Shown: piece after piece, positions 1 to 64,000 of the stretch
Layout of the letters: the number at the start of each line of letters is the position of its first letter
How positions within the stretch are numbered: position 1 is the stretch's first letter
IMG/VR virus record: IMGVR_UViG_3300032665_000013
Origin: a virus
Lineage: Duplodnaviria; Heunggongvirae; Uroviricota; Caudoviricetes
Reading direction: 5' to 3' (one strand)
DNA length: 64,000 nucleotides
Notes under the pieces: model-generated
What the model was told of the DNA's origin: nothing
What the model saw: the letters and a program-made list of their open reading frames with translations, nothing else
Database searches by the model: none
Made by a program: the position numbers and the translations under genes

Positions 1-1
1 A

Positions 2-271
2 TTCACAGCGGGAAATCGTGGTGCTGCACATAGAAAATATCCTTATTCTGCTGTTGAATATGCTGCTAGAGGATTATATGACGAATTTAAGGATAGAAAA
101 CCTTTCCCATTTACTTTAAATGATGAAAATGAAGTAAAAATAAGAGAAGGTAATATCCTCGGGTGCAAAAAATCTGATATTTTAGATGAAAATGACTTGA
201 CATTATTTGATTCATTTATTAAAACATCTATTAAATTTGCACAAAATGATTATGAAAAGGAATTTGCATGA
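2..271 (+). CDS. 3' end of an ORF entering from the window edge (hypothetical)
   Basis: Open frame from position 2 to TGA 269-271. Stop overlaps the ATG of the next gene (ATGA). Confidence 0.4.
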   Translation, partial: FTAGNRGAAHRKYPYSAVEYAARGLYDEFKDRKPFPFTLNDENEVKIREGNILGCKKSDILDENDLTLFDSFIKTSIKFAQNDYEKEFA

Positions 272-594
272 AGAAATATGTTTACTTTTTTACTCGACAA
301 GATATAAGCCCAGAGCAACAATTGGTACAAACATCACATGTTGCCCTTAAATTGGGTGTAGAATATGGGTCGGTTATTAATCCTGATAATACTTATTTTA
401 CAGTGATCGGAGTTAGAAATCGAGAAGCTCTAGAAGCCGTGGCAGAAATTTTAATTAAATTTAATTTTCGGTTTGAAGTCTTTTCTGAACCAGATTTGAA
501 TGACGAAATCACATCCATTGCAACTACACCGATTGATGAAGATAATCGAGGAGCATTGCTGGCTTTCAATCTACTAAAGTTTGGTAGACATTAA
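268..594 (+). CDS. PTH2-family peptidyl-tRNA hydrolase-like protein
   Basis: 108 aa. Segment YVYFFTRQD...QLVQTSHVALKLG matches the PTH2 core (VVRTDL..GK.AAQCSHAA). Assignment from remembered motif only. Confidence 0.45.
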   Translation: MKKYVYFFTRQDISPEQQLVQTSHVALKLGVEYGSVINPDNTYFTVIGVRNREALEAVAEILIKFNFRFEVFSEPDLNDEITSIATTPIDEDNRGALLAFNLLKFGRH

Positions 595-600
595 AAACTT

Positions 601-629
601 CTTGACATGTATTATGAAGTTTGGTATAT
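601..629 (+). promoter_or_regulatory. sigma70/T4-early-like promoter TTGACA-17 nt-TATATT
   Basis: Exact -35 TTGACA, 17-nt spacer, -10 TATATT, directly after the stop of ORF 268..594. Confidence 0.5.
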
Positions 630-639
630 TACGAAAATA

Positions 640-1243
640 GAGTTTAAGGCTCCTTACCGCAACTCAAAAAAATCTTTCTGTGAAAAAAGACCAAAGCGGA
701 GCCTGTATAATTTAATGTAGAAGAGTTTTCGAGGGTTTCCTTATTTCTTCTACATTAATGTAATTATTAGGATGATTACTGCAAACCATTAGCGCCTTCG
801 GGCACCTCGAATCCATTTGGATTCTTTATGGAAGATATATTCTTTCAAGAGTATATCGTGGCCTAGCATAAACTAGGAGTAGGGCTTCTCCGAATAGAAG
901 AAGAGGTAAGATCCGAAATCAAATAGCATCCTGCATATATCAATTTAAGGCTAGGTTTAGCAATTTTACTTAACGGTAAAGTTTTTGACTTCAATTCAAA
1001 AATGATAAGGTTCAACTCCTTAAAACAAAAACTAGCCTGTTGAAAAATTAAATTTGGGATCAGTTCAACAAACAACTATGCATTTGACTTGTAAGCAAAA
1101 ACGCAAAAGTTGATCCCGTTGATTAAAGGTTAATTACCGCATTTAATCAGTTTACCAAAACCGACGCTATTATGTTCTCATAATAGCGAAATTTGTGGAA
1201 CATGAACAGTCCACACTTAACCTGTAGAAAATGGAGAATTATT
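640..1243 (+). other. about 600-nt ORF-free structured leader or ncRNA candidate
   Basis: No plus-strand ORF above 15 codons. Perfect 10-bp hairpin cgctattatg/cataatagcg, UUCG tetraloop hairpin gcc-ttcg-ggc, several 6-8 bp stems. The three ORFs called here run the other way and look spurious. Confidence 0.35.
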
Positions 1244-2647
1244 ATGTCTTTTAAGAATGCTGTTTTGAATACACCTGTAGTAGCTCGTACCAAGAATGGT
1301 ATGAGTGCATTGGAGTCCACTCTTAGCAATACTACTGACCTATTTTTTAAGATCGGTGCAAGCCGTGGTAAGGATATTTCGGTAAATTTGCTTAAGGCAT
1401 ATCATGAAGATCGTGACCTTACCCTTCGTATCATCCAATGGGCACGAGATGTTCGTGGTGGAGCAGGTGAACGCCAGCTGTTCCGTCAAGCTCTCAAGCT
1501 AATTGAAAAGAATTTCAAGAGTGATCTTCTGGATACTACTCTTCTTGTTAATGTCCCTGAAATTGGACGTTGGGACGATCTTTTGATTTTTGAAGATGTA
1601 GAAGTTAAGGCATATGCATTTTCTTTGATTGCAAAGGCGTTGGAGGCTGGAAATGGTCTATGTGCAAAGTGGATGCCTCGTAAGGGTGCGGTTGCTGTAG
1701 AACTCCGTAGCTATCTTGGATGGAGTCCTAAGTTCTATCGTAAGCGTCTTGTAGAACTTACCAAGGTTGTAGAAACTCAAATGTGTTCTAAGGAATGGGA
1801 TACCATCAACTTTAGCCACGTTCCTTCACTTGCAATGTCTCGTTACTCTAAGGCATTTGGTAAGAATGCTCCTGATGCATTTACTTCCTATAAGGAAGCC
1901 TTGAAGAAGGGTGATGATCCTAAGGTCAAGGTAAATGCGGGAGCAGTTTATCCTTACGACATTGTTAAGAACGTTCGTTATGGGGATAATTCTCTTGCTG
2001 ATGAGCAATGGAAAGCTTTGCCAAACTATGTTGGTGATGCAATGGCCCTACCATTGGTTGATGTTTCAGGGTCTATGACTTCTAAGGTTGGAGGTAGCTC
2101 TACTATCTCTTGTCTGGATGTTGCAGTATCTCTTGGTTTGTATCTTTCTGATAAGAATACAGGAGCATTCAAGGATCTATTCTTGACCTTTAGCAGCAAG
2201 CCTAAGTTTGAACATCTGAAGGGGACTCTTTCTCAGAAGCTTCGCCAAATGGAAAGTTCACATTGGGAAATGTCTACTGATCTTCATTCGGCGTTTAATG
2301 AAATTCTGCGAGTAGCGGTTTCTAATCGAGTTCCACCTGAAGACATGCCTAAGGCTCTTCTGATCCTTTCCGATATGCAGTTTAATTGCTGTATGAATTA
2401 TGATGATACTGCATTCCAGATGATTCATCGTAAGTATCATGAAGCTGGATATGAAGCTCCTAACGTCATCTTTTGGAATTTGAATTCCTCTGACAATGTG
2501 CCTGTTCGTTTCGATGAAAAGGGTACTGCACTTGTCTCTGGATTTTCTCCTTCCATTATGAAGTCGATATTGGATGGAGATATGTCTGGAATGACACCAG
2601 AAGGTATCATGAAGAAGGCAGTCCTTTCGGATCGTTATTCTTATTGA
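1244..2647 (+). CDS. vWA-domain protein with N-terminal helical TROVE/DUF2828-like domain (Ro60/Rsr-like candidate)
   Basis: MIDAS motif DVSGSMTS plus hydrophobic strand ILSDMQF of a von Willebrand A fold in the C-terminal half. N-terminal 280 aa are Ala/Leu-rich helical repeats. Start placed at ATG 1244 with GGAG 9 nt upstream (ORF track starts 1193). Confidence 0.6.
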   Translation: MSFKNAVLNTPVVARTKNGMSALESTLSNTTDLFFKIGASRGKDISVNLLKAYHEDRDLTLRIIQWARDVRGGAGERQLFRQALKLIEKNFKSDLLDTTLLVNVPEIGRWDDLLIFEDVEVKAYAFSLIAKALEAGNGLCAKWMPRKGAVAVELRSYLGWSPKFYRKRLVELTKVVETQMCSKEWDTINFSHVPSLAMSRYSKAFGKNAPDAFTSYKEALKKGDDPKVKVNAGAVYPYDIVKNVRYGDNSLADEQWKALPNYVGDAMALPLVDVSGSMTSKVGGSSTISCLDVAVSLGLYLSDKNTGAFKDLFLTFSSKPKFEHLKGTLSQKLRQMESSHWEMSTDLHSAFNEILRVAVSNRVPPEDMPKALLILSDMQFNCCMNYDDTAFQMIHRKYHEAGYEAPNVIFWNLNSSDNVPVRFDEKGTALVSGFSPSIMKSILDGDMSGMTPEGIMKKAVLSDRYSY

Positions 2648-2731
2648 ATAATTTATTGCTATGGTATACAAACCATACAGTCTGTGCCTGATATATTGAA
2701 ATGTGATATCAGGAATTGTCAGACCAATAAA

Positions 2732-2776
2732 TAAAAGGTGGAATGTCGTTGTGATGGAGGGCATTCCACCTTTTTC
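2732..2776 (+). terminator. Rho-independent terminator
   Basis: aaaaggtggaatg...cattccacc 10-bp stem followed by TTTTT. Confidence 0.7.
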
Positions 2777-2862
2777 ATAGTTATAATGTGTATAATATAC
2801 GATGAATCGATTATTAGATGTTGACAGTCTAAATTTTATACTCTATAAATAGATATGTAAAT

Positions 2863-2938
2863 GGGGATGTAGCTCAGTTGGGAGAGCAGAAGCTTTGCAA
2901 GCTTAAGGTCAGGAGTTCGAGCCTCCTCATCTCCACCA
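2863..2938 (+). tRNA. tRNA-Ala(TGC)
   Basis: Full cloverleaf read by hand: acceptor GGGGATG/CATCTCC with G3:U70 Ala identity pair, D-arm GCTC-AGTTGGGA-GAGC, anticodon loop TTTGCAA, T-arm AGGAG-TTCGAGC-CTCCT, encoded CCA. Confidence 0.9.
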
Positions 2939-3029
2939 ATTTTTAGGAATTTTATATGAGTGGCAGTTGGATTAACAATAAAAGTCACCAACCATCTGAG
3001 GGATGGGGCGGTTTAAAATAATAAATTAT

Positions 3030-3100
3030 GGGGCTACCGATGGGTCGGGTGGCAGGCTGGCAGTCTACTAACCGGGATTCGATTTCCCGTAGCTCCACCA
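3030..3100 (+). ncRNA. tRNA-like element 1 (acceptor stem + mini D-hairpin + T-arm, no canonical anticodon arm)
   Basis: GGGGCTA/TAGCTCC acceptor with G3:U70, ACCA tail, T-arm CGGGA-TTCGATT-TCCCG. CCGA-TGGG-TCGG hairpin sits directly after the acceptor. The 24-nt middle has no anticodon stem. Confidence 0.45.
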
Positions 3101-3113
3101 AAGTTTTATAGGT

Positions 3114-3169
3114 TCAGCTTGCTCGTGGGAGCTAGTGCATTAAGGTAGATTCGACTTCTACAAGCTGTT
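3114..3169 (+). ncRNA. tRNA-like element 2 (acceptor-like stem + mini D-hairpin + T-arm)
   Basis: CAGCTT/AAGCTG 6-bp stem, GCTC-GTGG-GAGC hairpin, T-arm GTAGA-TTCGACT-TCTAC. Same architecture as element 1. Confidence 0.35.
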
Positions 3170-3492
3170 CATCAATCTCCCTAGAGGGGATCTGGCTGTG
3201 GGTATCTGAAGAGATAAGGTTATGACGGCAGGATACGGGAAGCCAGTCATATAAATTAGAGGATCTTCCTCTGTGAAACATTACAACAAGCTTCAAGTCT
3301 TAATGGCTAAGAAAGCGTTTATATTTTAGGATATAAACACCTACGAAACCAAACGATTTTGCATTTCTAGTAATGGGGAATGGATGAAGAAGATCCTTTA
3401 TTGTATCTTCTATAGCATAATTTAAGATATACGTTGAGATACGTTATTAAGTCTTTATTTTATTGCCAAAGTCGTTTAGACAAGAGAATACA

Positions 3493-3939
3493 ATGTTAAA
3501 GAAAATCGCACTAGGATTAACATTTGCCCTAGCTTTCGTTACCATGGCTCCATCAGTAGCCTATGCAGCAAATAATCAAAATGAAATTAACTGCCTTGCA
3601 CAAAACATATATTTTGAGGCTGGAAACCAACCCGAACGTGGCAAGATTGCAGTTGCAACTACAGTGATGAATAGGATTAGGGATGGCCGATTTGGTAGTT
3701 CCGCCTGCTCAGTTATACATCAAAGAACAAAACGCACTTGCCAATTTTCATGGGTTTGTACACATGCAAAAGTACGAGACAGAAAATTGTATGCAAGCGT
3801 TATCCCAATAGCGGAAAGAGTATATAATGGTCAAACAAATGATCCATCTAACGGGTCATTATTTTTTAGATCAACCCGCTTGACATGCAAACATAGATAT
3901 GCTATAAGAATTGGTCAGTTAGTTTTCTATAAGGTTTAA
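3493..3939 (+). CDS. secreted SleB/CwlJ-type cell wall hydrolase
   Basis: Signal peptide MLKKIALGLTFALAFVTMAPSVAYA. Hydrolase_2 motifs NIYFEAG...ERGKIAVATTVMNR and QFSW. Start moved to the second Met (ORF track 3463). Confidence 0.65.
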   Translation: MLKKIALGLTFALAFVTMAPSVAYAANNQNEINCLAQNIYFEAGNQPERGKIAVATTVMNRIRDGRFGSSACSVIHQRTKRTCQFSWVCTHAKVRDRKLYASVIPIAERVYNGQTNDPSNGSLFFRSTRLTCKHRYAIRIGQLVFYKV

Positions 3940-3942
3940 ATA

Positions 3943-4098
3943 ATGGCAAGTAACGTGTATGATGAATTGGCGATTGATTTTGTTAAAGTCGCCCGCCTAA
4001 ATAAATTCCAAGCAAATATTATTGTAGATTTCTTAAAAAATGAGGGATTTATTGATTATGATCAGTTAAAAGAATATTACGAAGAAGAGTCTGAGTAA
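3943..4098 (+). CDS. small acidic protein (51 aa), hypothetical
   Basis: ATG 3943 to TAA 4096-4098. Stop overlaps the next ATG (TAATG). Below the ORF-track length cutoff. Confidence 0.3.
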   Translation: MASNVYDELAIDFVKVARLNKFQANIIVDFLKNEGFIDYDQLKEYYEEESE

Positions 4099-4328
4099 TG
4101 TCGTCTTTACCTGAGATTAAAGATCTATGCGTTATTTTAGATGGACTAGTTAAAACATATAAGATCCCTTATATGGATGCAGCTATTCATTATTGTGAAG
4201 AAAATGGAATCGAAATAGAAACTATAGCCAAAGCTATAAAATCTAATGAAAAGTTGAGGTCTAAAATCCAAACGGAGGCTGAAGACCTCAACTTTTTAAC
4301 TCAAAAAACAAGTAGAATCGATTTGTGA
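4098..4328 (+). CDS. hypothetical protein just upstream of gene 59 (position of T4 gene 33)
   Basis: 76 aa, translationally coupled on both sides. No recognisable motif. The gp33 idea is positional only. Confidence 0.4.
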   Translation: MSSLPEIKDLCVILDGLVKTYKIPYMDAAIHYCEENGIEIETIAKAIKSNEKLRSKIQTEAEDLNFLTQKTSRIDL

Positions 4329-4900
4329 CACCATTCGAAGCATATAAACTTTATAATGCTCTAAAACAGCATTTTAGAGATGAAAAGTATAATTTTTTCA
4401 AGTACAATGGTAAGACAAAACTAACAGATTCAACATTTGAAAAAAGAAAAGATAAATATTTCTTTAAAAAACTCTCTTTACATCCAGATCCTAAAGGTTT
4501 TTTGATTGCAAATTTCTCAAAATGCGGATATACTATCTGGATTGGAGATTTAGTGAAGAGTCCTGAATATCAGGATAATTACCGCAAATGGGCGGCTTCT
4601 TTAGGATCCTTATCCTATAATCTTTCTAATGAAATTTCATCCTTATCGGATGATTTATCGTCGTTAATAAAAACTAGCGGCGATTATCCAAAGCTATTTC
4701 AGTTGTATGTTGATGGATCCTTATCAACAGAAAGCTTAATAGCTATGGACTATGTACTTAACTTTATCTCATATTGGGATAAGTTAATTGATGATCCCAT
4801 CTTCTATCAAGATGTCATATCTCGGGTACGGAAATATAAACCTTTCGTACAAATAGATATGGTAAAAATAAAGAAAATTTTGAAAGAAAAATGGGGTTAA
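4325..4900 (+). CDS. 59: gp59 helicase loader
   Basis: AYKLYNALKQHFRDEKYNFFKYN...TFEKRKDKYFFKKLS aligns with T4 gp59 VYKLYLMIKQHMNGKYDVIKYN...AYQKRRDKYFFQKLS. Confidence 0.8.
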   Translation: MTPFEAYKLYNALKQHFRDEKYNFFKYNGKTKLTDSTFEKRKDKYFFKKLSLHPDPKGFLIANFSKCGYTIWIGDLVKSPEYQDNYRKWAASLGSLSYNLSNEISSLSDDLSSLIKTSGDYPKLFQLYVDGSLSTESLIAMDYVLNFISYWDKLIDDPIFYQDVISRVRKYKPFVQIDMVKIKKILKEKWG

Positions 4901-4984
4901 TCCTCTTTGTTATGATATTGTGAACATAAATACTACCGAGGCTTAGATCCTCATACCATCAGAGAATATAAGAGGAAATATCAC

Positions 4985-5932
4985 ATGTCATTTAGTAAAT
5001 TTAAACAATCCCAACAAGACTCTCTTCGTAAGCTTAGTGAAGATTTAGCGAAGACCGAAGGTAATAACAATAAGGCAGATGATCGTCTATGGAAGCCTAC
5101 CGCAGATAAGCAAGGTAATGGTTCGGCCATCATTCGATTTTTAGCTACACCAGCCGTAGATGGTGGCGATAGGCAACCATATGTCAAATATTACGGGCAC
5201 TCATTCAAAAACGAAGCAAATGGAAAATGGTACATTGAAAAGTGCCGTTCGACAATTGGATTACCAGATCCTGTAATGGAGGTCAATGGTAAACTTTGGG
5301 AAGATGGATCGTATAACGATAAATCCCCTGAGCGTGAACAAGCTCGTAAGCAAAAGAGACATCAACATTTCGTTGCAAATATCCTTGTGATCAAGGATAC
5401 CAATGCTCCCCAGAATGAAGGTAAGATCTTTTTATATGATTTTGGTCCCGGAATTTTCAATTTCATTAAAACAGCAATGAATCCACCTATTGATGATTTG
5501 ACAAAAGAACCTTTGCATGCGGCATTTGATCCATTCAATTTTTGGACTGGTGCAGATTTTTATATGCGTTTTAATGTTAAAAATAAGCAACGCACATATG
5601 AAAATTCTTCATGGGGCGCACCTCGTGTGTTGGCACCAGATAACGAATTGGAAAAAATCCATGCAAATGAATTTTCAATAAAAGAATTTATTGATCCAGC
5701 GACATTTAAGAGCTTTGAAGAGCTTCATAAGCGCCTCGCATTTGTTTTGGGTAGTAAGCCTGATTCGTCACCAAGAGAAGAGCCTAAGGAGCTTAAAAAG
5801 GCTCTTTCCAAGTCAATGAAAGAAGAATCAGTAGATGAGTCATTGCCTTGGGATAGTGGTTCTGACTCTAATACAACCTTTGGATCGGATGACTTCGATC
5901 CTGATGACTTCGCTAAGTTGTTAGAAGATTGA
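4985..5932 (+). CDS. 32: gp32 single-stranded DNA-binding protein
   Basis: GNGSAIIRFL, GKWYIEKCRST, ANILVIKDTNAPQNEGKIFLYDFG and the acidic C-tail match T4 gp32 throughout. Confidence 0.95.
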   Translation: MSFSKFKQSQQDSLRKLSEDLAKTEGNNNKADDRLWKPTADKQGNGSAIIRFLATPAVDGGDRQPYVKYYGHSFKNEANGKWYIEKCRSTIGLPDPVMEVNGKLWEDGSYNDKSPEREQARKQKRHQHFVANILVIKDTNAPQNEGKIFLYDFGPGIFNFIKTAMNPPIDDLTKEPLHAAFDPFNFWTGADFYMRFNVKNKQRTYENSSWGAPRVLAPDNELEKIHANEFSIKEFIDPATFKSFEELHKRLAFVLGSKPDSSPREEPKELKKALSKSMKEESVDESLPWDSGSDSNTTFGSDDFDPDDFAKLLED

Positions 5933-5940
5933 TATCCTAA

Positions 5941-5973
5941 ATAGGGTGGTGTAATAGCCACCCTATTTTTTTC
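5941..5973 (+). terminator. Rho-independent terminator after gene 32
   Basis: atagggtgg-tgtaatag-ccaccctat followed by TTTTTTT. Confidence 0.6.
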
Positions 5974-5987
5974 AAAGAGATTCCTAT

Positions 5988-7049
5988 ATGAAGTTGCTTT
6001 TTATTCTCAAAAGAAGAGAAGATTATAATTCTGAAATACATTCAAAAATTGGTCTAAGCACAGGATTATATAATTCCGCTAAATTCATGAATGATATGAT
6101 GGTGGAATCTGGATTTGATTCTGTCTTAGAGGTGGCTGTCGATAATAATTGCATAGACAGACTCGTGACTGAACATAACCCAACTCACGTAATTATAGAA
6201 GCACTTTGGGTAGTACCTTCTAAATTTGCCGAGCTTACAAAATTACATCCTAATGTGACATGGATTATTAGACTACACAGCGAAATGCCCTTCATGGCTG
6301 GCGAAGGTATTGCATTGGATTGGATGGGCGATTATGCTTCATTCAATAATGTTTTAATAGCCTGTAACGCACCAAGAATGCTAGGTGAGGTAAGGGTATT
6401 TCTAAAATCAAAATTTAGATGGTCTAATGAGAAGACAGAGGATAAGGTTATTTACCTTCCAAATTTTTACCCACAAGAATATTCAATTAAATCTTTTGAT
6501 AAAGATAAATATTGGATCGATATATCTTGTTTCGGAGCGGTCAGACCTCTTAAAAATCATGTATTACAGGCTCTTGCTGCATTAAAGTTTGCTAATTCCA
6601 TTAAAAAGCAATTGCGATTTCATGTGAATGGTGATAGAATTGAGATGAAGGGAGATCCCATTCTTAATAATCTTAAGGGGATGTTCCAACATTTTTCTAC
6701 TTCCACTGCCAAACATGAAATTATCATGCATACATGGTGTCCTAGAGAACAATTTTTAAAAGTATGTTCCGATATGGATATTGGAATGCAGTGTAATCAT
6801 TCAGAAACGTTTAATATTGTTAGTGCAGATCTTGTTTCACAAGGCGTCCCTATTGTAGGATCCAGTGAAATTCCTTGGGCATCTAGGTTATTCAATGCCG
6901 AGCCATATAATAGCGATGGTATTGCTAAGGCATTGACTCGCACATATATGTTTCCAAATGTCAATGTACGAAGAAATCAAAAGAAATTGTATAAATACAC
7001 TAACAAGACACGTAAAATCTGGGAAAACTATTTTAAAAGGGTATCATAA
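5988..7049 (+). CDS. GT-B-fold glycosyltransferase-like protein (possible DNA or sugar transferase)
   Basis: 353 aa, similar size and loose motif layout to T4 beta-glucosyltransferase (Gly-rich nucleotide-sugar loop ISCFGAVRPLKNH). Weak, from memory only. Confidence 0.35.
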   Translation: MKLLFILKRREDYNSEIHSKIGLSTGLYNSAKFMNDMMVESGFDSVLEVAVDNNCIDRLVTEHNPTHVIIEALWVVPSKFAELTKLHPNVTWIIRLHSEMPFMAGEGIALDWMGDYASFNNVLIACNAPRMLGEVRVFLKSKFRWSNEKTEDKVIYLPNFYPQEYSIKSFDKDKYWIDISCFGAVRPLKNHVLQALAALKFANSIKKQLRFHVNGDRIEMKGDPILNNLKGMFQHFSTSTAKHEIIMHTWCPREQFLKVCSDMDIGMQCNHSETFNIVSADLVSQGVPIVGSSEIPWASRLFNAEPYNSDGIAKALTRTYMFPNVNVRRNQKKLYKYTNKTRKIWENYFKRVS

Positions 7050-7051
7050 CA

Positions 7052-7264
7052 ATGTCAAGCGAATTAGATCCTCATTCCGTAGTATTATACAAATGGGATG
7101 ACCAAGGCAGACTTCAAACTACAAACAAATTTGCTAGAAATCTAGAAGAAGCTAAACGTATAGCTTCAGAATTTGAGCATGATTTGGTAAAAATTTACAA
7201 CGAATTTATGGAACTGATTTCCATCAATAGCGATGGTGGTCCTGATGGAGAGATATACGCATGA
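7052..7264 (+). CDS. hypothetical protein
   Basis: ORF tightly following 5988..7049. Confidence 0.4.
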   Translation: MSSELDPHSVVLYKWDDQGRLQTTNKFARNLEEAKRIASEFEHDLVKIYNEFMELISINSDGGPDGEIYA

Positions 7265-7464
7265 AATATATTATTTTAGGGAATGGAATTTCTATTAATA
7301 AGGAATTCGAAACTGCGTCAGAAGCCTTTACTTTTGGAAAAGGTCTAAATGTAAATTTTGCAGTTCATGAAAAAGATATGGGTGTTATAGATCTTAAGCC
7401 TGTGATTATTGCAGAGTGCGATAAAGGTTCGAGTACATCTGGGCCAGAGTATCTAGCAGGATAA
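7261..7464 (+). CDS. hypothetical protein
   Basis: ATGA overlap with the preceding ORF. Confidence 0.4.
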   Translation: MKYIILGNGISINKEFETASEAFTFGKGLNVNFAVHEKDMGVIDLKPVIIAECDKGSSTSGPEYLAG

Positions 7465-7465
7465 T

Positions 7466-7497
7466 AAAAAGGGGAGCTAATGCTCCCCTTTAGTTTA
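7466..7497. terminator. bidirectional terminator between convergent transcription units
   Basis: aaaaaGGGGAGC-taat-GCTCCCCtttagttt: GC stem with an A-run upstream and T-run downstream. Confidence 0.6.
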
Positions 7498-7532
7498 TAG
7501 ACAGTTATTATTTTGTTCTAGTCTAATTTTAT

Positions 7533-7829
7533 TTAGTTGTTGGATGATCCACTGTCGCCAGCATCATCTGGTTGGGGAGTAGGTTTCTTTTTAGGAACAA
7601 ATTTTTCGACACCACTTATACCAAGGCATCCGATTATTAGATATACTAAAGAATCGTAGATAAATTCGGTAATAGTCTTTCCATAATATAAATTGGAAGC
7701 CCAAGTAGCAACCACCATCATCAAACAGATAAATGCGACCCATCGTTTAGAGGAAGGGACGCCATCGTAATCCTGAAGAATTTTTGATACATATGAAAAT
7801 GCGAGAGTTATTTTCATTAATTGCTCCAA
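7533..7829 (-). CDS. small membrane protein with two TM helices
   Basis: Hydrophobic segments WVAFICLMMVVATWA and LVYLIIGCLGISGV. Confidence 0.45.
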   Translation of the reverse strand: MEQLMKITLAFSYVSKILQDYDGVPSSKRWVAFICLMMVVATWASNLYYGKTITEFIYDSLVYLIIGCLGISGVEKFVPKKKPTPQPDDAGDSGSSNN

Positions 7830-9628
7830 TAATTTAAATCTAATGAATTTCTTGGTGCTGCCGTTGGAGAAATAGTTACTCCACCACCGCTACCACCAGC
7901 ACTTGAATTGTTTGTTTTATTATTTATAATAGTATGACCGGCAGTAGCAAATTGCTTAGATGTTTTAGCATCCTTCCTTTTTTCATGTTCTCTATCCATG
8001 GTCACCAATTGTTTTGATTTTTCTTGTAATGGCGCATGTATTTTAGTGGCAGGATGAGTTTTAGGTGTAGCTATCATAGGACTTCGTTTAGTAGTTGGTG
8101 TAGCCGTGGGTGCGGGAGACGCATCCCCACCATCAAATAATTTATAAGCCCCATATCCCAAAGCCGCTGTACCAGCGACAGCAGCCGCTCCGGCTAATAC
8201 TTCTGGTGCAGCTAGAACAGCTCCAACGCCCGCTAGACCCTCTCCTATACCAGCTAGTAGGCCACCACCTTCTACTAACCCTCCTAACGCCTCTGCGCCC
8301 CCTACAGCGGCACCTGCCTCTCCACCTAATGCCTCAGCCCCAGCCGCTTCAGGAGCGGCATCTTTTAAGAGACTTCCACCTTTAGGAGATTTACCATTAC
8401 CAAATAAATTTTTAACTTTAGGACCAACTTTAGAAAGAACATGCTCTCCTACCTTTTCTTCAGCAACACCAGCAGCAACTTTAGTTGCATCATGTAGGAA
8501 ACTACCTTTATTCCCTTCACCTTCTTCATCTTTAGATTCTTCATCTTTAGATTCTCTGGTGAACAACTTTTTAAGTTTCTCTCCTACACTTGTCTTGCTT
8601 TTTTCTGATACTTGTTCTGCATCATGGCGCTCTTTATCCTCACGTTCATTAAGCTTTTCTACTTGCTCATGTTCTTGTTTTTCTTCTTCTTTTATTTTAC
8701 CTGTCATCATATATGAAAGAATATTCGATACGTTCTTATCTATCGACATTAATAATTTAGAAGAATCTAGATTCATAATTGGGAACGCATGTTCTCTTTT
8801 AATAGGTTCTTTATCTTTTTTGAACCAATTCATTACCTTTGCAATATCATCCATAATTGGCATGTGAACAGCCAATCGTTCATGAACGTGTCCTACATAT
8901 TTCTTGGCCGCATCGCCAGCCAGTCTCTTAACTTTATCACGATGGTTATTTACCTTATCGTGCTGGTCACCTAATTTTTTATTATGGTCATTAGCATGAT
9001 TATTTAAATGTTCGGTAATATCATTTTTAGAAAGTGGTATTCCATCTTTTCTATAAGAAAAGTCATTGGGAGACATCGGAGCAATACCCATCTTTTTAAG
9101 ACGAGTTTTTTCTGCATTTGTAAGATCCATTAACTTACCAAGAGACTCTCTCTCATTGATAGGTTTGCGCTTAATAAATGCATCTTTGATATTATCAAGA
9201 ACTTTACTTAGATTATCTAATACTTTACTAGATTTATCTAGATTAGCGTCAATATGATTCAAAGATTCTTTTAAATTATCACTTGATTTATCTAGATTAG
9301 CGTCAATATGATTCAAAGATTCTTTTAAATTATCACTTGATTTATCTAGATTAGCGTCAATATGATTCAAAGATTCTTTTAAATTATCACTTGATACCTT
9401 AGGAAGTCGAGGCTTATCACTTTCTTGTTTTTGTGCTTGGGGTTCTGGTTTCAGTAACTCAGCTGTTGATACATCTTCTTGTACTTCCGCAGTTTTAACT
9501 GTTGCAGAAACACGGTCAAGCATTTTAGCAGTAGCTATCGGAGCTTCTTTTTTCCCGGCAAACCATTTTCCATTCGATTCATCAAATGAATATTTTTCGC
9601 CATTGATGGTAATAGGTTCTTTAGCCAT
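7817..9628 (-). CDS. large repeat-containing virion protein (coiled-coil plus Gly/Ala-rich C-terminus); tape-measure/gp29-like candidate
   Basis: 603 aa. Three perfect 18-aa repeats SSDNLKESLNHIDANLDK, a Lys/Glu-rich helical segment, a GGxxGAxxGG glycine-zipper-like tail. Lies beside the baseplate module. Confidence 0.55.
   Translation of the reverse strand: MAKEPITINGEKYSFDESNGKWFAGKKEAPIATAKMLDRVSATVKTAEVQEDVSTAELLKPEPQAQKQESDKPRLPKVSSDNLKESLNHIDANLDKSSDNLKESLNHIDANLDKSSDNLKESLNHIDANLDKSSKVLDNLSKVLDNIKDAFIKRKPINERESLGKLMDLTNAEKTRLKKMGIAPMSPNDFSYRKDGIPLSKNDITEHLNNHANDHNKKLGDQHDKVNNHRDKVKRLAGDAAKKYVGHVHERLAVHMPIMDDIAKVMNWFKKDKEPIKREHAFPIMNLDSSKLLMSIDKNVSNILSYMMTGKIKEEEKQEHEQVEKLNEREDKERHDAEQVSEKSKTSVGEKLKKLFTRESKDEESKDEEGEGNKGSFLHDATKVAAGVAEEKVGEHVLSKVGPKVKNLFGNGKSPKGGSLLKDAAPEAAGAEALGGEAGAAVGGAEALGGLVEGGGLLAGIGEGLAGVGAVLAAPEVLAGAAAVAGTAALGYGAYKLFDGGDASPAPTATPTTKRSPMIATPKTHPATKIHAPLQEKSKQLVTMDREHEKRKDAKTSKQFATAGHTIINNKTNNSSAGGSGGGVTISPTAAPRNSLDLNYWSN
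9231..9392. repeat. three identical tandem 54-bp repeats inside CDS 7817..9628
   Basis: Unit gatttatctagattagcgtcaatatgattcaaagattcttttaaattatcactt repeated head-to-tail without mismatch, followed by a degenerate fourth copy. Confidence 0.8.
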
Positions 9629-9784
9629 CGTTATTCTCTAGTTCCTCTTTAAGCTTCTGTTGTATTAAACCCGAATAGATATCTCTTTCAAAAGGAAATA
9701 AATTTTCTATTTCTGGTATAGAGAAATTATGGCGCTGAGTCAAATTAAATATTAAATAGTAATAGTTTATTAACGAATTATGAC

Positions 9785-10474
9785 TCAGCCCCACGGAAAA
9801 AAATCAGCAATTCCTTCCAATTCAATAATTCTATCATTCTTTTTAGTATTGGTATACTTAATAGTATGGCGAAGTTTTGGCATTGTATCTACAAATTCAT
9901 CTAAAATCTTTTCATAATTTACTTTTCCAAAATTATTTATGAATTCCTGTTTTTCTTCTAAGCTATATGATGCAGCATCATATACTTTATCTCCTTCATA
10001 AATCGTTTCCAGACAGGATGCTATCATATCAATTTTAGTTTTTACCGATGTATCATTAATAGTAGGGTATCGGAATTGAATTTTAATATCATTTCCGATA
10101 TCTATTAATGTATGATGTTCTGGAAATATAGTGGGCTTAATAGAATCTATATCGACATCAAATGAATATATCTTATTATCCTCTTTATCTCTATATCGTA
10201 GGGTCACAACATCATTGACAGATTTGGCTCTAATTTGTAAAAATAGATACTCTACATCAAATATTGGTAGTTTATTGACATCTATAGAACTGTCACCAAG
10301 ACAATTTGTTAATACTTGTTTAACAGCATTCGCTGTATCTTTTGGATCATTGCTTTCTTGGGCTATAAGAAATATTTTTTCTTCTCTTACAGTAAAGGGT
10401 CTAAATTTTACTTTATCTTTTACACTGATCAAAGATGTCTCAAAAGTTGGAGCGGAAATAATTGGAAGAGTCAT
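9785..10474 (-). CDS. hypothetical virion-module protein
   Basis: 229 aa. Occupies the T4 gene 1 position but has no P-loop. Confidence 0.5.
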   Translation of the reverse strand: MTLPIISAPTFETSLISVKDKVKFRPFTVREEKIFLIAQESNDPKDTANAVKQVLTNCLGDSSIDVNKLPIFDVEYLFLQIRAKSVNDVVTLRYRDKEDNKIYSFDVDIDSIKPTIFPEHHTLIDIGNDIKIQFRYPTINDTSVKTKIDMIASCLETIYEGDKVYDAASYSLEEKQEFINNFGKVNYEKILDEFVDTMPKLRHTIKYTNTKKNDRIIELEGIADFFPWG

Positions 10475-10485
10475 TTAAAACCTCA

Positions 10486-11106
10486 TTATAGTATGGTAAT
10501 ACCAGTTGCTGGTAAATTTGTTATTTGGGAAGGCTGTTGTGATATCGATAGGTTATTTGTATTAAAATTAACAGGATTAGTTGTGGAGTAGTACGTATAC
10601 GCAAAAGAAGCTGGAACAAGCACCAAGCTGTCCGTTGCAGCCCATGAAAAATTAATAGGACCGACTGATACAGGGAATATATCTTTAAATGTGGTTGTCA
10701 TGATCGTTCCGCCATCTTGCCCAAATTGCGTAAGGGTTCCTTGCCCGATATAGCTATCGTGATAGTTTAAGAGCATAGCCCCTGATCCTGAATACGAGGG
10801 CATCACTAGATTTATCCAACTTTGTAAAAGTTCTAAAATATTTCCAGATGCATCACAATAAAACATAAGATCTAAGTTGGAAAAATTCGTACCTGTAGCA
10901 TATGGCATATCAATACCATATCCGAGACGTTTTGTAGAATTAGTTTCGATACGTCTATTTGGCTGTTGGGCAGATGTACATAATAGATTAATACTTTGGG
11001 CAGATCCTTTAACACTACTAGGAGGATTTAGCATCATTTCAAAATGGGCTTCTCGTGCCAAACTTTGATTTGTTTGAGATAAGAATGTTTGGATATTGAA
11101 TGACAT
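10486..11106 (-). CDS. gp3-like tail completion/sheath stabiliser (positional)
   Basis: 206 aa, directly downstream of the gp2-like gene as in the T4 order 3-2-4. No strong motif. Confidence 0.35.
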   Translation of the reverse strand: MSFNIQTFLSQTNQSLAREAHFEMMLNPPSSVKGSAQSINLLCTSAQQPNRRIETNSTKRLGYGIDMPYATGTNFSNLDLMFYCDASGNILELLQSWINLVMPSYSGSGAMLLNYHDSYIGQGTLTQFGQDGGTIMTTTFKDIFPVSVGPINFSWAATDSLVLVPASFAYTYYSTTNPVNFNTNNLSISQQPSQITNLPATGITIL

Positions 11107-11762
11107 TATTTCTTCCTTATGGGTTTAGCAGGTTTCTTTTGTTTCACGGATGACAACATAGCAGCAGAATCCTTCCAAACAGCAGCAGTAGTTGCTTTTT
11201 GGAATTTCTGAGTAGGTAACATCAATGCAATATCCCATTCTTTAGGCTCAATGTATAAAAATTGGGATCTCACATGATCGTATAAATACATTTTAAAACA
11301 TGGCTTGAATAATGAAAGATTAGATGCATTTTTTAAGGTTTGGTATGATATCATTAAACGAGTTGTATCATCATACTTTTTATTATTAGCTATCACATAC
11401 AAAGCATCCATTAGTTTAGCCCTTAGCACTGGTTGAAGATAGTGTAGGTTAATACCGTAGAATCCTCCGGGGAATGTTGCTACTGGAAATATAAGAGGGA
11501 ATGCATCCCAATACGGAAGCTCATCTTTATGTTTAGCATCATATGTGAACATATACATACGTCCCGGCATACATGTATTAGTGGCCAAAGCATTCCCAAA
11601 TAGGTTATCTCTATTAGAAATCAATCTAGCAGCCCTATAATTTAATGCCTTATTACGAAACCAATCTCTTGCCTCTTTAGATTTATTAGGAAGAATACCC
11701 AAATCAGCGGCTTTTTTAAGCATATTACTATAGATATATTTACTGGTGGTAGTTGAAACCAT
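11106..11762 (-). CDS. 2: gp2-like DNA end protector
   Basis: Motif GRMYMFTYDAKHKDELPYWDAFPLIF resembles the conserved gp2 core. Adjacent to gene 4. Confidence 0.5.
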   Translation of the reverse strand: MVSTTTSKYIYSNMLKKAADLGILPNKSKEARDWFRNKALNYRAARLISNRDNLFGNALATNTCMPGRMYMFTYDAKHKDELPYWDAFPLIFPVATFPGGFYGINLHYLQPVLRAKLMDALYVIANNKKYDDTTRLMISYQTLKNASNLSLFKPCFKMYLYDHVRSQFLYIEPKEWDIALMLPTQKFQKATTAAVWKDSAAMLSSVKQKKPAKPIRKK

Positions 11763-11788
11763 TTAAAATCATTCCTCGTTTTATATAT

Positions 11789-12226
11789 TTAGTTGATAAA
11801 CCCACTGTTCTTTTCTGTAGATATAACAAATATCCAGCCTCGTTCATCACAGAATTTTTTACATGCATTCCATTTCGCCTGATTGATCATATACGTAGAG
11901 GCTTCTTCTAGATATCTTTTAGTTTGACGTTTAGGTTTAACAGGAGGTTTGGTATACTTATCGGGTTTAATCTCCATTACAATTTTATCACCAGCTTTAT
12001 TTTCTAAGTAAATATCTGGAAAATATCTATGGCTTTTTTGGTCAATAGGATTAAAGTATACAATAGAAAATTCCTCTGATGCCCATTTTAAAACAGAAGG
12101 ATCTAAATCTAATCTACGGAATACTTGTAGTTCCCACCCAGAGCGATATATAATATTATTTGGATTGCCCATATATTTATCGGGATTCTCTGGGGTATAA
12201 CGGCCTTTATAGGTTTTATAGTTCAT
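11789..12226 (-). CDS. 4: gp4 head completion protein
   Basis: YRSGWELQVFRRLDLDPSVLKWASEEFSIVYFNP...RYFPDIY matches T4 gp4 YRSSWE...RWLD.NP.V..WASE...PYYNP...RYYPDFY. Confidence 0.85.
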   Translation of the reverse strand: MNYKTYKGRYTPENPDKYMGNPNNIIYRSGWELQVFRRLDLDPSVLKWASEEFSIVYFNPIDQKSHRYFPDIYLENKAGDKIVMEIKPDKYTKPPVKPKRQTKRYLEEASTYMINQAKWNACKKFCDERGWIFVISTEKNSGFIN

Positions 12227-12262
12227 TTAATTTATCTCACATAAATACTTTATCCAATATAA

Positions 12263-12270
12263 TATTTATA
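12263..12270 (-). promoter_or_regulatory. T4-type late promoter TATAAATA for gene 4
   Basis: Exact TATAAATA on the minus strand about 37 nt upstream of the gene 4 start. The divergent plus-strand side has CATAAATA at 12239-12246. Confidence 0.4.
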
Positions 12271-12279
12271 GGGAAAGCC

Positions 12280-13149
12280 ATGAGTTCAACCACTATTACT
12301 GACCCAAATGTAGTAAAACAATCTTACAAGCCATATACTGGCTCACAATCGCATGTATTTCCGCCTGAATTAGCAAAATCTGCTAATTTTTTATCTATGA
12401 ATATCAGATCATATCAAAATACTCCCGGAATAACTAGTGGAGGTTCTGCTCCTTCTGTATCAGGATATAATATTCACCTGCCTATACCATACGCAGGATT
12501 AGAAGATAATTTTCATATCGATTATGAAAATACTGCTAGAGATGTTTTAGGTGGTACAGCGGCTGCTGTTATGGCTGCGCTTCATAATAGAACAGTTGCA
12601 GGTGATCCCCATGCAGGATATATTTCTAGAGTAGAAGATGGTATAAAAAATAGTTATTATGGTGAATGGGAGGGTATATCTGCCTTTGTGGGATCAGAAC
12701 TTCACGGGGCTATTTTAAATAAAACTGGCACAATCGGGCAACAAGCTGTAGGACAAGCTGTTAATCCTAATATATCTGTCTTATTTAAAGGAATAGGTAT
12801 TAGAACTCATTCGTTCCGATGGAAATTGGTAGCCAAAAATTCTGCTGAATCTAATCAAATATACGGAATAATAAAACTTTTAAAAACGGCTGCTCTTCCA
12901 TCTAGAAACGCTGGTAGTAGTTTTACTATCCTAGATTATCCAGATGTTGCATTTTTATCTTTGAATGGCCCTCAGGGTAACGGATTAATTACATTTGCAG
13001 GTTTTGGTTGCTTTATCGAAGATATTCAGGTAAGCTATGGTGGATCTACGAGTCCTGCATTCTTTTTAAATTCTAATGCACCAGTAGAAGTAGACCTTAT
13101 GATATCATTTAGAGAACGTACTATTATAACATCGTCGGATATATCATAA
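12280..13149 (+). CDS. baseplate or tail-tube-associated protein (gp48/gp54-like candidate)
   Basis: 289 aa immediately upstream of gene 53. Start set at ATG 12280 with AGGGAAAG upstream (ORF track uses TTG 12160). Confidence 0.35.
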   Translation: MSSTTITDPNVVKQSYKPYTGSQSHVFPPELAKSANFLSMNIRSYQNTPGITSGGSAPSVSGYNIHLPIPYAGLEDNFHIDYENTARDVLGGTAAAVMAALHNRTVAGDPHAGYISRVEDGIKNSYYGEWEGISAFVGSELHGAILNKTGTIGQQAVGQAVNPNISVLFKGIGIRTHSFRWKLVAKNSAESNQIYGIIKLLKTAALPSRNAGSSFTILDYPDVAFLSLNGPQGNGLITFAGFGCFIEDIQVSYGGSTSPAFFLNSNAPVEVDLMISFRERTIITSSDIS

Positions 13150-13745
13150 TGACAACGCCTTCTTATTTCGGAAATTTTCCTAATACAGTTTATAATGGAA
13201 CAACTATTCCTAATATATTCATGCGAGTTAAATTTCTAGAAACGTTACGGCTGGCTTCATCTGTATATTATCCATATGTTATAGAAGAAGGAGAAACTGC
13301 TGATGGCATCGCATCTTGGTATTATGGTAGTCCCGTTTATGATTGGGTAATTTACCTAGCAAATAATATCATAGATCCTTATAGTCAATGGCCCAAAACA
13401 TCTGCTCAATTTTCAGATTATATTATTAAAACATATGGTAGTATACAAGCCGCTCAATCTGAAATATTATTCTATAGACGAGAGCCAGATATAGGATATC
13501 TATCTCCTGATGGTAGTCAATTTTCATCTTCTCCGCAACAGGGATATAATGTTGTGGTAAATAATACAGATTTAAGAATAACTCCATCATCATATGCTAC
13601 TATACAAGATCCGGCCAATTACTTTCCAGTATATGCGTATGATTATGAGAATGAACTTAACGAAAATAAACGTAATATATCACTCATAGATAAAAGTCTA
13701 TTACAACGAATTGTTTCTGAATTATCTGGATTACTAAATGCCTAA
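13149..13745 (+). CDS. 53: gp53 baseplate wedge protein
   Basis: ADGIASWYYGSPVYDWVIYLANNIIDPYSQW aligns with T4 gp53 ELANAIYGNPQLYWVLLMCNDNYDPYYGW. Same length class (198 vs 196 aa). Confidence 0.8.
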   Translation: MTTPSYFGNFPNTVYNGTTIPNIFMRVKFLETLRLASSVYYPYVIEEGETADGIASWYYGSPVYDWVIYLANNIIDPYSQWPKTSAQFSDYIIKTYGSIQAAQSEILFYRREPDIGYLSPDGSQFSSSPQQGYNVVVNNTDLRITPSSYATIQDPANYFPVYAYDYENELNENKRNISLIDKSLLQRIVSELSGLLNA

Positions 13746-15177
13746 CAATACATATAATCCCGGATCCTTATCCAAGATATCCCTAATCATCACCAACTTT
13801 GATGGATCTAAACAAATAGACATATCTTCTATATTCGTTAATCTCTCTATTACTGAAGATATTTTCAAGAATACATTATACGGATCGGTTATTATCAAAG
13901 ATGCAATCGGCCTTCTCGAAGGTGCGCCAAATAATCCAAATTTACAAGGCTTTCCTATAGTCGGAGAAGAATTCCTTTTGGTATCGTATACTCCGTTAAA
14001 TCAAGATACAGTTAATTTAAGATTTATGGTATATTCTGTTGACGATATCGTATACGGAAAATCCAATTTTAAAAAACAGTACACCCTTAATTTCTGTAGT
14101 GAAGAACATCTGATCGATTCTACTACAGTGGTAATGAAAAGCTATACTGGCATTAATTCAGATAATGTTCAAAATCTATGTAAGGATTTCTTACAAATAG
14201 ATAAGGTAGATATACCATATAAAGGACATGCAATTAAGAAATTCGATAAGATACAGCCGACCAGAGGCAACCAGAATGTTGTCATTCCTAGATTGCCGCC
14301 AATTCAAGCCGCACATTTTCTTGCCAGACGTTCTATTGCGGCAGATGCAGCGATGAATACAGGTACATACCTATTCTTTGAAAACTTTAAAGGATTTAAT
14401 TTTTGTGATTTGGAATATCTTATCACCCAAGGAATAACAAAATTTAATTCATTTGGTAAATATACTTCTCAGACAGATTATCATCCTATGGTATACAGAT
14501 TCGAAGATCCTATTGTGGTTGGCTCTACCTCTAAACAACCACAACTAAGAGAAATGAATGCCATTCAAGCAATGCATCAAAAACATTATTTTGATACTAT
14601 TGAAAAATTAAAAAGAGGACTAATAGAATCCGATACAGTCCTATTCGATTATACCAAAGGAACTTATTCTCCTACCAGATATAGATATATAACTACTCTT
14701 GACAAAACCAATACCAATCAGGTTGGATTGGGTAATGAGACAGGAAACTCTTTTCCTACCAATAGTAATTCTTTTATGACATTTGCTACATCTAATAGCG
14801 ATAATGTCGTTAAATATAGTAAATTTTTCATGATACCTAAAGATACAAGCCAACCAGACACATTTCTAGATACGATTTATCCTAACAGGGCATCATATTT
14901 TACAGGAATGGCCCAGAATATGTTTACTCTAGATACTTATGGGAATACCAAAGTAAATGCAGGTGATGTCATTTATGCCACCATTCCGTCTAGTGTAGAT
15001 AATTCTCCTAATAAATTTATTAGTGGCTATTATCTTGTTTGTACTATTCGACATATCATAAGTCAAACATATTATCATATGAAAATGGATATCTATAAGA
15101 ATGCTGTTGACACAAAACTACCAACAATGGATTTACCTAAATCAAATACCACATCTAACACAGGAAATTCTAAATGA
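13738..15177 (+). CDS. 27: gp27 baseplate hub protein
   Basis: N-terminal LYG segment and C-terminal YYLVCTIRHIISQTYYHMKM (T4 gp27 [22 protein letters not shown]). Directly precedes gene 5 as in T4. Confidence 0.7.
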   Translation: MPNNTYNPGSLSKISLIITNFDGSKQIDISSIFVNLSITEDIFKNTLYGSVIIKDAIGLLEGAPNNPNLQGFPIVGEEFLLVSYTPLNQDTVNLRFMVYSVDDIVYGKSNFKKQYTLNFCSEEHLIDSTTVVMKSYTGINSDNVQNLCKDFLQIDKVDIPYKGHAIKKFDKIQPTRGNQNVVIPRLPPIQAAHFLARRSIAADAAMNTGTYLFFENFKGFNFCDLEYLITQGITKFNSFGKYTSQTDYHPMVYRFEDPIVVGSTSKQPQLREMNAIQAMHQKHYFDTIEKLKRGLIESDTVLFDYTKGTYSPTRYRYITTLDKTNTNQVGLGNETGNSFPTNSNSFMTFATSNSDNVVKYSKFFMIPKDTSQPDTFLDTIYPNRASYFTGMAQNMFTLDTYGNTKVNAGDVIYATIPSSVDNSPNKFISGYYLVCTIRHIISQTYYHMKMDIYKNAVDTKLPTMDLPKSNTTSNTGNSK

Positions 15178-16145
15178 TTAGTGACCTTCAACATATTATG
15201 GGAGTAGATCATACTATATGGTATGTCGGAGTTGTAGAAAATAGAGATGATCCATTAATGTTAGGTAGATGTCAAGTTAGAATAATTGGTGTACACCCTG
15301 ATGATAAAACATTAGTTCCTACCACAGATCTTCCATGGGCTATGCCAATTCTTCCTGTTAATGGATCACCGGCTTTTGCTGGCATGGGGCATTCTCCTGT
15401 AGGACCAGTTATTGGTACAACAGTTTTTGGTATATTTGCTGATGGTATAGAGCGCCAGCTTCCATATATGCTAGGAACGATTGCAGGCGGTGTAGGACAC
15501 CTTGACGCAGGTTCTAGTGCATCACTAGGGGATACGTTATCAGGCTTCGTAGCGGGCTTTATTCCCACAGCTGCATCAACTGGCATGATATCCCGTGGAG
15601 CATTCTATGCTAAATTTCTATTACAGAATTTAAATAATGCAGGATTTAAAATAAAAGATTTTCATGCAGCGGCAATAATGGGAAATATTGCTGGCGAATC
15701 TGGTGTTCAAGCCGTGGTAGAAGGACATTTTGGGCATCCATCTGGCCCTCCTCCTATCAACAGTCATAATGTCGGATACGGATTTGCACAATGGACCAAT
15801 AGTAGATTGGTTAATTATCTCAATTATTGTAGCCAACATAATAAGAACCCTCAGAGCGAGGATGCTAATATGAGTTTTCTCATATATGAACTTACAGGAT
15901 CATTTAAAGGTATGTTAAATGCGTTAGCATCTGGCGGTACGCATAGTGCAGCTGGAAATCCTAACGGACCACATAATGTGGATAATATCATAGGGGCAAC
16001 GTCCTATGTCCTAGGACAGTTTGAACGTCCTGCCTATAGATGTTTAGCCACTACAACACCTCGTCGCATAAATTATGCACAATTGATATGGGCTGGCATG
16101 AAAGGTACTGGCCAGCCAGTTAGTGGAACAGGAACCTATTCATGA
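15174..16145 (+). CDS. 5: gp5 N-terminal part: OB-fold plus tail-associated lysozyme domain
   Basis: WYVGVVENRDDPLMLGRCQVRIIGVHPDDK...TDLPWAMP matches the gp5 OB domain. GYGFAQWTNSRLVNYLNYC is the phage tail lysozyme signature. Confidence 0.75.
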   Translation: MISDLQHIMGVDHTIWYVGVVENRDDPLMLGRCQVRIIGVHPDDKTLVPTTDLPWAMPILPVNGSPAFAGMGHSPVGPVIGTTVFGIFADGIERQLPYMLGTIAGGVGHLDAGSSASLGDTLSGFVAGFIPTAASTGMISRGAFYAKFLLQNLNNAGFKIKDFHAAAIMGNIAGESGVQAVVEGHFGHPSGPPPINSHNVGYGFAQWTNSRLVNYLNYCSQHNKNPQSEDANMSFLIYELTGSFKGMLNALASGGTHSAAGNPNGPHNVDNIIGATSYVLGQFERPAYRCLATTTPRRINYAQLIWAGMKGTGQPVSGTGTYS

Positions 16146-17941
16146 CAGATTTATCAAACACAATTAATAATATCATAACTTCTACAGAAATGGCAATAGT
16201 AGATATAGCATCAACAGATTTTCTTTCTGTTTTCGGTGGAGCAGGGAACTTATCTGTAAATAATCTAACCCAATATATTCAAAGTTTTACTAATACTATC
16301 CCCATTTCTACTGTAGAAACATATCCAACGCTTTCTTCCACTACTTCAGATGTAGACACTAATACAATATTATATAATCCAAACGTTAGTGTTAGAAGTG
16401 ATATAACTGGATCAAATACATCTGCCAATGGAGTTGTTAATCCAACCACTAGATATGTCAATCCAATAGGTAATGAACCTCCTGTAGCGGGGCAGGTTAG
16501 CTATTATCCATATAATAAAGCTTATGTGAGTGAGTCAGGCCATCTTAAAGAAATAGACGATACTCCCGGTAATGAACGTTTGTTAGATCAGCATGTATCT
16601 GGTACATATCAGGAAATGAAGGCTTCAGGCGACCATGTTATCAAGGTGGTTGGTGACAGTTATACAATTGTTGCGGGCGCAGATCATATTACAGTTCAAG
16701 GTTCTATATTAGTTCATGGCGAACAAGAATGTAATATGAGAATAGGTGGTTCCATTAATATTATAACAGATGGAGGATGTAACTTAGTATCAAAGGGGGC
16801 ACTAAGAGTTAGAGCTTCTAGTTTGGCTTTCGAATCCACATCTGGTGATATTTCATTCCTATCTGCTGCCAATTTAACTATGACAGCCGCTGGATCCACT
16901 AATATTAAAAGTCAATCGACAGCTATCCAAAGTGATAATATAACATCTATCAAAGCTGGGCAGAATTTGGTTATAGAAGCTCAAAAGATATCAGAACATT
17001 CTATGTCTGATATTGTCGCTCAGGCAAGCGGAGGAATTTATATGCAATCCCAAGGAGATACAGATATTATTTCTGGTGGCAAGACTGTATTAACAGGATC
17101 ATCTATAGAAGTAGCCGGGATATTAAATGCACAAGGTCAAACTAATATGTTAGCGTCTGGTACTCCTGTTCAAGGACAAGGTTCAGCTAGTGGTAGTAGT
17201 CAATCCCCAGATCAATTTGTTCCAGCTCAATTATCTAATGGATCTGGTATAACTGGATCTAACAATCCAGATGACGTTTATATGATGAATGATGATGATA
17301 CCCAATCTGCAATGACAGCTATTCAAACAGGTCTTAAAAATGGTACTATCCAATCTGCGGATCTTATACCACCTGCGGCTGGTCAATCAGATGCGGCTGG
17401 TGCGCCTAATGTCAATTTTAATGCTATTCCAACTTCTATTATTGCGCTGCCTAGTGGAGGTGCTTTAGATAATCTTCAGCTATCGCCTAATTTCACTTTG
17501 GGAAGACTTTCTAAACATGCTTTGGCAAGCCCTACATCAGTAGTAGCTCAACATGGGTTAAGTCAATTGCAGATGGTACAAAATCTTCAAATGTTAGCAT
17601 TGAATTCTCTGGAATTAATTAAGAAAAAGTTTCCAGACATGCAGATTACAAGTGGATTTAGATTAGGAAGTTCTAATTCTCAACATGAACGAGGTATGGC
17701 ATGTGATATGCAATTTGCATCTGCAAATGCAAATAGAAATCAATACTTTACATATGCTCAATGGATACGAGATAATGTACCATACGATCAATTATTATTA
17801 GAGTATAAAAATTCTGGTACTAAATTACCATGGATTCATATATCATATAATGGTGGAGGAAATAGACGCCAAGTATTAACCCTTTTTAACGGGCTAACAC
17901 ATGGGAGTGGGCTGATCGACCTTTCGGGTAGTTCTTCATAA
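16142..17941 (+). CDS. gp5-like beta-helical spike protein with C-terminal M15-family peptidase domain
   Basis: VxGxxxxx-type repeats (IKVVGDSYTIVAGADHITVQGSILVHG). C-terminal SGFRLGSSNSQHERGMACD has the SxHxxGxAxD zinc-binding signature of VanY/L-Ala-D-Glu peptidases. Confidence 0.6.
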   Translation: MTDLSNTINNIITSTEMAIVDIASTDFLSVFGGAGNLSVNNLTQYIQSFTNTIPISTVETYPTLSSTTSDVDTNTILYNPNVSVRSDITGSNTSANGVVNPTTRYVNPIGNEPPVAGQVSYYPYNKAYVSESGHLKEIDDTPGNERLLDQHVSGTYQEMKASGDHVIKVVGDSYTIVAGADHITVQGSILVHGEQECNMRIGGSINIITDGGCNLVSKGALRVRASSLAFESTSGDISFLSAANLTMTAAGSTNIKSQSTAIQSDNITSIKAGQNLVIEAQKISEHSMSDIVAQASGGIYMQSQGDTDIISGGKTVLTGSSIEVAGILNAQGQTNMLASGTPVQGQGSASGSSQSPDQFVPAQLSNGSGITGSNNPDDVYMMNDDDTQSAMTAIQTGLKNGTIQSADLIPPAAGQSDAAGAPNVNFNAIPTSIIALPSGGALDNLQLSPNFTLGRLSKHALASPTSVVAQHGLSQLQMVQNLQMLALNSLELIKKKFPDMQITSGFRLGSSNSQHERGMACDMQFASANANRNQYFTYAQWIRDNVPYDQLLLEYKNSGTKLPWIHISYNGGGNRRQVLTLFNGLTHGSGLIDLSGSSS

Positions 17942-18086
17942 CGTCTTGTGCAGCTGCCCATGCAGTCTCAGCTTGCCTAGTATGGATGATAATATTTCCG
18001 ATAGGATCACCCACAGATCCATGAATATCCTTGGCATAGACAGGATTAGAAATCAAGATAGTAATCGACATAATAAAATACTTCAT
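17886..18086 (-). CDS. small secreted protein (signal peptide MKYFIMSITILISNPVYA)
   Basis: ORF with a clear signal peptide. Overlaps the 3' end of the convergent spike gene. Confidence 0.25.
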   Translation of the reverse strand: MKYFIMSITILISNPVYAKDIHGSVGDPIGNIIIHTRQAETAWAAAQDVMKNYPKGRSAHSHVLAR

Positions 18087-18144
18087 GGTTGAACTCCTTA
18101 TCAATTGATTTGGTATAACACCAATAGATTAATTATTGGTTATC

Positions 18145-18519
18145 TTATGCCAAAGAATTTTTGATGAAGTTATACCCCAAACCGAATTCATATTCGATAT
18201 AATCATAGCCATAAAATTTAAATTGTTCTTCAAGTCCTTCTGCACAAATGAGGATTCGAATAGCGTCTTCACGACTATTGTTCATTGCATCACGAATAAT
18301 CAGAATACGATTATTGAAATCAGCTTCCCGATTTTTTTGTTCAATCCGTTCACGTTCAATAGAAGCGTCAGAAATTTCACAAACTTCATCCCAAATTGCT
18401 TGCTTACCGTCATCATCAGCACTCTTCCACTGTTGCCAGAAATTAGAAGTAGGACGATATCCGTATGCATCCTTATGGATATCCGAAATAAGATTTTCAT
18501 CAAAAGTGTGATTGGTCAT
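18145..18519 (-). CDS. hypothetical acidic protein
   Basis: 124 aa. AAGGAAG Shine-Dalgarno 7 nt upstream of ATG. Confidence 0.5.
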   Translation of the reverse strand: MTNHTFDENLISDIHKDAYGYRPTSNFWQQWKSADDDGKQAIWDEVCEISDASIERERIEQKNREADFNNRILIIRDAMNNSREDAIRILICAEGLEEQFKFYGYDYIEYEFGLGYNFIKNSLA

Positions 18520-18599
18520 AATGACTTCCTTTGCGTGAATATCCTCTTCTAATATATTTTAATTATAGTGTCAACATTTATTTTAAATTTTTGACTTCG

Positions 18600-18700
18600 A
18601 TATAATCATATAGATAAAATCTAAAATCTTCTGCCAGAAATTAGAAATGATATTTTTATCAAAAGTGTGATTAATTATAATGACTTCCTTTGCGTGAATA
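18600..18700 (-). pseudogene. decayed partial copy of the 5' end of gene 18145..18519 (start codon lost, 36-nt internal deletion)
   Basis: 55 nt near-identical to 18497-18551 including the SD (ATGACC has become ATAATT). Remnant reads INHTFDKNIISNFWQ against parent MTNHTFDENLIS...SNFWQ. Confidence 0.45.
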
Positions 18701-18932
18701 TCCTCATCCAAAATATTAAATGAGGATTACCATTGTGCTTACACCATGCCAAAGCGACCTGTGCCTCATCGGATGTAGGTGATGATCTGGATCTAATTCT
18801 ATCGACCGTTTCCAATAATTCTAATGCACCATCACGCATCCATTTTGGTAGATCTTCATTTGTTGATTTATCCAATAGTCTTTGTCTAAACTCATTATAA
18901 CGTTGAGTTTGTTTAATTTCTTCGTCTGTCAT
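18675..18932 (-). CDS. hypothetical protein
   Basis: 85 aa. Last 12 codons lie inside the duplicated segment. Confidence 0.5.
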   Translation of the reverse strand: MTDEEIKQTQRYNEFRQRLLDKSTNEDLPKWMRDGALELLETVDRIRSRSSPTSDEAQVALAWCKHNGNPHLIFWMRIFTQRKSL

Positions 18933-18944
18933 AAATTTTCCTTA

Positions 18945-18985
18945 ATAAAAAAGGGGAGAGATTTCTCCCTCCCCTTTCCCCGCCT
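18945..18985 (-). terminator. Rho-independent terminator after the OMP gene
   Basis: Minus strand reads GGGAGGGAG-aaat-CTCTCCCC followed by TTTTTT. Confidence 0.55.
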
Positions 18986-19010
18986 ATTCTAAATCAGCCC
19001 ATGCTCTAAT

Positions 19011-19490
19011 TTAGAATCGTAGAGTTGCCGTAGCAGCTACAGCATTCTTATGGGTAGATCCCAAATCATGATATTGGTATTGGGCACCTACAGATACCGG
19101 ACCAACAACATTAACCTCGACACCGCCAGTGAAAACAGCTCCCTTAATGGAACGAGCATTAAAATCACGGAAATTATCATATGCCGCACCAGCATAAAGA
19201 AGCGCATGGTTATTCAATTCGTAACCAACTCGGCCACCAACGTTGATGTCAGAACGATCAAATACGTTTGACAACCCAGCTTCTACACCTACCGTAACAG
19301 GTCCGACAAGCTTTGCATCATATCCAGCTTCTACGCCATAATTGAAACTATGGTTCGCAGGCACATTTGTAACATCCTGATAGCCAGCTGTCGCTGTCAC
19401 ACGAGGTCCAGTAAAGCTATCTGCCATAGCAGGAGTTGCAGCAAATGCAAGGACAGCTGTAGCGATAGCAAACAAAATAGACTTATTCAT
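19011..19490 (-). CDS. small outer-membrane beta-barrel protein (Ail/Lom/OmpX-like)
   Basis: Signal peptide MNKSILFAIATAVLAFAATPAMA. Alternating Gly/aromatic beta strands. C-terminal ATLRF aromatic signature. Locally higher GC. Confidence 0.7.
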   Translation of the reverse strand: MNKSILFAIATAVLAFAATPAMADSFTGPRVTATAGYQDVTNVPANHSFNYGVEAGYDAKLVGPVTVGVEAGLSNVFDRSDINVGGRVGYELNNHALLYAGAAYDNFRDFNARSIKGAVFTGGVEVNVVGPVSVGAQYQYHDLGSTHKNAVAATATLRF

Positions 19491-19500
19491 ATATTCATTC

Positions 19501-19623
19501 CTTTAATAATATTAGTTTAGTTTAGACTTAAGCTCTTCTGCCTTGGCTTTCCATAAGGCTTGGAACTTAGGATTCTTTGCCCTTGCCATCAGGTCATAGA
19601 ATTTCGAAATAGTTTCTATAGGG
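19501..19623 (-). CDS. small ORF (40 aa) coupled to the upstream gene
   Basis: ATG overlaps the stop of 19624..19986 (AATGTTTAA). Confidence 0.25.
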
Positions 19624-19986
19624 TTAAACATTTTTATTTTCTCTGTTGTATTGTTCGACACTGCGCATGCCTGCGGGAGAAATAATTACTTGACCTCTTG
19701 CAGAATCTCCATAATCAGCAAAAGTCAACCAATGAAGATTTTCTTTTCCTACAAGATTTACAAAATCGGCCATTACTTTTCGTGTCATTCTAGGCAGATC
19801 CCGATATACCCAATCGATTTTATCTGGAAAGCATTCACGAACTAGAGAAGCTTCTAATTCATCAGACAGCTTCTTTAACTCTTGCATTTCTTCCTTTGTG
19901 AATGGATTATTACCAGCCATACAATTACACCTTTCGATTCCACAATATACAAAACATTTCTTATTGATTAACTCGGGTCCATACAT
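19624..19986 (-). CDS. hypothetical protein
   Basis: 120 aa ORF. Confidence 0.45.
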   Translation of the reverse strand: MYGPELINKKCFVYCGIERCNCMAGNNPFTKEEMQELKKLSDELEASLVRECFPDKIDWVYRDLPRMTRKVMADFVNLVGKENLHWLTFADYGDSARGQVIISPAGMRSVEQYNRENKNV

Positions 19987-20576
19987 TCTTTATAAATCCT
20001 TGATCTTACGTCATTTGCCGACATACCTTCCGTATCTAAAGAATTTAGAAAATTGGCAATATGATCCAATCCTTCATAGAGATAAGGTTTAGGTGTCTTA
20101 CTAACATTTGCATCATAGATCTTTTTACGTAGACCAGACGAACTAAAATGATGATCACGAGAACAATAATGAATCTTAATAGGTAAATTAGCCCCTGTAA
20201 AAGTATGATTATGTTTGTAATCAGCACCAAGAAATCTAACATCAATTGGATACGTTGTCAAGATAGCATATAGATCATCTTCTGTTTCGTATGGAATAAT
20301 TGTGGCACCTGATGCAAAAATACAACTACTTAATTGTAACCATCGTTCGAAATATGATTGGATAGGTCTGTTCTTCTCAGGGCGATCTATAGTGGGATCA
20401 GTATGCAATCCAATATAGAGGTGGCTACAATTCTCCCTACATTCCTTAAGCATTAGTAAATGCCCAGCATGTAAAAGATCAAATGAAGAAGCTATGAAAC
20501 CATTTGTCATGAATTTAAAATCGCTTCTACCAAAAAGATAAACCCTACTGTGATCACTATAAGATCCATAGCACAT
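19968..20576 (-). CDS. cytidylyltransferase-fold nucleotidyltransferase (HldE domain II / TagD-like)
   Basis: FDLLHAGHLLML is the HxGH signature. Downstream IGLHTDPTIDRPEKNRPIQSYFERWLQLSSC...LGADYK parallels the HldE adenylyltransferase domain. Confidence 0.55.
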   Translation of the reverse strand: MCYGSYSDHSRVYLFGRSDFKFMTNGFIASSFDLLHAGHLLMLKECRENCSHLYIGLHTDPTIDRPEKNRPIQSYFERWLQLSSCIFASGATIIPYETEDDLYAILTTYPIDVRFLGADYKHNHTFTGANLPIKIHYCSRDHHFSSSGLRKKIYDANVSKTPKPYLYEGLDHIANFLNSLDTEGMSANDVRSRIYKECMDPS

Positions 20577-20713
20577 TTAGTGATATAATATGCAATACGA
20601 GACACCATAGAAAACCTATGTATTGGATTATTCTTGTCGAATGTACGGGCTATATCACATACTCCAATCCACAACATTAAAAATGTAAGAATGTAATAAA
20701 ATATCATCACCAT
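20507..20713 (-). CDS. small membrane protein
   Basis: Two hydrophobic helices. Confidence 0.35.
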   Translation of the reverse strand: MVMIFYYILTFLMLWIGVCDIARTFDKNNPIHRFSMVSRIAYYITKCAMDLIVITVGFIFLVEAILNS

Positions 20714-20900
20714 TTGGTTAAAACCTCATATAAACTTTTTATCATATACTTAATAAGTGCAACAGGCCACCATACAAGTTCCGAAGTGGTCATAAAATTT
20801 CCAGCTCCACCAATTACGAGAAACAATCCAATTATAGGCCATGCTAAAGTCACAAGAAAAATAATCATACTCATATTTTAATTTCCCTTTTATTCACGGT

Positions 20901-21365
20901 CTATTGTGGTGCATGGCGAGTAGTTTGTTTTGCAAGAAAGAACATAATTCGAGGCATATAATTCGCAGCTTGTTTGAGTAAATTACGTGCCTCACATTCC
21001 CATTCCACCGCTTCAGCTAAGATTTCTTTGGTATTGGTAAGCTTGGCGTTGGTTATATCGAGTAATTCTTTAGCGTATTTTAGGGCAGTTATGCGGTGAT
21101 CTGCATCTTCTCTGAGAGCTATCACGTTACGTTTAAGATGAGCAACCTCATACCGTAGTTCAGTAATCACGGTGGCGGCTCGTCCCTCATATGTTTTATC
21201 TGGTGTGGGCCAAGAATATAAATCGGTGCGTCCATCTAGATTGTCAGTTTGGCGTAGTGACTTCGCTTCGGCCATCATCTTACTAATTTCCGAAGAGGCA
21301 ATAGCAGATAAGTAAAGTTGTTCCACCAGTGCATTCAGTTCATCTTCAGGCATTTGGTTAGTCAT
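20901..21365 (-). CDS. hypothetical protein
   Basis: 154 aa ORF. Confidence 0.5.
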   Translation of the reverse strand: MTNQMPEDELNALVEQLYLSAIASSEISKMMAEAKSLRQTDNLDGRTDLYSWPTPDKTYEGRAATVITELRYEVAHLKRNVIALREDADHRITALKYAKELLDITNAKLTNTKEILAEAVEWECEARNLLKQAANYMPRIMFFLAKQTTRHAPQ

Positions 21366-21588
21366 GGTTAGTGTCTCGTTCTACATCGTTACTGAGACGA
21401 CCAAAAATAAAACCAAGAACCATAGCACTAACGGGACCAAAAAATGCATTCCAATTCATTGAATCGCCACACATACCCACGCCAGCAATTGCCATAAAAA
21501 TTGGTGATATAATCATTGCCACGATAAAATATAATATATTCTTCATATCACTTCCCTTTATTTTGGTTTGTGAGAAAGGCTTTGGCAC
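21358..21588 (-). CDS. small membrane protein
   Basis: Two TM segments. ATGA overlap with its neighbour. Confidence 0.45.
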   Translation of the reverse strand: MPKPFSQTKIKGSDMKNILYFIVAMIISPIFMAIAGVGMCGDSMNWNAFFGPVSAMVLGFIFGRLSNDVERDTNHD

Positions 21589-21844
21589 GTTTTAAATGAT
21601 CTGATGATCCGGCAATAACACCTGATGTCAAGCATTCGATAATGGATACTGCTAATTCCAAAGTTGCTTCAGTATCAGTTAAACGATCCTCGGCTGCGAT
21701 TCTGTGGCGGGCGAAGGCTTGGACAGGTACTTCATGATCCCATTGCCCATCGACTATCCCCTCCCCAGCGCCTTCTGTGTGCGGGAATGTCCAGCGCACT
21801 AATGCTCCAGCCGCTTCCCTATCCGCTTGCGTCGCCTCAATCAT
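21548..21844 (-). CDS. hypothetical protein
   Basis: 98 aa ORF. Confidence 0.4.
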   Translation of the reverse strand: MIEATQADREAAGALVRWTFPHTEGAGEGIVDGQWDHEVPVQAFARHRIAAEDRLTDTEATLELAVSIIECLTSGVIAGSSDHLKRAKAFLTNQNKGK

Positions 21845-22166
21845 GGCTGGTGTCCTGTTCTGCGAGAAAGTCAGAAACTGGCGGTGGTAAATCGCAGGGA
21901 TCCACCCAATTTCTTAACAGCTGCACCGCCTCCGCCAGCCGTGCCTTAGTGTCTATCAAATCCTTCAAGTGTGTTGCAGCAGCTTTAGCAGTTGCTTGGT
22001 ATGCCGTTTTCATATCATTCATTGCAGACAACATACGGAATTTTTCTTCTTTCAATTCAGCGAGTTCTTTATCTAGAATATCTAGTTCTTTAACTAGAGC
22101 ATCCCGCTCATCCCGCATTTCACACCAAGTCTTGTCATCATCATGTATCATCATAAAACCTTTCAC
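21837..22166 (-). CDS. hypothetical coiled-coil protein
   Basis: 109 aa, heptad-like Lys/Glu/Leu pattern. Confidence 0.45.
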   Translation of the reverse strand: MKGFMMIHDDDKTWCEMRDERDALVKELDILDKELAELKEEKFRMLSAMNDMKTAYQATAKAAATHLKDLIDTKARLAEAVQLLRNWVDPCDLPPPVSDFLAEQDTSHD

Positions 22167-22217
22167 TTAATTTATGTCTCTAAACGCATAAAATAAGTTT
22201 ATGCTATAAAGGACATA

Positions 22218-22676
22218 TTATGGATTCATCCATTTTTCTTTAAGTGCCATCGCATCCCACCACGCATTATGGCGAACAGCATTTTCAAGTTTACTTGGAT
22301 ATGAGTCCACCCTTACCATACGAAAGGTGAGGTTGTCAAGCCCTACCATCATACCCGGTCCAGTAATTAAACATTCATTAAAATATTTAATATCATCTGG
22401 CCAATCTGCAATTATAACCGGATCACGATCATTTCCGATAAGGGTTTTAATCTTTCTACCAATATCGGCTGTATTATCACATTTATATGCCATACCGGGA
22501 AGAGGACTTGGAATATCCCATAGAATGGGAAGAACATTATCCTTTACCCATTGTTCACATTTCTTTTTCGATACAGGAGCTACACAATAAATGCTTTCAC
22601 CATCCTGCCTGACCAATGCAAGAGAGATTAATTCTCCGCCGAATCCATTAAATTCACAATCTAAAAAATAAATCAT
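22218..22676 (-). CDS. dexA: DEDDh-family 3'-5' exonuclease (dexA-like)
   Basis: Exo I FLDCEFNG, Exo III HNAWWDAMAL (H-x4-D). Confidence 0.6.
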   Translation of the reverse strand: MIYFLDCEFNGFGGELISLALVRQDGESIYCVAPVSKKKCEQWVKDNVLPILWDIPSPLPGMAYKCDNTADIGRKIKTLIGNDRDPVIIADWPDDIKYFNECLITGPGMMVGLDNLTFRMVRVDSYPSKLENAVRHNAWWDAMALKEKWMNP

Positions 22677-22909
22677 ACCAATTCTTCTCTATAAAAAGTA
22701 TGACCATATCCATCTACAGTTATACCATATAATTTTTCATACCAATCTGGGATATACCGTTTAGGAGCTTTAGCAAAGAAGTCTTTAAATGCATCCAACC
22801 ATACTTTCCGATCTTTCAAATCAGCACTATACGATAGGGTAAACAAAGATTGATTTGGTATCAATTCCATATCATCTGTTAAAACAGTAAATCTTGTAGG
22901 CATGCTCAT
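22673..22909 (-). CDS. hypothetical protein
   Basis: 78 aa, coupled ORF. Confidence 0.45.
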   Translation of the reverse strand: MSMPTRFTVLTDDMELIPNQSLFTLSYSADLKDRKVWLDAFKDFFAKAPKRYIPDWYEKLYGITVDGYGHTFYREELV

Positions 22910-22921
22910 AATATAAACCTT

Positions 22922-23293
22922 TTATCTTGGTGCTCTTCGCTCTATAACATGATGAATAAATTTCTCAGGAGAAAAATATTTCTCAAATATGGCCAATACT
23001 AACATAGGATCATATGGTTTGCAAGAAAAAATATCAACATAGGCAGAATTGCCGTCAGACGGGCAAAAATGTGCCGATATATTAGAGTCTTGTAAAAGCT
23101 GATAAATGGAGAATCCAACCTTATTAGGATCGTTGGTTTCACACCATACGATTTGAAGATCCCCAATTTTAATCATTTCGATACGTTCAAGAAGTTCATC
23201 TATAAACTTTTGAAATGTTATCTTACAATTAATAGCATCTGAATTACAATTAGATGCATCGATGGCAGTCAACCATCCCCAAGGTTCTTCCAT
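22922..23293 (-). CDS. speD: pyruvoyl-dependent S-adenosylmethionine decarboxylase-like (SpeD/SpeH small type)
   Basis: SNISAHFCPSDGNSAYVDIFSCK matches ESHISIHTWPE.GYAAVDVFTCG of AdoMetDC, with the self-cleavage Ser context. Confidence 0.55.
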   Translation of the reverse strand: MEEPWGWLTAIDASNCNSDAINCKITFQKFIDELLERIEMIKIGDLQIVWCETNDPNKVGFSIYQLLQDSNISAHFCPSDGNSAYVDIFSCKPYDPMLVLAIFEKYFSPEKFIHHVIERRAPR

Positions 23294-23348
23294 TTTGTTC
23301 TCCGTTTAAAAAGTAAAGAATCTATTTATCAAACGGAGAACAAAACGA

Positions 23349-23519
23349 TTACCAATCTAGGTCATCTTCCTCCATAAGTGCTTCTATATTTCTAGTGTGT
23401 AGAGCATTCCGTATCTTTTTTTCTTTTCGATGGGAATTACGATCAAAGATATCTCGCCTAAAATCTCGAACATCATCATATTCATGACTTTTACGCATAT
23501 CATCTTGGCTCTTAGACAT
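23349..23519 (-). CDS. small charged ORF (56 aa)
   Basis: ATG to TAA. Below the ORF-track cutoff. Confidence 0.25.
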   Translation of the reverse strand: MSKSQDDMRKSHEYDDVRDFRRDIFDRNSHRKEKKIRNALHTRNIEALMEEDDLDW

Positions 23520-23599
23520 TGAAATTAAAACCTCTTCTCAATAAACACAGATTCTTTACTCCTATTTTACTCTGGTGTCAAGGGTATATTCATTCCCTA

Positions 23600-24241
23600 T
23601 TACCCAACCTTCTCCGATTGGTGTGAATTCTTCACATGTTTCGCTAGTGGGCCGGGTAAAAAATTCCCGTCCTCTGCGGATGATATGCAACCAAAAGGGC
23701 ATGGCTTTGCTTTGCTTCTGTCCTTTTTTTCGTCCTTTCCCGATACCACAATCTGTGAAGATTGAAGATCTAAAACATCATCTGTTTTTGTAACATTATG
23801 CTGATTCAAATCTGGCAATAATCCGGGAAATGTGTTATGAACCAAATCATATGTGATATTCTTATAAGGACATCTTTTCTCTTTCATAGCAAGAACAAGT
23901 TCTGCATCGTCTGGATCAAGAGCCTCTAGTAGCTGTACAAACATAGTTTGACGTTTAAGATCTGGAATATTGTCAGCCTGTCCTTTGATGAATAGATAAA
24001 GGGTTCTAGACTCCCTGTAAAGACTTCCTTCACTATCAGCAGCCTTTGGCATCTTTTTAAAGTTAGGTGCGCCTTCAGGAAGGTTAAATACTACGTCAGG
24101 GTGAAACATATACATCAAAATTTGTACGAGTGGTTTAATGCTTGCACATGTACCCAATGCATCTTGGCGTTGTTTAGGATCTTTAATTCCAGAAATAATC
24201 TTGAGAATTTCAGAAATCCCCTGTCTACGCTGTTCAGTCAT
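23600..24241 (-). CDS. hypothetical protein
   Basis: 213 aa ORF. Confidence 0.5.
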   Translation of the reverse strand: MTEQRRQGISEILKIISGIKDPKQRQDALGTCASIKPLVQILMYMFHPDVVFNLPEGAPNFKKMPKAADSEGSLYRESRTLYLFIKGQADNIPDLKRQTMFVQLLEALDPDDAELVLAMKEKRCPYKNITYDLVHNTFPGLLPDLNQHNVTKTDDVLDLQSSQIVVSGKDEKKDRSKAKPCPFGCISSAEDGNFLPGPLAKHVKNSHQSEKVG

Positions 24242-24422
24242 ATTATCATTCGCCTTTTATAATTGTCTTAAATTGTGAAACACTATCAAGAAACATCAAT
24301 TGTTTCTTATGTGGAAGATCATAGAAGTTCTTCTTATTATATAGGAGGCGATAAAATTGAGATGCTTGGGATATTTCTTCACTTGTATACATATCGAGAT
24401 TCTACCTATTCATAAATTTTGT

Positions 24423-25130
24423 TCAAATCAATGCGTTGTTACGAACATCATCAAACAGCTGGTCACGCAATAGTTCACCATCTGAATACACATCTTGCAA
24501 AACATCATCTTCTGCATACATCTCATATTTAACGGGATGGCTCTCCGTGGTATAAGTAAAAAACTTACTATCCCAATATGGGGTATGCTTAAGAATCATT
24601 CGACCCTTCTTAGACCTTTTACCAGAATCAGTAAGAGGATCCTTATACACGTCAATCCATTCACCGTTGATAAATGCCGCCGAACACTTCATTGCAAACT
24701 TTTGATCGTCACGATTAACAATCTGTAGAAGAGCGCCGCCTTGGCCGAATGCCACATTATCAGCACTATAACCAATAGCAATAATAGCATTCAGAATTTC
24801 TTTGATAGTGTCAATAGTAATACCATCGCCTTGAATTACACGAACATTGTTGAGAACCTTATATCCTTTATCATTAATAGCATGCCCAAAATGATAATCA
24901 AGGATTCGGATGCAGCTTTCTACCACTGTTGCTGGATCGCCACTATCTGGGCGGATAACGGTAAACCCACCAAGTTCTCCGTTCAAGATAATCTTCTGTT
25001 TAATTTCAGGATCAGTTCCTAGGAGTTCGCAAAACTCAAAAATATTATAAGTATCTCCTACTATTGCAAAAGTCTTACCACCGGTGCCAAAATTGTCAAT
25101 CATCGTGTTAATGTAGGTTCGTTCACTCAT
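24423..25130 (-). CDS. nadV: nicotinamide phosphoribosyltransferase NadV/NAMPT, C-terminal half
   Basis: TVIRPDSGDP, GYKVLNNVRVIQGDGITIDTIKEIL, AFGQGGALLQ, KDPLTDSGKRSKKGR align with human NAMPT residues about 300-440. Own start ATG 25128-25130 with GGAAAGGAAA SD. Confidence 0.85.
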   Translation of the reverse strand: MSERTYINTMIDNFGTGGKTFAIVGDTYNIFEFCELLGTDPEIKQKIILNGELGGFTVIRPDSGDPATVVESCIRILDYHFGHAINDKGYKVLNNVRVIQGDGITIDTIKEILNAIIAIGYSADNVAFGQGGALLQIVNRDDQKFAMKCSAAFINGEWIDVYKDPLTDSGKRSKKGRMILKHTPYWDSKFFTYTTESHPVKYEMYAEDDVLQDVYSDGELLRDQLFDDVRNNALI

Positions 25131-26206
25131 TTTATATTTCCTTTCCAATCAACTAGTTTAAAAGAGCATCCATTAAACTTAGCGTTTCTTTTTGAATAAC
25201 TATTATATGTGCCTTCTTTGATGGCTATGTTCCATACCCCTTCAGTGCATCTATGTTCTCTCAAAAATGAACCTTTATTACCACAAAAGGTAAACAAAAG
25301 ATTGTCTACCGGGGAATAGCATTCTATTTTCTTGTCAGTAGCCTTCATGTGAATACTAGGATCATACTCATCGCAGTTGATATTCACAAACTTATTCAGT
25401 TCTTTAATAAAGACTGTGACCATCCCCTTTGTTGTTCCATGATCAGGTTTCCTATTTTCTTTGGACGCCAGTGTTGAGTATCTATCCTTATTATGGTAAT
25501 ATTCTTCGGTTGTTACATGACATATTTTATCAGTGAAGGAGTCTTTTACAGTAACCTTACCTGCATGAATGCCATTAAGTTCATGATTGTCTTCTGTAGT
25601 TGCATATCTTCGCATTCCAGCATCATCTATTACTTTCCCTCCAAACACCTTAACATGAACACTAGGATCAAACATGCTAACTGGCATGGAACTTGTTTCT
25701 CCTGTTTCAATAACTCGTACACTAACTTTGCCAGACGATGCGGTGCGATATAGATGTTTATTGTTTCGGTATTCCTCTACGGAAACTCTACAAACACCAC
25801 CAGATGATATTTTTATAACCCGAACACTGTTGCTAGTAGGATAAGCATGAATAGTAGAATCAAACTCATCTTTTGGAATCCTGAAATAAGTTGAATCTTC
25901 TAGCAATCTAACAACAACCGTATTTTTAGTATTCCACCCTCTGCCTCCGGATATTATATTATAAGTATCTACCCTTTTCACGAAATCTTCATTTACAAGT
26001 TCCGCTTCTTTGTTATTCATCTCATCAAACGAATCATACATGTATAATATGCGTCTGCTAAACGCATGAACACCGTATTTTAACAAGGCATTAGTAAAAC
26101 GAGTCCCGGAACCAAGATATCCATCATCAATGTTGGTAGTAGAATGCTGTCCAACATATATCATACCATTGATAGTATTTGTAGTTTCGTATATAATATA
26201 AAACAT
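25127..26206 (-). mobile_element. free-standing GIY-YIG homing endonuclease gene inserted inside nadV
   Basis: MFYIIYETTNTINGMIYVGQHS...GYLGSG. TGA stop overlaps the ATG of the nadV C-half (ATGA). Start 35 nt after the nadV N-half stop. Confidence 0.85.
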
Positions 26207-26240
26207 TTTTAAGTATGCTCCATTGCAGTAACACACTTAT

Positions 26241-26945
26241 TTAGTCCTTTTGGTGACTTGCACTTATAGAATGTTCGCTAGCAGGAATACTAAAACCAGC
26301 CATATCAGCACCATAATACCGACGAGCATACAAAAGAGCTTCGATAGTGTCAGTACCCATGAAGTTGATAAGATGGGCAGATCCGCCAATTCCAGCAGAT
26401 TCCAAACTAGATACGCCACGAGCGCCGAAATCGTGCAATTTAAAATTAATATCAGCGGGTGTGCCAGTATGTTCAAGAGCATCCAAAATCACCTTCTTAA
26501 TTTCACGACTATTGGTTGCTACTGTTGTAGGATACCAAATCGAACGAAGAATAGCAGTTTCAAGAAAACTTGTCAACCAATAACATTTTGGATCTGTGTT
26601 GATGATAGTCGCCAACACATTACGAACAGGAATAACCATTCCCTCTGGAACTGCCTTAATATGAACAGGAAGGCAACCATTATGAGCATGAAGAATATAT
26701 TCCCATCCTTCACGGTTAAATGGTTCACCATGGGCAGTAATAATGGCCTCAGCTTCATCAATCATGTCTTGGGTAATAGGTGCAAGCAAGTATTCCTTGA
26801 TAAATGCTTGGAGGCCAAAAAATACGGTTTCATCATACTTTCCACCCCTACTCTCGATATAACTGTAGATATATTCGGTGTTAGGAGGATATTGATTGAA
26901 CTGGCTGTACTTATACGAATCTGCGTTAAGAATAATATTTTTCAT
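26241..26945 (-). CDS. nadV: nicotinamide phosphoribosyltransferase NadV/NAMPT, N-terminal half
   Basis: ILNADSYKYSQFNQYPPNTEYIYSY, IKAVPEGMVIP, INTDPKCYWLTSFLETAILRSIWYPTTVATNSREIKK, KLHDFGARGVSS are near-identical in pattern to NAMPT residues 10-245. Ends at HQKD where NAMPT continues. Confidence 0.9.
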   Translation of the reverse strand: MKNIILNADSYKYSQFNQYPPNTEYIYSYIESRGGKYDETVFFGLQAFIKEYLLAPITQDMIDEAEAIITAHGEPFNREGWEYILHAHNGCLPVHIKAVPEGMVIPVRNVLATIINTDPKCYWLTSFLETAILRSIWYPTTVATNSREIKKVILDALEHTGTPADINFKLHDFGARGVSSLESAGIGGSAHLINFMGTDTIEALLYARRYYGADMAGFSIPASEHSISASHQKD

Positions 26946-26998
26946 AGTAGCAAAACTCCTTTGCTTGTTAATGATCTTGGTCTGTCCTAGATCAGTCG

Positions 26999-27313
26999 TT
27001 ATTTAGGCGAAAACTTAAAAACCGCATCATAATTTTCATTCCATCCGGGAGAATCATATACTACAGTCCAACCCTGTTGTCTATAAATTTCTTCAATATC
27101 AAGATAATTATTTTCGAATATTTCTACTCGTGTCATCCCAGATTTAATGAGCTTTTCTATAATTGTATTTTGAGAAATTGTAAATGGTCTATTATTAAAT
27201 TCCTTAACAATTAACTCATTAACAGTTTCGATAACAATTTGAGGAATATAATGGACTTTACTAGATAAAGCTTCTTTTGGTGAAATAGGAAGTATATGTC
27301 TAGATGTTACCAT
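26999..27313 (-). CDS. hypothetical protein
   Basis: 104 aa ORF. Confidence 0.45.
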   Translation of the reverse strand: MVTSRHILPISPKEALSSKVHYIPQIVIETVNELIVKEFNNRPFTISQNTIIEKLIKSGMTRVEIFENNYLDIEEIYRQQGWTVVYDSPGWNENYDAVFKFSPK

Positions 27314-27795
27314 TATTCAAACTCCACTAAAGTTACCGAGCCTCCTTGCTCTGTTATCACCTTAGCAAAATCTTCTAGCATAGTCAAGATACGATTTTTA
27401 TCTCCACCAGCAAGACCCATTCCGATATAAGGAAATCCAAATCTAGCTTTACTAAGTGTAGTAAGCTTCTTTAGAATAAGATAGAAGCTCTCATACTCGA
27501 AATGATCAATGCCACGAGGCGTATAGTGGACCTGAGTGTATGCATTGATCACGATGAAATTAAAAGTTGTATACGAGCTAAAGTTGCCAAGCTTAGCGAC
27601 AGGATTCTTCCACTGTTGAGATGCCAAACAATCAGCATCATATGCACCCGGATATCTTGCACGAATTTCCTTGGCAATGCCCCCTGCCATTGTGTTTTGA
27701 CAGTTGCAACCATGTACGATAACATCAAACTCACCTTGTTCGGCAAGATCAATAAGGTTTCCTTTGGTATGTTTAAGCATTGTTCTGACTTTCAA
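27313..27795 (-). CDS. macro-domain protein (ADP-ribose binding/processing)
   Basis: GNLIDLAEQGEFDVIVHGCNCQNTMAGGIAKEI fits the macro domain N-terminal signature (G.I......DAIVN.AN..L..GGGV..AI). Confidence 0.6.
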   Translation of the reverse strand: MKVRTMLKHTKGNLIDLAEQGEFDVIVHGCNCQNTMAGGIAKEIRARYPGAYDADCLASQQWKNPVAKLGNFSSYTTFNFIVINAYTQVHYTPRGIDHFEYESFYLILKKLTTLSKARFGFPYIGMGLAGGDKNRILTMLEDFAKVITEQGGSVTLVEFE

Positions 27796-27967
27796 TTTTT
27801 CGAATTTTCGGCTTCATATTTTCATAAATTATATGACGACAAGCGGCTAATGAAAATGGGTTGTAAGGAACAAAACATCCTCCTGAACCATCATCATTCA
27901 GCGACCATCTAGAACAAAATTCTATACAATCACATTCAACACGATCTGTTGTTTTATCATTTATCAT
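27773..27967 (-). CDS. small Cys-rich protein
   Basis: 64 aa with CDC...C...C...C pattern. Confidence 0.3.
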   Translation of the reverse strand: MINDKTTDRVECDCIEFCSRWSLNDDGSGGCFVPYNPFSLAACRHIIYENMKPKIRKIESQNNA

Positions 27968-28012
27968 AAAATTTATCCCAAATTGCGTTTCGGAATCGAA
28001 TATGGTGGTAAA

Positions 28013-28318
28013 TTATATTCGATTCCGAACCTCATCATCCCATTTGCAAAAGGTTTTGTATTTCTTAGTAGACTGTTCTACAATTGCGATCGATTGAGAA
28101 AAATTGAAATTATTGGCGACAAAGTAATTCAAAGCAGCGTATACGTCACCGATTTCTTCGATAAACTTTTCATTAAGATCGCCAGACCAATGATCAGTCT
28201 TGCCTTCAGATCCAATCAGCTTTCCGCAAACTTGTTGCAGTTCACCCAATTCTTCGATCAGCTTGGACAACCCGTTCCATTCGCTTGATCCTATACAATA
28301 TGGTTTAGTCATGGCCAA
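28013..28318 (-). CDS. mazG: MazG-like nucleotide pyrophosphohydrolase domain protein
   Basis: LIEELGELQQ...EEIGDVYAAL matches the EExGE...EExGD MazG core. Confidence 0.5.
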   Translation of the reverse strand: MAMTKPYCIGSSEWNGLSKLIEELGELQQVCGKLIGSEGKTDHWSGDLNEKFIEEIGDVYAALNYFVANNFNFSQSIAIVEQSTKKYKTFCKWDDEVRNRI

Positions 28319-28653
28319 TCCTGCGCTTTCTTACGTTCAAATTCACGTAGCATTTTAGCATTTTTTTGTTTTAAACGAATGCTTCTTTCATATTCTTTAT
28401 CCATATTAATAAAAAATTTCTTTTCCTCACATGTTAGATCTATGTTGAATAGAGTATCTCTATCTGCTAAAATTGCGCCTCTCGTCAATGTTACAGTTTT
28501 CCAGAAGAATCCATAAACACAAACACGCCAATTATCGTTTATATTACGAATTCTATCTTTATTGACATAATAGCTCGTTTCATGCCAATTATCCCATAAG
28601 ATATCATATCCCTCATTTTTAATTTGGTTTATAACAAATTGTGCAAATCTCAT
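28309..28653 (-). CDS. hypothetical protein
   Basis: 114 aa ORF. Confidence 0.45.
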   Translation of the reverse strand: MRFAQFVINQIKNEGYDILWDNWHETSYYVNKDRIRNINDNWRVCVYGFFWKTVTLTRGAILADRDTLFNIDLTCEEKKFFINMDKEYERSIRLKQKNAKMLREFERKKAQDWP

Positions 28654-28908
28654 TTTTCTATCCTTTATTCACATATCTAATTCAAGCTAAACCAAAGATA
28701 TCTGTTGGTATACTCGTTATAGATATCAATGCCTTCCTTTAACTTATATAATGTAAGTCTTTTATCTGGAAGCTTACGAGTTATAATAGCTTTAAGTTTA
28801 AAATAATCTAAATCTGACATTACTCGACCTTATCTAATATATCAAGAATTTCTTTTTCAGTTGCCTCATCATCATTATAATCTTCGTTAATAAACTTAAC
28901 TGGATCAC

Positions 28909-29145
28909 CTATCTTAAATTTATTAATTTGTTCTTGTAGAAAAGTATATATATCAATGGTGATAAAATATCACTAGAACCATAATAATTACTTTTCTGTA
29001 ATATCTTTTTACGTAAATCACATGTAGTATAAGCTTCTATTTTATCTCTTACATTTCTAGTCTCATTATAAAATTCTACCATCAATTTTTCAGTATTAGA
29101 ATCTATTAATACTTTGAATAACTTATCTTGGAACTTAATATACAT
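28909..29145 (-). CDS. hypothetical protein
   Basis: 78 aa ORF in an AT-rich stretch holding several short minus-strand ORFs. Confidence 0.3.
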   Translation of the reverse strand: MYIKFQDKLFKVLIDSNTEKLMVEFYNETRNVRDKIEAYTTCDLRKKILQKSNYYGSSDILSPLIYILFYKNKLINLR

Positions 29146-29205
29146 AATTAATCACCTTAATAATTTACTTCATAAATACATTAACTAATCTTTAATTTAT
29201 AACGA

Positions 29206-29517
29206 TCAGTTAGACTTTTCAGTTAAACTGCAAACTGAATCAATATTGTCTGTTTCAATAAGCTGCCATCCATTATATGCATTCCAAATAGCAAATCTTC
29301 CATCAAACTGTCCTCCATGTAATTTTTGTATTTTCGTATCTCCACAAATTTTAACTATTGTGGAAGATACAGGTAACTTATATTGTTCTTCCACAGTTTC
29401 ATTTTCATTTCCAGCTAGATTACGATATGGGGGATTGCCGATGTAATACCCAGAAGAGGCGTCATCATCACAACCAGAAAGAGTTAAACATATTAATATC
29501 ATAATAAAGTATTTCAT
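29206..29517 (-). CDS. lipoprotein (lipobox LSGC)
   Basis: MKYFIMILICLTLSGCDD. Confidence 0.5.
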   Translation of the reverse strand: MKYFIMILICLTLSGCDDDASSGYYIGNPPYRNLAGNENETVEEQYKLPVSSTIVKICGDTKIQKLHGGQFDGRFAIWNAYNGWQLIETDNIDSVCSLTEKSN

Positions 29518-29566
29518 AACTAATTCCTTAATAATTTACTACTGCTTGTCCAATTTTTAAATTTAT

Positions 29567-30052
29567 TCATGGCAATGTTTCCGGGTAATAATGTGTTTCA
29601 ACCACATTTTTGCATCTATCACATAAGCCAGTTTCATTGTCAACAATTTTATATCGTTTCCAACACCTAGGGCATTTTAGATCTAAATTTATAAAATGTA
29701 ATGCGCCGAGTTTAACTTCGCCACAATTAGCAATATTACAATCGGAAGGAAAGATTCCTGATGGTATACAGACGATATCTTCAATACTAGCTCCTCTGCC
29801 TACAATATCAGACAGTTCGCCAGATTGATTATCCATATCGAGCATAATAGCTACATCAAACATATTGGTATAAAATATCCATCCAATATCTTCAGCCTTT
29901 GTAATTTTATTTTGCTTTCTGATATTCATGTCTAATTTGCTCGCTGCGTTATCAATTAAATCTCGCAATATTTTCTTCACATCAAATTCATGAAATTCAA
30001 TATCTTGATGTTTGTCCATCAAATTAGTATCAGTGTCAAAAAGTAGACGCAT
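29567..30052 (-). CDS. hypothetical protein with C-terminal zinc ribbon
   Basis: CPRCW...CDRC. Confidence 0.45.
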   Translation of the reverse strand: MRLLFDTDTNLMDKHQDIEFHEFDVKKILRDLIDNAASKLDMNIRKQNKITKAEDIGWIFYTNMFDVAIMLDMDNQSGELSDIVGRGASIEDIVCIPSGIFPSDCNIANCGEVKLGALHFINLDLKCPRCWKRYKIVDNETGLCDRCKNVVETHYYPETLP

Positions 30053-30055
30053 ATA

Positions 30056-31153
30056 TCATACTCCTAGGAAGAAATTGATAATATGAAAATGATCATCAAA
30101 AAGCATATCTTCACGAAGTTCCCCGATAGGGATCCACTTTGCTTTTTCAGCATCATCCGCACCTTTGACCTTAGGCAATTTTACATCATCTGTCAACTTG
30201 AAATGGGCAGCATGAGTGATAACCCTACCCAAAGTAGATCGATGCACATCATCGAACACATGTTCGCCTACTTGACAACCACGGATAACCTTTTCAGGAA
30301 CCTTAATAAGAGTTTCTTCCTTAAGTTCACGAAGGATACCATCGGATATACGTTCATCCATCTCTAAATGGCCTCCCGGAAGTGCCCACAGCCCCTTTCC
30401 CGGCTCACTGCGGCGCTTTACCAACAGAATATGCCCAGATTGCTCTACAACAGCATCTACAGTAACATGTTTAACTGGATATGGTGCAGCTGCCCATGAT
30501 TTCTTATATGCCTTTACGTGGACCAATTCCGACTTCAATTGGTCATACTCTGAGGTATGAATAAATCGGTCAAAGAGAAATTGTGCGCTCTCCTTAGGAA
30601 GAAGAGAATCTTGGACTTCCCATTTATGTAACCGTCCTTCAAGAAATCCTTCACGAATATTAGTTGCATGAATATCTCCATGAACATCCACATTCACGGA
30701 TTCCCATTGGGGGAACAATTTAAGATAATATGAAGAATGATCTTTAGAGGCTCCAATCAAGCCTACTTTGGCATCAGCAGTTCCATGAAGATGAAATCCA
30801 CCCTCATTAATGATATCAAGAGTTACATTATTAGCAATATCTTGAATTTGCTTAACCCACGCACTATCATTGTAAAGCTTATCATATAGAGGCTTAATAA
30901 TAAGGCGACTGTTAGCAGTTTCTGTGGAATATCCAAATGGAATCCCTACATGATCTGAGAATACCTCAGAAATAACATTTTCTCGCTCTTGAAATGTAAA
31001 GGGGGTACGAATTGTACGTGCTTTACCAGCAGATCCAACCAAAACCAAGACATTTCTTGATTTCTCTAAAGCGGTTTGGATAACCTTGACATGGCCAAGG
31101 TGAAGAGGACTAAATCGCCCAATAAAAACCAATAGGTCAAATTCTTTATTCAT
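30056..31153 (-). CDS. natV: bifunctional NMN adenylyltransferase (NadM type) plus Nudix hydrolase, NatV-like
   Basis: N-terminal LVFIGRFSPLHLGHV (GRFQP.H.GH). C-terminal Nudix box GLWALPGGHLEMDERISDGILRELKEETLI. Confidence 0.85.
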   Translation of the reverse strand: MNKEFDLLVFIGRFSPLHLGHVKVIQTALEKSRNVLVLVGSAGKARTIRTPFTFQERENVISEVFSDHVGIPFGYSTETANSRLIIKPLYDKLYNDSAWVKQIQDIANNVTLDIINEGGFHLHGTADAKVGLIGASKDHSSYYLKLFPQWESVNVDVHGDIHATNIREGFLEGRLHKWEVQDSLLPKESAQFLFDRFIHTSEYDQLKSELVHVKAYKKSWAAAPYPVKHVTVDAVVEQSGHILLVKRRSEPGKGLWALPGGHLEMDERISDGILRELKEETLIKVPEKVIRGCQVGEHVFDDVHRSTLGRVITHAAHFKLTDDVKLPKVKGADDAEKAKWIPIGELREDMLFDDHFHIINFFLGV

Positions 31154-31213
31154 AGCTCAAAACTCCTTTGAGTAATTATGCAAAGAGTCTATCTCTAAGC
31201 ATCGGTATTTATA

Positions 31214-31522
31214 TTAGCAAGAATGCTCTCTTAATACGATTCCAACCTTTGTCTGAATATATTGACAATCATATTTATTATCTTGAATTATATTCATATC
31301 GTCAGTAGTTTTATCTCCATCTGTCCGATATCCAATTACCAATCCATCATTTGATGGTGGTGTTGAAGTAGATGTATCGACAGGAACATCAGTTTCGCTG
31401 GTAGTAGGTATTCCTGTATCGACTTGAGATGTATTAATTTTATTATGTTTACCAGATTGCCCACCTTGGGCTTCGCATCCTGATAGCAAACATATCGCAA
31501 TAATGCAAGATAAAAGTTTCAT
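31214..31522 (-). CDS. lipoprotein (lipobox LSGC)
   Basis: MKLLSCIIAICLLSGCEA. Confidence 0.5.
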   Translation of the reverse strand: MKLLSCIIAICLLSGCEAQGGQSGKHNKINTSQVDTGIPTTSETDVPVDTSTSTPPSNDGLVIGYRTDGDKTTDDMNIIQDNKYDCQYIQTKVGIVLREHSC

Positions 31523-31568
31523 ATTATAATCCTAAAAAATGGAGGGGATTTCTCCCCTCCAAATTCAA

Positions 31569-32423
31569 TTAGTTGCTAGGAAGCTGGATCATATTGGATG
31601 CATTGCCTGCAACATAAGTTGGCAAATGACCATCCCACTTTTCCAGATACTTTTGCTTCAGAATGTTGGGATTCGCTTCTAGAGCTTGTGCCTCGATCTG
31701 GGTAGCCTTAGCATCACCTGTAGCCTTAGCTACTCGTGCTTCTGCATCAGCCTTGGCAGTTGCGACATTAGCTTCAGCTGCCAGAGCTTGCTGTTGGTTA
31801 GTGATCTTTTGATTGATCTGTGCCATAACAGCCTGAGGAACACGAGGACCGCCAGCCCAATAAAGCTGCTCTACAACCAAACCACGGTCGTTGAAAAACT
31901 TCTGAACATCAACCTGAGTTCGTGCCAAAAGCTCTCCCTTCTTAGCACCATAGATATCTTCAATGCTCATTGCAGAGGCTTGATTAATCAAAGCTCCACG
32001 AATTTCATTGCGAAGTGGTCCAGCAATGATATCGTCCATATCCATACGATAGTTTGTATACAACTTAGGAGCCTTAGATGGATCCACATGGTATGCTACA
32101 CCAATATCTGCTGTAGCACTCATACCGTTACTATCGTTGAACTGAAATTCCTCGTTAACATTATTCCCTTCATTGGAAGAAGCTGTCCAAACATAAGTAT
32201 GAGTCGATACAGGATACTCATAAATCGAAGTGCCTAGTCCGGTAAAATAAGTACCAATTCCCTTAGGATCTGGATCTACACCGGCATTAGAACCCCATGA
32301 GGTAACTTGGATACCCACGTTACCCGGAGCAACCCTCGAACACGCACCAAGACTGACAGCGCAAACGCTAAGCAAAATAATATCACGAATCTTCATTATT
32401 AACATCTTCCTTTTGATTGACAA
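31569..32423 (-). CDS. SPFH/band-7 (stomatin/prohibitin-like) lipoprotein
   Basis: Lipobox SLGAC, then SPFH-like core with Ala/Gln-rich coiled-coil tail. Confidence 0.6.
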   Translation of the reverse strand: MSIKRKMLIMKIRDIILLSVCAVSLGACSRVAPGNVGIQVTSWGSNAGVDPDPKGIGTYFTGLGTSIYEYPVSTHTYVWTASSNEGNNVNEEFQFNDSNGMSATADIGVAYHVDPSKAPKLYTNYRMDMDDIIAGPLRNEIRGALINQASAMSIEDIYGAKKGELLARTQVDVQKFFNDRGLVVEQLYWAGGPRVPQAVMAQINQKITNQQQALAAEANVATAKADAEARVAKATGDAKATQIEAQALEANPNILKQKYLEKWDGHLPTYVAGNASNMIQLPSN

Positions 32424-32613
32424 CTGGCATTATTGCCGCTGCTCGTTTAAATACGATGGAAATAACCCATACAATAATCGATACCATCAATACGATTAGT
32501 GCAATTCCGACATCATCATGAGCATTAAACAAAAACTGAATAGTCTTTGGTATCAAGATGAATACACCAAATATAATAAATGGCCATTTAGCCACATTTA
32601 AAAAAGATTTCAA
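32383..32613 (-). CDS. small membrane protein
   Basis: Two TM helices. Confidence 0.4.
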   Translation of the reverse strand: MKSFLNVAKWPFIIFGVFILIPKTIQFLFNAHDDVGIALIVLMVSIIVWVISIVFKRAAAIMPVVNQKEDVNNEDS

Positions 32614-32846
32614 GACTTTTTCCCCTTAGATTTTGCAATAAGAAATCCAATAGTTGGAAATATTGCAATAAACCACACTATGGATAATGCCACACTGGAT
32701 AACAAATATCCAAAAACCTTTTCTCCATCGATTTCTGTAGTCCTACTACGACTAAAGGTATCGAACACTTGAAAATCTTTACCATATGCCAAATAACCTC
32801 GAATAATGAGAGTTACTATTGCTCCCAATATATAAAGTTCACACAT
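32610..32846 (-). CDS. small membrane protein
   Basis: Two TM helices. ATGA coupling. Confidence 0.4.
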   Translation of the reverse strand: MCELYILGAIVTLIIRGYLAYGKDFQVFDTFSRSRTTEIDGEKVFGYLLSSVALSIVWFIAIFPTIGFLIAKSKGKKS

Positions 32847-33276
32847 TCTTTTTTTCCTTTAAGAGTTTAGCAATTTTCTTTCCCATTGTAAATACAATTA
32901 TAGCTGGAATGACCATAATAATTATAGGCCATGCCAAAGAGCTTATAATGAGAAGTAAAGTGCATTTAAGAAGCATATCCTCGTCAAGTTCCCCATTTTT
33001 ATAATAAAAAGGTGTGGGATCAGATTGGTACGCAAACCCTATTATTCCAATAATCAAAAAGAATATAAGTAATGCACATACGAAATATATAAACATATTG
33101 GTTTTCCTATGAGGGAAGAAGGGGGGGTGGTAAATCCACCCCCTAGTTAAATTAGGCAGCTTCTGCCATTTCCATAGCAATGTTTGCAGCTTGGATCTTA
33201 CGATTCTGGTTTGCACCAAACCAAGCGGATTGAAGACGGCTTTCAGTCGAACGACCAAGGATGTGATCAGTGGCAT
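32839..33276 (-). CDS. membrane protein
   Basis: Three hydrophobic helices. Confidence 0.4.
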   Translation of the reverse strand: MPLITSLVVRLKAVFNPLGLVQTRIVRSKLQTLLWKWQKLPNLTRGWIYHPPFFPHRKTNMFIYFVCALLIFFLIIGIIGFAYQSDPTPFYYKNGELDEDMLLKCTLLLIISSLAWPIIIMVIPAIIVFTMGKKIAKLLKEKKNV

Positions 33277-34117
33277 AAGTCACTGCATTAAATGCCTGCC
33301 ACCATGTGCCACGACCAAATTCTGCACCGGGCTGACTCTCTAGTGCTTCGTATACGGTACGAGCTGGACGGCTGGCCAGTTCACCCTCTTCAGCCTTAGC
33401 ATTGCTGACAGCTGGGAAAATACGGTTAAAGTATTCAACAATGGTTTCATTGGTGAAACGCTTGCTAGACAGATATTCAGCCATTTCCTTATACTTAGCA
33501 AGCTTCTCCTTCGAAATACCGAGGGCTTCCTTTGCAAGATCAGCATTAAACTGGCTACGATGACCAGCTGAGAACCGAGAAGTAAACGAGGAACCCATTG
33601 CCATTGCAAGAGTATTAGCACAGACTACCCGGATAGGAGTAAAACGGATTTCAATCGACTTACCATACTGATGCGGGTTAGAAAAAAGAAGAAATCCTTC
33701 AACTCGATCATGACCAAGAATTTCAAACGATTCATTGATCTTGGCAAGTGCCCATACATTACGACCATCGTTCAAGGAACCTGCGGTATTCATTTCCATA
33801 TCACCAGCAGCGACAAAATCATTAAAGAAATTAAACGCTTCGCTGTTTTGAACAGGATTCCAATCCTTACCAACAACATCCAAAATACGATTATCAGAAG
33901 TGCGAACCAACGCCGACTTTGCGTTAACTCGAATGGTTTCACCATTTACATGGGTGAAAAGAGGAGTCTTCGCAACTTCCCAATCCAAGCCAGCAGCCTG
34001 CATAATCTGTTCAGGAGTCAAATCAGCCGGAACCTTAGTACCCAGACCGTGCCAAGGCAATTCACCAGCCCAAGCCATCTGTGCTTCACCATTTACCATT
34101 TCAAGTGCATGTGCCAT
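33152..34117 (-). CDS. DUF932-like phage/plasmid-related protein
   Basis: Start placed at MAHALEMVNG with AAAGGAAAA SD. Resembles the TIGR03299-type family by general pattern only. Confidence 0.4.
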   Translation of the reverse strand: MAHALEMVNGEAQMAWAGELPWHGLGTKVPADLTPEQIMQAAGLDWEVAKTPLFTHVNGETIRVNAKSALVRTSDNRILDVVGKDWNPVQNSEAFNFFNDFVAAGDMEMNTAGSLNDGRNVWALAKINESFEILGHDRVEGFLLFSNPHQYGKSIEIRFTPIRVVCANTLAMAMGSSFTSRFSAGHRSQFNADLAKEALGISKEKLAKYKEMAEYLSSKRFTNETIVEYFNRIFPAVSNAKAEEGELASRPARTVYEALESQPGAEFGRGTWWQAFNAVTYATDHILGRSTESRLQSAWFGANQNRKIQAANIAMEMAEAA

Positions 34118-34158
34118 AATATATTTTCCTTTTAACCAGAGCAGTCCATCCGCTCTTG

Positions 34159-34206
34159 ATGTGACTCTTATACCCCCAACAGATATAAGAGTCAACATCT
34201 TTTTTC
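34159..34206 (-). promoter_or_regulatory. 15-bp inverted repeat in the 5' region of gene 33152..34117
   Basis: gatgtgactcttata...tataagagtcaacatc flanked by an A-run and a T-run. Confidence 0.35.
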
Positions 34207-34226
34207 AAAAAAGTGCAATTATTTTA

Positions 34227-34511
34227 TCAACCCTGTCGAGAACCCGGATTTGTGTACTTCTCCTTACGAGGAGATGCATTAAATTCATTTTGACGGGATG
34301 TTAGCTTGGTAAGAACTCGCCGCATAGTACGGCCACCGGGGAACTTCTTCCCAGACCGTGTACGAGCGGGTTTAGTGTTGTTTACTCCAACCCTGCGACC
34401 GTTTACCAAAATATGGATAGACTGATCTTTCGTATCACTAGGAACGCCTAGAAGATCTTGACGAGTCTTTGAAGTCATACAAGCAATTTGAATAGAAGAT
34501 AGATTATTCAT
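34227..34511 (-). CDS. small basic protein
   Basis: Arg/Lys-rich 94 aa. Confidence 0.4.
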   Translation of the reverse strand: MNNLSSIQIACMTSKTRQDLLGVPSDTKDQSIHILVNGRRVGVNNTKPARTRSGKKFPGGRTMRRVLTKLTSRQNEFNASPRKEKYTNPGSRQG

Positions 34512-34527
34512 AATATAATTTCCTTTA

Positions 34528-34920
34528 TTAATCTACGGTTTCTTCGACGCAGCAAAAATTTTCAAATTCTCGCCATGATCCTGTAAATATTACATCAGTA
34601 GGATCCTTGATCACCACCTTATCTGGATAAATGTGATACTCAAATTCCTGCCATTTATCTTGATTCAATTCAGGAGAACACAAATAAATTCCTCCCGCAC
34701 TATCACCTTTCAATCGGCCAACAATTTGAGCAGCCATACATCCCATTCCATTAAATTGGGTAGCTGCATCATTGTAGCCATTTACCATAGTCTTAGAATT
34801 CATAAAAGATGCGATATCCTTACCATGTCCTGTAGGATAACCATCAAATTGACGATAAAATGCCACAAACGGGGTTTTTCCATCAGTTTCATAAAAGTAT
34901 GTTAGTGACCGAGTTCCCAT
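34528..34920 (-). CDS. hypothetical protein
   Basis: 130 aa ORF. Confidence 0.45.
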   Translation of the reverse strand: MGTRSLTYFYETDGKTPFVAFYRQFDGYPTGHGKDIASFMNSKTMVNGYNDAATQFNGMGCMAAQIVGRLKGDSAGGIYLCSPELNQDKWQEFEYHIYPDKVVIKDPTDVIFTGSWREFENFCCVEETVD

Positions 34921-34939
34921 AATATAATTCCTTCAAAAT

Positions 34940-35239
34940 TTAATTAATAGTAACGTTCTTCATTTCTCGAAGAGCTTGATCCACACCAGAATTTATACGG
35001 TGTTGAATTAGGTCAATATATGCTGGAACTAATGTTTTAGCTCCACCTTGAATGGCCAAAGTATATACAACTCCTTCTATCTTCCATGTTAACGCTGAAG
35101 ATATAATACCAAATTTTTCTGTGGTTGTCAAGTCATCATGAGATTTAAAATAGGAATCAGTTGTCTTTGTAAGCTCGGCTACCAATTCTATAATATAATT
35201 ATGAAGATCATCTAGTCGTTCGGTTTTTATTTTATTCAT
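34940..35239 (-). CDS. hypothetical protein
   Basis: 99 aa ORF. Confidence 0.45.
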   Translation of the reverse strand: MNKIKTERLDDLHNYIIELVAELTKTTDSYFKSHDDLTTTEKFGIISSALTWKIEGVVYTLAIQGGAKTLVPAYIDLIQHRINSGVDQALREMKNVTIN

Positions 35240-35251
35240 AATATAATTTCC

Positions 35252-36085
35252 TTAAATGTGACAATCGACCACAGTAAACCACTGGTCTGATGGTGTTTTA
35301 TTAATAAGGTCTGCGTACCAATTGTACCACTCGGTTTTACTCATTTCGTTAGAAACGCTGCCAAACCAACCCATTTCTCCCCGTTCGAACCAAGTTCCAT
35401 CCTTTACAACAGCAAAAGTTGTAAAGGCTGCTGCCCTAGCATTACTAGCGTATTCATCTTCAGTTACTGAATATGATTCATAATTTCTATCCCACCTGAA
35501 TTCTTCAGATGCATTAAGATCCATAATCACTGGAGAAGATGAGAAGATTTGTCTAGCCTTATCATGATTATAATCATTTTCCAACAAAATATAATTATAA
35601 GTTGGAAGCACTCGGCCATCACGAATTGTGTGAAATTTTTTCCATTTAATTCTAGCAGACGCTTCAGCATCATCACGAATCTTTACAATATTGATGGCAC
35701 CTTTAGTTGATTTGTCCATGGCAATATGTCCACCCCATCGACCACCGACAACCCACCAATCCCATTTTTTATTAGGATTGGTTCGATGAATAACTCGATT
35801 AATGTGACCGTTTGATTTACGGGTGAATCGATAATACTTACCATTTTCATTTATATCATCTCCATAATAATACGAAAGAAATTCAACAAATGTCATTTTG
35901 GTATTATCAGGAGATGAATTATGAGCTTTAAATTCTGCCCTAGCCTCAGCCGTAATGTCGATATCTTTGACATATTGATCATCTAACCCTGTACATTCAA
36001 ATTCATGCCAAGGCGCAAGAATGGTTTCCAGCTCCATTTGGGTAGGCTTAGTGGGTGTGATTACCAGTAGACTAAAATGTGACAT
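35252..36085 (-). CDS. hypothetical protein (Trp-rich WDWWVVGGRWGG motif)
   Basis: 277 aa ORF. Confidence 0.5.
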   Translation of the reverse strand: MSHFSLLVITPTKPTQMELETILAPWHEFECTGLDDQYVKDIDITAEARAEFKAHNSSPDNTKMTFVEFLSYYYGDDINENGKYYRFTRKSNGHINRVIHRTNPNKKWDWWVVGGRWGGHIAMDKSTKGAINIVKIRDDAEASARIKWKKFHTIRDGRVLPTYNYILLENDYNHDKARQIFSSSPVIMDLNASEEFRWDRNYESYSVTEDEYASNARAAAFTTFAVVKDGTWFERGEMGWFGSVSNEMSKTEWYNWYADLINKTPSDQWFTVVDCHI

Positions 36086-36137
36086 AATATAATCCTCAAT
36101 TTGATGTGAAAATATATAACCTAATTAGCGATAGATG

Positions 36138-36404
36138 TCAAATCCTATTTTCACCTTCTTTAATCGCTCTTTCAATCATTACCCTCAACATAGTTGTTAG
36201 ATTTGGATCGATCACATTGATAACACTTGCATACCAACCAACAATATCGCTAAGTGCATCTGCAATAATAAATGACGATTCAGGAGTAAGATTTTTGGCG
36301 TTAGCTCCACCAAGAAACACCAGAATTTCTTCATGAATAATTTTACGTAGGCTATCAGACTTTTTCATCAATTGTTCAATATCTACCATGATTAATCGTT
36401 CCAT
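36138..36404 (-). CDS. hypothetical protein
   Basis: 88 aa ORF. Confidence 0.4.
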   Translation of the reverse strand: MERLIMVDIEQLMKKSDSLRKIIHEEILVFLGGANAKNLTPESSFIIADALSDIVGWYASVINVIDPNLTTMLRVMIERAIKEGENRI

Positions 36405-36733
36405 TCTATAATAAGTTTACGGCCATTTTTACGCAAAATCCCAACATAATTACCGATATTATTATCAATAATTGCCTCTTCATCAGGATCTATTTCAAAA
36501 ATACTAAGACCTTCTTTCTCACAGGCATAGGTCCAACTTCCAAGTACACCATATTTAACATGAGATGTAGCATCTGTCGCCCGTTCAGCATGGCTATGCA
36601 TAATTGCTATTCTACGCTGATAGTCGGTATTATACCATCCAGAACATTTATAAGCATAGTCAAATCGTACAATTTCAATGCCTTCTTCTGTGACCTTAAC
36701 ATCTTTCCGACGAGTGTAGCAATAAACGCCCAT
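36392..36733 (-). CDS. hypothetical protein
   Basis: 113 aa ORF. Confidence 0.45.
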   Translation of the reverse strand: MGVYCYTRRKDVKVTEEGIEIVRFDYAYKCSGWYNTDYQRRIAIMHSHAERATDATSHVKYGVLGSWTYACEKEGLSIFEIDPDEEAIIDNNIGNYVGILRKNGRKLIIEWND

Positions 36734-36793
36734 AAAGATCTCCTTTGTGTTGAAGCCTTTATAGACGTTTATAAAACTAAGTCAAGCCTAAAT

Positions 36794-37267
36794 TTAAAAA
36801 TCTTTTATGTTAGATACCAAGTCGATAGTCTGTTCAGCGGATGTATGAGTTATTCCTCTGCCACCAGCTGTGATAAATGCGTCAACATTTTTCCATTGAT
36901 CATCTATCAATAATATATCATGCGCTGCATACAGAGCTTTTACCTCTTTTTTAGGTACGATAACTGGAATCCAAGATGGAAATCCATTGGATATCAACCA
37001 TCTAATTTTCTGTTTAGCAACATCAATGAATAAATCCTGTTGAATGCCACCAGCGGATGAAAGATAAAAAACTTTAAGATTTATCGATTGAAGATATCTA
37101 ATAAGATCGAATGCATCTGGTAAAACAGGAAGGGTTTCAAATCCACCATCTTTAACAAATTTTGGAAATTTCCACTGCCACTCTTCTTTTGTGCTACTAG
37201 AAAAATCATATCCAGAATTAAAATCTGCCAATACGCCATCTATATCTAAAGCAATTGTTGTAATCAT
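36794..37267 (-). CDS. gmhB: HAD-superfamily phosphatase (GmhB-like heptose bisphosphate phosphatase candidate)
   Basis: Motif I DIDGVL, motif IV LLIDD. 157 aa. Sits inside the heptose cluster. Confidence 0.5.
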   Translation of the reverse strand: MITTIALDIDGVLADFNSGYDFSSSTKEEWQWKFPKFVKDGGFETLPVLPDAFDLIRYLQSINLKVFYLSSAGGIQQDLFIDVAKQKIRWLISNGFPSWIPVIVPKKEVKALYAAHDILLIDDQWKNVDAFITAGGRGITHTSAEQTIDLVSNIKDF

Positions 37268-37881
37268 TAGTATTTTATCTCCTCTGGATTTTTATCGCTC
37301 TGAGTTCTACGGATAGTCTGAGCGATAAAATGCATCAATGCTTGGCTTGCATCTTCAACAATCCCATAATTATTAGATTCGATATGTAAATAAACATCTG
37401 AGTAGTCTAATGCTGCTCCTCCATCGAATCCTACAATTGCAATTGTTTTCATACATTTAGCTTTAGCTGTTTGTAATGCTTTGCAAATATTTGGACTATT
37501 TCCAGATGAACTAATAGCAATTAAAACATCATTGCGCCTTCCTTGCCATTCTATTTGTTTTGAAAAAACTTCATCATAACCAATATCATTGGCGATGGCA
37601 GTCATAACAGAAACATTTGATGCTAAAGAAATAATTTTTGGATATAATTCTGTATCTGTTGCTACCCCTTTCATACAATCACATGATAAATGTTCAGATA
37701 TTGCTGCTGACCCGCCATTGCCACATGTGAATATGGTTTTAGAAGATCCCATAGCTTGTATCATAATATCAACTATTTGATCTAAATCAAATTCATCAAT
37801 ATTATGAATTGCTACTGCTAGGTCATCAGCATAAGTATGCAAATCTAGATAAGGTTTAGTCACGATATACCACCTTTGCAC
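37267..37881 (-). CDS. gmhA: sedoheptulose-7-phosphate isomerase GmhA (SIS domain)
   Basis: IFTCGNGGSAAISEHL and SSSGNSPN. Confidence 0.8.
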   Translation of the reverse strand: MQRWYIVTKPYLDLHTYADDLAVAIHNIDEFDLDQIVDIMIQAMGSSKTIFTCGNGGSAAISEHLSCDCMKGVATDTELYPKIISLASNVSVMTAIANDIGYDEVFSKQIEWQGRRNDVLIAISSSGNSPNICKALQTAKAKCMKTIAIVGFDGGAALDYSDVYLHIESNNYGIVEDASQALMHFIAQTIRRTQSDKNPEEIKY

Positions 37882-38803
37882 CTTCTGGTGCCATTTTAAC
37901 TGTTAACACTGTGTCTTTAAACTTACATTGTGTTAATTTGTTGCGATCTTTTTCTGTTTGCATCATGGCTAATATATACCCACCTCCGCCAGCACCAAGA
38001 ACCTTACATCCGATACTGCCTAAGGAATAACAAGTTTCAATAATATCATCTATGATATTGTTTGATATTTCGGATGATGTTTTTTTCTTAAGGTTCCACG
38101 AATGAGATAAATTTGTGCCATACTGAATTATATCTACTTTAGAATTTCCAATTAAATGCGCTATATCTTTTATTTTATCTAAGTGGTTCGATTTATCAAA
38201 CACCACAGTATCTAAAATTGAGGTGGCTTTTCTTTGTATTCCAGTTGAAATAAGAACACAATTATCCAATATATTATTATCATCAATTTTAGAAATTTTA
38301 CATCCAGATTCTGAATATTCGATATAATTCATCCCACCAAATGCTGAAGCATACTGATCTTGTTTGCCAATTCTCCATCCGCATTTTTCAATTTCTATCT
38401 TAGAGGCAAGCTCTGCTATTGAATATGCATTATATCCAGAAAAAGAATATAAATCTACTACAGCAGAAATAAGGGCACATGTGAAGGCAGAAGATCCACC
38501 TAGCCCACTTCCTATCGTAGGAATATCCGCCCATGTATTAATTTCGATACCTGTTTTTATTCCAAAATATTTGAGAACTTCTCTGACAATATCATGTTCA
38601 ATATCATTGATATCATAGACAAGTTCTTGTTTCATATATGAAATTTTAACATGACGATGCGGAGTTTTACTAACAGCCACATAAACAAATTTATCAACAG
38701 CGATGGAGATTGTAGCGCCACCGCCATTATTAATATAATACTCTGGAACATCTGTACCACCTCCAAAAAAGCTAACCCGTAACGGAGCTTTAGCTAAAAT
38801 CAT
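37856..38803 (-). CDS. hddA: GHMP-family D-glycero-D-manno-heptose 7-phosphate kinase (HddA-like)
   Basis: APLRVSFFGGGTDV N-terminus and GHMP motif IPTIGSGLGGSSAF. Confidence 0.75.
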   Translation of the reverse strand: MILAKAPLRVSFFGGGTDVPEYYINNGGGATISIAVDKFVYVAVSKTPHRHVKISYMKQELVYDINDIEHDIVREVLKYFGIKTGIEINTWADIPTIGSGLGGSSAFTCALISAVVDLYSFSGYNAYSIAELASKIEIEKCGWRIGKQDQYASAFGGMNYIEYSESGCKISKIDDNNILDNCVLISTGIQRKATSILDTVVFDKSNHLDKIKDIAHLIGNSKVDIIQYGTNLSHSWNLKKKTSSEISNNIIDDIIETCYSLGSIGCKVLGAGGGGYILAMMQTEKDRNKLTQCKFKDTVLTVKMAPEGAKVVYRD

Positions 38804-38958
38804 AAAATTTCCTCAATAACAACCCCAACCTCTACATTTAGTACATTTTACCCCGCCGCCGGGGGCATTAACTATATCCCCGTCACAATCTGGGGTAGCA
38901 TCCCATAGCTCATCGTGATATTCTTTGCGCTTGGCTTCTTTACGTCCATCCTCTGTCA

Positions 38959-39969
38959 TTATCCGGTCCTATACATGAACTTTGGAGACGCTACAGAAAT
39001 GTCTTTCCCTATGTTTTCGGCTACCAATGATTGGCATAAGGCATTCCACTGAGAAGACACTCTATCCCAATTAAATCTAAAATCTGCATATGTTTTTACA
39101 AAATTAAGATATGGCATCATATTATCATTTTGTAGACGATTAATAGTATCATCCAAGAGATTATAGAACAATCCAGCATGTTTGTTTTGATCATTATCCC
39201 ATTGATATTGTAATGTCAACCCACCACTTGTATCAGTTAATCCTGCAAAATTAGGATGAACGCATACACAACCAGATGACATTGCCTCAATCAAGGATCT
39301 ACTATTACATTCCATCCAAATGGAAGGATATGCAAAAATATGTGCATTTGCTACATGCTGTCTTACAGTTTCGTTACTAGCAAATCCGTGGTAGTTAATT
39401 TGGGGATGATTTCGACAACGTTCAAATAATTCTTCGAATTGTGCATCAGCTTCTGACCATCCATAAATTGCATAGCTAGAAAATACATCTAAAATTATAT
39501 TAGGATGTTTCTTCGCCAGTTCTTCAAATACTGGCACCAAGATGTTCAATCCTCTCTGAGGAGTGGAGGTATAGATTAAACGTATTTCTTTTTTTGGATC
39601 TGGTTTATTAATTGCTGGAAATGGATCAATTGCGGTATCGATTACACAGAATTGCTGAGTTTGGGGGACACCTAACAACATCTGATATGCGTTCATTTGC
39701 CAATTACCACAATATACTATCTTATGAAACCTATTTCTGCTATTAGGATCCTGTAGATGTTTAGTTTCACTATCCATTGGTAGATCATGAACCCAATAAA
39801 TTCTAAGCCTATCATCATGTAATTCTCGTACACGAGAAGGAATAATCTGAAATTTATCATGAAATTCCGGGTTTAATCTTGAAATAAGACCTTCTACCAT
39901 TTGTTCAGTTCCGCCATGAGAATTCTTATTTAATTCATTACGGGACCAAAGTTTTGGATCAATGCTCAT
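38959..39969 (-). CDS. GT4/GT1-family glycosyltransferase
   Basis: C-terminal ECNSRSLIEAMSSGCVCV corresponds to the E.FG..L.EAMA.G.PV motif. Confidence 0.65.
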   Translation of the reverse strand: MSIDPKLWSRNELNKNSHGGTEQMVEGLISRLNPEFHDKFQIIPSRVRELHDDRLRIYWVHDLPMDSETKHLQDPNSRNRFHKIVYCGNWQMNAYQMLLGVPQTQQFCVIDTAIDPFPAINKPDPKKEIRLIYTSTPQRGLNILVPVFEELAKKHPNIILDVFSSYAIYGWSEADAQFEELFERCRNHPQINYHGFASNETVRQHVANAHIFAYPSIWMECNSRSLIEAMSSGCVCVHPNFAGLTDTSGGLTLQYQWDNDQNKHAGLFYNLLDDTINRLQNDNMMPYLNFVKTYADFRFNWDRVSSQWNALCQSLVAENIGKDISVASPKFMYRTG

Positions 39970-40945
39970 AATTTAATTCCTCGATATGTCTATAATGCGA
40001 TTTAATAATATCGCTTAAATTGTGTTTGGGTCTATAATTCAATTGTGTGATGGTTTTAAACGTATCTGCTAAAAGATACGCAGGATCCCCAGAACGTTCT
40101 TCGCTTATCGAATAAGTTAAAGGAAAATGCTGCTGAAACATTTTTACAAGCTCTTTATTAGAGCTATGGCATGCATTACCATTTCCAACGTTAAATGTGT
40201 CGAAATATCCATATTCAGTGAGGATGATATGGTTGGCGGCAGCTATAAGAGTTCGACACACATCTTCTACATGTATGTAATCTCTAACACAGGTTCTGTC
40301 ATATGTATTATAATCAGATCCAAATATCTTGAATTCAGACTTATTTATAGAGGCCATAGACATTTTTGTCAATATATGAGGTTGATCAACATCCTGTCCT
40401 AATTCCCCATATGAGCCTGCTACATTGAAAAACCTCATAGCCATAGCTCTGGCACCATATGCGGCACATACAGCCTCTAAGAGCTTCTCTCCGAACCATT
40501 TGGTCCATCCATAGGGGTTGATGGGATTTCCTGCTAAATCTTCTCTGATTAGATGTGATGTTCCAACATCACCATATACCGCAGCAGAAGAAGCAAAAAC
40601 AATAGGAGTTTTTTGATTTACTCCTTCTACGATACCAGTCAACATTTCAGTTAAATGTGAATTGTTGTTTTTAAAATATGTAAGAGGATTTGTCACAGAT
40701 GGGCCAAGCAAACTATTGGCTCCTAAATGGAATATTACATCAACTTTATTTTGTTTAGCTTTCCAAAAGTTGATATTGCCATATCCTGTAGGCTTATTAT
40801 TATAAGCACGAGAAACATAATTAGAAATGATGTCCAAAGGCTTATTATCAATATCCAAAGCCACAACATTCCAACCAGATTCATGAAGAATTTTACAAAG
40901 AATTCGGCCAATATATCCCCCTGCTCCGGTAACAATAGCTTTCAC
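39959..40945 (-). CDS. NAD-dependent sugar-nucleotide epimerase/dehydratase (extended SDR)
   Basis: VTGAGGYIG Rossmann motif. Catalytic YGWTK (YxxxK). Confidence 0.75.
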   Translation of the reverse strand: MKAIVTGAGGYIGRILCKILHESGWNVVALDIDNKPLDIISNYVSRAYNNKPTGYGNINFWKAKQNKVDVIFHLGANSLLGPSVTNPLTYFKNNNSHLTEMLTGIVEGVNQKTPIVFASSAAVYGDVGTSHLIREDLAGNPINPYGWTKWFGEKLLEAVCAAYGARAMAMRFFNVAGSYGELGQDVDQPHILTKMSMASINKSEFKIFGSDYNTYDRTCVRDYIHVEDVCRTLIAAANHIILTEYGYFDTFNVGNGNACHSSNKELVKMFQQHFPLTYSISEERSGDPAYLLADTFKTITQLNYRPKHNLSDIIKSHYRHIEELNYEH

Positions 40946-41099
40946 AATTCATCCCCAATTTCTATTTCTTCAACATATTTTCGCCCGATATCTAAGCATA
41001 ACGACAAGACTGCCATTGCACTTATTCTGGACGCTAGATTTACAACTAACCATACCGCTATTTTAGCTTTAATATGTTCCCATTTGGTCAACGGTTGTA

Positions 41100-41594
41100 T
41101 CATATACTCTCACTTATCGTATAAGAAATAACATTTGAATAATTCAGATTAAATTTTCCATGTTTACCAGACACTACCACGATATCTTTATCTAATGGAT
41201 CTAATGATATAAATGTAAGCATATCTTGTTCACTGTGTAAACCAGTGTTATATTCAACCGATAATGGAGAATAATTTGTCATATCATGAAAAAATAATGA
41301 TTTATATTGATCATCCATTTCTGAAATATATTCAACTAAAGAATCATACCCGCCTATAGGTCTATAGTAAGAATCTTCGTATATAACCCAAATTTGAGGA
41401 ACAGTCTTAGCATCTGGTGCTAATTCTAAAAGCTCTTCTTTGGTATAGTCCTCTCCAAGATTCATATATGTAAATTCAAAATTCTTATTAGTGAGAACTT
41501 CTTTTGCTTTATCACAAAATTGACAATTATTTTTTCCATAAACGATGAAACGCATATTATCTCCAAGAAATTTTATTAATAGAAATCCTAGCAT
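41100..41594 (-). CDS. nrdC: glutaredoxin-like protein (NrdC-like) with C-terminal extension
   Basis: MRFIVYGKNNCQFCDKAKEVL...TVPQIWV...IGGYD. Confidence 0.55.
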   Translation of the reverse strand: MLGFLLIKFLGDNMRFIVYGKNNCQFCDKAKEVLTNKNFEFTYMNLGEDYTKEELLELAPDAKTVPQIWVIYEDSYYRPIGGYDSLVEYISEMDDQYKSLFFHDMTNYSPLSVEYNTGLHSEQDMLTFISLDPLDKDIVVVSGKHGKFNLNYSNVISYTISESI

Positions 41595-41772
41595 CAGGAT
41601 ATAGACGATCTAGGTAACTTTGGACGGCAAATTCTGATTCAGCCCCATGCAAATGGACCACACTGGATCCCTGTTGCTGACGACGATTACGAACATTATT
41701 CTTAGAATAATAAAAATCGACCATAAAGTTTGCCATGGAATTGTCTCCTTATTTAGGAGTTATATTCCAATT

Positions 41773-42438
41773 TTACTCAGATGTCAAGCTATAATATGCG
41801 TCAACTCTTTCATGTGCGACTGTAACCCAATCGGATACATTTTCAATAAAAACAGATGGACCATCGCCATTTTCGTTAGCAATGATAATCACAACTTGAT
41901 CAATGGATATCCCAGTTAGTTCTTTAAATGCGATAGCATAGATCGTAGATTGGATAAAATAATCTTCTATCCATTCTTTCTTTTTCTCGTTGGTGCTGGT
42001 TTTATAGTCTATAATCGATCTTTTGCCCTTAAATTTGGCAATTAAATCAGATCTTCCGGCTATTCGAAGTGTATCTGAATATAATGGAACTTCTATCCCT
42101 ACAATATTTCTAACATTTTTTAATAGAATAGGTCTTATTTGGCCAAATAGAGCTAATGCCAAACTATTTTCCCGTCTAGGATCTATTTTTTCTCCCATGA
42201 CAAATCGTTCGGCCAAACTATGTAATTCATTTCCTCGCATTGCAGCGGCCCTAGTGATTCTATCAGCTTCTGCATCTCCAATTTTAAGTCTCCATTTTAT
42301 TAGATGGTCTTTATCGGATGTTTTACCTAATACCGTAGTCACTGATGGATATTTTTTACCATCTGGTGTGATATAATATCTACCTGTTGGTAGAGTTTCA
42401 CATTCTAAATCTTCAAATTTCATTAATTCAAGTGACAT
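41773..42438 (-). CDS. PD-(D/E)xK nuclease (YqaJ/Cas4-like fold)
   Basis: GRSDLIAKFKGKRSIIDYKTS core (D...D/E.K). Confidence 0.5.
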   Translation of the reverse strand: MSLELMKFEDLECETLPTGRYYITPDGKKYPSVTTVLGKTSDKDHLIKWRLKIGDAEADRITRAAAMRGNELHSLAERFVMGEKIDPRRENSLALALFGQIRPILLKNVRNIVGIEVPLYSDTLRIAGRSDLIAKFKGKRSIIDYKTSTNEKKKEWIEDYFIQSTIYAIAFKELTGISIDQVVIIIANENGDGPSVFIENVSDWVTVAHERVDAYYSLTSE

Positions 42439-42445
42439 AATTTAT

Positions 42446-42772
42446 TCAATCTGTAGTAGCTTTGATACCAAATTTTTTCTGTTTAGCCTTTACGACTTCT
42501 CGAATTTTTGTTTGCTTAATACCTTTATCACCATATGTATCTGCCATTTTAGAAGTAGGATTGGCTCTAGCTATTCTTCCCATCATATCATTAAATCCGG
42601 CATCTGGTTTGATACTATCGCCAGTTCCGCTTATGATAGCACATCCAGTTACCATTTGTTTTATATGAGGATTGTCGGCCAAATAAGATTCACGAGCGGA
42701 AATACCCATATAATCTTCCCATTCTTCATCAGTTTCAGTATTTTTAAATCTGTAAATAGGCATTAATCCCAC
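42446..42772 (-). CDS. hypothetical protein
   Basis: 108 aa ORF. Confidence 0.4.
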   Translation of the reverse strand: MGLMPIYRFKNTETDEEWEDYMGISARESYLADNPHIKQMVTGCAIISGTGDSIKPDAGFNDMMGRIARANPTSKMADTYGDKGIKQTKIREVVKAKQKKFGIKATTD

Positions 42773-43230
42773 AATCCTCTATAATATTTGCCAAATAATA
42801 TCAATCCATTAGCTATACGTTTATCATATTCTAATGCAGATTCTTTATCATACCAATATTTAGGCTTGTTTGGATCCACTTGGTCATTTATATGCATTTC
42901 TGAATATTTTGGTTTATCAGCTTTAGGGGTGAAAACTAATGTCATATTATCACTATGATGATGAAAATCTTCTGGCTTTAAAATTTGAGCAAATGCCCAA
43001 ATCATTTCATCCAAAGCCCAATTCCATCTATCATGTACAGTTTCATCGTTATCAAAACCTGAATTATGATTCCTTAATTCTTCTGGTACATCTTCGTTAT
43101 CTACAATACATGAACCATGCTTATTCTTTTTTAATTTGATGAGAGCGGGATGAATAATTCGTGCTAACGTGTAGTCAAGATTCCACACATCTTTACGAGA
43201 TATCTTGACTACACGATTAGTTACTTTCAT
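42763..43230 (-). CDS. hypothetical protein
   Basis: 155 aa ORF. Confidence 0.45.
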   Translation of the reverse strand: MKVTNRVVKISRKDVWNLDYTLARIIHPALIKLKKNKHGSCIVDNEDVPEELRNHNSGFDNDETVHDRWNWALDEMIWAFAQILKPEDFHHHSDNMTLVFTPKADKPKYSEMHINDQVDPNKPKYWYDKESALEYDKRIANGLILFGKYYRGLWD

Positions 43231-43241
43231 AATTTTACTTT

Positions 43242-43694
43242 CTAGTGTCTAACAACATGATCGGCGGCGTGAGTAGCGGCCCATGCCAGAGGTTTAATTT
43301 GTGCATCTATACCCAGACAGCCCTTAACCCAACCAAGAGCTTCTTTAACAGCCACATTAGACTTATGCTTTGGATTTGGATTGATATCAAGATGGACCGA
43401 CATATGCCTACCACCTAGGACTTCCAGAATATCAGTTGCGGCATCTACTGCAAACTGAACCTCTGTCAGTAGTCGTTGCTTTAGATTGCCATAATCTTCT
43501 AGGTCTACTGTATGATGAAAAATTTGGCATCCATGTCGAGAATCTTTATGTAGAATAATAACAGTTGAATACTTTGCCATCCACTTTTTATTTTTCTTAT
43601 AACGAATACTATCTGCGCCAACATACACAGAAGAACTTTGTGATGAGTTCATGATAGCTTTTTTGGCATCTTCAAACATATTACTTCCTTTCAA
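43242..43694 (-). CDS. hypothetical protein
   Basis: 150 aa ORF. Confidence 0.45.
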   Translation of the reverse strand: MKGSNMFEDAKKAIMNSSQSSSVYVGADSIRYKKNKKWMAKYSTVIILHKDSRHGCQIFHHTVDLEDYGNLKQRLLTEVQFAVDAATDILEVLGGRHMSVHLDINPNPKHKSNVAVKEALGWVKGCLGIDAQIKPLAWAATHAADHVVRH

Positions 43695-43752
43695 AACATT
43701 AAGTAATGTTGCCTTCTATATAGACTTGATATTACTATGTCAAGGAAAATAT

Positions 43753-43830
43753 TGGCGAATGCGCTGGGATTCGAACCCAGATTTTCAGTTTTGGAGACTG
43801 ACGTGTTAAACCATTGATCACTACGCAAAC
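43753..43830 (-). tRNA. tRNA-Trp(CCA), acceptor stem with two U-U mismatches
   Basis: Minus-strand cloverleaf: anticodon arm TCAGT-CTCCAAA-ACTGA, T-arm CTGGG-TTCGAAT-CCCAG, encoded CCA. Acceptor GTTTGCG/CGCATTC is weak. Confidence 0.5.
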
Positions 43831-43913
43831 GTGAGGGCAAGGTTTTTTAAAGAAAAACCCTGCAAGAAAACTTAATCTCTGTATTATACCAGAGCAGCTC
43901 TGATGCATGCTAC

Positions 43914-44123
43914 CTATTGTCCGAGATTAACGACATTTTGGTTCTTAATAACTAAATCATTTTTAGTTGCATAATCTATAACATCTGAATAATAAAATAT
44001 TATTCCGCCGCCATCCCGTGGTTTGGTATTCGGTAAAGCTTTAAGAAAGCTAAATGTTTGCGGATAGAAATATTTACTACTATCGAATATATCATCTATT
44101 ATTTCTTGATCGGTCATATGCAA
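43914..44123 (-). CDS. hypothetical protein
   Basis: 69 aa ORF. Confidence 0.35.
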   Translation of the reverse strand: MHMTDQEIIDDIFDSSKYFYPQTFSFLKALPNTKPRDGGGIIFYYSDVIDYATKNDLVIKNQNVVNLGQ

Positions 44124-44124
44124 C

Positions 44125-44310
44125 CTAATTAAAATTATTTATAATTTCTATTATTTCTTTATATTGATGCAGTGAGTTTGCCGATGTGCCTGCCAATATT
44201 ACGACTAGTAATTCTAAATGTTCTCTAGGCATCGTTTTAATATGTTCTATATATTCGTTAAAATCTGGACGATCATGTGACATATTTAATCCCTCATAAA
44301 ATACTAGCAT
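44125..44310 (-). CDS. hypothetical protein
   Basis: 61 aa ORF. Confidence 0.35.
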   Translation of the reverse strand: MLVFYEGLNMSHDRPDFNEYIEHIKTMPREHLELLVVILAGTSANSLHQYKEIIEIINNFN

Positions 44311-44328
44311 ATGAAACGTATATACAAT

Positions 44329-44405
44329 TGGTCGGGAAGACAGGGATCGAACCTGCGACCTGATGCTCCCAAAGCACCCGCTCTACCACCTGAGCTACTT
44401 CCCGA
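44329..44405 (-). tRNA. tRNA-Pro(TGG)
   Basis: Acceptor TCGGGAA/TTCCCGA, D-arm GCTC-AGGTGGT-AGAGC, anticodon loop TTTGGGA, T-arm GCAGG-TTCGATC-CCTGT, CCA. Confidence 0.85.
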
Positions 44406-44425
44406 TATTCTTTATTTAGTTTTAG

Positions 44426-44472
44426 GCGGGAGTGACGATTCTTCACCCGCTCTACCATCTTACTGTCAAGCC
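44426..44472 (-). pseudogene. tRNA-Pro-like 5' fragment (acceptor/D-arm/anticodon-stem remnant, no 3' half)
   Basis: ggcttgacagtaagATGGTAGAGCGGGTGaagaatcgtcac shares GGTAGAGCGGGTG with the adjacent tRNA-Pro. No T-arm or acceptor 3' strand follows. Confidence 0.35.
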
Positions 44473-44548
44473 TTCTATATGACTATTTTTGGCCTTTGTG
44501 ATTGGTGTGCTATTTATTGATCGTTTAACTACACTACTAAAACAATAT

Positions 44549-44630
44549 TGGCACCCTAGGTAGGATTCGAACCCACATGTTAGTTCCAGTTACCTTTCGC
44601 TCCGTTCGTAGCGGAGGGGGATACTAGGGC
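44549..44630 (-). tRNA. atypical tRNA-like element, possible degenerate tRNA-Arg(ACG)
   Basis: Acceptor GCCCTAG/CTAGGGT, T-arm GTGGG-TTCGAAT-CCTAC, CCA. Internal hairpin CTCCG-CTACGAA-CGGAG carries an ACG anticodon. No normal D-arm. 82 nt. Confidence 0.3.
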
Positions 44631-44826
44631 ATTAATTGGTTGCGGTGTCACGGATTTGCACCGGTTTTCTAGGATATGAGCCTAGTGAGATACTGAACCT
44701 CCCACCCGCTATGAAACTCTGTGAAGCCCTTTCAACTTCTTGGATAGCTCCCTTACCGATAGTCTATCTATGTCATCTTCCCGATGCGGGGCTAAGTTTT
44801 TACGGATATTTTCTTAGCATCTAATA

Positions 44827-44901
44827 TGGTACTCGGTAGTGGGATCGAACCACTGACAACTGCCGTGTAAAAGCAGCACTCTACCGCTGAGTTAACCGAG
44901 C
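44827..44901 (-). tRNA. tRNA-Val(TAC)
   Basis: Acceptor GCTCGGT/ACCGAGT (G1-U72), D-arm ACTC/GAGT, anticodon loop TTTACAC, T-arm AGTGG-TTCGATC-CCACT, CCA. Confidence 0.85.
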
Positions 44902-44918
44902 ATTTTTTCAAAATTTTA

Positions 44919-44994
44919 TGGTACGGACGGTGAGGATCGAACTCAACACCTACTGGTTGGAAGCCAGTCACGCAAACCACTACGCCACGCCCGC
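44919..44994 (-). tRNA. tRNA-Gly(TCC)
   Basis: Acceptor GCGGGCG/CGTCCGT, anticodon arm ACTGG-CTTCCAA-CCAGT, T-arm TTGAG-TTCGATC-CTCAC, CCA. Confidence 0.85.
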
Positions 44995-45064
44995 ATGTAT
45001 TTCTAAAGTATATATGTAAATTTATAGGTTGTCAAGTAATATTTTCAATATTTTATAAATAACT

Positions 45065-45829
45065 TTGTGGTTCACGAAGTCCCCACTTCCAACCACCTTA
45101 ACAGCTTTCAAGGAGCATGTCAACATGATTATTTATCTCTACGTAAAACAACATTCCATCACAGGATTAAAATATTTTGGAATGACTACTAAATTAAATC
45201 CCTTTACTTATAAAGGTTCTGGTAAATATTGGTCAAAACATATCAAAAAACATGGTAGAGATTATATTAAAACATTAGATGTTTGGGGATTTGATGACCA
45301 AAAGCTTTGTACTGAGTTTGCTTTAAAATTCTCTCGTGATAATAATATCGTCAATTCTAATCAATGGGCCAACCTTATAGAAGAGATTGGAATTTCTGGA
45401 AGAATTAGAGGGCAGTCGGGATCACCAAGAAGCGAAGAGTGCAGAATAAAAATATCAGAAAAAGCTTTAGGTAGAAAATCTTGGAACAAAGGACTAACTA
45501 AAGAAAATGATCCAAGGGTTGCTAAAATATCACAATCCTTGTCAGGTATAAAGAAAAATTCCGAACATATTGAAAAATTAAAAATTCCTAAATCGGATGA
45601 ACATAAACAAAAAATAAAAGAAATAATGAATAAAGATAAATATAAAAACTTATTAGCAGATAGAGTCAGAGGAATACCAAGAACAGAAGAACAAAAGCAT
45701 AAACAACGATTGGCTATGATAGGTAGACCCGGAGCAAACAAAGGAAAACCTATGTCTGAAGAAAGTAAAAGAAAACTCAGCGAGTCTCAAAAATTAAGAA
45801 TAGCCAAAAGGAAAGAATTATGTCCATAA
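45065..45829 (+). mobile_element. GIY-YIG homing endonuclease (Seg-like) with NUMOD3 DNA-binding repeats
   Basis: N-terminal IIYLYV...GLKYFGMT...GSGKYW. Three NUMOD3-like repeats (SPRSEECRIKISEKALGR, HIEKLKIPKSDEHKQKI, RTEEQKHKQRLAMIGRPG). Confidence 0.7.
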
Positions 45830-46161
45830 ACAATATTAATAAAAAAATAGCGGTCACTGCAACTGATTTAATGGGGACCATGGGAACAGTGTATTTTTTC
45901 TTTTTTTTAGTTATGATACCATTGGTATTCCCCACATTAATGACTCCAATAATGTATATTTCATCGTCTATAATTCAACTTGTTGTCCTTCCTCTTATCA
46001 TGGTAGGACAACAAGTTCAAGGTGAAAAGACAGAAATAAGAGCAATCCAAGATCATGAAACATTGATGGCAGAATTAGCTGAAATCAAAGAAATTCATTC
46101 AACTCTCAATCAACTTCATAAGGATAAAGCTGGATGTGGTTACGTCTCTGTCTCTTCTTGA
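45820..46161 (+). CDS. membrane protein
   Basis: Two long hydrophobic helices. Confidence 0.45.
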   Translation: MSINNINKKIAVTATDLMGTMGTVYFFFFLVMIPLVFPTLMTPIMYISSSIIQLVVLPLIMVGQQVQGEKTEIRAIQDHETLMAELAEIKEIHSTLNQLHKDKAGCGYVSVSS

Positions 46162-46718
46162 TCTTAAATATTATTTTATGTAGTAATCCAACATTCGGTC
46201 AAACTATAACTGCTGATAGGCCGGGTATTGGTGCGGATCCTGAAACTGTTCCACAATATACATTACAACCAGAGATGGGAACTGATTCTAAAGAAATTCG
46301 CCTTGGGGTATTAAAAGGATTTGAATTGGATCGAGATGACACAAGCTGGGGGGCCAAGGTATCACTAATAGATAATGATACATTTAAATCATCTCTAAAA
46401 ATATCATATGATGAAACTCTTAAAACTGTGGTAGAAATTCCTTCCAATTATACCTACAACAAATGGTTTAATTTAGGAACAGATATTTCTATCTCTAAGA
46501 CAGTTAAGATATACGCTGGCGAATTTAATTTTACTCCTACTTCTACCTTAACAATCAGTCCAACTGTATATTTTGATGGTAAACCTAGAGTAGCGGCTTT
46601 TGTAGCATGGATACCACTTAAACATCAAAATATACAATTCGATATCGGATATGACAAGAAAAAGTTTAGTATTGGAATAAGCACGGCTTTAAATTTCAAA
46701 GACATATTTAAAAAATAA
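46134..46718 (+). CDS. secreted beta-rich protein
   Basis: N-terminal signal sequence MWLRLCLFLILNIILCSNPTFG. Alternating beta pattern. Confidence 0.5.
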   Translation: MWLRLCLFLILNIILCSNPTFGQTITADRPGIGADPETVPQYTLQPEMGTDSKEIRLGVLKGFELDRDDTSWGAKVSLIDNDTFKSSLKISYDETLKTVVEIPSNYTYNKWFNLGTDISISKTVKIYAGEFNFTPTSTLTISPTVYFDGKPRVAAFVAWIPLKHQNIQFDIGYDKKKFSIGISTALNFKDIFKK

Positions 46719-46861
46719 AGGGTTTTTCCTAGCCGGAACGCACTCTACCCTTAAACGTTTTATTAACTTGGCTGCGACAACCGGAATTGCACCGATGTTT
46801 TCCTAACATAACCTACCCTAGGATTGTAGGTACGCTTATTTAGAAGCTTATATCACAAAAT

Positions 46862-47068
46862 TTATTCTTGTTTTTCGGCCATCCAATTTTCTGCAAAATT
46901 CATTGCATCTTTTCTTGAAGAAAGATTATATGCAATCATTTTATTATCGAATATGAAACTCCAAGTAAGATTTACATTATTACGCACGATATCAATATAG
47001 ATGTTATTTTTGTAAACACAAAGATCATAATCAGGATACTTCAAATCTTCTTGATTCCAGTCTATCAT
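46862..47068 (-). CDS. hypothetical protein
   Basis: 68 aa ORF. Confidence 0.4.
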   Translation of the reverse strand: MIDWNQEDLKYPDYDLCVYKNNIYIDIVRNNVNLTWSFIFDNKMIAYNLSSRKDAMNFAENWMAEKQE

Positions 47069-47116
47069 AATATTACCCTTCCATTTGTCAAAGTCTGAAA
47101 CTTATCTGACTTTGGA

Positions 47117-47470
47117 TCATATTCTTCCCAATCTTTTAGCCCAAGGACCTCTAAATGTCAAGAGAAAAGTAGTACCATTTGAATCAACTTTATGAAAATC
47201 TTCTCGTCTAGTTATAAATGGTTTCAAACTTGGTTTATGCCAAACCCATCTACCACCTAAAAAAGTTTCTGTCAATCTTCCATAAAGAACCCATGAAAAG
47301 CAATTGAATGCATGAGAATGAAACATTTCTCTCGATTTGCCTTCAAATTTCAAAAGCGCAATTGAAAAAACATTTTTCCATTCTATCAACCAATATCCTG
47401 TAACAGTGGATTCTGGACCGCCATCTTTCATAATTTTAAATAATTTCATATTCCATCCTAACAGCTTCAA
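47117..47470 (-). CDS. hypothetical protein
   Basis: 117 aa ORF. Confidence 0.45.
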   Translation of the reverse strand: MKLLGWNMKLFKIMKDGGPESTVTGYWLIEWKNVFSIALLKFEGKSREMFHSHAFNCFSWVLYGRLTETFLGGRWVWHKPSLKPFITRREDFHKVDSNGTTFLLTFRGPWAKRLGRI

Positions 47471-47717
47471 CCAACTTTCGTCTGTGGGTCTTTCGGGGAT
47501 TCTGGTTTAATGGAACTACTATAATCCCTTTTTCGTAATATAACAGGCTGCGCTGTGCTTAACCGGGACCACCCGCACACCGAATCGAACGGTTCAGACC
47601 TCTTGTTCAAAAAAGTATTTTTTAAATGCGGTAATCAGCCTAATATCACAGGATTGCTTTTGTCCGCTAAGACACCCAAAGTTATAGCGTTTTTATTTGC
47701 TGTAACAATCCTAAAAC

Positions 47718-47791
47718 TGGCGACTCTGACGGGACTCGAACCCGTCTTCACCGGTAGACAGCCGGTGGCCTTCCCTGACGGCAACAGAGCC
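47718..47791 (-). tRNA. tRNA-Asp(GTC)
   Basis: Acceptor GGCTCTG/CAGAGTC, anticodon arm ACCGG-CTGTCTA-CCGGT, T-arm ACGGG-TTCGAGT-CCCGT, CCA. Confidence 0.8.
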
Positions 47792-47796
47792 ATTAT

Positions 47797-48039
47797 TTAA
47801 TATTTAGATAGGTTTCTGATAGGAATTATCTTATCTTCTCCATCTTTATATGTCACTATTACACATGCCTCGTCGTAATATGTACAAAATTCAGAAATAA
47901 TAGCCAGTTGACATCCAAATTTATTGGTATTTACTAGCACCATTTCCCCAACTTCATAGTTCGTTTGGGCATGTCGACCGTGAGTTGGAATTGCATCGAT
48001 TAGAATTGGTTTCATAAAACTTCTCCTTACCATCTGCAA
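47797..48039 (-). CDS. hypothetical protein
   Basis: 80 aa ORF. Confidence 0.4.
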   Translation of the reverse strand: MQMVRRSFMKPILIDAIPTHGRHAQTNYEVGEMVLVNTNKFGCQLAIISEFCTYYDEACVIVTYKDGEDKIIPIRNLSKY

Positions 48040-48073
48040 TAAATCATTTTCAACACAAAGTCAACATAAAAAT

Positions 48074-48158
48074 TGGTGGGTAAGTGTGGACTCGAACCAC
48101 TCCCGGTTAAGGTCAGGTTTTACAGACCGTCTGCTAGAACCCCTAGCTTTACCTACCC
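48074..48158 (-). tRNA. class-II-length tRNA-like gene, anticodon unresolved (possible Tyr GTA)
   Basis: Acceptor GGGTAGG/CTTACCC, T-arm GTGG-TTCGAGT-CCAC, CCA, 85 nt. A CTGTAAA loop is present but its flanking stem does not pair. Confidence 0.4.
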
Positions 48159-48165
48159 ATAAATG

Positions 48166-48242
48166 TGGTGCCTCTCCGAGGTTTCGATCCCCGTTCTTCC
48201 GCTCTTCAGGCGGACGCTATGACCACATCAGCTAAAGAGGCA
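48166..48242 (-). tRNA. tRNA-Phe(GAA)
   Basis: Acceptor TGCCTCT/AGAGGCA (U1-A72), anticodon arm TCCGC-CTGAAGA-GCGGA, T-arm CGGGG-ATCGAAA-CCTCG, CCA. Confidence 0.8.
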
Positions 48243-48467
48243 CTCTATTAAACCATCCGTAGCATGAGGATTCCTACCCCGCCCAACCAATCTTAGCTAT
48301 TCAACTATGAATGCCCATCGCTACGGTGATGGGTGGCCTCTTACTCTGTGTTTCGAGTTTCGAACCTCTACACACATATAAAACTGGTCTAGGTGGTGGG
48401 TAACGCTCCCACGATCCGGTGGTTCCAAACCACCGTTTAGCCCTTGCTATCTCACCTAGATATTATA

Positions 48468-48544
48468 TGGTAGCGATGGAGAGATTCGAACTCACACTGT
48501 TCTGGTTCTAAGCCAGTTGTCTCCTGCCGTTGGACTACATCGCC
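48468..48544 (-). tRNA. tRNA with TAG anticodon (Leu-decoding) but short class-I variable arm
   Basis: Acceptor GGCGATG/CATCGCT, anticodon stem CTGG/CCAG with loop CTTAGAA, T-arm GTGAG-TTCGAAT-CTCTC, discriminator A, CCA. Confidence 0.5.
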
Positions 48545-48545
48545 A

Positions 48546-48998
48546 CTATCTTTTTTGTGAATGGCAATTTGGACATAAAAATTGTAAATTTTCAGGTGAG
48601 TCATCCCAATGTTTTTCATTGATATGATCAATTTCTAAAATCAATTTTTTATTATTCCAAAAAGATTCAATTTTACATTCATTACATATTTCTGGTATCC
48701 CTAAAGCAATTAATCCATTTCTTAAATGGGATGCTTTTTGTCTTCCAGAATTTATATCTCTTGTAACTAAGCGTTCGATAGGATTTCTCTTATTTAGAGA
48801 GACTTTTCCTTTATTCCAAGCTTGACCAGTCATATGAGACAAATCAATTTGAAATTTCGAACACACACGCTTTAAATGACTTATGTTGCCTCCGACAGAC
48901 CTCTTGTCACATTTCCTCAAAACTTCAGATAAAGACATCGAATCTGCTACTATTAAAGCTAATTCATCTTTTTTATAATTATTATATTTTTTATTCAT
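48546..48998 (-). mobile_element. HNH homing endonuclease
   Basis: C-terminal HINEKHWDDSPENLQFLCPNCHSQK. Immediately abuts a tRNA. Confidence 0.7.
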
Positions 48999-49380
48999 TG
49001 ATTACTCCATTAGTAGAGTAACTATTTATATAATATTGTATATTTACTAATCTAAAATGATTGATGTTTTCTTGCTACGCCCTTCTAGCTTAGAAAAAGT
49101 TTATCAGGCTAACATCAATCATTTTAAATCTGGTTCCAATATATAGTCACCAGCAACCTTTAAAACACACTTTAAAACACAAAAATAATTACAATATCCA
49201 ATAAATTAATAAAAATATTAAGTTAGGGCATAATAACTTCTCCTATTTATAAAAGAATTCGTATTAAGATTTAGCTAGAATATATTATATTGCATTTATT
49301 GTCAAGAGAAAATTTCAGTGTACAGAAACTTTCAAACTCTATCTCGGAGCGACCGAACATTCTCCCCCTAGGGAGCTTAC

Positions 49381-49456
49381 TGGTGGACCATCTCGGGTTC
49401 GAACCGAGGACATACGGATTAAAAGTCCGCCACTCTACCTACTGAGTTAATGGTCC
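49381..49456 (-). tRNA. tRNA-Lys(TTT)
   Basis: Acceptor GGACCAT/ATGGTCC perfect, D-arm ACTC/GAGT, anticodon arm GCGGA-CTTTTAA-TCCGT, T-arm CTCGG-TTCGAAC-CCGAG, CCA. Confidence 0.9.
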
Positions 49457-49487
49457 AATTAACTGTTCAAACGGCTGTAGACAAAAC

Positions 49488-49736
49488 TTAATTTGTCTTA
49501 ACTTGTCTTAAATATTCCAACACTTCTTCTTCAGTATCATATACTTTGATATGTGTCAAAGGATTTCTTAGTGCTACATGAATTTTAGACCCAAATTTAC
49601 GGATTATTCCATATCCTTCAAATCTTCCTTCACCAGCTTGTCTATTATTCCAACGAGTCCTATACCTATAGGGAAAAGGTTCGCTATTATAGTCTACATT
49701 CAATATTTCTGCACATTTTTGATAAAAACTTTTCAT
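49488..49736 (-). CDS. hypothetical protein
   Basis: 82 aa ORF. Confidence 0.4.
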   Translation of the reverse strand: MKSFYQKCAEILNVDYNSEPFPYRYRTRWNNRQAGEGRFEGYGIIRKFGSKIHVALRNPLTHIKVYDTEEEVLEYLRQVKTN

Positions 49737-49767
49737 ACCAATTATATAGTATAGTTTTTATATTATG

Positions 49768-49971
49768 TCAAGATAAAAGTTCAATTTCATCTTCATTACA
49801 AGGACATGTAACATGATCAAAAAAAACGTTTTTATCATCAAATAGTACATCATATGGCCAACGAGTTGTGTTAACTATACCTACAATAGTCCCAGCTCTT
49901 GTTGTTGCTCCTTCGAAATTGTAGGAACATTTTTTGGTGGCTATGATTTTATCTCCTACTTTAAATTTCAC
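49768..49971 (-). CDS. hypothetical protein
   Basis: 67 aa ORF. Confidence 0.4.
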   Translation of the reverse strand: MKFKVGDKIIATKKCSYNFEGATTRAGTIVGIVNTTRWPYDVLFDDKNVFFDHVTCPCNEDEIELLS

Positions 49972-49973
49972 GA

Positions 49974-50678
49974 TTACGCTGCCTTTTTGAAGAGGAAAAA
50001 GCTTTCGTGCTGTGGATAATTATCCACAAATTTACGAGCATAATATGAAATATGGTTATTGCTAATCTTGAAATCTGGGATATCCCAACGAATTCGTTCA
50101 ACAATGGTCTTAGGTGAAATAGTTGTGTGACCACGATTCATCGCACGAAATGCATACGACTTAAAGAGAGTATACACATATGGATTCTCAGTGTCAAACT
50201 TTGTAAAGCTTTCAACCAAAGAATTATCTTTAGTGGCATTCGCTGGCTCTTGTGCTGTAGGTGTTTCTACAGGTGACGATACAGCTTCAACCAATACAAG
50301 ATCATTCTCATCAAAAGCTCCACGCCCCTTAAAGGAGTCAACACAAGTATAGGCATACTTATCGCCTGCCCATACCTTGTATACTGTCATATTCTTCCAA
50401 ATGGGATACTTAATAGAACTGACCTTATCACCAACCTGAAACTTAGTTGGGGTTACCTTTGGTTCTTCGATTTTCTGAGGAACGAGAAAGATTTCATCTA
50501 GTGCAAACAGAGTTGCACTATAACTTGAATGAGTTCCTACCAACTTTGCTCGAATTGGATATGGTCGGCCATTTAGAACTTCCATAACTTCCAAATCTTT
50601 GTCAGCCAAATCAGAAAATGGATATTTACCATTTTGCTTCGTCTGACGCACAATATCACCAATCTTATAATAAACCAT
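49974..50678 (-). CDS. hypothetical protein
   Basis: 234 aa ORF. Confidence 0.5.
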   Translation of the reverse strand: MVYYKIGDIVRQTKQNGKYPFSDLADKDLEVMEVLNGRPYPIRAKLVGTHSSYSATLFALDEIFLVPQKIEEPKVTPTKFQVGDKVSSIKYPIWKNMTVYKVWAGDKYAYTCVDSFKGRGAFDENDLVLVEAVSSPVETPTAQEPANATKDNSLVESFTKFDTENPYVYTLFKSYAFRAMNRGHTTISPKTIVERIRWDIPDFKISNNHISYYARKFVDNYPQHESFFLFKKAA

Positions 50679-50744
50679 AATATATTCTCCGTTTCAATAT
50701 GAGGGCATTATACCCTGTTTAATAACTCTTGTCAACTCTTTTTT

Positions 50745-50816
50745 TGGTGGCTGGTAGTGGATTCGAACCACTCTGAGAGGCTTATGAAACCTCTTTAATC
50801 ACCAGATCGACCAGCC
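50745..50816 (-). tRNA. tRNA with CAT anticodon (Met or lysidine-Ile)
   Basis: Acceptor GGCTGGT/ACCAGCC, anticodon arm GAGGT-TTCATAA-GCCTC, T-arm AGTGG-TTCGAAT-CCACT, CCA. Short D-arm. Confidence 0.75.
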
Positions 50817-51037
50817 ATTGTGTTTTTAATCTTAGATTGTTCTATAACCAAATCAAGTTTATTTCGAAGGTTAATTGCATCAATTATTACCTGAAAATCC
50901 CCTCCTGCTATAGGTTTATTATTTTCAATTATATCATATGCATCTTTTTGATAATCCATAAGAGATATCTGTAGTTGTGTCATAAGTTTAGTAATAACTC
51001 GACCATCAACCCATGTTACGGTATTAGTCCTTTTCAT
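50795..51037 (-). CDS. hypothetical protein
   Basis: 80 aa ORF. Its 3' end overlaps the tRNA. Confidence 0.35.
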   Translation of the reverse strand: MKRTNTVTWVDGRVITKLMTQLQISLMDYQKDAYDIIENNKPIAGGDFQVIIDAINLRNKLDLVIEQSKIKNTMAGRSGD

Positions 51038-51044
51038 AATATAA

Positions 51045-51094
51045 AACCTTTAATGGTGCCGATGGTTAGATTCGAAACACATATATAGTTGCGG
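51045..51094 (-). pseudogene. tRNA 3'-half-like remnant (T-loop plus acceptor 3' strand plus CCA, no 5' half)
   Basis: TTCGAATCTAACC-ATCGGCA-CCA on the minus strand with no complementary 5' strand upstream. Confidence 0.3.
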
Positions 51095-51165
51095 TGCCCC
51101 CAGAAGGAATCGAACCCTCGTGTCCAACTTACAAGATTGGCAGTCTACCATTGACTTATAGGGGC
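51095..51165 (-). tRNA. tRNA-Thr(TGT), CCA not encoded
   Basis: Acceptor GCCCCTA/TGGGGGC, D-arm AGTC/GACT, anticodon arm CCAAT-CTTGTAA-GTTGG, T-arm GAGGG-TTCGATT-CCTTC. Confidence 0.8.
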
Positions 51166-51206
51166 ATTATGACTATAATGAGATATAAATTATATTAGGA
51201 GTATAT

Positions 51207-51866
51207 ATGTATACAAATAAATGCATAACATGTCAAGAAAATTTTACCGTAAATAGAGACTCTAGGAAAAGAAAGTATTGCAATTCATGCAAAGAAAAAC
51301 AACCCAAACCCTCTACTTCTAAGACCTGTAAAAATTGTCAGAAAAATTTTGCAACCCCGACATATCATCAAAGGGTAAAAATATTCTGCTCGCATTCTTG
51401 TTCTGCTGAATTTAATAATAAATTAAGATCAAAGAATATGGTACAAAAATTAAAGACAAATATTGTTAAGAAAAACATTGAGCCACAATTTTGTATTTTA
51501 TGTAATACTAAAGTAAAGTTTAAAAAATCGAAATATTGTTCTAAAAATTGTGAACTGACACATAAAAAGAAAATAAAACTAGACAAATTTGAAAAAGGTG
51601 AATTATCTTCCAAATTGGCTAAAGATATTCTCTTAGAGAATCACGGTAACATATGCTTGAATACAACTTGCGCATGGGATTTCACAAAGAAATTTGTCAG
51701 TGTTGAACTTGAACATATAGATGGTAACTCAGAAAATAATTTACCAGAAAATTTGACCTTACTATGCCCAAACTGCCATTCTTTAACGTCAACTTATAAA
51801 GCTAAAAATAAAGGAAATGGTAGATCTGTCAGAATGGAAAGATATTATTCTGGTAAAAGTTATTGA
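51207..51866 (+). mobile_element. HNH homing endonuclease with N-terminal Cys-rich zinc-finger region
   Basis: Multiple CxxC pairs, then HIDGNSENNLPENLTLLCPNCH. Confidence 0.7.
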
Positions 51867-51871
51867 AAGGT

Positions 51872-51958
51872 TGGTACGGGCGACAGGACTCGAACCTGCA
51901 TGAGTAAAACTCGGGAAATTTTAAGTCTCCGGTGTCTACCAAATTCCACCACGCCCGC
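51872..51958 (-). tRNA. tRNA-Leu(TAA)
   Basis: Acceptor GCGGGCG/CGCCCGT, anticodon arm GGAGA-CTTAAAA-TTTCC, long variable arm, T-arm GCAGG-TTCGAGT-CCTGT, CCA. 87 nt. Confidence 0.85.
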
Positions 51959-52151
51959 AAAATAATGTTTAATTAAAAGGATGAAAAAATGTTTTTTCTT
52001 TCCCGCAATGAGAACATTTATAATCCATAAACGTTCCATGGTTATTTGAATTATCTTCAATATTTTCTGATACAGTTGTATTATTATACAACCAATCATG
52101 AAAACCCAATTTACATAGAATATTCTTAATCATAATATAAAACCTTTTAAC

Positions 52152-52236
52152 TGGTGCCCTGAGTGAGACTTGAACTCACATTCCCGAAGGATCCAAATTT
52201 TGAATCTGGTGCGTCTACCAATTCCACCATCAGGGC
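52152..52236 (-). tRNA. tRNA-Leu(CAA)
   Basis: Acceptor GCCCTGA/TCAGGGC, anticodon arm CCAGA-TTCAAAA-TTTGG, variable hairpin TCC-TTCG-GGA, T-arm GTGAG-TTCAAGT-CTCAC, CCA. Confidence 0.85.
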
Positions 52237-52370
52237 ATTCAACTTATATAGGACAGTTTTTATAATGTGTCAATCATTATTTTATATAAGTGGTTAATCC
52301 ACATATAAAAATCCCTATCAAATACCGTGGTAGATATATCTGATAGGGATTTAAAAGTCAATACTAATTT

Positions 52371-53588
52371 TTAGTGATTGATGCGAATAATTCCATCATG
52401 ATCTACTTTATTTGCAAAATGTCCTGCGGCTTCGTTTTTAACGCCTTTTAAGCGTAAACCAGATACAACACCATGTCCAGCTTTACCGAGCGTTCTACCA
52501 GCTTGTGCGTGACGATCAAAGGTATTATCATCATGATCCCCGTTTACGATAGGGTATCTACGGCCAGATTTCACATCTTCAACATGAGTAGGATTTGGAA
52601 CATCCTTACCCCTGTGATAAACCATAGCCACTGTATGTCCACCTTCCAATTTCTTAACTGATTCATGATCGTTTGATTCAGCATGTCCTGTCCCTGTATG
52701 CGAAAGTGTAAGATGATAATTTTCAGGCGTTTTAGGATGGCCGACACGGTTAGGAATTTTTGTGTAATCATAAAATTGGGCACCCGGATGACGCTTAAAA
52801 AGTTGCGGAGCATGATGTTCCCATGAAATATCCGAAGTAACATTCATACGAACTCCCGGTTTATATCCCTTCTTTGTTGCTGCCTTAACGTGATTACCAA
52901 TTTCATGATCAATTAATCGTCCAGCATGTTCAGGATGCATTGCCAAATAATGTGTTCTCAAAACTTTGGCCGATAATGCTGCGTCTGGATATTGTTTATT
53001 TCCACCAGCTTCTGTACCCAAGCAATTTGCACGGCATTCTTTAGAAGCACGAGGGCAAACATCAAACTTATGAAGACCATTAGTTGCGTGTGGTGCTAAA
53101 GAAAGTCCTTTTGTATGAACCATCTCACCTGTGGATTTCTTAGTCTTACCATTTTCACCTAGCATAGATGGACCAGTTTTATATCCACGACTTTGGGCAA
53201 AAGAATTCCAATGAGCCTTTGATTCTTTAAGTTTTGCACTAGATTGTGAAGGAGATTCGTGTTCCATCGATTCAAACGTATGACGAAGTTTTTGCCCCAT
53301 TGTCTTATGTACATTTGCCCCATCAGGAAGCTCAGAATTGCCCTGTTGAATAAGGGCACGAGTCTTAGGTAAATTCATAGACTTATGAGCAAACTTTTCA
53401 ACATCGACATCTTCAAAAATGCTGCCAAACATTTTATCATCCACGCCTTCATGCATAGATCCTGTGTGCATAGATGGATCGGAAGGACTACTTACATGGA
53501 ATAAAAAGTCATGAAGACACTTATTGGTGATTAATGGATGTTCGCTGACAGCCATTGCTTCAGCCAAAAATGAGGTAAAAGTTTTCAT
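52371..53588 (-). CDS. His/Gly/Lys-rich hypothetical protein, 405 aa
   Basis: Long ORF with locally higher GC. Cys cluster CPRASKECRANC. No recognised domain. Confidence 0.5.
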   Translation of the reverse strand: MKTFTSFLAEAMAVSEHPLITNKCLHDFLFHVSSPSDPSMHTGSMHEGVDDKMFGSIFEDVDVEKFAHKSMNLPKTRALIQQGNSELPDGANVHKTMGQKLRHTFESMEHESPSQSSAKLKESKAHWNSFAQSRGYKTGPSMLGENGKTKKSTGEMVHTKGLSLAPHATNGLHKFDVCPRASKECRANCLGTEAGGNKQYPDAALSAKVLRTHYLAMHPEHAGRLIDHEIGNHVKAATKKGYKPGVRMNVTSDISWEHHAPQLFKRHPGAQFYDYTKIPNRVGHPKTPENYHLTLSHTGTGHAESNDHESVKKLEGGHTVAMVYHRGKDVPNPTHVEDVKSGRRYPIVNGDHDDNTFDRHAQAGRTLGKAGHGVVSGLRLKGVKNEAAGHFANKVDHDGIIRINH

Positions 53589-53781
53589 AGTTTAAAATAT
53601 CCCTGTTGATGTTGTACTTATTCTATTTAGGGTTTATGGTGCTTCCAAACGGTCCCGATCCGTAAACCTATTTCTAGGTTCCCTTTGTTTAGCAAACAAG
53701 GACAGCCACCCGACTGCTCTACCTTCCATTGACTTATATATCGGTCATTAAATGCCTTTATGCCTCATATAGCAGTCATTA

Positions 53782-53871
53782 TGGCGGAACCGGTGGGATT
53801 CGAACCCACGGACCCCGTAAAGGGTCGCCACCTTTCCAAGATGGTGCCTTAGACCGCTCGGCCACAGTTCC
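53782..53871 (-). tRNA. tRNA-Ser(GGA)
   Basis: Acceptor GGAACTG/CGGTTCC, D-arm GCCGAGCGGTCTAAGGC, anticodon arm CCATC-TTGGAAA-GGTGG, variable hairpin, T-arm GTGGG-TTCGAAT-CCCAC, CCA. Confidence 0.85.
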
Positions 53872-53936
53872 AGTTATAACTTAAAATATTTACCGCACTT
53901 TAATCTGTAACTAATAGTTTGATTACTTACACTATT

Positions 53937-53989
53937 CTCCGAGAATTACTAATAGATTTACGTTATCTACTATTTAGTAATTCTCGGAG
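53937..53989. repeat. perfect 16-bp inverted repeat between the two tRNA-Ser genes
   Basis: ctccgagaattactaa...ttagtaattctcggag with a 21-nt spacer. ACTAATAG direct repeats upstream. Confidence 0.6.
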
Positions 53990-53996
53990 TTCTATG

Positions 53997-54083
53997 AGGA
54001 AGGCGGGTGGTGTCGATCCCCACACCCGTTAAGGTGCCACTAGTTTTCAAGACTAGGCTGTAGGCCGCTACAGTTCACCTTCC
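53997..54083 (-). tRNA. tRNA-Ser(TGA)-like with extended 13-nt T-loop, CCA not encoded
   Basis: Acceptor GGAAGGT/GCCTTCC, anticodon arm CTAGT-CTTGAAA-ACTAG perfect, T-stem GGGTG/CACCC enclosing a 13-nt loop. Confidence 0.5.
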
Positions 54084-54151
54084 ATATTCATTATATATGT
54101 ATAATAGGCTTAACCCATGTTAATTTAATCCGCTTGATTGGAACCATTATT

Positions 54152-54772
54152 TTACATAGTTGGGCCATTACCATTTTTAAACCCAATTTCTCCGCCTTGA
54201 TCAATAATGGCCTGACATACATCATCAAACAGCATAGGTTTGAATTCCGTATGCTCGGCAGATACACAAAAATATCTTGGATCTATTCCTTCTTTATAAA
54301 AGGTCTGATATCCAAAACTTCCACCGGGACCATCTAGTTCTTTGTATGGAACTTTCGTCATAACCCTGTTAGAATGAAGATGACCATGTATATTACATCC
54401 GAACCTTCCAAGAGACTCAGCATGAATTGGGATATGAGATAGAATCAACCCATTCATTACATGGTAACCACGAATATCATAAAAATACGGAGTATAATCA
54501 GTCAATTTAAAAATATCATGATTGCCCTTGATCAAAACCTTCTTTCCATTCAGTTTACCAAATGTAGACAGATGTTTACGACCAATAACCGCATCTCCTA
54601 GTACATAAACTTTATCGTTATCTTGAACTGTATCATTCCACAGTTCAATCATAGCAATATCCATCTCTTCCGCCGAATTCCAAGGCCGAATGGGGTTACC
54701 ATTTTTATCTGTAAAAACACACATATTGTTATGTCCAAAATGTGTATCAGCGATTAGAAATGTTCTACTCAT
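54152..54772 (-). CDS. calcineurin-like metallophosphoesterase
   Basis: ADTHFGH, GDAVIGR, GNHD motifs. Confidence 0.65.
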   Translation of the reverse strand: MSRTFLIADTHFGHNNMCVFTDKNGNPIRPWNSAEEMDIAMIELWNDTVQDNDKVYVLGDAVIGRKHLSTFGKLNGKKVLIKGNHDIFKLTDYTPYFYDIRGYHVMNGLILSHIPIHAESLGRFGCNIHGHLHSNRVMTKVPYKELDGPGGSFGYQTFYKEGIDPRYFCVSAEHTEFKPMLFDDVCQAIIDQGGEIGFKNGNGPTM

Positions 54773-54783
54773 ATTTATTCCTT

Positions 54784-54945
54784 ACAAATGATCCATTAAA
54801 ATATCCGACCATTTTTCAATTATTTCATCTCTGATATCATCGTCAAGATCGTTCCATTCATCTCCGATACCTTTACGAGATTCCAAATCTTTAACAATGG
54901 CCTCTGCCGCTTCTCTATACGAAGCAATATCATTTGTCAACATCC
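54784..54945 (-). CDS. small acidic ORF (53 aa)
   Basis: ATG to TAA. Below the ORF-track cutoff. Confidence 0.25.
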
Positions 54946-54953
54946 TTGACTCC

Positions 54954-55421
54954 TCAAACATAAGAAATTTTAGAAAAACCTTCTTCCATCATGGGATGTT
55001 GAAAATTCATCGCCATAGATTCCAAAACATGTTTTGGAATTGTCTTACCGAGACGAGAATCCAACCTACGCTGCCATTCTTCTTTATCTGGAACAGGAAA
55101 TACAACAGCCTTAAAATTATATCCAAATGGTTTCAAAATATCGATAATTCTTTTCCGAGACTTCACCGAAAGATTAGTACGATCAATGTAGATATCAGAC
55201 CCAGCTTCAGCTAACTTAGCCAGACGATTAAACATGGTTTTCTCAGCAAACCCTATAAGATCTTTAAATGCTGCATCATATGTCATCATATAGGTATTAG
55301 CAATATCTTCAATAATTCGATCTGTAGAAACAACAAAGGTATTAAAATCTTTCTGTGCATCAACCCAAGTGGATTTACCGGATCCGGGAACGCCGACTAA
55401 AAAAGTACATTTACGCATCAT
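54954..55421 (-). CDS. pnk: polynucleotide 5'-kinase (T4 Pnk kinase domain only)
   Basis: [10 protein letters not shown] P-loop, [26 protein letters not shown] match T4 Pnk [38 protein letters not shown]. The phosphatase domain is absent from this ORF. Confidence 0.7.
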   Translation of the reverse strand: [155 protein letters not shown]

Positions 55422-55596
55422 CAGATCCTTTCTTCTTAAAAGTATACTTCAATTTTGGAACAACAACCATTTGTTGAGTTTCATTATAATAAGGATTAAC
55501 CGAAACTCCAACCAATTCCCAACCTTCTCGTTTATGCCATGCCAGAGTTTCAGGAGAAAGTCCAGTTTTAACTGTCAAAATATTATAATTACTCAT
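55411..55596 (-). CDS. hypothetical protein
   Basis: 61 aa ORF. Confidence 0.3.
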   Translation of the reverse strand: MSNYNILTVKTGLSPETLAWHKREGWELVGVSVNPYYNETQQMVVVPKLKYTFKKKGSDDA

Positions 55597-56725
55597 AATC
55601 TCTTACGCCTTTAAATTTTCCAAATCTTGGTATACCATCAGGAGTATAATCCTGAAATACTACAGTACCCATTTTACCTATAATTTGAGATTTGTCAACC
55701 AAAAGTTGTCGGCAATATTCGAGAGAACCTAATGGACCACTTCCAAATAATTTACCTTCTTTTGTCTGACAAATTACATTCGCAGCTACTCCCTCACGAT
55801 TACCATCTCCATCCACCACATCAATAATCAAAAATTCATCATCCTGAAATTCTTTCCATTTCATTAATGATGTCGAACGCTTAAATTCATATTTTTCATT
55901 GAGACGTACCATGCCACCTTCAAACTCAGATTGTAGATATTCCGAACATACATTACCGACATTTTCCAATGGACAGTCGAGAATAGTATCTACGGCCACA
56001 ATAGAAGGATGATTAATAACATATACGATTGCCTCATACGTAGAATATCTTTGTATAAATCCTACATCTATAGATGGCACATCATAAATCCAGTATTGAA
56101 CCTTGGCAGCAGATTCGATAAGATCTTCCGCAGTTGGAGTTTTTTTCTTAATCAATGACATTATCTTATTAAAATTACGGCTATATTCATGGTTATAAAG
56201 TTCGCCGTCCAGAATAAGATCTGGGAATTGTTCAAATAATGGTGCCAACGCATCCGAAATATGGGGAACAGATACAAATAATTCTTTATTACGAGAAAAA
56301 CATCCATCTTTGGTGACGATACATCTGGCACCATCTAATTTTGGTTGGACTGATACTGAGGTAACTCCGGCTTCAATTAAAAACCGTAGACGATCTTTCC
56401 ATTTTGTTGCCAACATAGGTTCAACACCTTGTCTGTTATCAACATCATTAATGTTTTCAAAATAGCCTTTTTTTATTTGTTTTTCATACATCGCTATTAC
56501 TTCAAGTTCGGCCTGATCTTCTGGCGAAGTTTCGTTAGTTTTTCCTACATTTTTAGACTTACACCTAGTCCAACTAGAAATAGTCTTCTTTCCATCTATT
56601 TGGCCAGAAATAGTATGGTAAGACCCCCCATCGATTTCTGCGTACCAAATTTGAATATTACCTTTGGTTGTTCTTTTATACAGATGAGGTTTCGTTTTCA
56701 TTAATAATTTCTTTCTTAAAAACAT
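55589..56725 (-). CDS. ATP-dependent DNA ligase (T7-size)
   Basis: Motif I VQPKLDGARCIV (KxDGxR). EPMLATKW upstream. Confidence 0.75.
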   Translation of the reverse strand: MFLRKKLLMKTKPHLYKRTTKGNIQIWYAEIDGGSYHTISGQIDGKKTISSWTRCKSKNVGKTNETSPEDQAELEVIAMYEKQIKKGYFENINDVDNRQGVEPMLATKWKDRLRFLIEAGVTSVSVQPKLDGARCIVTKDGCFSRNKELFVSVPHISDALAPLFEQFPDLILDGELYNHEYSRNFNKIMSLIKKKTPTAEDLIESAAKVQYWIYDVPSIDVGFIQRYSTYEAIVYVINHPSIVAVDTILDCPLENVGNVCSEYLQSEFEGGMVRLNEKYEFKRSTSLMKWKEFQDDEFLIIDVVDGDGNREGVAANVICQTKEGKLFGSGPLGSLEYCRQLLVDKSQIIGKMGTVVFQDYTPDGIPRFGKFKGVRDYE

Positions 56726-56836
56726 AATGTGTGTGATAATTTTTCACATATACTGAGACTAATTCCCATCCATCCGCTCCATATCTATTCATTGTAGCTT
56801 CAGACATTTCAACAAAATTTAAATATTGAAATGTCT

Positions 56837-57268
56837 TCACTTCTCGGCCTCTGGATAGATAATAATCATAGGCTTTTGTTGTTTTTCTGCATAATCATGC
56901 GTATACCATGTTCCTCCATTAGGTTGCCATTCTTTTTGATATGGCACTACCATAAGAAGATCTGTCTCGTCAACTATATTTCTATTACGAGCAAAATAGC
57001 TTAAAGGCTCTCTACGTTCATCTGAGATAACAAAAGCTCGTAGATCCTCTTTTGCAGGCGGATGGCATACAATTTTATAACCAAGTTGTTTGGCTATATC
57101 TGCTAATTCTGCATCAACTCCTATACAATCGCCATGATGAAATTCAAATTCTTCATAAATTTTTGCACCTTCATGTTTAATATTATGAAGAAAATTGCAT
57201 GCCATTTGAATTTGATATTGATTACAACCGGAACGTGTGCCTGTTACACCGATCTTGATAACACTCAT
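56837..57268 (-). CDS. hypothetical protein (possible Rossmann-like nucleotide-binding fold)
   Basis: 143 aa ORF. HHGDCIGVDAELADIAKQLG pattern. Confidence 0.4.
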   Translation of the reverse strand: MSVIKIGVTGTRSGCNQYQIQMACNFLHNIKHEGAKIYEEFEFHHGDCIGVDAELADIAKQLGYKIVCHPPAKEDLRAFVISDERREPLSYFARNRNIVDETDLLMVVPYQKEWQPNGGTWYTHDYAEKQQKPMIIIYPEAEK

Positions 57269-57684
57269 ACATCAGTCTCCGAATTTAACTTATTAATAAA
57301 CCAAGGTCTAGCGATATTCGCAATAGGACCACCAAGTTTCTTTGGGTCAATCTGGGAAGCAATCATTGTATCCATTTCTTCCTTCATGATATCATTGAAA
57401 ACCCAACGAATAAAGTCTCCCATAGATTTCATTTCAAATAGCATAATTTGAACAGTAGAATCAGAATTAACAAACGTCAATGCTCTTGACGAAACATGTG
57501 CATTCCAATATCCAGATTCATACATCCATACTAAAGCTTCATCTCTAGCCTTGGTAGATTTGGGATAGATATCCCAATCATTAATTGGTTTATTTGTGAC
57601 TAAACTGGTAATAGCTCCGCCAGCAATAAAGCATTCTTTCAGACCAGCTGACCCACCGAATACAGCAAGAATTTTATCTTTCAT
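57265..57684 (-). CDS. minimal pol-beta-type nucleotidyltransferase-like protein
   Basis: FGGSAG...NDWDIY resembles the GS...D.D NTase motif. Confidence 0.4.
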   Translation of the reverse strand: MKDKILAVFGGSAGLKECFIAGGAITSLVTNKPINDWDIYPKSTKARDEALVWMYESGYWNAHVSSRALTFVNSDSTVQIMLFEMKSMGDFIRWVFNDIMKEEMDTMIASQIDPKKLGGPIANIARPWFINKLNSETDV

Positions 57685-57816
57685 GCTAGAACTCCCACTC
57701 GAATGGTGGGAGGTTGACGATGATCGCTCGGAAGACGTTCCTTCTAAAATAGGAAAAGATTTAATAGATTTTATAATATCATGCTTTCTACATTAAAGAT
57801 TATACACATACTTCGT

Positions 57817-58617
57817 TTAGATGTCAAGTGTTAAATTGGGATTGAACTCATTTTTATTTTCTTCTCTGTAACCCTTTGGATTAGCTACAATTCTAGTTTT
57901 TCCAATGTGGTAATCGAAGCTAGAGTGAGTGTGTCCATGTGTCCAAAGCACAATATGCTCATTATCTAAAATCAATTCGGACAAATCAGAGTGATATGCA
58001 CCGTTCAAGTGATAATCACCAGCATATTTTGCATTTATACTAAGTGGACTTGGGGCATGATGAGTGCATACCACAACTTTCCCAACATACCCCTCAATTT
58101 CCTTTTTAAGGTATGCTACAGCCTTGTCATGTAGCAATACGGCATCAGATACCTTGAATTTACGATAATTAGGCTTACCCCATGTAATAAGCCTAAAGTC
58201 ATTCATACAATCACCAATAATAACAAGAGACGTAGGATTACGTTTGTTGCCATCAAACCATAAAGTGGAACCGATAAATTTAATCTCATCTATAACAATA
58301 GAATCATTATCCAAAACATGAACATTTGGATACGCATTAAACAACACTTTTAAATATGCCGCATATGAATCGATCCTACCATGATAATATTCATGGTTGC
58401 CAAGGATATAAATTACATTCTTCCAGTTTTCAGAACAATAATCCATAAATGAGCTAAAATCAGCATTAAGAGTAAGCTGATAAGGACTCTCTGATCCACG
58501 AAGTAGATAGTCAATCACGTAAATATCCCCGGAAAGAACGAGAACGTCCGATCCGGGGATAGGGCGAGGCAGAGTATCAAACTCTGCATGTAGATCACTT
58601 AAAACGGTTATTTTCAT
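57817..58617 (-). CDS. calcineurin-like metallophosphoesterase
   Basis: LSDLH, GDIYV, GNHEY, HHAP, GHTH motifs. Confidence 0.65.
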   Translation of the reverse strand: MKITVLSDLHAEFDTLPRPIPGSDVLVLSGDIYVIDYLLRGSESPYQLTLNADFSSFMDYCSENWKNVIYILGNHEYYHGRIDSYAAYLKVLFNAYPNVHVLDNDSIVIDEIKFIGSTLWFDGNKRNPTSLVIIGDCMNDFRLITWGKPNYRKFKVSDAVLLHDKAVAYLKKEIEGYVGKVVVCTHHAPSPLSINAKYAGDYHLNGAYHSDLSELILDNEHIVLWTHGHTHSSFDYHIGKTRIVANPKGYREENKNEFNPNLTLDI

Positions 58618-58924
58618 CTCTATACATCCTATAATCTTTAATTAATGGTTCTACAATTAGTACATAAGTTGGAATTATTGTAATCGCACCAAGTATGATA
58701 CACAATGCACCAACCTCTCCCACAAATGATGCTAGTAGAAAAAATATTTCAATTGATCCCCATACTCCAACACAAGCTGCAAATAGTAAACTAAATGCGG
58801 CTACAAAATCCATCAGCGCATCATTATCCAATATAGCTGCCCAAAGAGCTTTCCAATCAATCATTATACATCGCTCCATCAAACCATTCATCACGAAGTT
58901 GATTATATTTGGTATTGCTACCAA
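58595..58924 (-). CDS. membrane protein
   Basis: Three hydrophobic helices. Confidence 0.4.
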   Translation of the reverse strand: MVAIPNIINFVMNGLMERCIMIDWKALWAAILDNDALMDFVAAFSLLFAACVGVWGSIEIFFLLASFVGEVGALCIILGAITIIPTYVLIVEPLIKDYRMYRDENNRFK

Positions 58925-59669
58925 GATTATTACGAACCATATTTAAAATGGCATCGTATGCTAGGGCCGGAGAATTGTCATCAAACAATTTAAATACCAA
59001 AGGTCGAAGGTAAGGAAGCTCCTTATCACCATATTTGATGGCATAAGTTTTACGATCCAACCCAAGAGTTTTTGTATAATATTCGACCCTGTTGAAAAGA
59101 CAGGTTGCCATTTCATGCAAGAAAAACTCAATTTTATATTCGAAATTTATCAACTTGATACGATCTTCATCTAGCACATGAGCTTTAATATCGTCAAGAG
59201 AATTTTCCAAAATCATCTCAACAATATTTCGATCTTGTAAAATCGATTCCTTGGCTTTATGGATTTGGACATACCAATGGCACTTCAATTTTACCATATG
59301 GCCTGAGTCAAATCGAACCACAAAACCTTCAAGGTCTTCCAAATCATGGACGTATTCAAGGAAAGCCTTAGTATCGTTTTGTTCTCCATAATTGGTCATA
59401 TTAAATACCCGAACAACAGGAATATCACCATTACCTTCTACAAATTTAACCATGGAATCATGCTTTGCATAATGGCCATTATGCAAATGACGAATAGCAG
59501 TCAAAACAAGCTGATCTTCTTTATAATCAAGTACGATACGTTGTTTACGTGAACACCATTCAAAGATCGGAGTAAGGTGCATGGAAATCATCCAACGAGC
59601 AAACTTCTCATATTGGGGATTGTTCTTCACAAACTCCTCTACAGGCTTAGCAACATCGGTAGCACCCAT
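58857..59669 (-). CDS. rnlA: RNA ligase 1 (RnlA), C-terminal 270 aa, separate ORF in +1 frame
   Basis: PIFEWCSRKQRIVLDYKE, GFVVRFDSGHMVKLKCHWYV, GLDRKTYAIKYG align with T4 Rnl1 [50 protein letters not shown]. Confidence 0.75.
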   Translation of the reverse strand: MGATDVAKPVEEFVKNNPQYEKFARWMISMHLTPIFEWCSRKQRIVLDYKEDQLVLTAIRHLHNGHYAKHDSMVKFVEGNGDIPVVRVFNMTNYGEQNDTKAFLEYVHDLEDLEGFVVRFDSGHMVKLKCHWYVQIHKAKESILQDRNIVEMILENSLDDIKAHVLDEDRIKLINFEYKIEFFLHEMATCLFNRVEYYTKTLGLDRKTYAIKYGDKELPYLRPLVFKLFDDNSPALAYDAILNMVRNNLGSNTKYNQLRDEWFDGAMYND

Positions 59670-59679
59670 CTTAGTACCC

Positions 59680-60102
59680 CTAGATCATCTGACCATCGAC
59701 AATGAATGGAGCAATCATGCTTCCATCTAATTTTTCAACAATGACATGTGGATGACCAAGATTTATTTGATTTTCCTGAGTTTCTTCACGCTCGTTCACG
59801 TTGAAGAACTTATGATAAGGGCGACGAATAATATCACCAGTTTTAGAATCAAAAATGATACCACGACATTCACGGCGAATTTTGGCTTGATATTGTGGAA
59901 GATTACGCTCCTCTAAAGAACCAATCGTCTTAAACTCACCATTTACATCAGGAAACGTATCATGAAAACAAACGTTATAGTTTACAACAGTATAACCTTC
60001 TTTCTCGGCAACTACAAATTCAGGACGATCCTTGATAGCAGGTAGAACATCTTTAATATTATAGATTTCTGGGAATTCATATCCGTACATAATATATCTC
60101 AC
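59680..60102 (-). CDS. rnlA: RNA ligase 1 (RnlA), N-terminal 140 aa including KxDG motif I
   Basis: ECRGIIFDS...RPYHKFFNVNE...IVEKLDGSMIAPFIVDGQMI matches T4 Rnl1 ECRGIMFEM...RPMEKFFNLNE...ILTKEDGSLVSTYLDGDEIL. Ends at TAG 10 nt before the C-part ATG. Confidence 0.75.
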   Translation of the reverse strand: MRYIMYGYEFPEIYNIKDVLPAIKDRPEFVVAEKEGYTVVNYNVCFHDTFPDVNGEFKTIGSLEERNLPQYQAKIRRECRGIIFDSKTGDIIRRPYHKFFNVNEREETQENQINLGHPHVIVEKLDGSMIAPFIVDGQMI

Positions 60103-60154
60103 TTTTATCTGTTACAAGTGTCATAATATACAAAATCAGCTGTGTCAATAGATA

Positions 60155-60631
60155 TTATGATGATTTATTTTTAACCAATCGATATCCAAGAATCCTAGCA
60201 GCTTCTTTAATCAATTTAAGATTAACATCATTATTATCTTGTCCACGCTTCCATGCACCATATGACAGAGCATTAAATCCATCATAATGATCCAACATAG
60301 CGAGAGTTTGATTGTCAGCATGAGTGCATTCGACAACTCTACCATAATTTCCTATCTTGTTAGAATATGTTGGGGAATAGATAATCTTTTTACCCAATTC
60401 TGGATCGTTACTCCATTGATGGAGGTAATCATTGTTCAACATTATTACAGTACGATAACCCATATTAATTCTCCCTTTATGCCGCAACACACATATGAAA
60501 ATGAAGACCCGTTTCGAGAGCTTTATGGCCGATTGCCACCGGAAAGAATCTTCCTTCTGGCGTAGCTGCAATAACCACATTTTGATTAGCATCACCAAGA
60601 ATTTTCTCTGCCGCTTTAACAGCATTCGCAT
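60155..60631 (-). CDS. hypothetical protein
   Basis: ORF of 158 aa. True start likely an internal Met. Confidence 0.35.
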   Translation of the reverse strand: MRMLLKRQRKFLVMLIKMWLLQLRQKEDSFRWQSAIKLSKRVFIFICVLRHKGRINMGYRTVIMLNNDYLHQWSNDPELGKKIIYSPTYSNKIGNYGRVVECTHADNQTLAMLDHYDGFNALSYGAWKRGQDNNDVNLKLIKEAARILGYRLVKNKSS

Positions 60632-60752
60632 AAGTCTTATACGTTTTCAGAGCAGTATTGATGTCTGACGATCCATTCCAAAGAACTTTCATGCTACTTC
60701 CTTTCGGTCTTGATGTAACTCTTCTAACGTATTTTAAATTAGGTGTCAACAA
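60477..60752 (-). CDS. hypothetical protein
   Basis: 91 aa ORF overlapping the previous one in another frame. Only one of the two is likely real. Confidence 0.3.
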   Translation of the reverse strand: MLTPNLKYVRRVTSRPKGSSMKVLWNGSSDINTALKTYKTYANAVKAAEKILGDANQNVVIAATPEGRFFPVAIGHKALETGLHFHMCVAA

Positions 60753-60867
60753 TTAATTTAAAACAATTTCAGAAAGAAGCACATATCCATGAACACTAGG
60801 AAGTGCCTTATATTCATATAGATGGTAAAGAATGGAATTGTAGTTTGTGATAATTCCGGGAATAATT

Positions 60868-60941
60868 TGGTATCCGAGGGCGGTAACGCTCCACCGTCTA
60901 TGAATTATCAGTTCATTGCTCTACTTTTGAGCTACACGGAT
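60868..60941 (-). tRNA. tRNA-Ile(GAT)-like with atypical D and T loops
   Basis: Acceptor ATCCGTG/CTCGGAT (one mismatch), D-arm GCTC/GAGC, anticodon arm ATGAA-CTGATAA-TTCAT, T-stem GGTGG/CCGCC with loop AGCGTTA, CCA. Confidence 0.5.
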
Positions 60942-60944
60942 ATC

Positions 60945-61019
60945 TGGATGCCCCGTTTGGACTCGAACCAAAACCTACAGATTCAAAGTCTGTTGTCACT
61001 ACCATTAGACTAAGGGGCA
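60945..61019 (-). tRNA. tRNA-Gln(TTG)
   Basis: U1-A72 acceptor TGCCCCT/CGGGGCA, anticodon arm ACAGA-CTTTGAA-TCTGT, T-arm TTTGG-TTCGAGT-CCAAA, CCA. Confidence 0.8.
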
Positions 61020-61032
61020 TTAATTTTTATTA

Positions 61033-61106
61033 TGGATGCCCTCCAAGGACTCGAACCTTGATTCACGGAGTCAGAGTCCGCTCTCTTACCATTAGAGGAA
61101 AGGGCA
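61033..61106 (-). tRNA. tRNA-Gln(CTG)
   Basis: U1-A72 acceptor TGCCCTT/GAGGGCA, anticodon arm GCGGA-CTCTGAC-TCCGT, T-arm CAAGG-TTCGAGT-CCTTG, CCA. Confidence 0.8.
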
Positions 61107-61479
61107 ATATAGTATATATGTTACTTTTTAAACATAGGATATGTTAATCTTTGATATAGCAAATAAGAACCAATTATCCCACTAAATATAGCAAGGCTAT
61201 AATGCCCAATAAATATATCGGCTATACATCCCAGCAAATTCAAAATTATAAGAATCATATGTATAATTTTTATTGTCATAATATTTCACTTTTTCTTAAA
61301 CAAAGGAGAGTATATTAGTTGGTGAGTTATGGCTAGAGCGAATAACCCGCTTATAAAAGAACTAATATACTCACCAGAATATAATTCTGTCACACACGCC
61401 ATCGCATTTAATGCGGCAAGGATAGTTCCTATGGCTTCAAACAATTTGTACTTTGGCATGTCATTACTTTCATTTTATA

Positions 61480-61557
61480 TGGTAGCCCCACCGAGTTTCG
61501 ATCCCGGATCATAGACTTGAGAGGTCTATATGCTACCCAACTTACACCATGGGGGCC
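61480..61557 (-). tRNA. tRNA-Glu(CTC)-like
   Basis: Anticodon arm ATAGAC-CTCTCAA-GTCTAT, T-arm CCGGG-ATCGAAA-CTCGG, CCA. Acceptor 6 bp plus one mismatch. The 5' end overlaps the stop of the GIY-YIG gene. Confidence 0.5.
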
Positions 61558-62180
61558 GTTCTTCCTTTATACCATCCATCTGGAATATTGTCAATTCTTT
61601 TTATCTTTTTATTTACTATACCATCAGTAATCCATTGTGTTCCAAATTGTGAGTTTTCTTTTCCACAATTTTTTCCTATTTTAGATAAACGCATTTTATT
61701 TTTAGATTCATCTGAATGTTTTTTACCAAGAAATGTAGAAAATGCTTCTTTACCGTGGCGTTCTATAATCTTAGATATTCTATTTAATTTCCAACTTTCG
61801 GATGAATGATATTCTTTAAATTGTTTAGATGTATAATTTCTACGACTATATCCTCCCATGCTAGAAGCTCGTGGTGATCTTAGTCCATTTGAATTAATAT
61901 AACTAAATCCACCTTTACCTCCAACACAGATATTGTAGGTGTCATTTCTTGCACAAAACTCTTCAGTTACTAATTCGGCTTCCTTGGAATTCATCTCAAA
62001 TTTGGTATCAAAAATATATACGATTTCTTTATCAAAATTACTTATTCCATATTTTTCAATGGCATGATTCAATAATGTTCCTGATCCCATATATGAATCT
62101 TTTAAATTCTTTGTTTGATGTTTTCCGATATAAATTTTACCATTTATCTTATTTGTTATTTTATAAATTGTATAAAACAA
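61542..62180 (-). mobile_element. GIY-YIG homing endonuclease
   Basis: MFYTIYKITNKINGKIYIGKHQ...SYMGSG. Paralogous to the nadV-inserted endonuclease. Confidence 0.75.
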
Positions 62181-62247
62181 AATATTCTCCGGGTTTACAT
62201 AATTAGATTTACCATATGTACTATATATGTAAACCCGGAGTTCTATG

Positions 62248-62320
62248 TAGAGCAGACGGGGTTCGAACCCGCTTACACTTGATTGAAAATCAAGCCGCCC
62301 GCCGATTAGCGTTCTGCTCC
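62248..62320 (-). tRNA. tRNA-Glu(TTC), CCA not encoded
   Basis: Acceptor GGAGCAG/CTGCTCT, D-arm CGC/GCG, anticodon arm CTTGA-TTTTCAA-TCAAG, T-arm GCGGG-TTCGAAC-CCCGT. Confidence 0.8.
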
Positions 62321-62323
62321 ATA

Positions 62324-62875
62324 TTAATCAATAGTAACCGTAACTCCGGTTTTTTCTATTGGCTTTAATAAATCATAATATATGCTATATATAGCATGTT
62401 TATGTGCTATGTCAATATCTTTTTTCGCATCATCCATAAAAAATTTTCTAGCAGAGATAATATTTTGATTCCGCATATTATCTCTGATATCTGTACTCAA
62501 AAGTAACCACGAACCATTATCATAATTTTTAATAGTTGTCGAATCAATATTAGGGGTACTTATAAAAGTTTTTGGCAAATGTACAGATATCTTTTTATTA
62601 GCATAATCTACGTTATAAGTTATCTTATTTAAACTTGTTTTAAATTCTACAGAACCACTTATAATAGATGATAGCTCTGCCTTCATTTTATAGTTTTGGT
62701 ATGTAGATGTCGCCACTGTTGTAGAATTATATTCTAATGATACTAGATCACTCTTTTCTTTTAATTGAGAAATAGCATTCACTACAGTACCGATATTATC
62801 CCAATCACTCCGAGCCATAACCCCAATTATAAAATAAGTTATTAATGCACCAGCTATACAAGATTTATACCCCAT
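62324..62875 (-). CDS. membrane-anchored hypothetical protein
   Basis: N-terminal TM helix AGALITYFIIGVMA. Confidence 0.45.
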   Translation of the reverse strand: MGYKSCIAGALITYFIIGVMARSDWDNIGTVVNAISQLKEKSDLVSLEYNSTTVATSTYQNYKMKAELSSIISGSVEFKTSLNKITYNVDYANKKISVHLPKTFISTPNIDSTTIKNYDNGSWLLLSTDIRDNMRNQNIISARKFFMDDAKKDIDIAHKHAIYSIYYDLLKPIEKTGVTVTID

Positions 62876-63983
62876 AATGACGAATTGCCTTATAATTGGT
62901 AGATGTTTTTTGAGAATAAATTTTCAACTCTTTACCTTGATAAGAAATCAGGGGTTTAGAACATCCATGCGAAATCCAATTAAGAGCATGTGTCCTAGCA
63001 TAGGCTGGATTATGGTGGGCCGTAGCAATATATTCCACCATTTGCTCTCTTTGATAAACACAACGCTTATTAAATTTTATAATTTGATCTGAATTCATCT
63101 TTTTAATCAAAGACATAATATTATAAGTTGAAAAATAATATGCAGCCCGATCACTTGTCAACCCCTGAAGTTTAATTACAGAGGTCGGAAGCTTATGATG
63201 ACGAGAATACTTACTAATTTTATTAGCAGGTCGCAATCCATCTTTATCAAATCCTACGGCATAGGATGTAAATTGATATCTACCCATGCTAAGCAAAGTA
63301 TCTCCCAATGACGGAATATTATCCAGAAAATTACGACCACCTTCTTTCATATAAAGATTCATCATAATATAATTCTGCTCACCATTACGATATGGCATCA
63401 ATTCCGTCATAGAATACGCTGTAAGAGCATTTGCATCAATTTGGATGGCAGAGTACACTAGTCCCCAACAATGCGCTGTATCAAGCTTATTATCAACACA
63501 CAAATGTCCCCAATTAATATCGTTCTTAACCTTACCAAGGTCCATATTCAAAATATGATTATGGCGAACGATTGACATCTTTTCAGGCGAAGAATTTACA
63601 TAATGGTCAATAATAGACGATGCAGATGATACAGTGGCAGGAGAAACATTTTGAATATGCAATTTCTTATTCCATACACGTTTCATAGACGAATTCCAAT
63701 CCACAGTCTTGGAATTTGGAATATTTCCATTGAAGTCTAAATACCCAAATGACAGTTTGGATAGACCAGCTTTTTTAACTGGTGCAAAATCAACTGGTCC
63801 TCTTTTATCAATACGATGTGACAATTCAAACCTAAACAATGGTTTAAATCCAGCATAATCGTTCTTAAAAGGCGCTAAACCAATAATCATCGGAATAGCA
63901 GCCAATTTAACCAAATTATAAACATTACTCATAATATACTCCTGTCTTATTTTAGGACTATACCAGAGAAAGGTTAATGTCAA
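62865..63983 (-). CDS. hypothetical protein (N-terminal hydrophobic segment)
   Basis: 372 aa ORF. No recognised domain. Confidence 0.45.
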   Translation of the reverse strand: MTLTFLWYSPKIRQEYIMSNVYNLVKLAAIPMIIGLAPFKNDYAGFKPLFRFELSHRIDKRGPVDFAPVKKAGLSKLSFGYLDFNGNIPNSKTVDWNSSMKRVWNKKLHIQNVSPATVSSASSIIDHYVNSSPEKMSIVRHNHILNMDLGKVKNDINWGHLCVDNKLDTAHCWGLVYSAIQIDANALTAYSMTELMPYRNGEQNYIMMNLYMKEGGRNFLDNIPSLGDTLLSMGRYQFTSYAVGFDKDGLRPANKISKYSRHHKLPTSVIKLQGLTSDRAAYYFSTYNIMSLIKKMNSDQIIKFNKRCVYQREQMVEYIATAHHNPAYARTHALNWISHGCSKPLISYQGKELKIYSQKTSTNYKAIRHYGV

Positions 63984-64000
63984 GTTAATTTTGGTGTTAT

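Follow-up and report, generated by a model that had tools for sequence, protein, structure and literature searches.

The question raised by this locus is whether a phage whose Rnl1-type RNA ligase gene is broken into two open reading frames (ORFs) still makes the enzyme, and how the gene came to be broken. The window, by which we mean the whole 64,000-nucleotide stretch of DNA that was analyzed, comes from an uncultivated freshwater phage, a low-GC (36%) T4-like myovirus that encodes a gp32-like SSB, a gp5-like baseplate hub, 18 tRNA genes, and two homing-endonuclease-like ORFs. Near the ligase lie a Pnk-like P-loop kinase (54954-55421), an ATP-dependent DNA ligase (55589-56725), and two metallophosphoesterases (54152-54772 and 57817-58617), and it is plausible that these surroundings represent an RNA end-healing and sealing neighborhood. 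The physiological role of T4 Rnl1 is tRNA repair (PMC6379707). A preliminary description of this DNA had offered four readings of the break, namely programmed +1 recoding, a recent pseudogenizing indel, a sequencing error, and a ligase of two subunits.

Two reading frames and the enzyme they share

The broken gene consists of two minus-strand ORFs that encode complementary halves of one Rnl1-type ligase. When called mechanically from a GTG codon, the upstream ORF (N-part) spans 59680..60102 and encodes 140 amino acids, but its probable real start is the ATG at 60090 (59680..60090, 136 amino acids, as JGI calls it) because relatives begin MNYEFP. The N-part contains the N-terminal sub-domain (RRECRG and HKFFN) and motif I, K124-L-D-G, with the Lys codon at 59733-59731, and it ends ...FIVDGQMI-TAG (i.e., ...KLDGSMIAPFIVDGQMI-TAG), with the TAG at 59682-59680. 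A spacer of 10 nt, GGGTACTAAG (59679-59670), separates this TAG from the ATG of the downstream ORF (C-part), which occupies 58857..59669 in the +1 frame relative to the N-part and begins MGATDV. Its 270 amino acids contain motifs III (IFEW), IV (EGFVV), and V (MVKLK) together with the helical T4_Rnl1_C domain. The exact 136-aa N-part protein (P0121) is found on 12 contigs and the exact 270-aa C-part protein (P0001) on 8-13 contigs.

When the junction is read with a +1 shift, as ATC-T-AGG-GGT-ACT-AAG-ATG, the two halves become a 414-aa protein that aligns end to end with full-length relatives and with T4 Rnl1. The C-part frame ahead of its ATG reads TGA-TCT-AGG-GGT-ACT-AAG, and because of this TGA (59687-59685), a +1 shift that rescues the gene is possible only at AUG|A or AUC|U. 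The preliminary description had claimed that a ligase gene is split in two ORFs and that a +1 shift restores its full length, and this stands, as both halves match PF09511 and the reconstruction aligns over its entire length. Its account of how the N-part ends and of a C-part beginning 10 nt on in the +1 frame agrees with ours. Its alignment of the +1 reading with T4 Rnl1 is also correct, and relatives of 60-65% identity provide much stronger evidence for the same point.

The family assignment comes from profile, sequence, and structure comparisons. In Pfam, RNA_lig_T4_1 (PF09511; gathering score 28.3 bits) matches the N-part over profile positions 1-67 (57.6 bits, E 2e-15) and the C-part over profile positions 96-227 (60.5 bits, E 3e-16), and two matches to complementary parts of one profile would not arise by chance. 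The C-part additionally matches T4_Rnl1_C (PF20819) with 30.0 bits, where the cut-off is 27 bits, and a PDB sequence search gave T4 Rnl1 structures as the sole significant matches. EK124LDGS, RRECRG, and HKFFN align with T4 K99, R54, and K75, meaning that the motif I Lys and the Arg and Lys of the N-sub-domain are present, while IFEW, EGFVV, and MVKLK align with T4 FEF, EGYVA, and HFKIK, meaning that motifs III, IV, and V are present as well. Thus, all of the catalytic motifs outside the junction (RRECRG, HKFFN, KLDG, IFEW, EGFVV, and MVKLK) are intact. In T4 Rnl1, Arg54 and Lys75 of the N-sub-domain bind the gamma-phosphate of ATP, and the C-domain (PF20819) is the source of tRNA specificity (PMC6379707). 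An AlphaFold2 model of the 414-aa reconstruction (pLDDT 76.6) is all-helical from residue 275, and its best Foldseek matches are the T4 Rnl1 structures 2c5u, 5tt6, and 9do4 (E ~1e-17; 399 columns with 2c5u). The model has strands at 128-135 and 138-143, and the break falls within strand 138-143, in the hairpin that follows motif I in the nucleotidyltransferase core. We conclude that the feature is a damaged member of a known family, that of T4 Rnl1.

The residues that the break removes are those of motif Ia. The codons for R-G-T-K (AGG GGT ACT AAG; 59670..59681, minus strand) are readable only in the C-part frame and lie upstream of its ATG. T143-K144 is the motif Ia dipeptide, with K144 located 20 residues past the motif I K124, just as K119 is located after K99 in T4 Rnl1. 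This Thr-Lys lies within the 10-nt spacer, is absent from both ORF products, and is present only in the hypothetical frameshifted product. The junction sequence contains no alternative start codon between the C-frame TGA and the C-part ATG, and the C-fragment therefore cannot contain the G-T-K of motif Ia. Wang, Ho, Pei and Shuman (J Biol Chem 2003) reportedly placed motif Ia of T4 Rnl1 at S118-K119, where K119 is said to be essential. In Trl1-LIG, an Rnl1-like fungal ligase, the motif Ia Lys (SKHS) contacts the ATP gamma-phosphate, and binding of the RNA 5'-PO4 has been proposed (PMC6379707). The motif Ia loop of MthRnl (Thr117-Arg118) is described as a structural feature that every ATP-dependent RNA ligase conserves and on which catalysis critically depends (PMC4797309).

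An additional A at the junction

At the junction, relatives read ATG ATC TGG GGN ACN AAG ATG GG and the window reads ATG ATC T-A-GG GGT ACT AAG ATG GG, the difference being one additional A at 59681..59681 on the minus strand. The allele with the A reads TCTAGGGG, and the form without it reads TCTGGGG. On this alignment, the whole anomaly amounts to one A inserted in a conserved Trp codon, giving the TAG and the frameshift together.

The junction is uniform among the relatives. Some 200 of them, at 41-65% identity, all have a single ORF across it, and in the 26 relatives that we aligned (58-65% identity) this single ORF reads ...G(Q/E/K)MI-W-GTKMGATDVAKPVEEF, with G142, T143, K144, M145, and G146 invariant and with W or F at position 141. 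The ligase gene is one continuous tblastn segment at each of 80 IMG/VR loci (80/80), and the junction DNA was compared at ~70 of these 80, those with the GTK motif. No frameshift at the junction was found in the 80 IMG/VR loci, in 119 aligned database proteins, or in the best 150 of 3023 cluster representatives. The exact junction pattern of the window was not found in IMG/VR, and no near-identical DNA was found in the phage collection. When the 414-aa query was compared with 5.8 billion proteins, it recovered the exact C-fragment, and the other matches listed were single ~400-aa proteins with 56-65% identity; among 3737 homologues, none besides the C-fragment itself was more than 65% identical. 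Three other proteins among the best 150 of 3023 cluster representatives start at the same Met (P0185, P0200, and P0205). These were ruled out as independent splits, the causes being an in-frame TGA in a contig of 0.6x coverage (L088), a contig edge (L089), and an intein C-half, which is joined to the C-extein (L090).

The allele is also reproducible. A 46-nt junction sequence is identical in seven contigs from seven samples or runs, comprising five JGI metagenomes (3300031759, 3300032579, 3300032676, 3300032562, and 3300032677) and two SRA runs assembled in Logan (SRR11285472 and SRR11285593), with two different assembly pipelines overall (JGI and Logan), and these seven contigs are 99.99-100% identical to the window overall. 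The consecutive accession numbers of the seven samples probably indicate one study site. The junction evidence is thus evidence of reproducibility and of persistence in one population, not of geographic spread, and where we call the allele fixed, the word is limited to that population. The ends of the Logan contigs, 59814 and 59812, are exactly the points at which the longest exact k-mers common with related phages start (35 nt with L023; 32 nt with L011 and L012), and the JGI samples that gave matching contigs also contain other relatives, among them L005, L031, and L044. A structural variant was ruled out as the cause of the clustering of contig ends in the ligase gene, since the ends coincide with shared k-mers and reflect branching of the de Bruijn graph.

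To judge the age of the insertion, we compared columns with at least 95% conservation among 119 relatives. The window protein deviates at 14 of 188 such columns, mostly conservatively (I/V, L/V, and F/Y), and P0102, an intact relative that is just as isolated, does so at 18 of 187 columns of the same class; the two halves of the window ligase thus appear free of prolonged decay. Because both halves are otherwise undamaged, the insertion would be evolutionarily recent, that is, recent relative to the divergence of the lineage, and this fits a young pseudogene. The locus has what is expected of a recent frameshift pseudogene, as it differs from all homologues by a single step, the change is lineage-specific, invariant residues are removed, and there are few or no secondary lesions. 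Of the four earlier readings, it is the recent pseudogenizing indel that is borne out, in the form of a one-base insertion of A in a conserved TGG that is unique to the lineage. The missing second lesion and the intact motifs would fit a locus still under selection as well, whether through leaky +1 decoding or through fragment complementation. Neighboring genes did not serve as a rate control, being neither syntenic nor detectable in related loci. The frameshift allele is not strongly deleterious, because it is the only allele assembled in seven samples.

Alternative readings of the junction

The chance that the phage really carries one continuous ORF and that the extra base is a sequencing or assembly artefact is next to negligible. 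The base adjoins a GGGG run, and contigs of several assemblies break within the ligase gene, but the inserted base is an A that does not lengthen the G run, the breaks fall exactly at the 32-35-nt k-mers shared with related phages, some of which are in the same JGI samples, and the same 46-nt sequence was recovered seven times by two pipelines, which excludes the sequencing error proposed earlier. If the A is real, the gene might still be expressed by programmed or otherwise useful +1 frameshifting at AUC-UAG-G (or at AUG-A), where the ribosome would pause at the UAG, slip by one base, and read AGG-GGU-ACU-AAG to make a ligase of full length that carries W141R and regains motif Ia. We consider this very unlikely. 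A stop codon does occupy the A site, with the UAG directly after AUC, at the one position where a +1 shift can restore the frame; of the stop codons in the window, UAG is used least (6 of 87 crude genes); and the rescued protein would carry every invariant motif and has no secondary lesions. However, the P-site codon cannot re-pair in the +1 frame (AUC would have to pair as UCU and AUG as UGA), the upstream GGUCAG-AUG-AUC has no SD and the G-rich element is downstream of the stop, and shuffled controls fold as well as the 141-nt region does (z -0.71), leaving no stimulatory structure. Moreover, the aromatic W/F position would turn into Arg, none of the ~200 relatives examined has a frameshift here, and a single random insertion accounts fully for the site. 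The +1 shift of prfB needs a slippery CUUU and re-pairing of the P-site tRNA, such that mutation of the slippery site abolishes the product, and in E. coli it is stimulated by an SD 3 nt upstream and is helped too by a weak stop context (PMC10798248). The ligase junction has no slippery codon and no SD at that distance, and it is unconserved, so the programmed recoding of the preliminary description does not hold up. No suppressor or expanded-anticodon-loop (quadruplet) tRNA was found among the 18 tRNAs of the window, in which the tRNA-Trp loop is a normal 7 nt. Read-through of the TAG was ruled out because the next in-frame codons are GGG TAC TAA. Bypass of the T4 gene 60 type was also rejected; its only matched pair, AUG139...AUG145, would delete I-W-G-T-K-M including motif Ia, and there is no RNA structure. 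There is a very slim chance that functional ligase of full length is still produced in this phage through non-canonical +1 decoding at AUC-UAG-G, without P-site re-pairing or with a quadruplet UAGG, possibly helped by a phage tRNA outside the window. Were that so, the frameshift would be an expression throttle on a tRNA-repair enzyme, and recoding here would be a new type of +1 frameshift in phage, at a site without a slippery sequence.

The remaining alternatives give the two fragments a function as they are. In a genes-in-pieces ligase, the N and C polypeptides would be made separately, the second by termination-reinitiation, and would assemble non-covalently into an active enzyme, and we find it quite unlikely that the locus works this way. 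The spacing of stop and start (10 nt) and a GGGGU located 6 nt before the ATG would suit such a scheme, as would the use of SD sequences by this phage (AGGA, GGAG, or GAGG before 55% of crude gene starts vs 7% background) and the fact that neither fragment is damaged and both have gene calls in 8-13 contigs. Yet the ATG and the GGGG belong to the ancestral coding sequence, occur in every intact relative, and hence are not adaptations, and GGGG is not the usual SD of the phage, occurring at 1 of 87 crude gene starts, that one being this gene. Both products lack the conserved aromatic residue as well as the invariant motif Ia residues G-T-K, and the cut is predicted to interrupt a beta-strand of the nucleotidyltransferase core. 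Such an arrangement occurs in no relative, and the relatives that are truly split use an intein elsewhere, after KLDG. Re-initiation at the C-part ATG is plausible, but two fragments lacking motif Ia and half a strand are unlikely to have ligase activity. The two-subunit ligase with its own ATG and G-rich SD thus loses its basis, because that ATG is the invariant GTKMG Met, the apparent SD is the Trp-Gly codons of every intact relative, and the spacer removes Gly-Thr-Lys. To the idea that one or both fragments are kept for a role other than ligation, for example the C-fragment as an RNA-binding or decoy protein, we likewise give only a small chance. Neither half shows secondary decay, and the C-fragment retains PF20819, which is the tRNA-specificity domain of T4 Rnl1 (PMC6379707). 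However, a recent mutation predicts the lack of decay equally, no positive evidence points to a new role, and the best 150 of 3023 cluster representatives include no diverged relatives with stand-alone fragments.

Meaning of the allele and comparison with known systems

The probable explanation, in our view, is a recent and lineage-specific loss-of-function frameshift allele of a T4 Rnl1-type (RnlA) tRNA-repair ligase. It builds on direct observations: an A is inserted, the insertion is unique, it recurs across assemblies, and both ORFs lack residues that are invariant in relatives. In a loss-of-function allele of this kind, one A would have entered the conserved Trp codon and changed ATC TGG GGT to ATC TAG GGG T, creating a premature TAG after residue 140 (136 from the ATG start) and shifting everything downstream into the +1 frame. 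Ribosomes would halt at the TAG, and some would probably re-initiate 10 nt on at the ancestral internal Met, aided by the leftover GGGGU. This would leave the cell with two fragments, an N-terminal one carrying motif I and a C-terminal one carrying motifs III-V and the domain for tRNA specificity. Ligase activity would most likely be lost or down to a trace, because neither fragment has the Thr-Lys of motif Ia and the core beta-strand is cut midway. The allele would have become fixed in the sampled phage population, with the ligase presumably dispensable in the current host.

T4 Rnl1 is dispensable on hosts without an anticodon nuclease, and therefore loss of the gene would be biologically unremarkable. 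By analogy with T4, the fixed frameshift fits an accessory gene, one that in T4 is needed only against hosts that cleave the tRNA anticodon loop. Even a strongly conserved phage tRNA-repair ligase may thus be knocked out by a single-base insertion and the knockout persist in a natural population, and such persistence fits Rnl1 as an accessory counter-defense gene. There is a lesson for annotation here as well. The conserved internal TGGGGNACNAAGATG mimics an SD followed by a start codon, and gene callers therefore give a convincing "second subunit" when the 5' part of the gene is damaged or cut off.

Several known systems resemble the locus in part. As in prfB (RF2), an in-frame stop occurs where the downstream frame is +1, but the ligase site is without a CUUU-type slippery sequence, an SD 3 nt upstream, conservation, and autoregulatory logic. 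In genes split by homing endonucleases, such as Aeh1 nrdA, one enzyme is encoded as two adjacent ORFs, and the "fractured" phage genes that use split inteins likewise yield one enzyme from two adjacent ORFs. Unlike the split-intein and mobile-element genes, the ligase ORFs are only 10 nt apart, with no intein half or mobile gene between them, and four conserved residues are lost. In the ligase relatives that do carry an intein C-half, it sits after KLDG, 13 codons upstream of the break in the window.

The closest characterized counterpart is T4 Rnl1 itself (RnlA, gp63; PDB 2C5U, 5TT6, and 9DO4), which differs from the window protein in sequence (~22% identity) and by a ~25-residue insertion near positions 50-75, and from the window gene in that the latter is +1-frameshifted and encodes no single polypeptide. 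The two share PF09511 and PF20819 in the same order of parts, including the motif Ia basic residue at +20, and the Pnk-like kinase, the phosphoesterases, and the many tRNA genes of the window are as expected for tRNA repair. The intact homologues come from uncultivated freshwater and marine phages and from cultured phages that include Caulobacter phage Cr30, Roseobacter phage DSS3P8, and Synechococcus phage B23, among others. They are single ORFs of ~400 aa that read TGG in place of the window's TAGG, and their flanking genes are not syntenic with those of the window. Over the whole reconstruction, however, they are 58-65% (metagenomic) or 38-39% (cultured) identical to the window protein, and their junction, GTKMGATDVAKPVEEF, is identical or nearly so.

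Start-codon mimicry and a possible second lesion beside the conserved tryptophan

The conserved internal Rnl1 sequence TGGGGNACNAAGATG resembles a Shine-Dalgarno sequence followed by a start codon, both in the window (59650-59690) and in two related loci, one truncated at a contig edge (L089) and one with an apparent intein C-half fused to the C-extein (L090). Because of this mimicry, gene callers place the start of truncated Rnl1 genes at the invariant methionine of GTKMG, and spurious 'C-subunit' proteins enter databases as a result.

Beside the same tryptophan, a related contig (ERZ15185825; L088:150-300) has an in-frame TGA in place of the glycine codon (...TIW-stop-TKMGDTDV). The k-mer coverage of this contig is 0.6, and its TGA is either an independent second knock-out at the junction spot or a low-coverage error.

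Contig ends inside the ligase gene

Two Logan contigs end within the ligase gene at 59814 and 59812, exactly where perfect matches of 32-35 nt to related phages start (window 59780-59814), and JGI contigs have further ends inside the gene at 59191, 59498, 59545 and 59611. These ends are assembly fragmentation caused by conserved k-mers that are shared.

Surroundings of the ligase and the rest of the window

The minus-strand region 54152-58617 looks like an RNA-repair neighbourhood: in coordinate order it encodes a metallophosphoesterase (54152-54772), a Pnk-like P-loop kinase (54954-55421), an ATP-dependent DNA ligase (55589-56725) and a second metallophosphoesterase (57817-58617). Between the last two lies a 139-aa ORF (57265-57684, minus strand) whose C-terminal 50 residues match the final part of PHROG 548, an RNA-ligase family. 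A homing-endonuclease-like ORF (61542-62090, minus strand; PHROG 314 and a NUMOD3 motif) lies amid tRNA genes, upstream of the ligase by about 1.5 kb, and another is at 25127-26236 (minus strand; PHROG 314). The window has 18 tRNA genes (span 2863-62320), of which 17 are minus-strand genes at 43.7-62.3 kb; the set includes two tRNA-Gln, two tRNA-Glu and three tRNA-Leu, and none of the 18 is a suppressor.

On the plus strand, two ORFs (15174-16145 and 16142-17941) overlap at ATGA and match separate parts of one gp5-like baseplate hub/tail lysozyme family, PHROG 430 (positions 11-112 and 308-556 of 868). They may naturally be two separate genes, or this may be a second case of a split gene in the window.

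Relatives of Rnl1 with an apparent intein C-half

Some Rnl1 relatives (protein P0133; L090:200-450, frame 1) carry an apparent split-intein C-half of ~35 aa, M-AKITKIEKI...FYANGILVHN/SMI..., and the C-extein joined to it starts directly after the motif I KLDG. Since no N-extein is present in the 336 nt upstream of the intein C-half in L090, where the sole other called gene is on the opposite strand, its Rnl1 looks like a 'fractured' gene whose halves would be united by trans-splicing.
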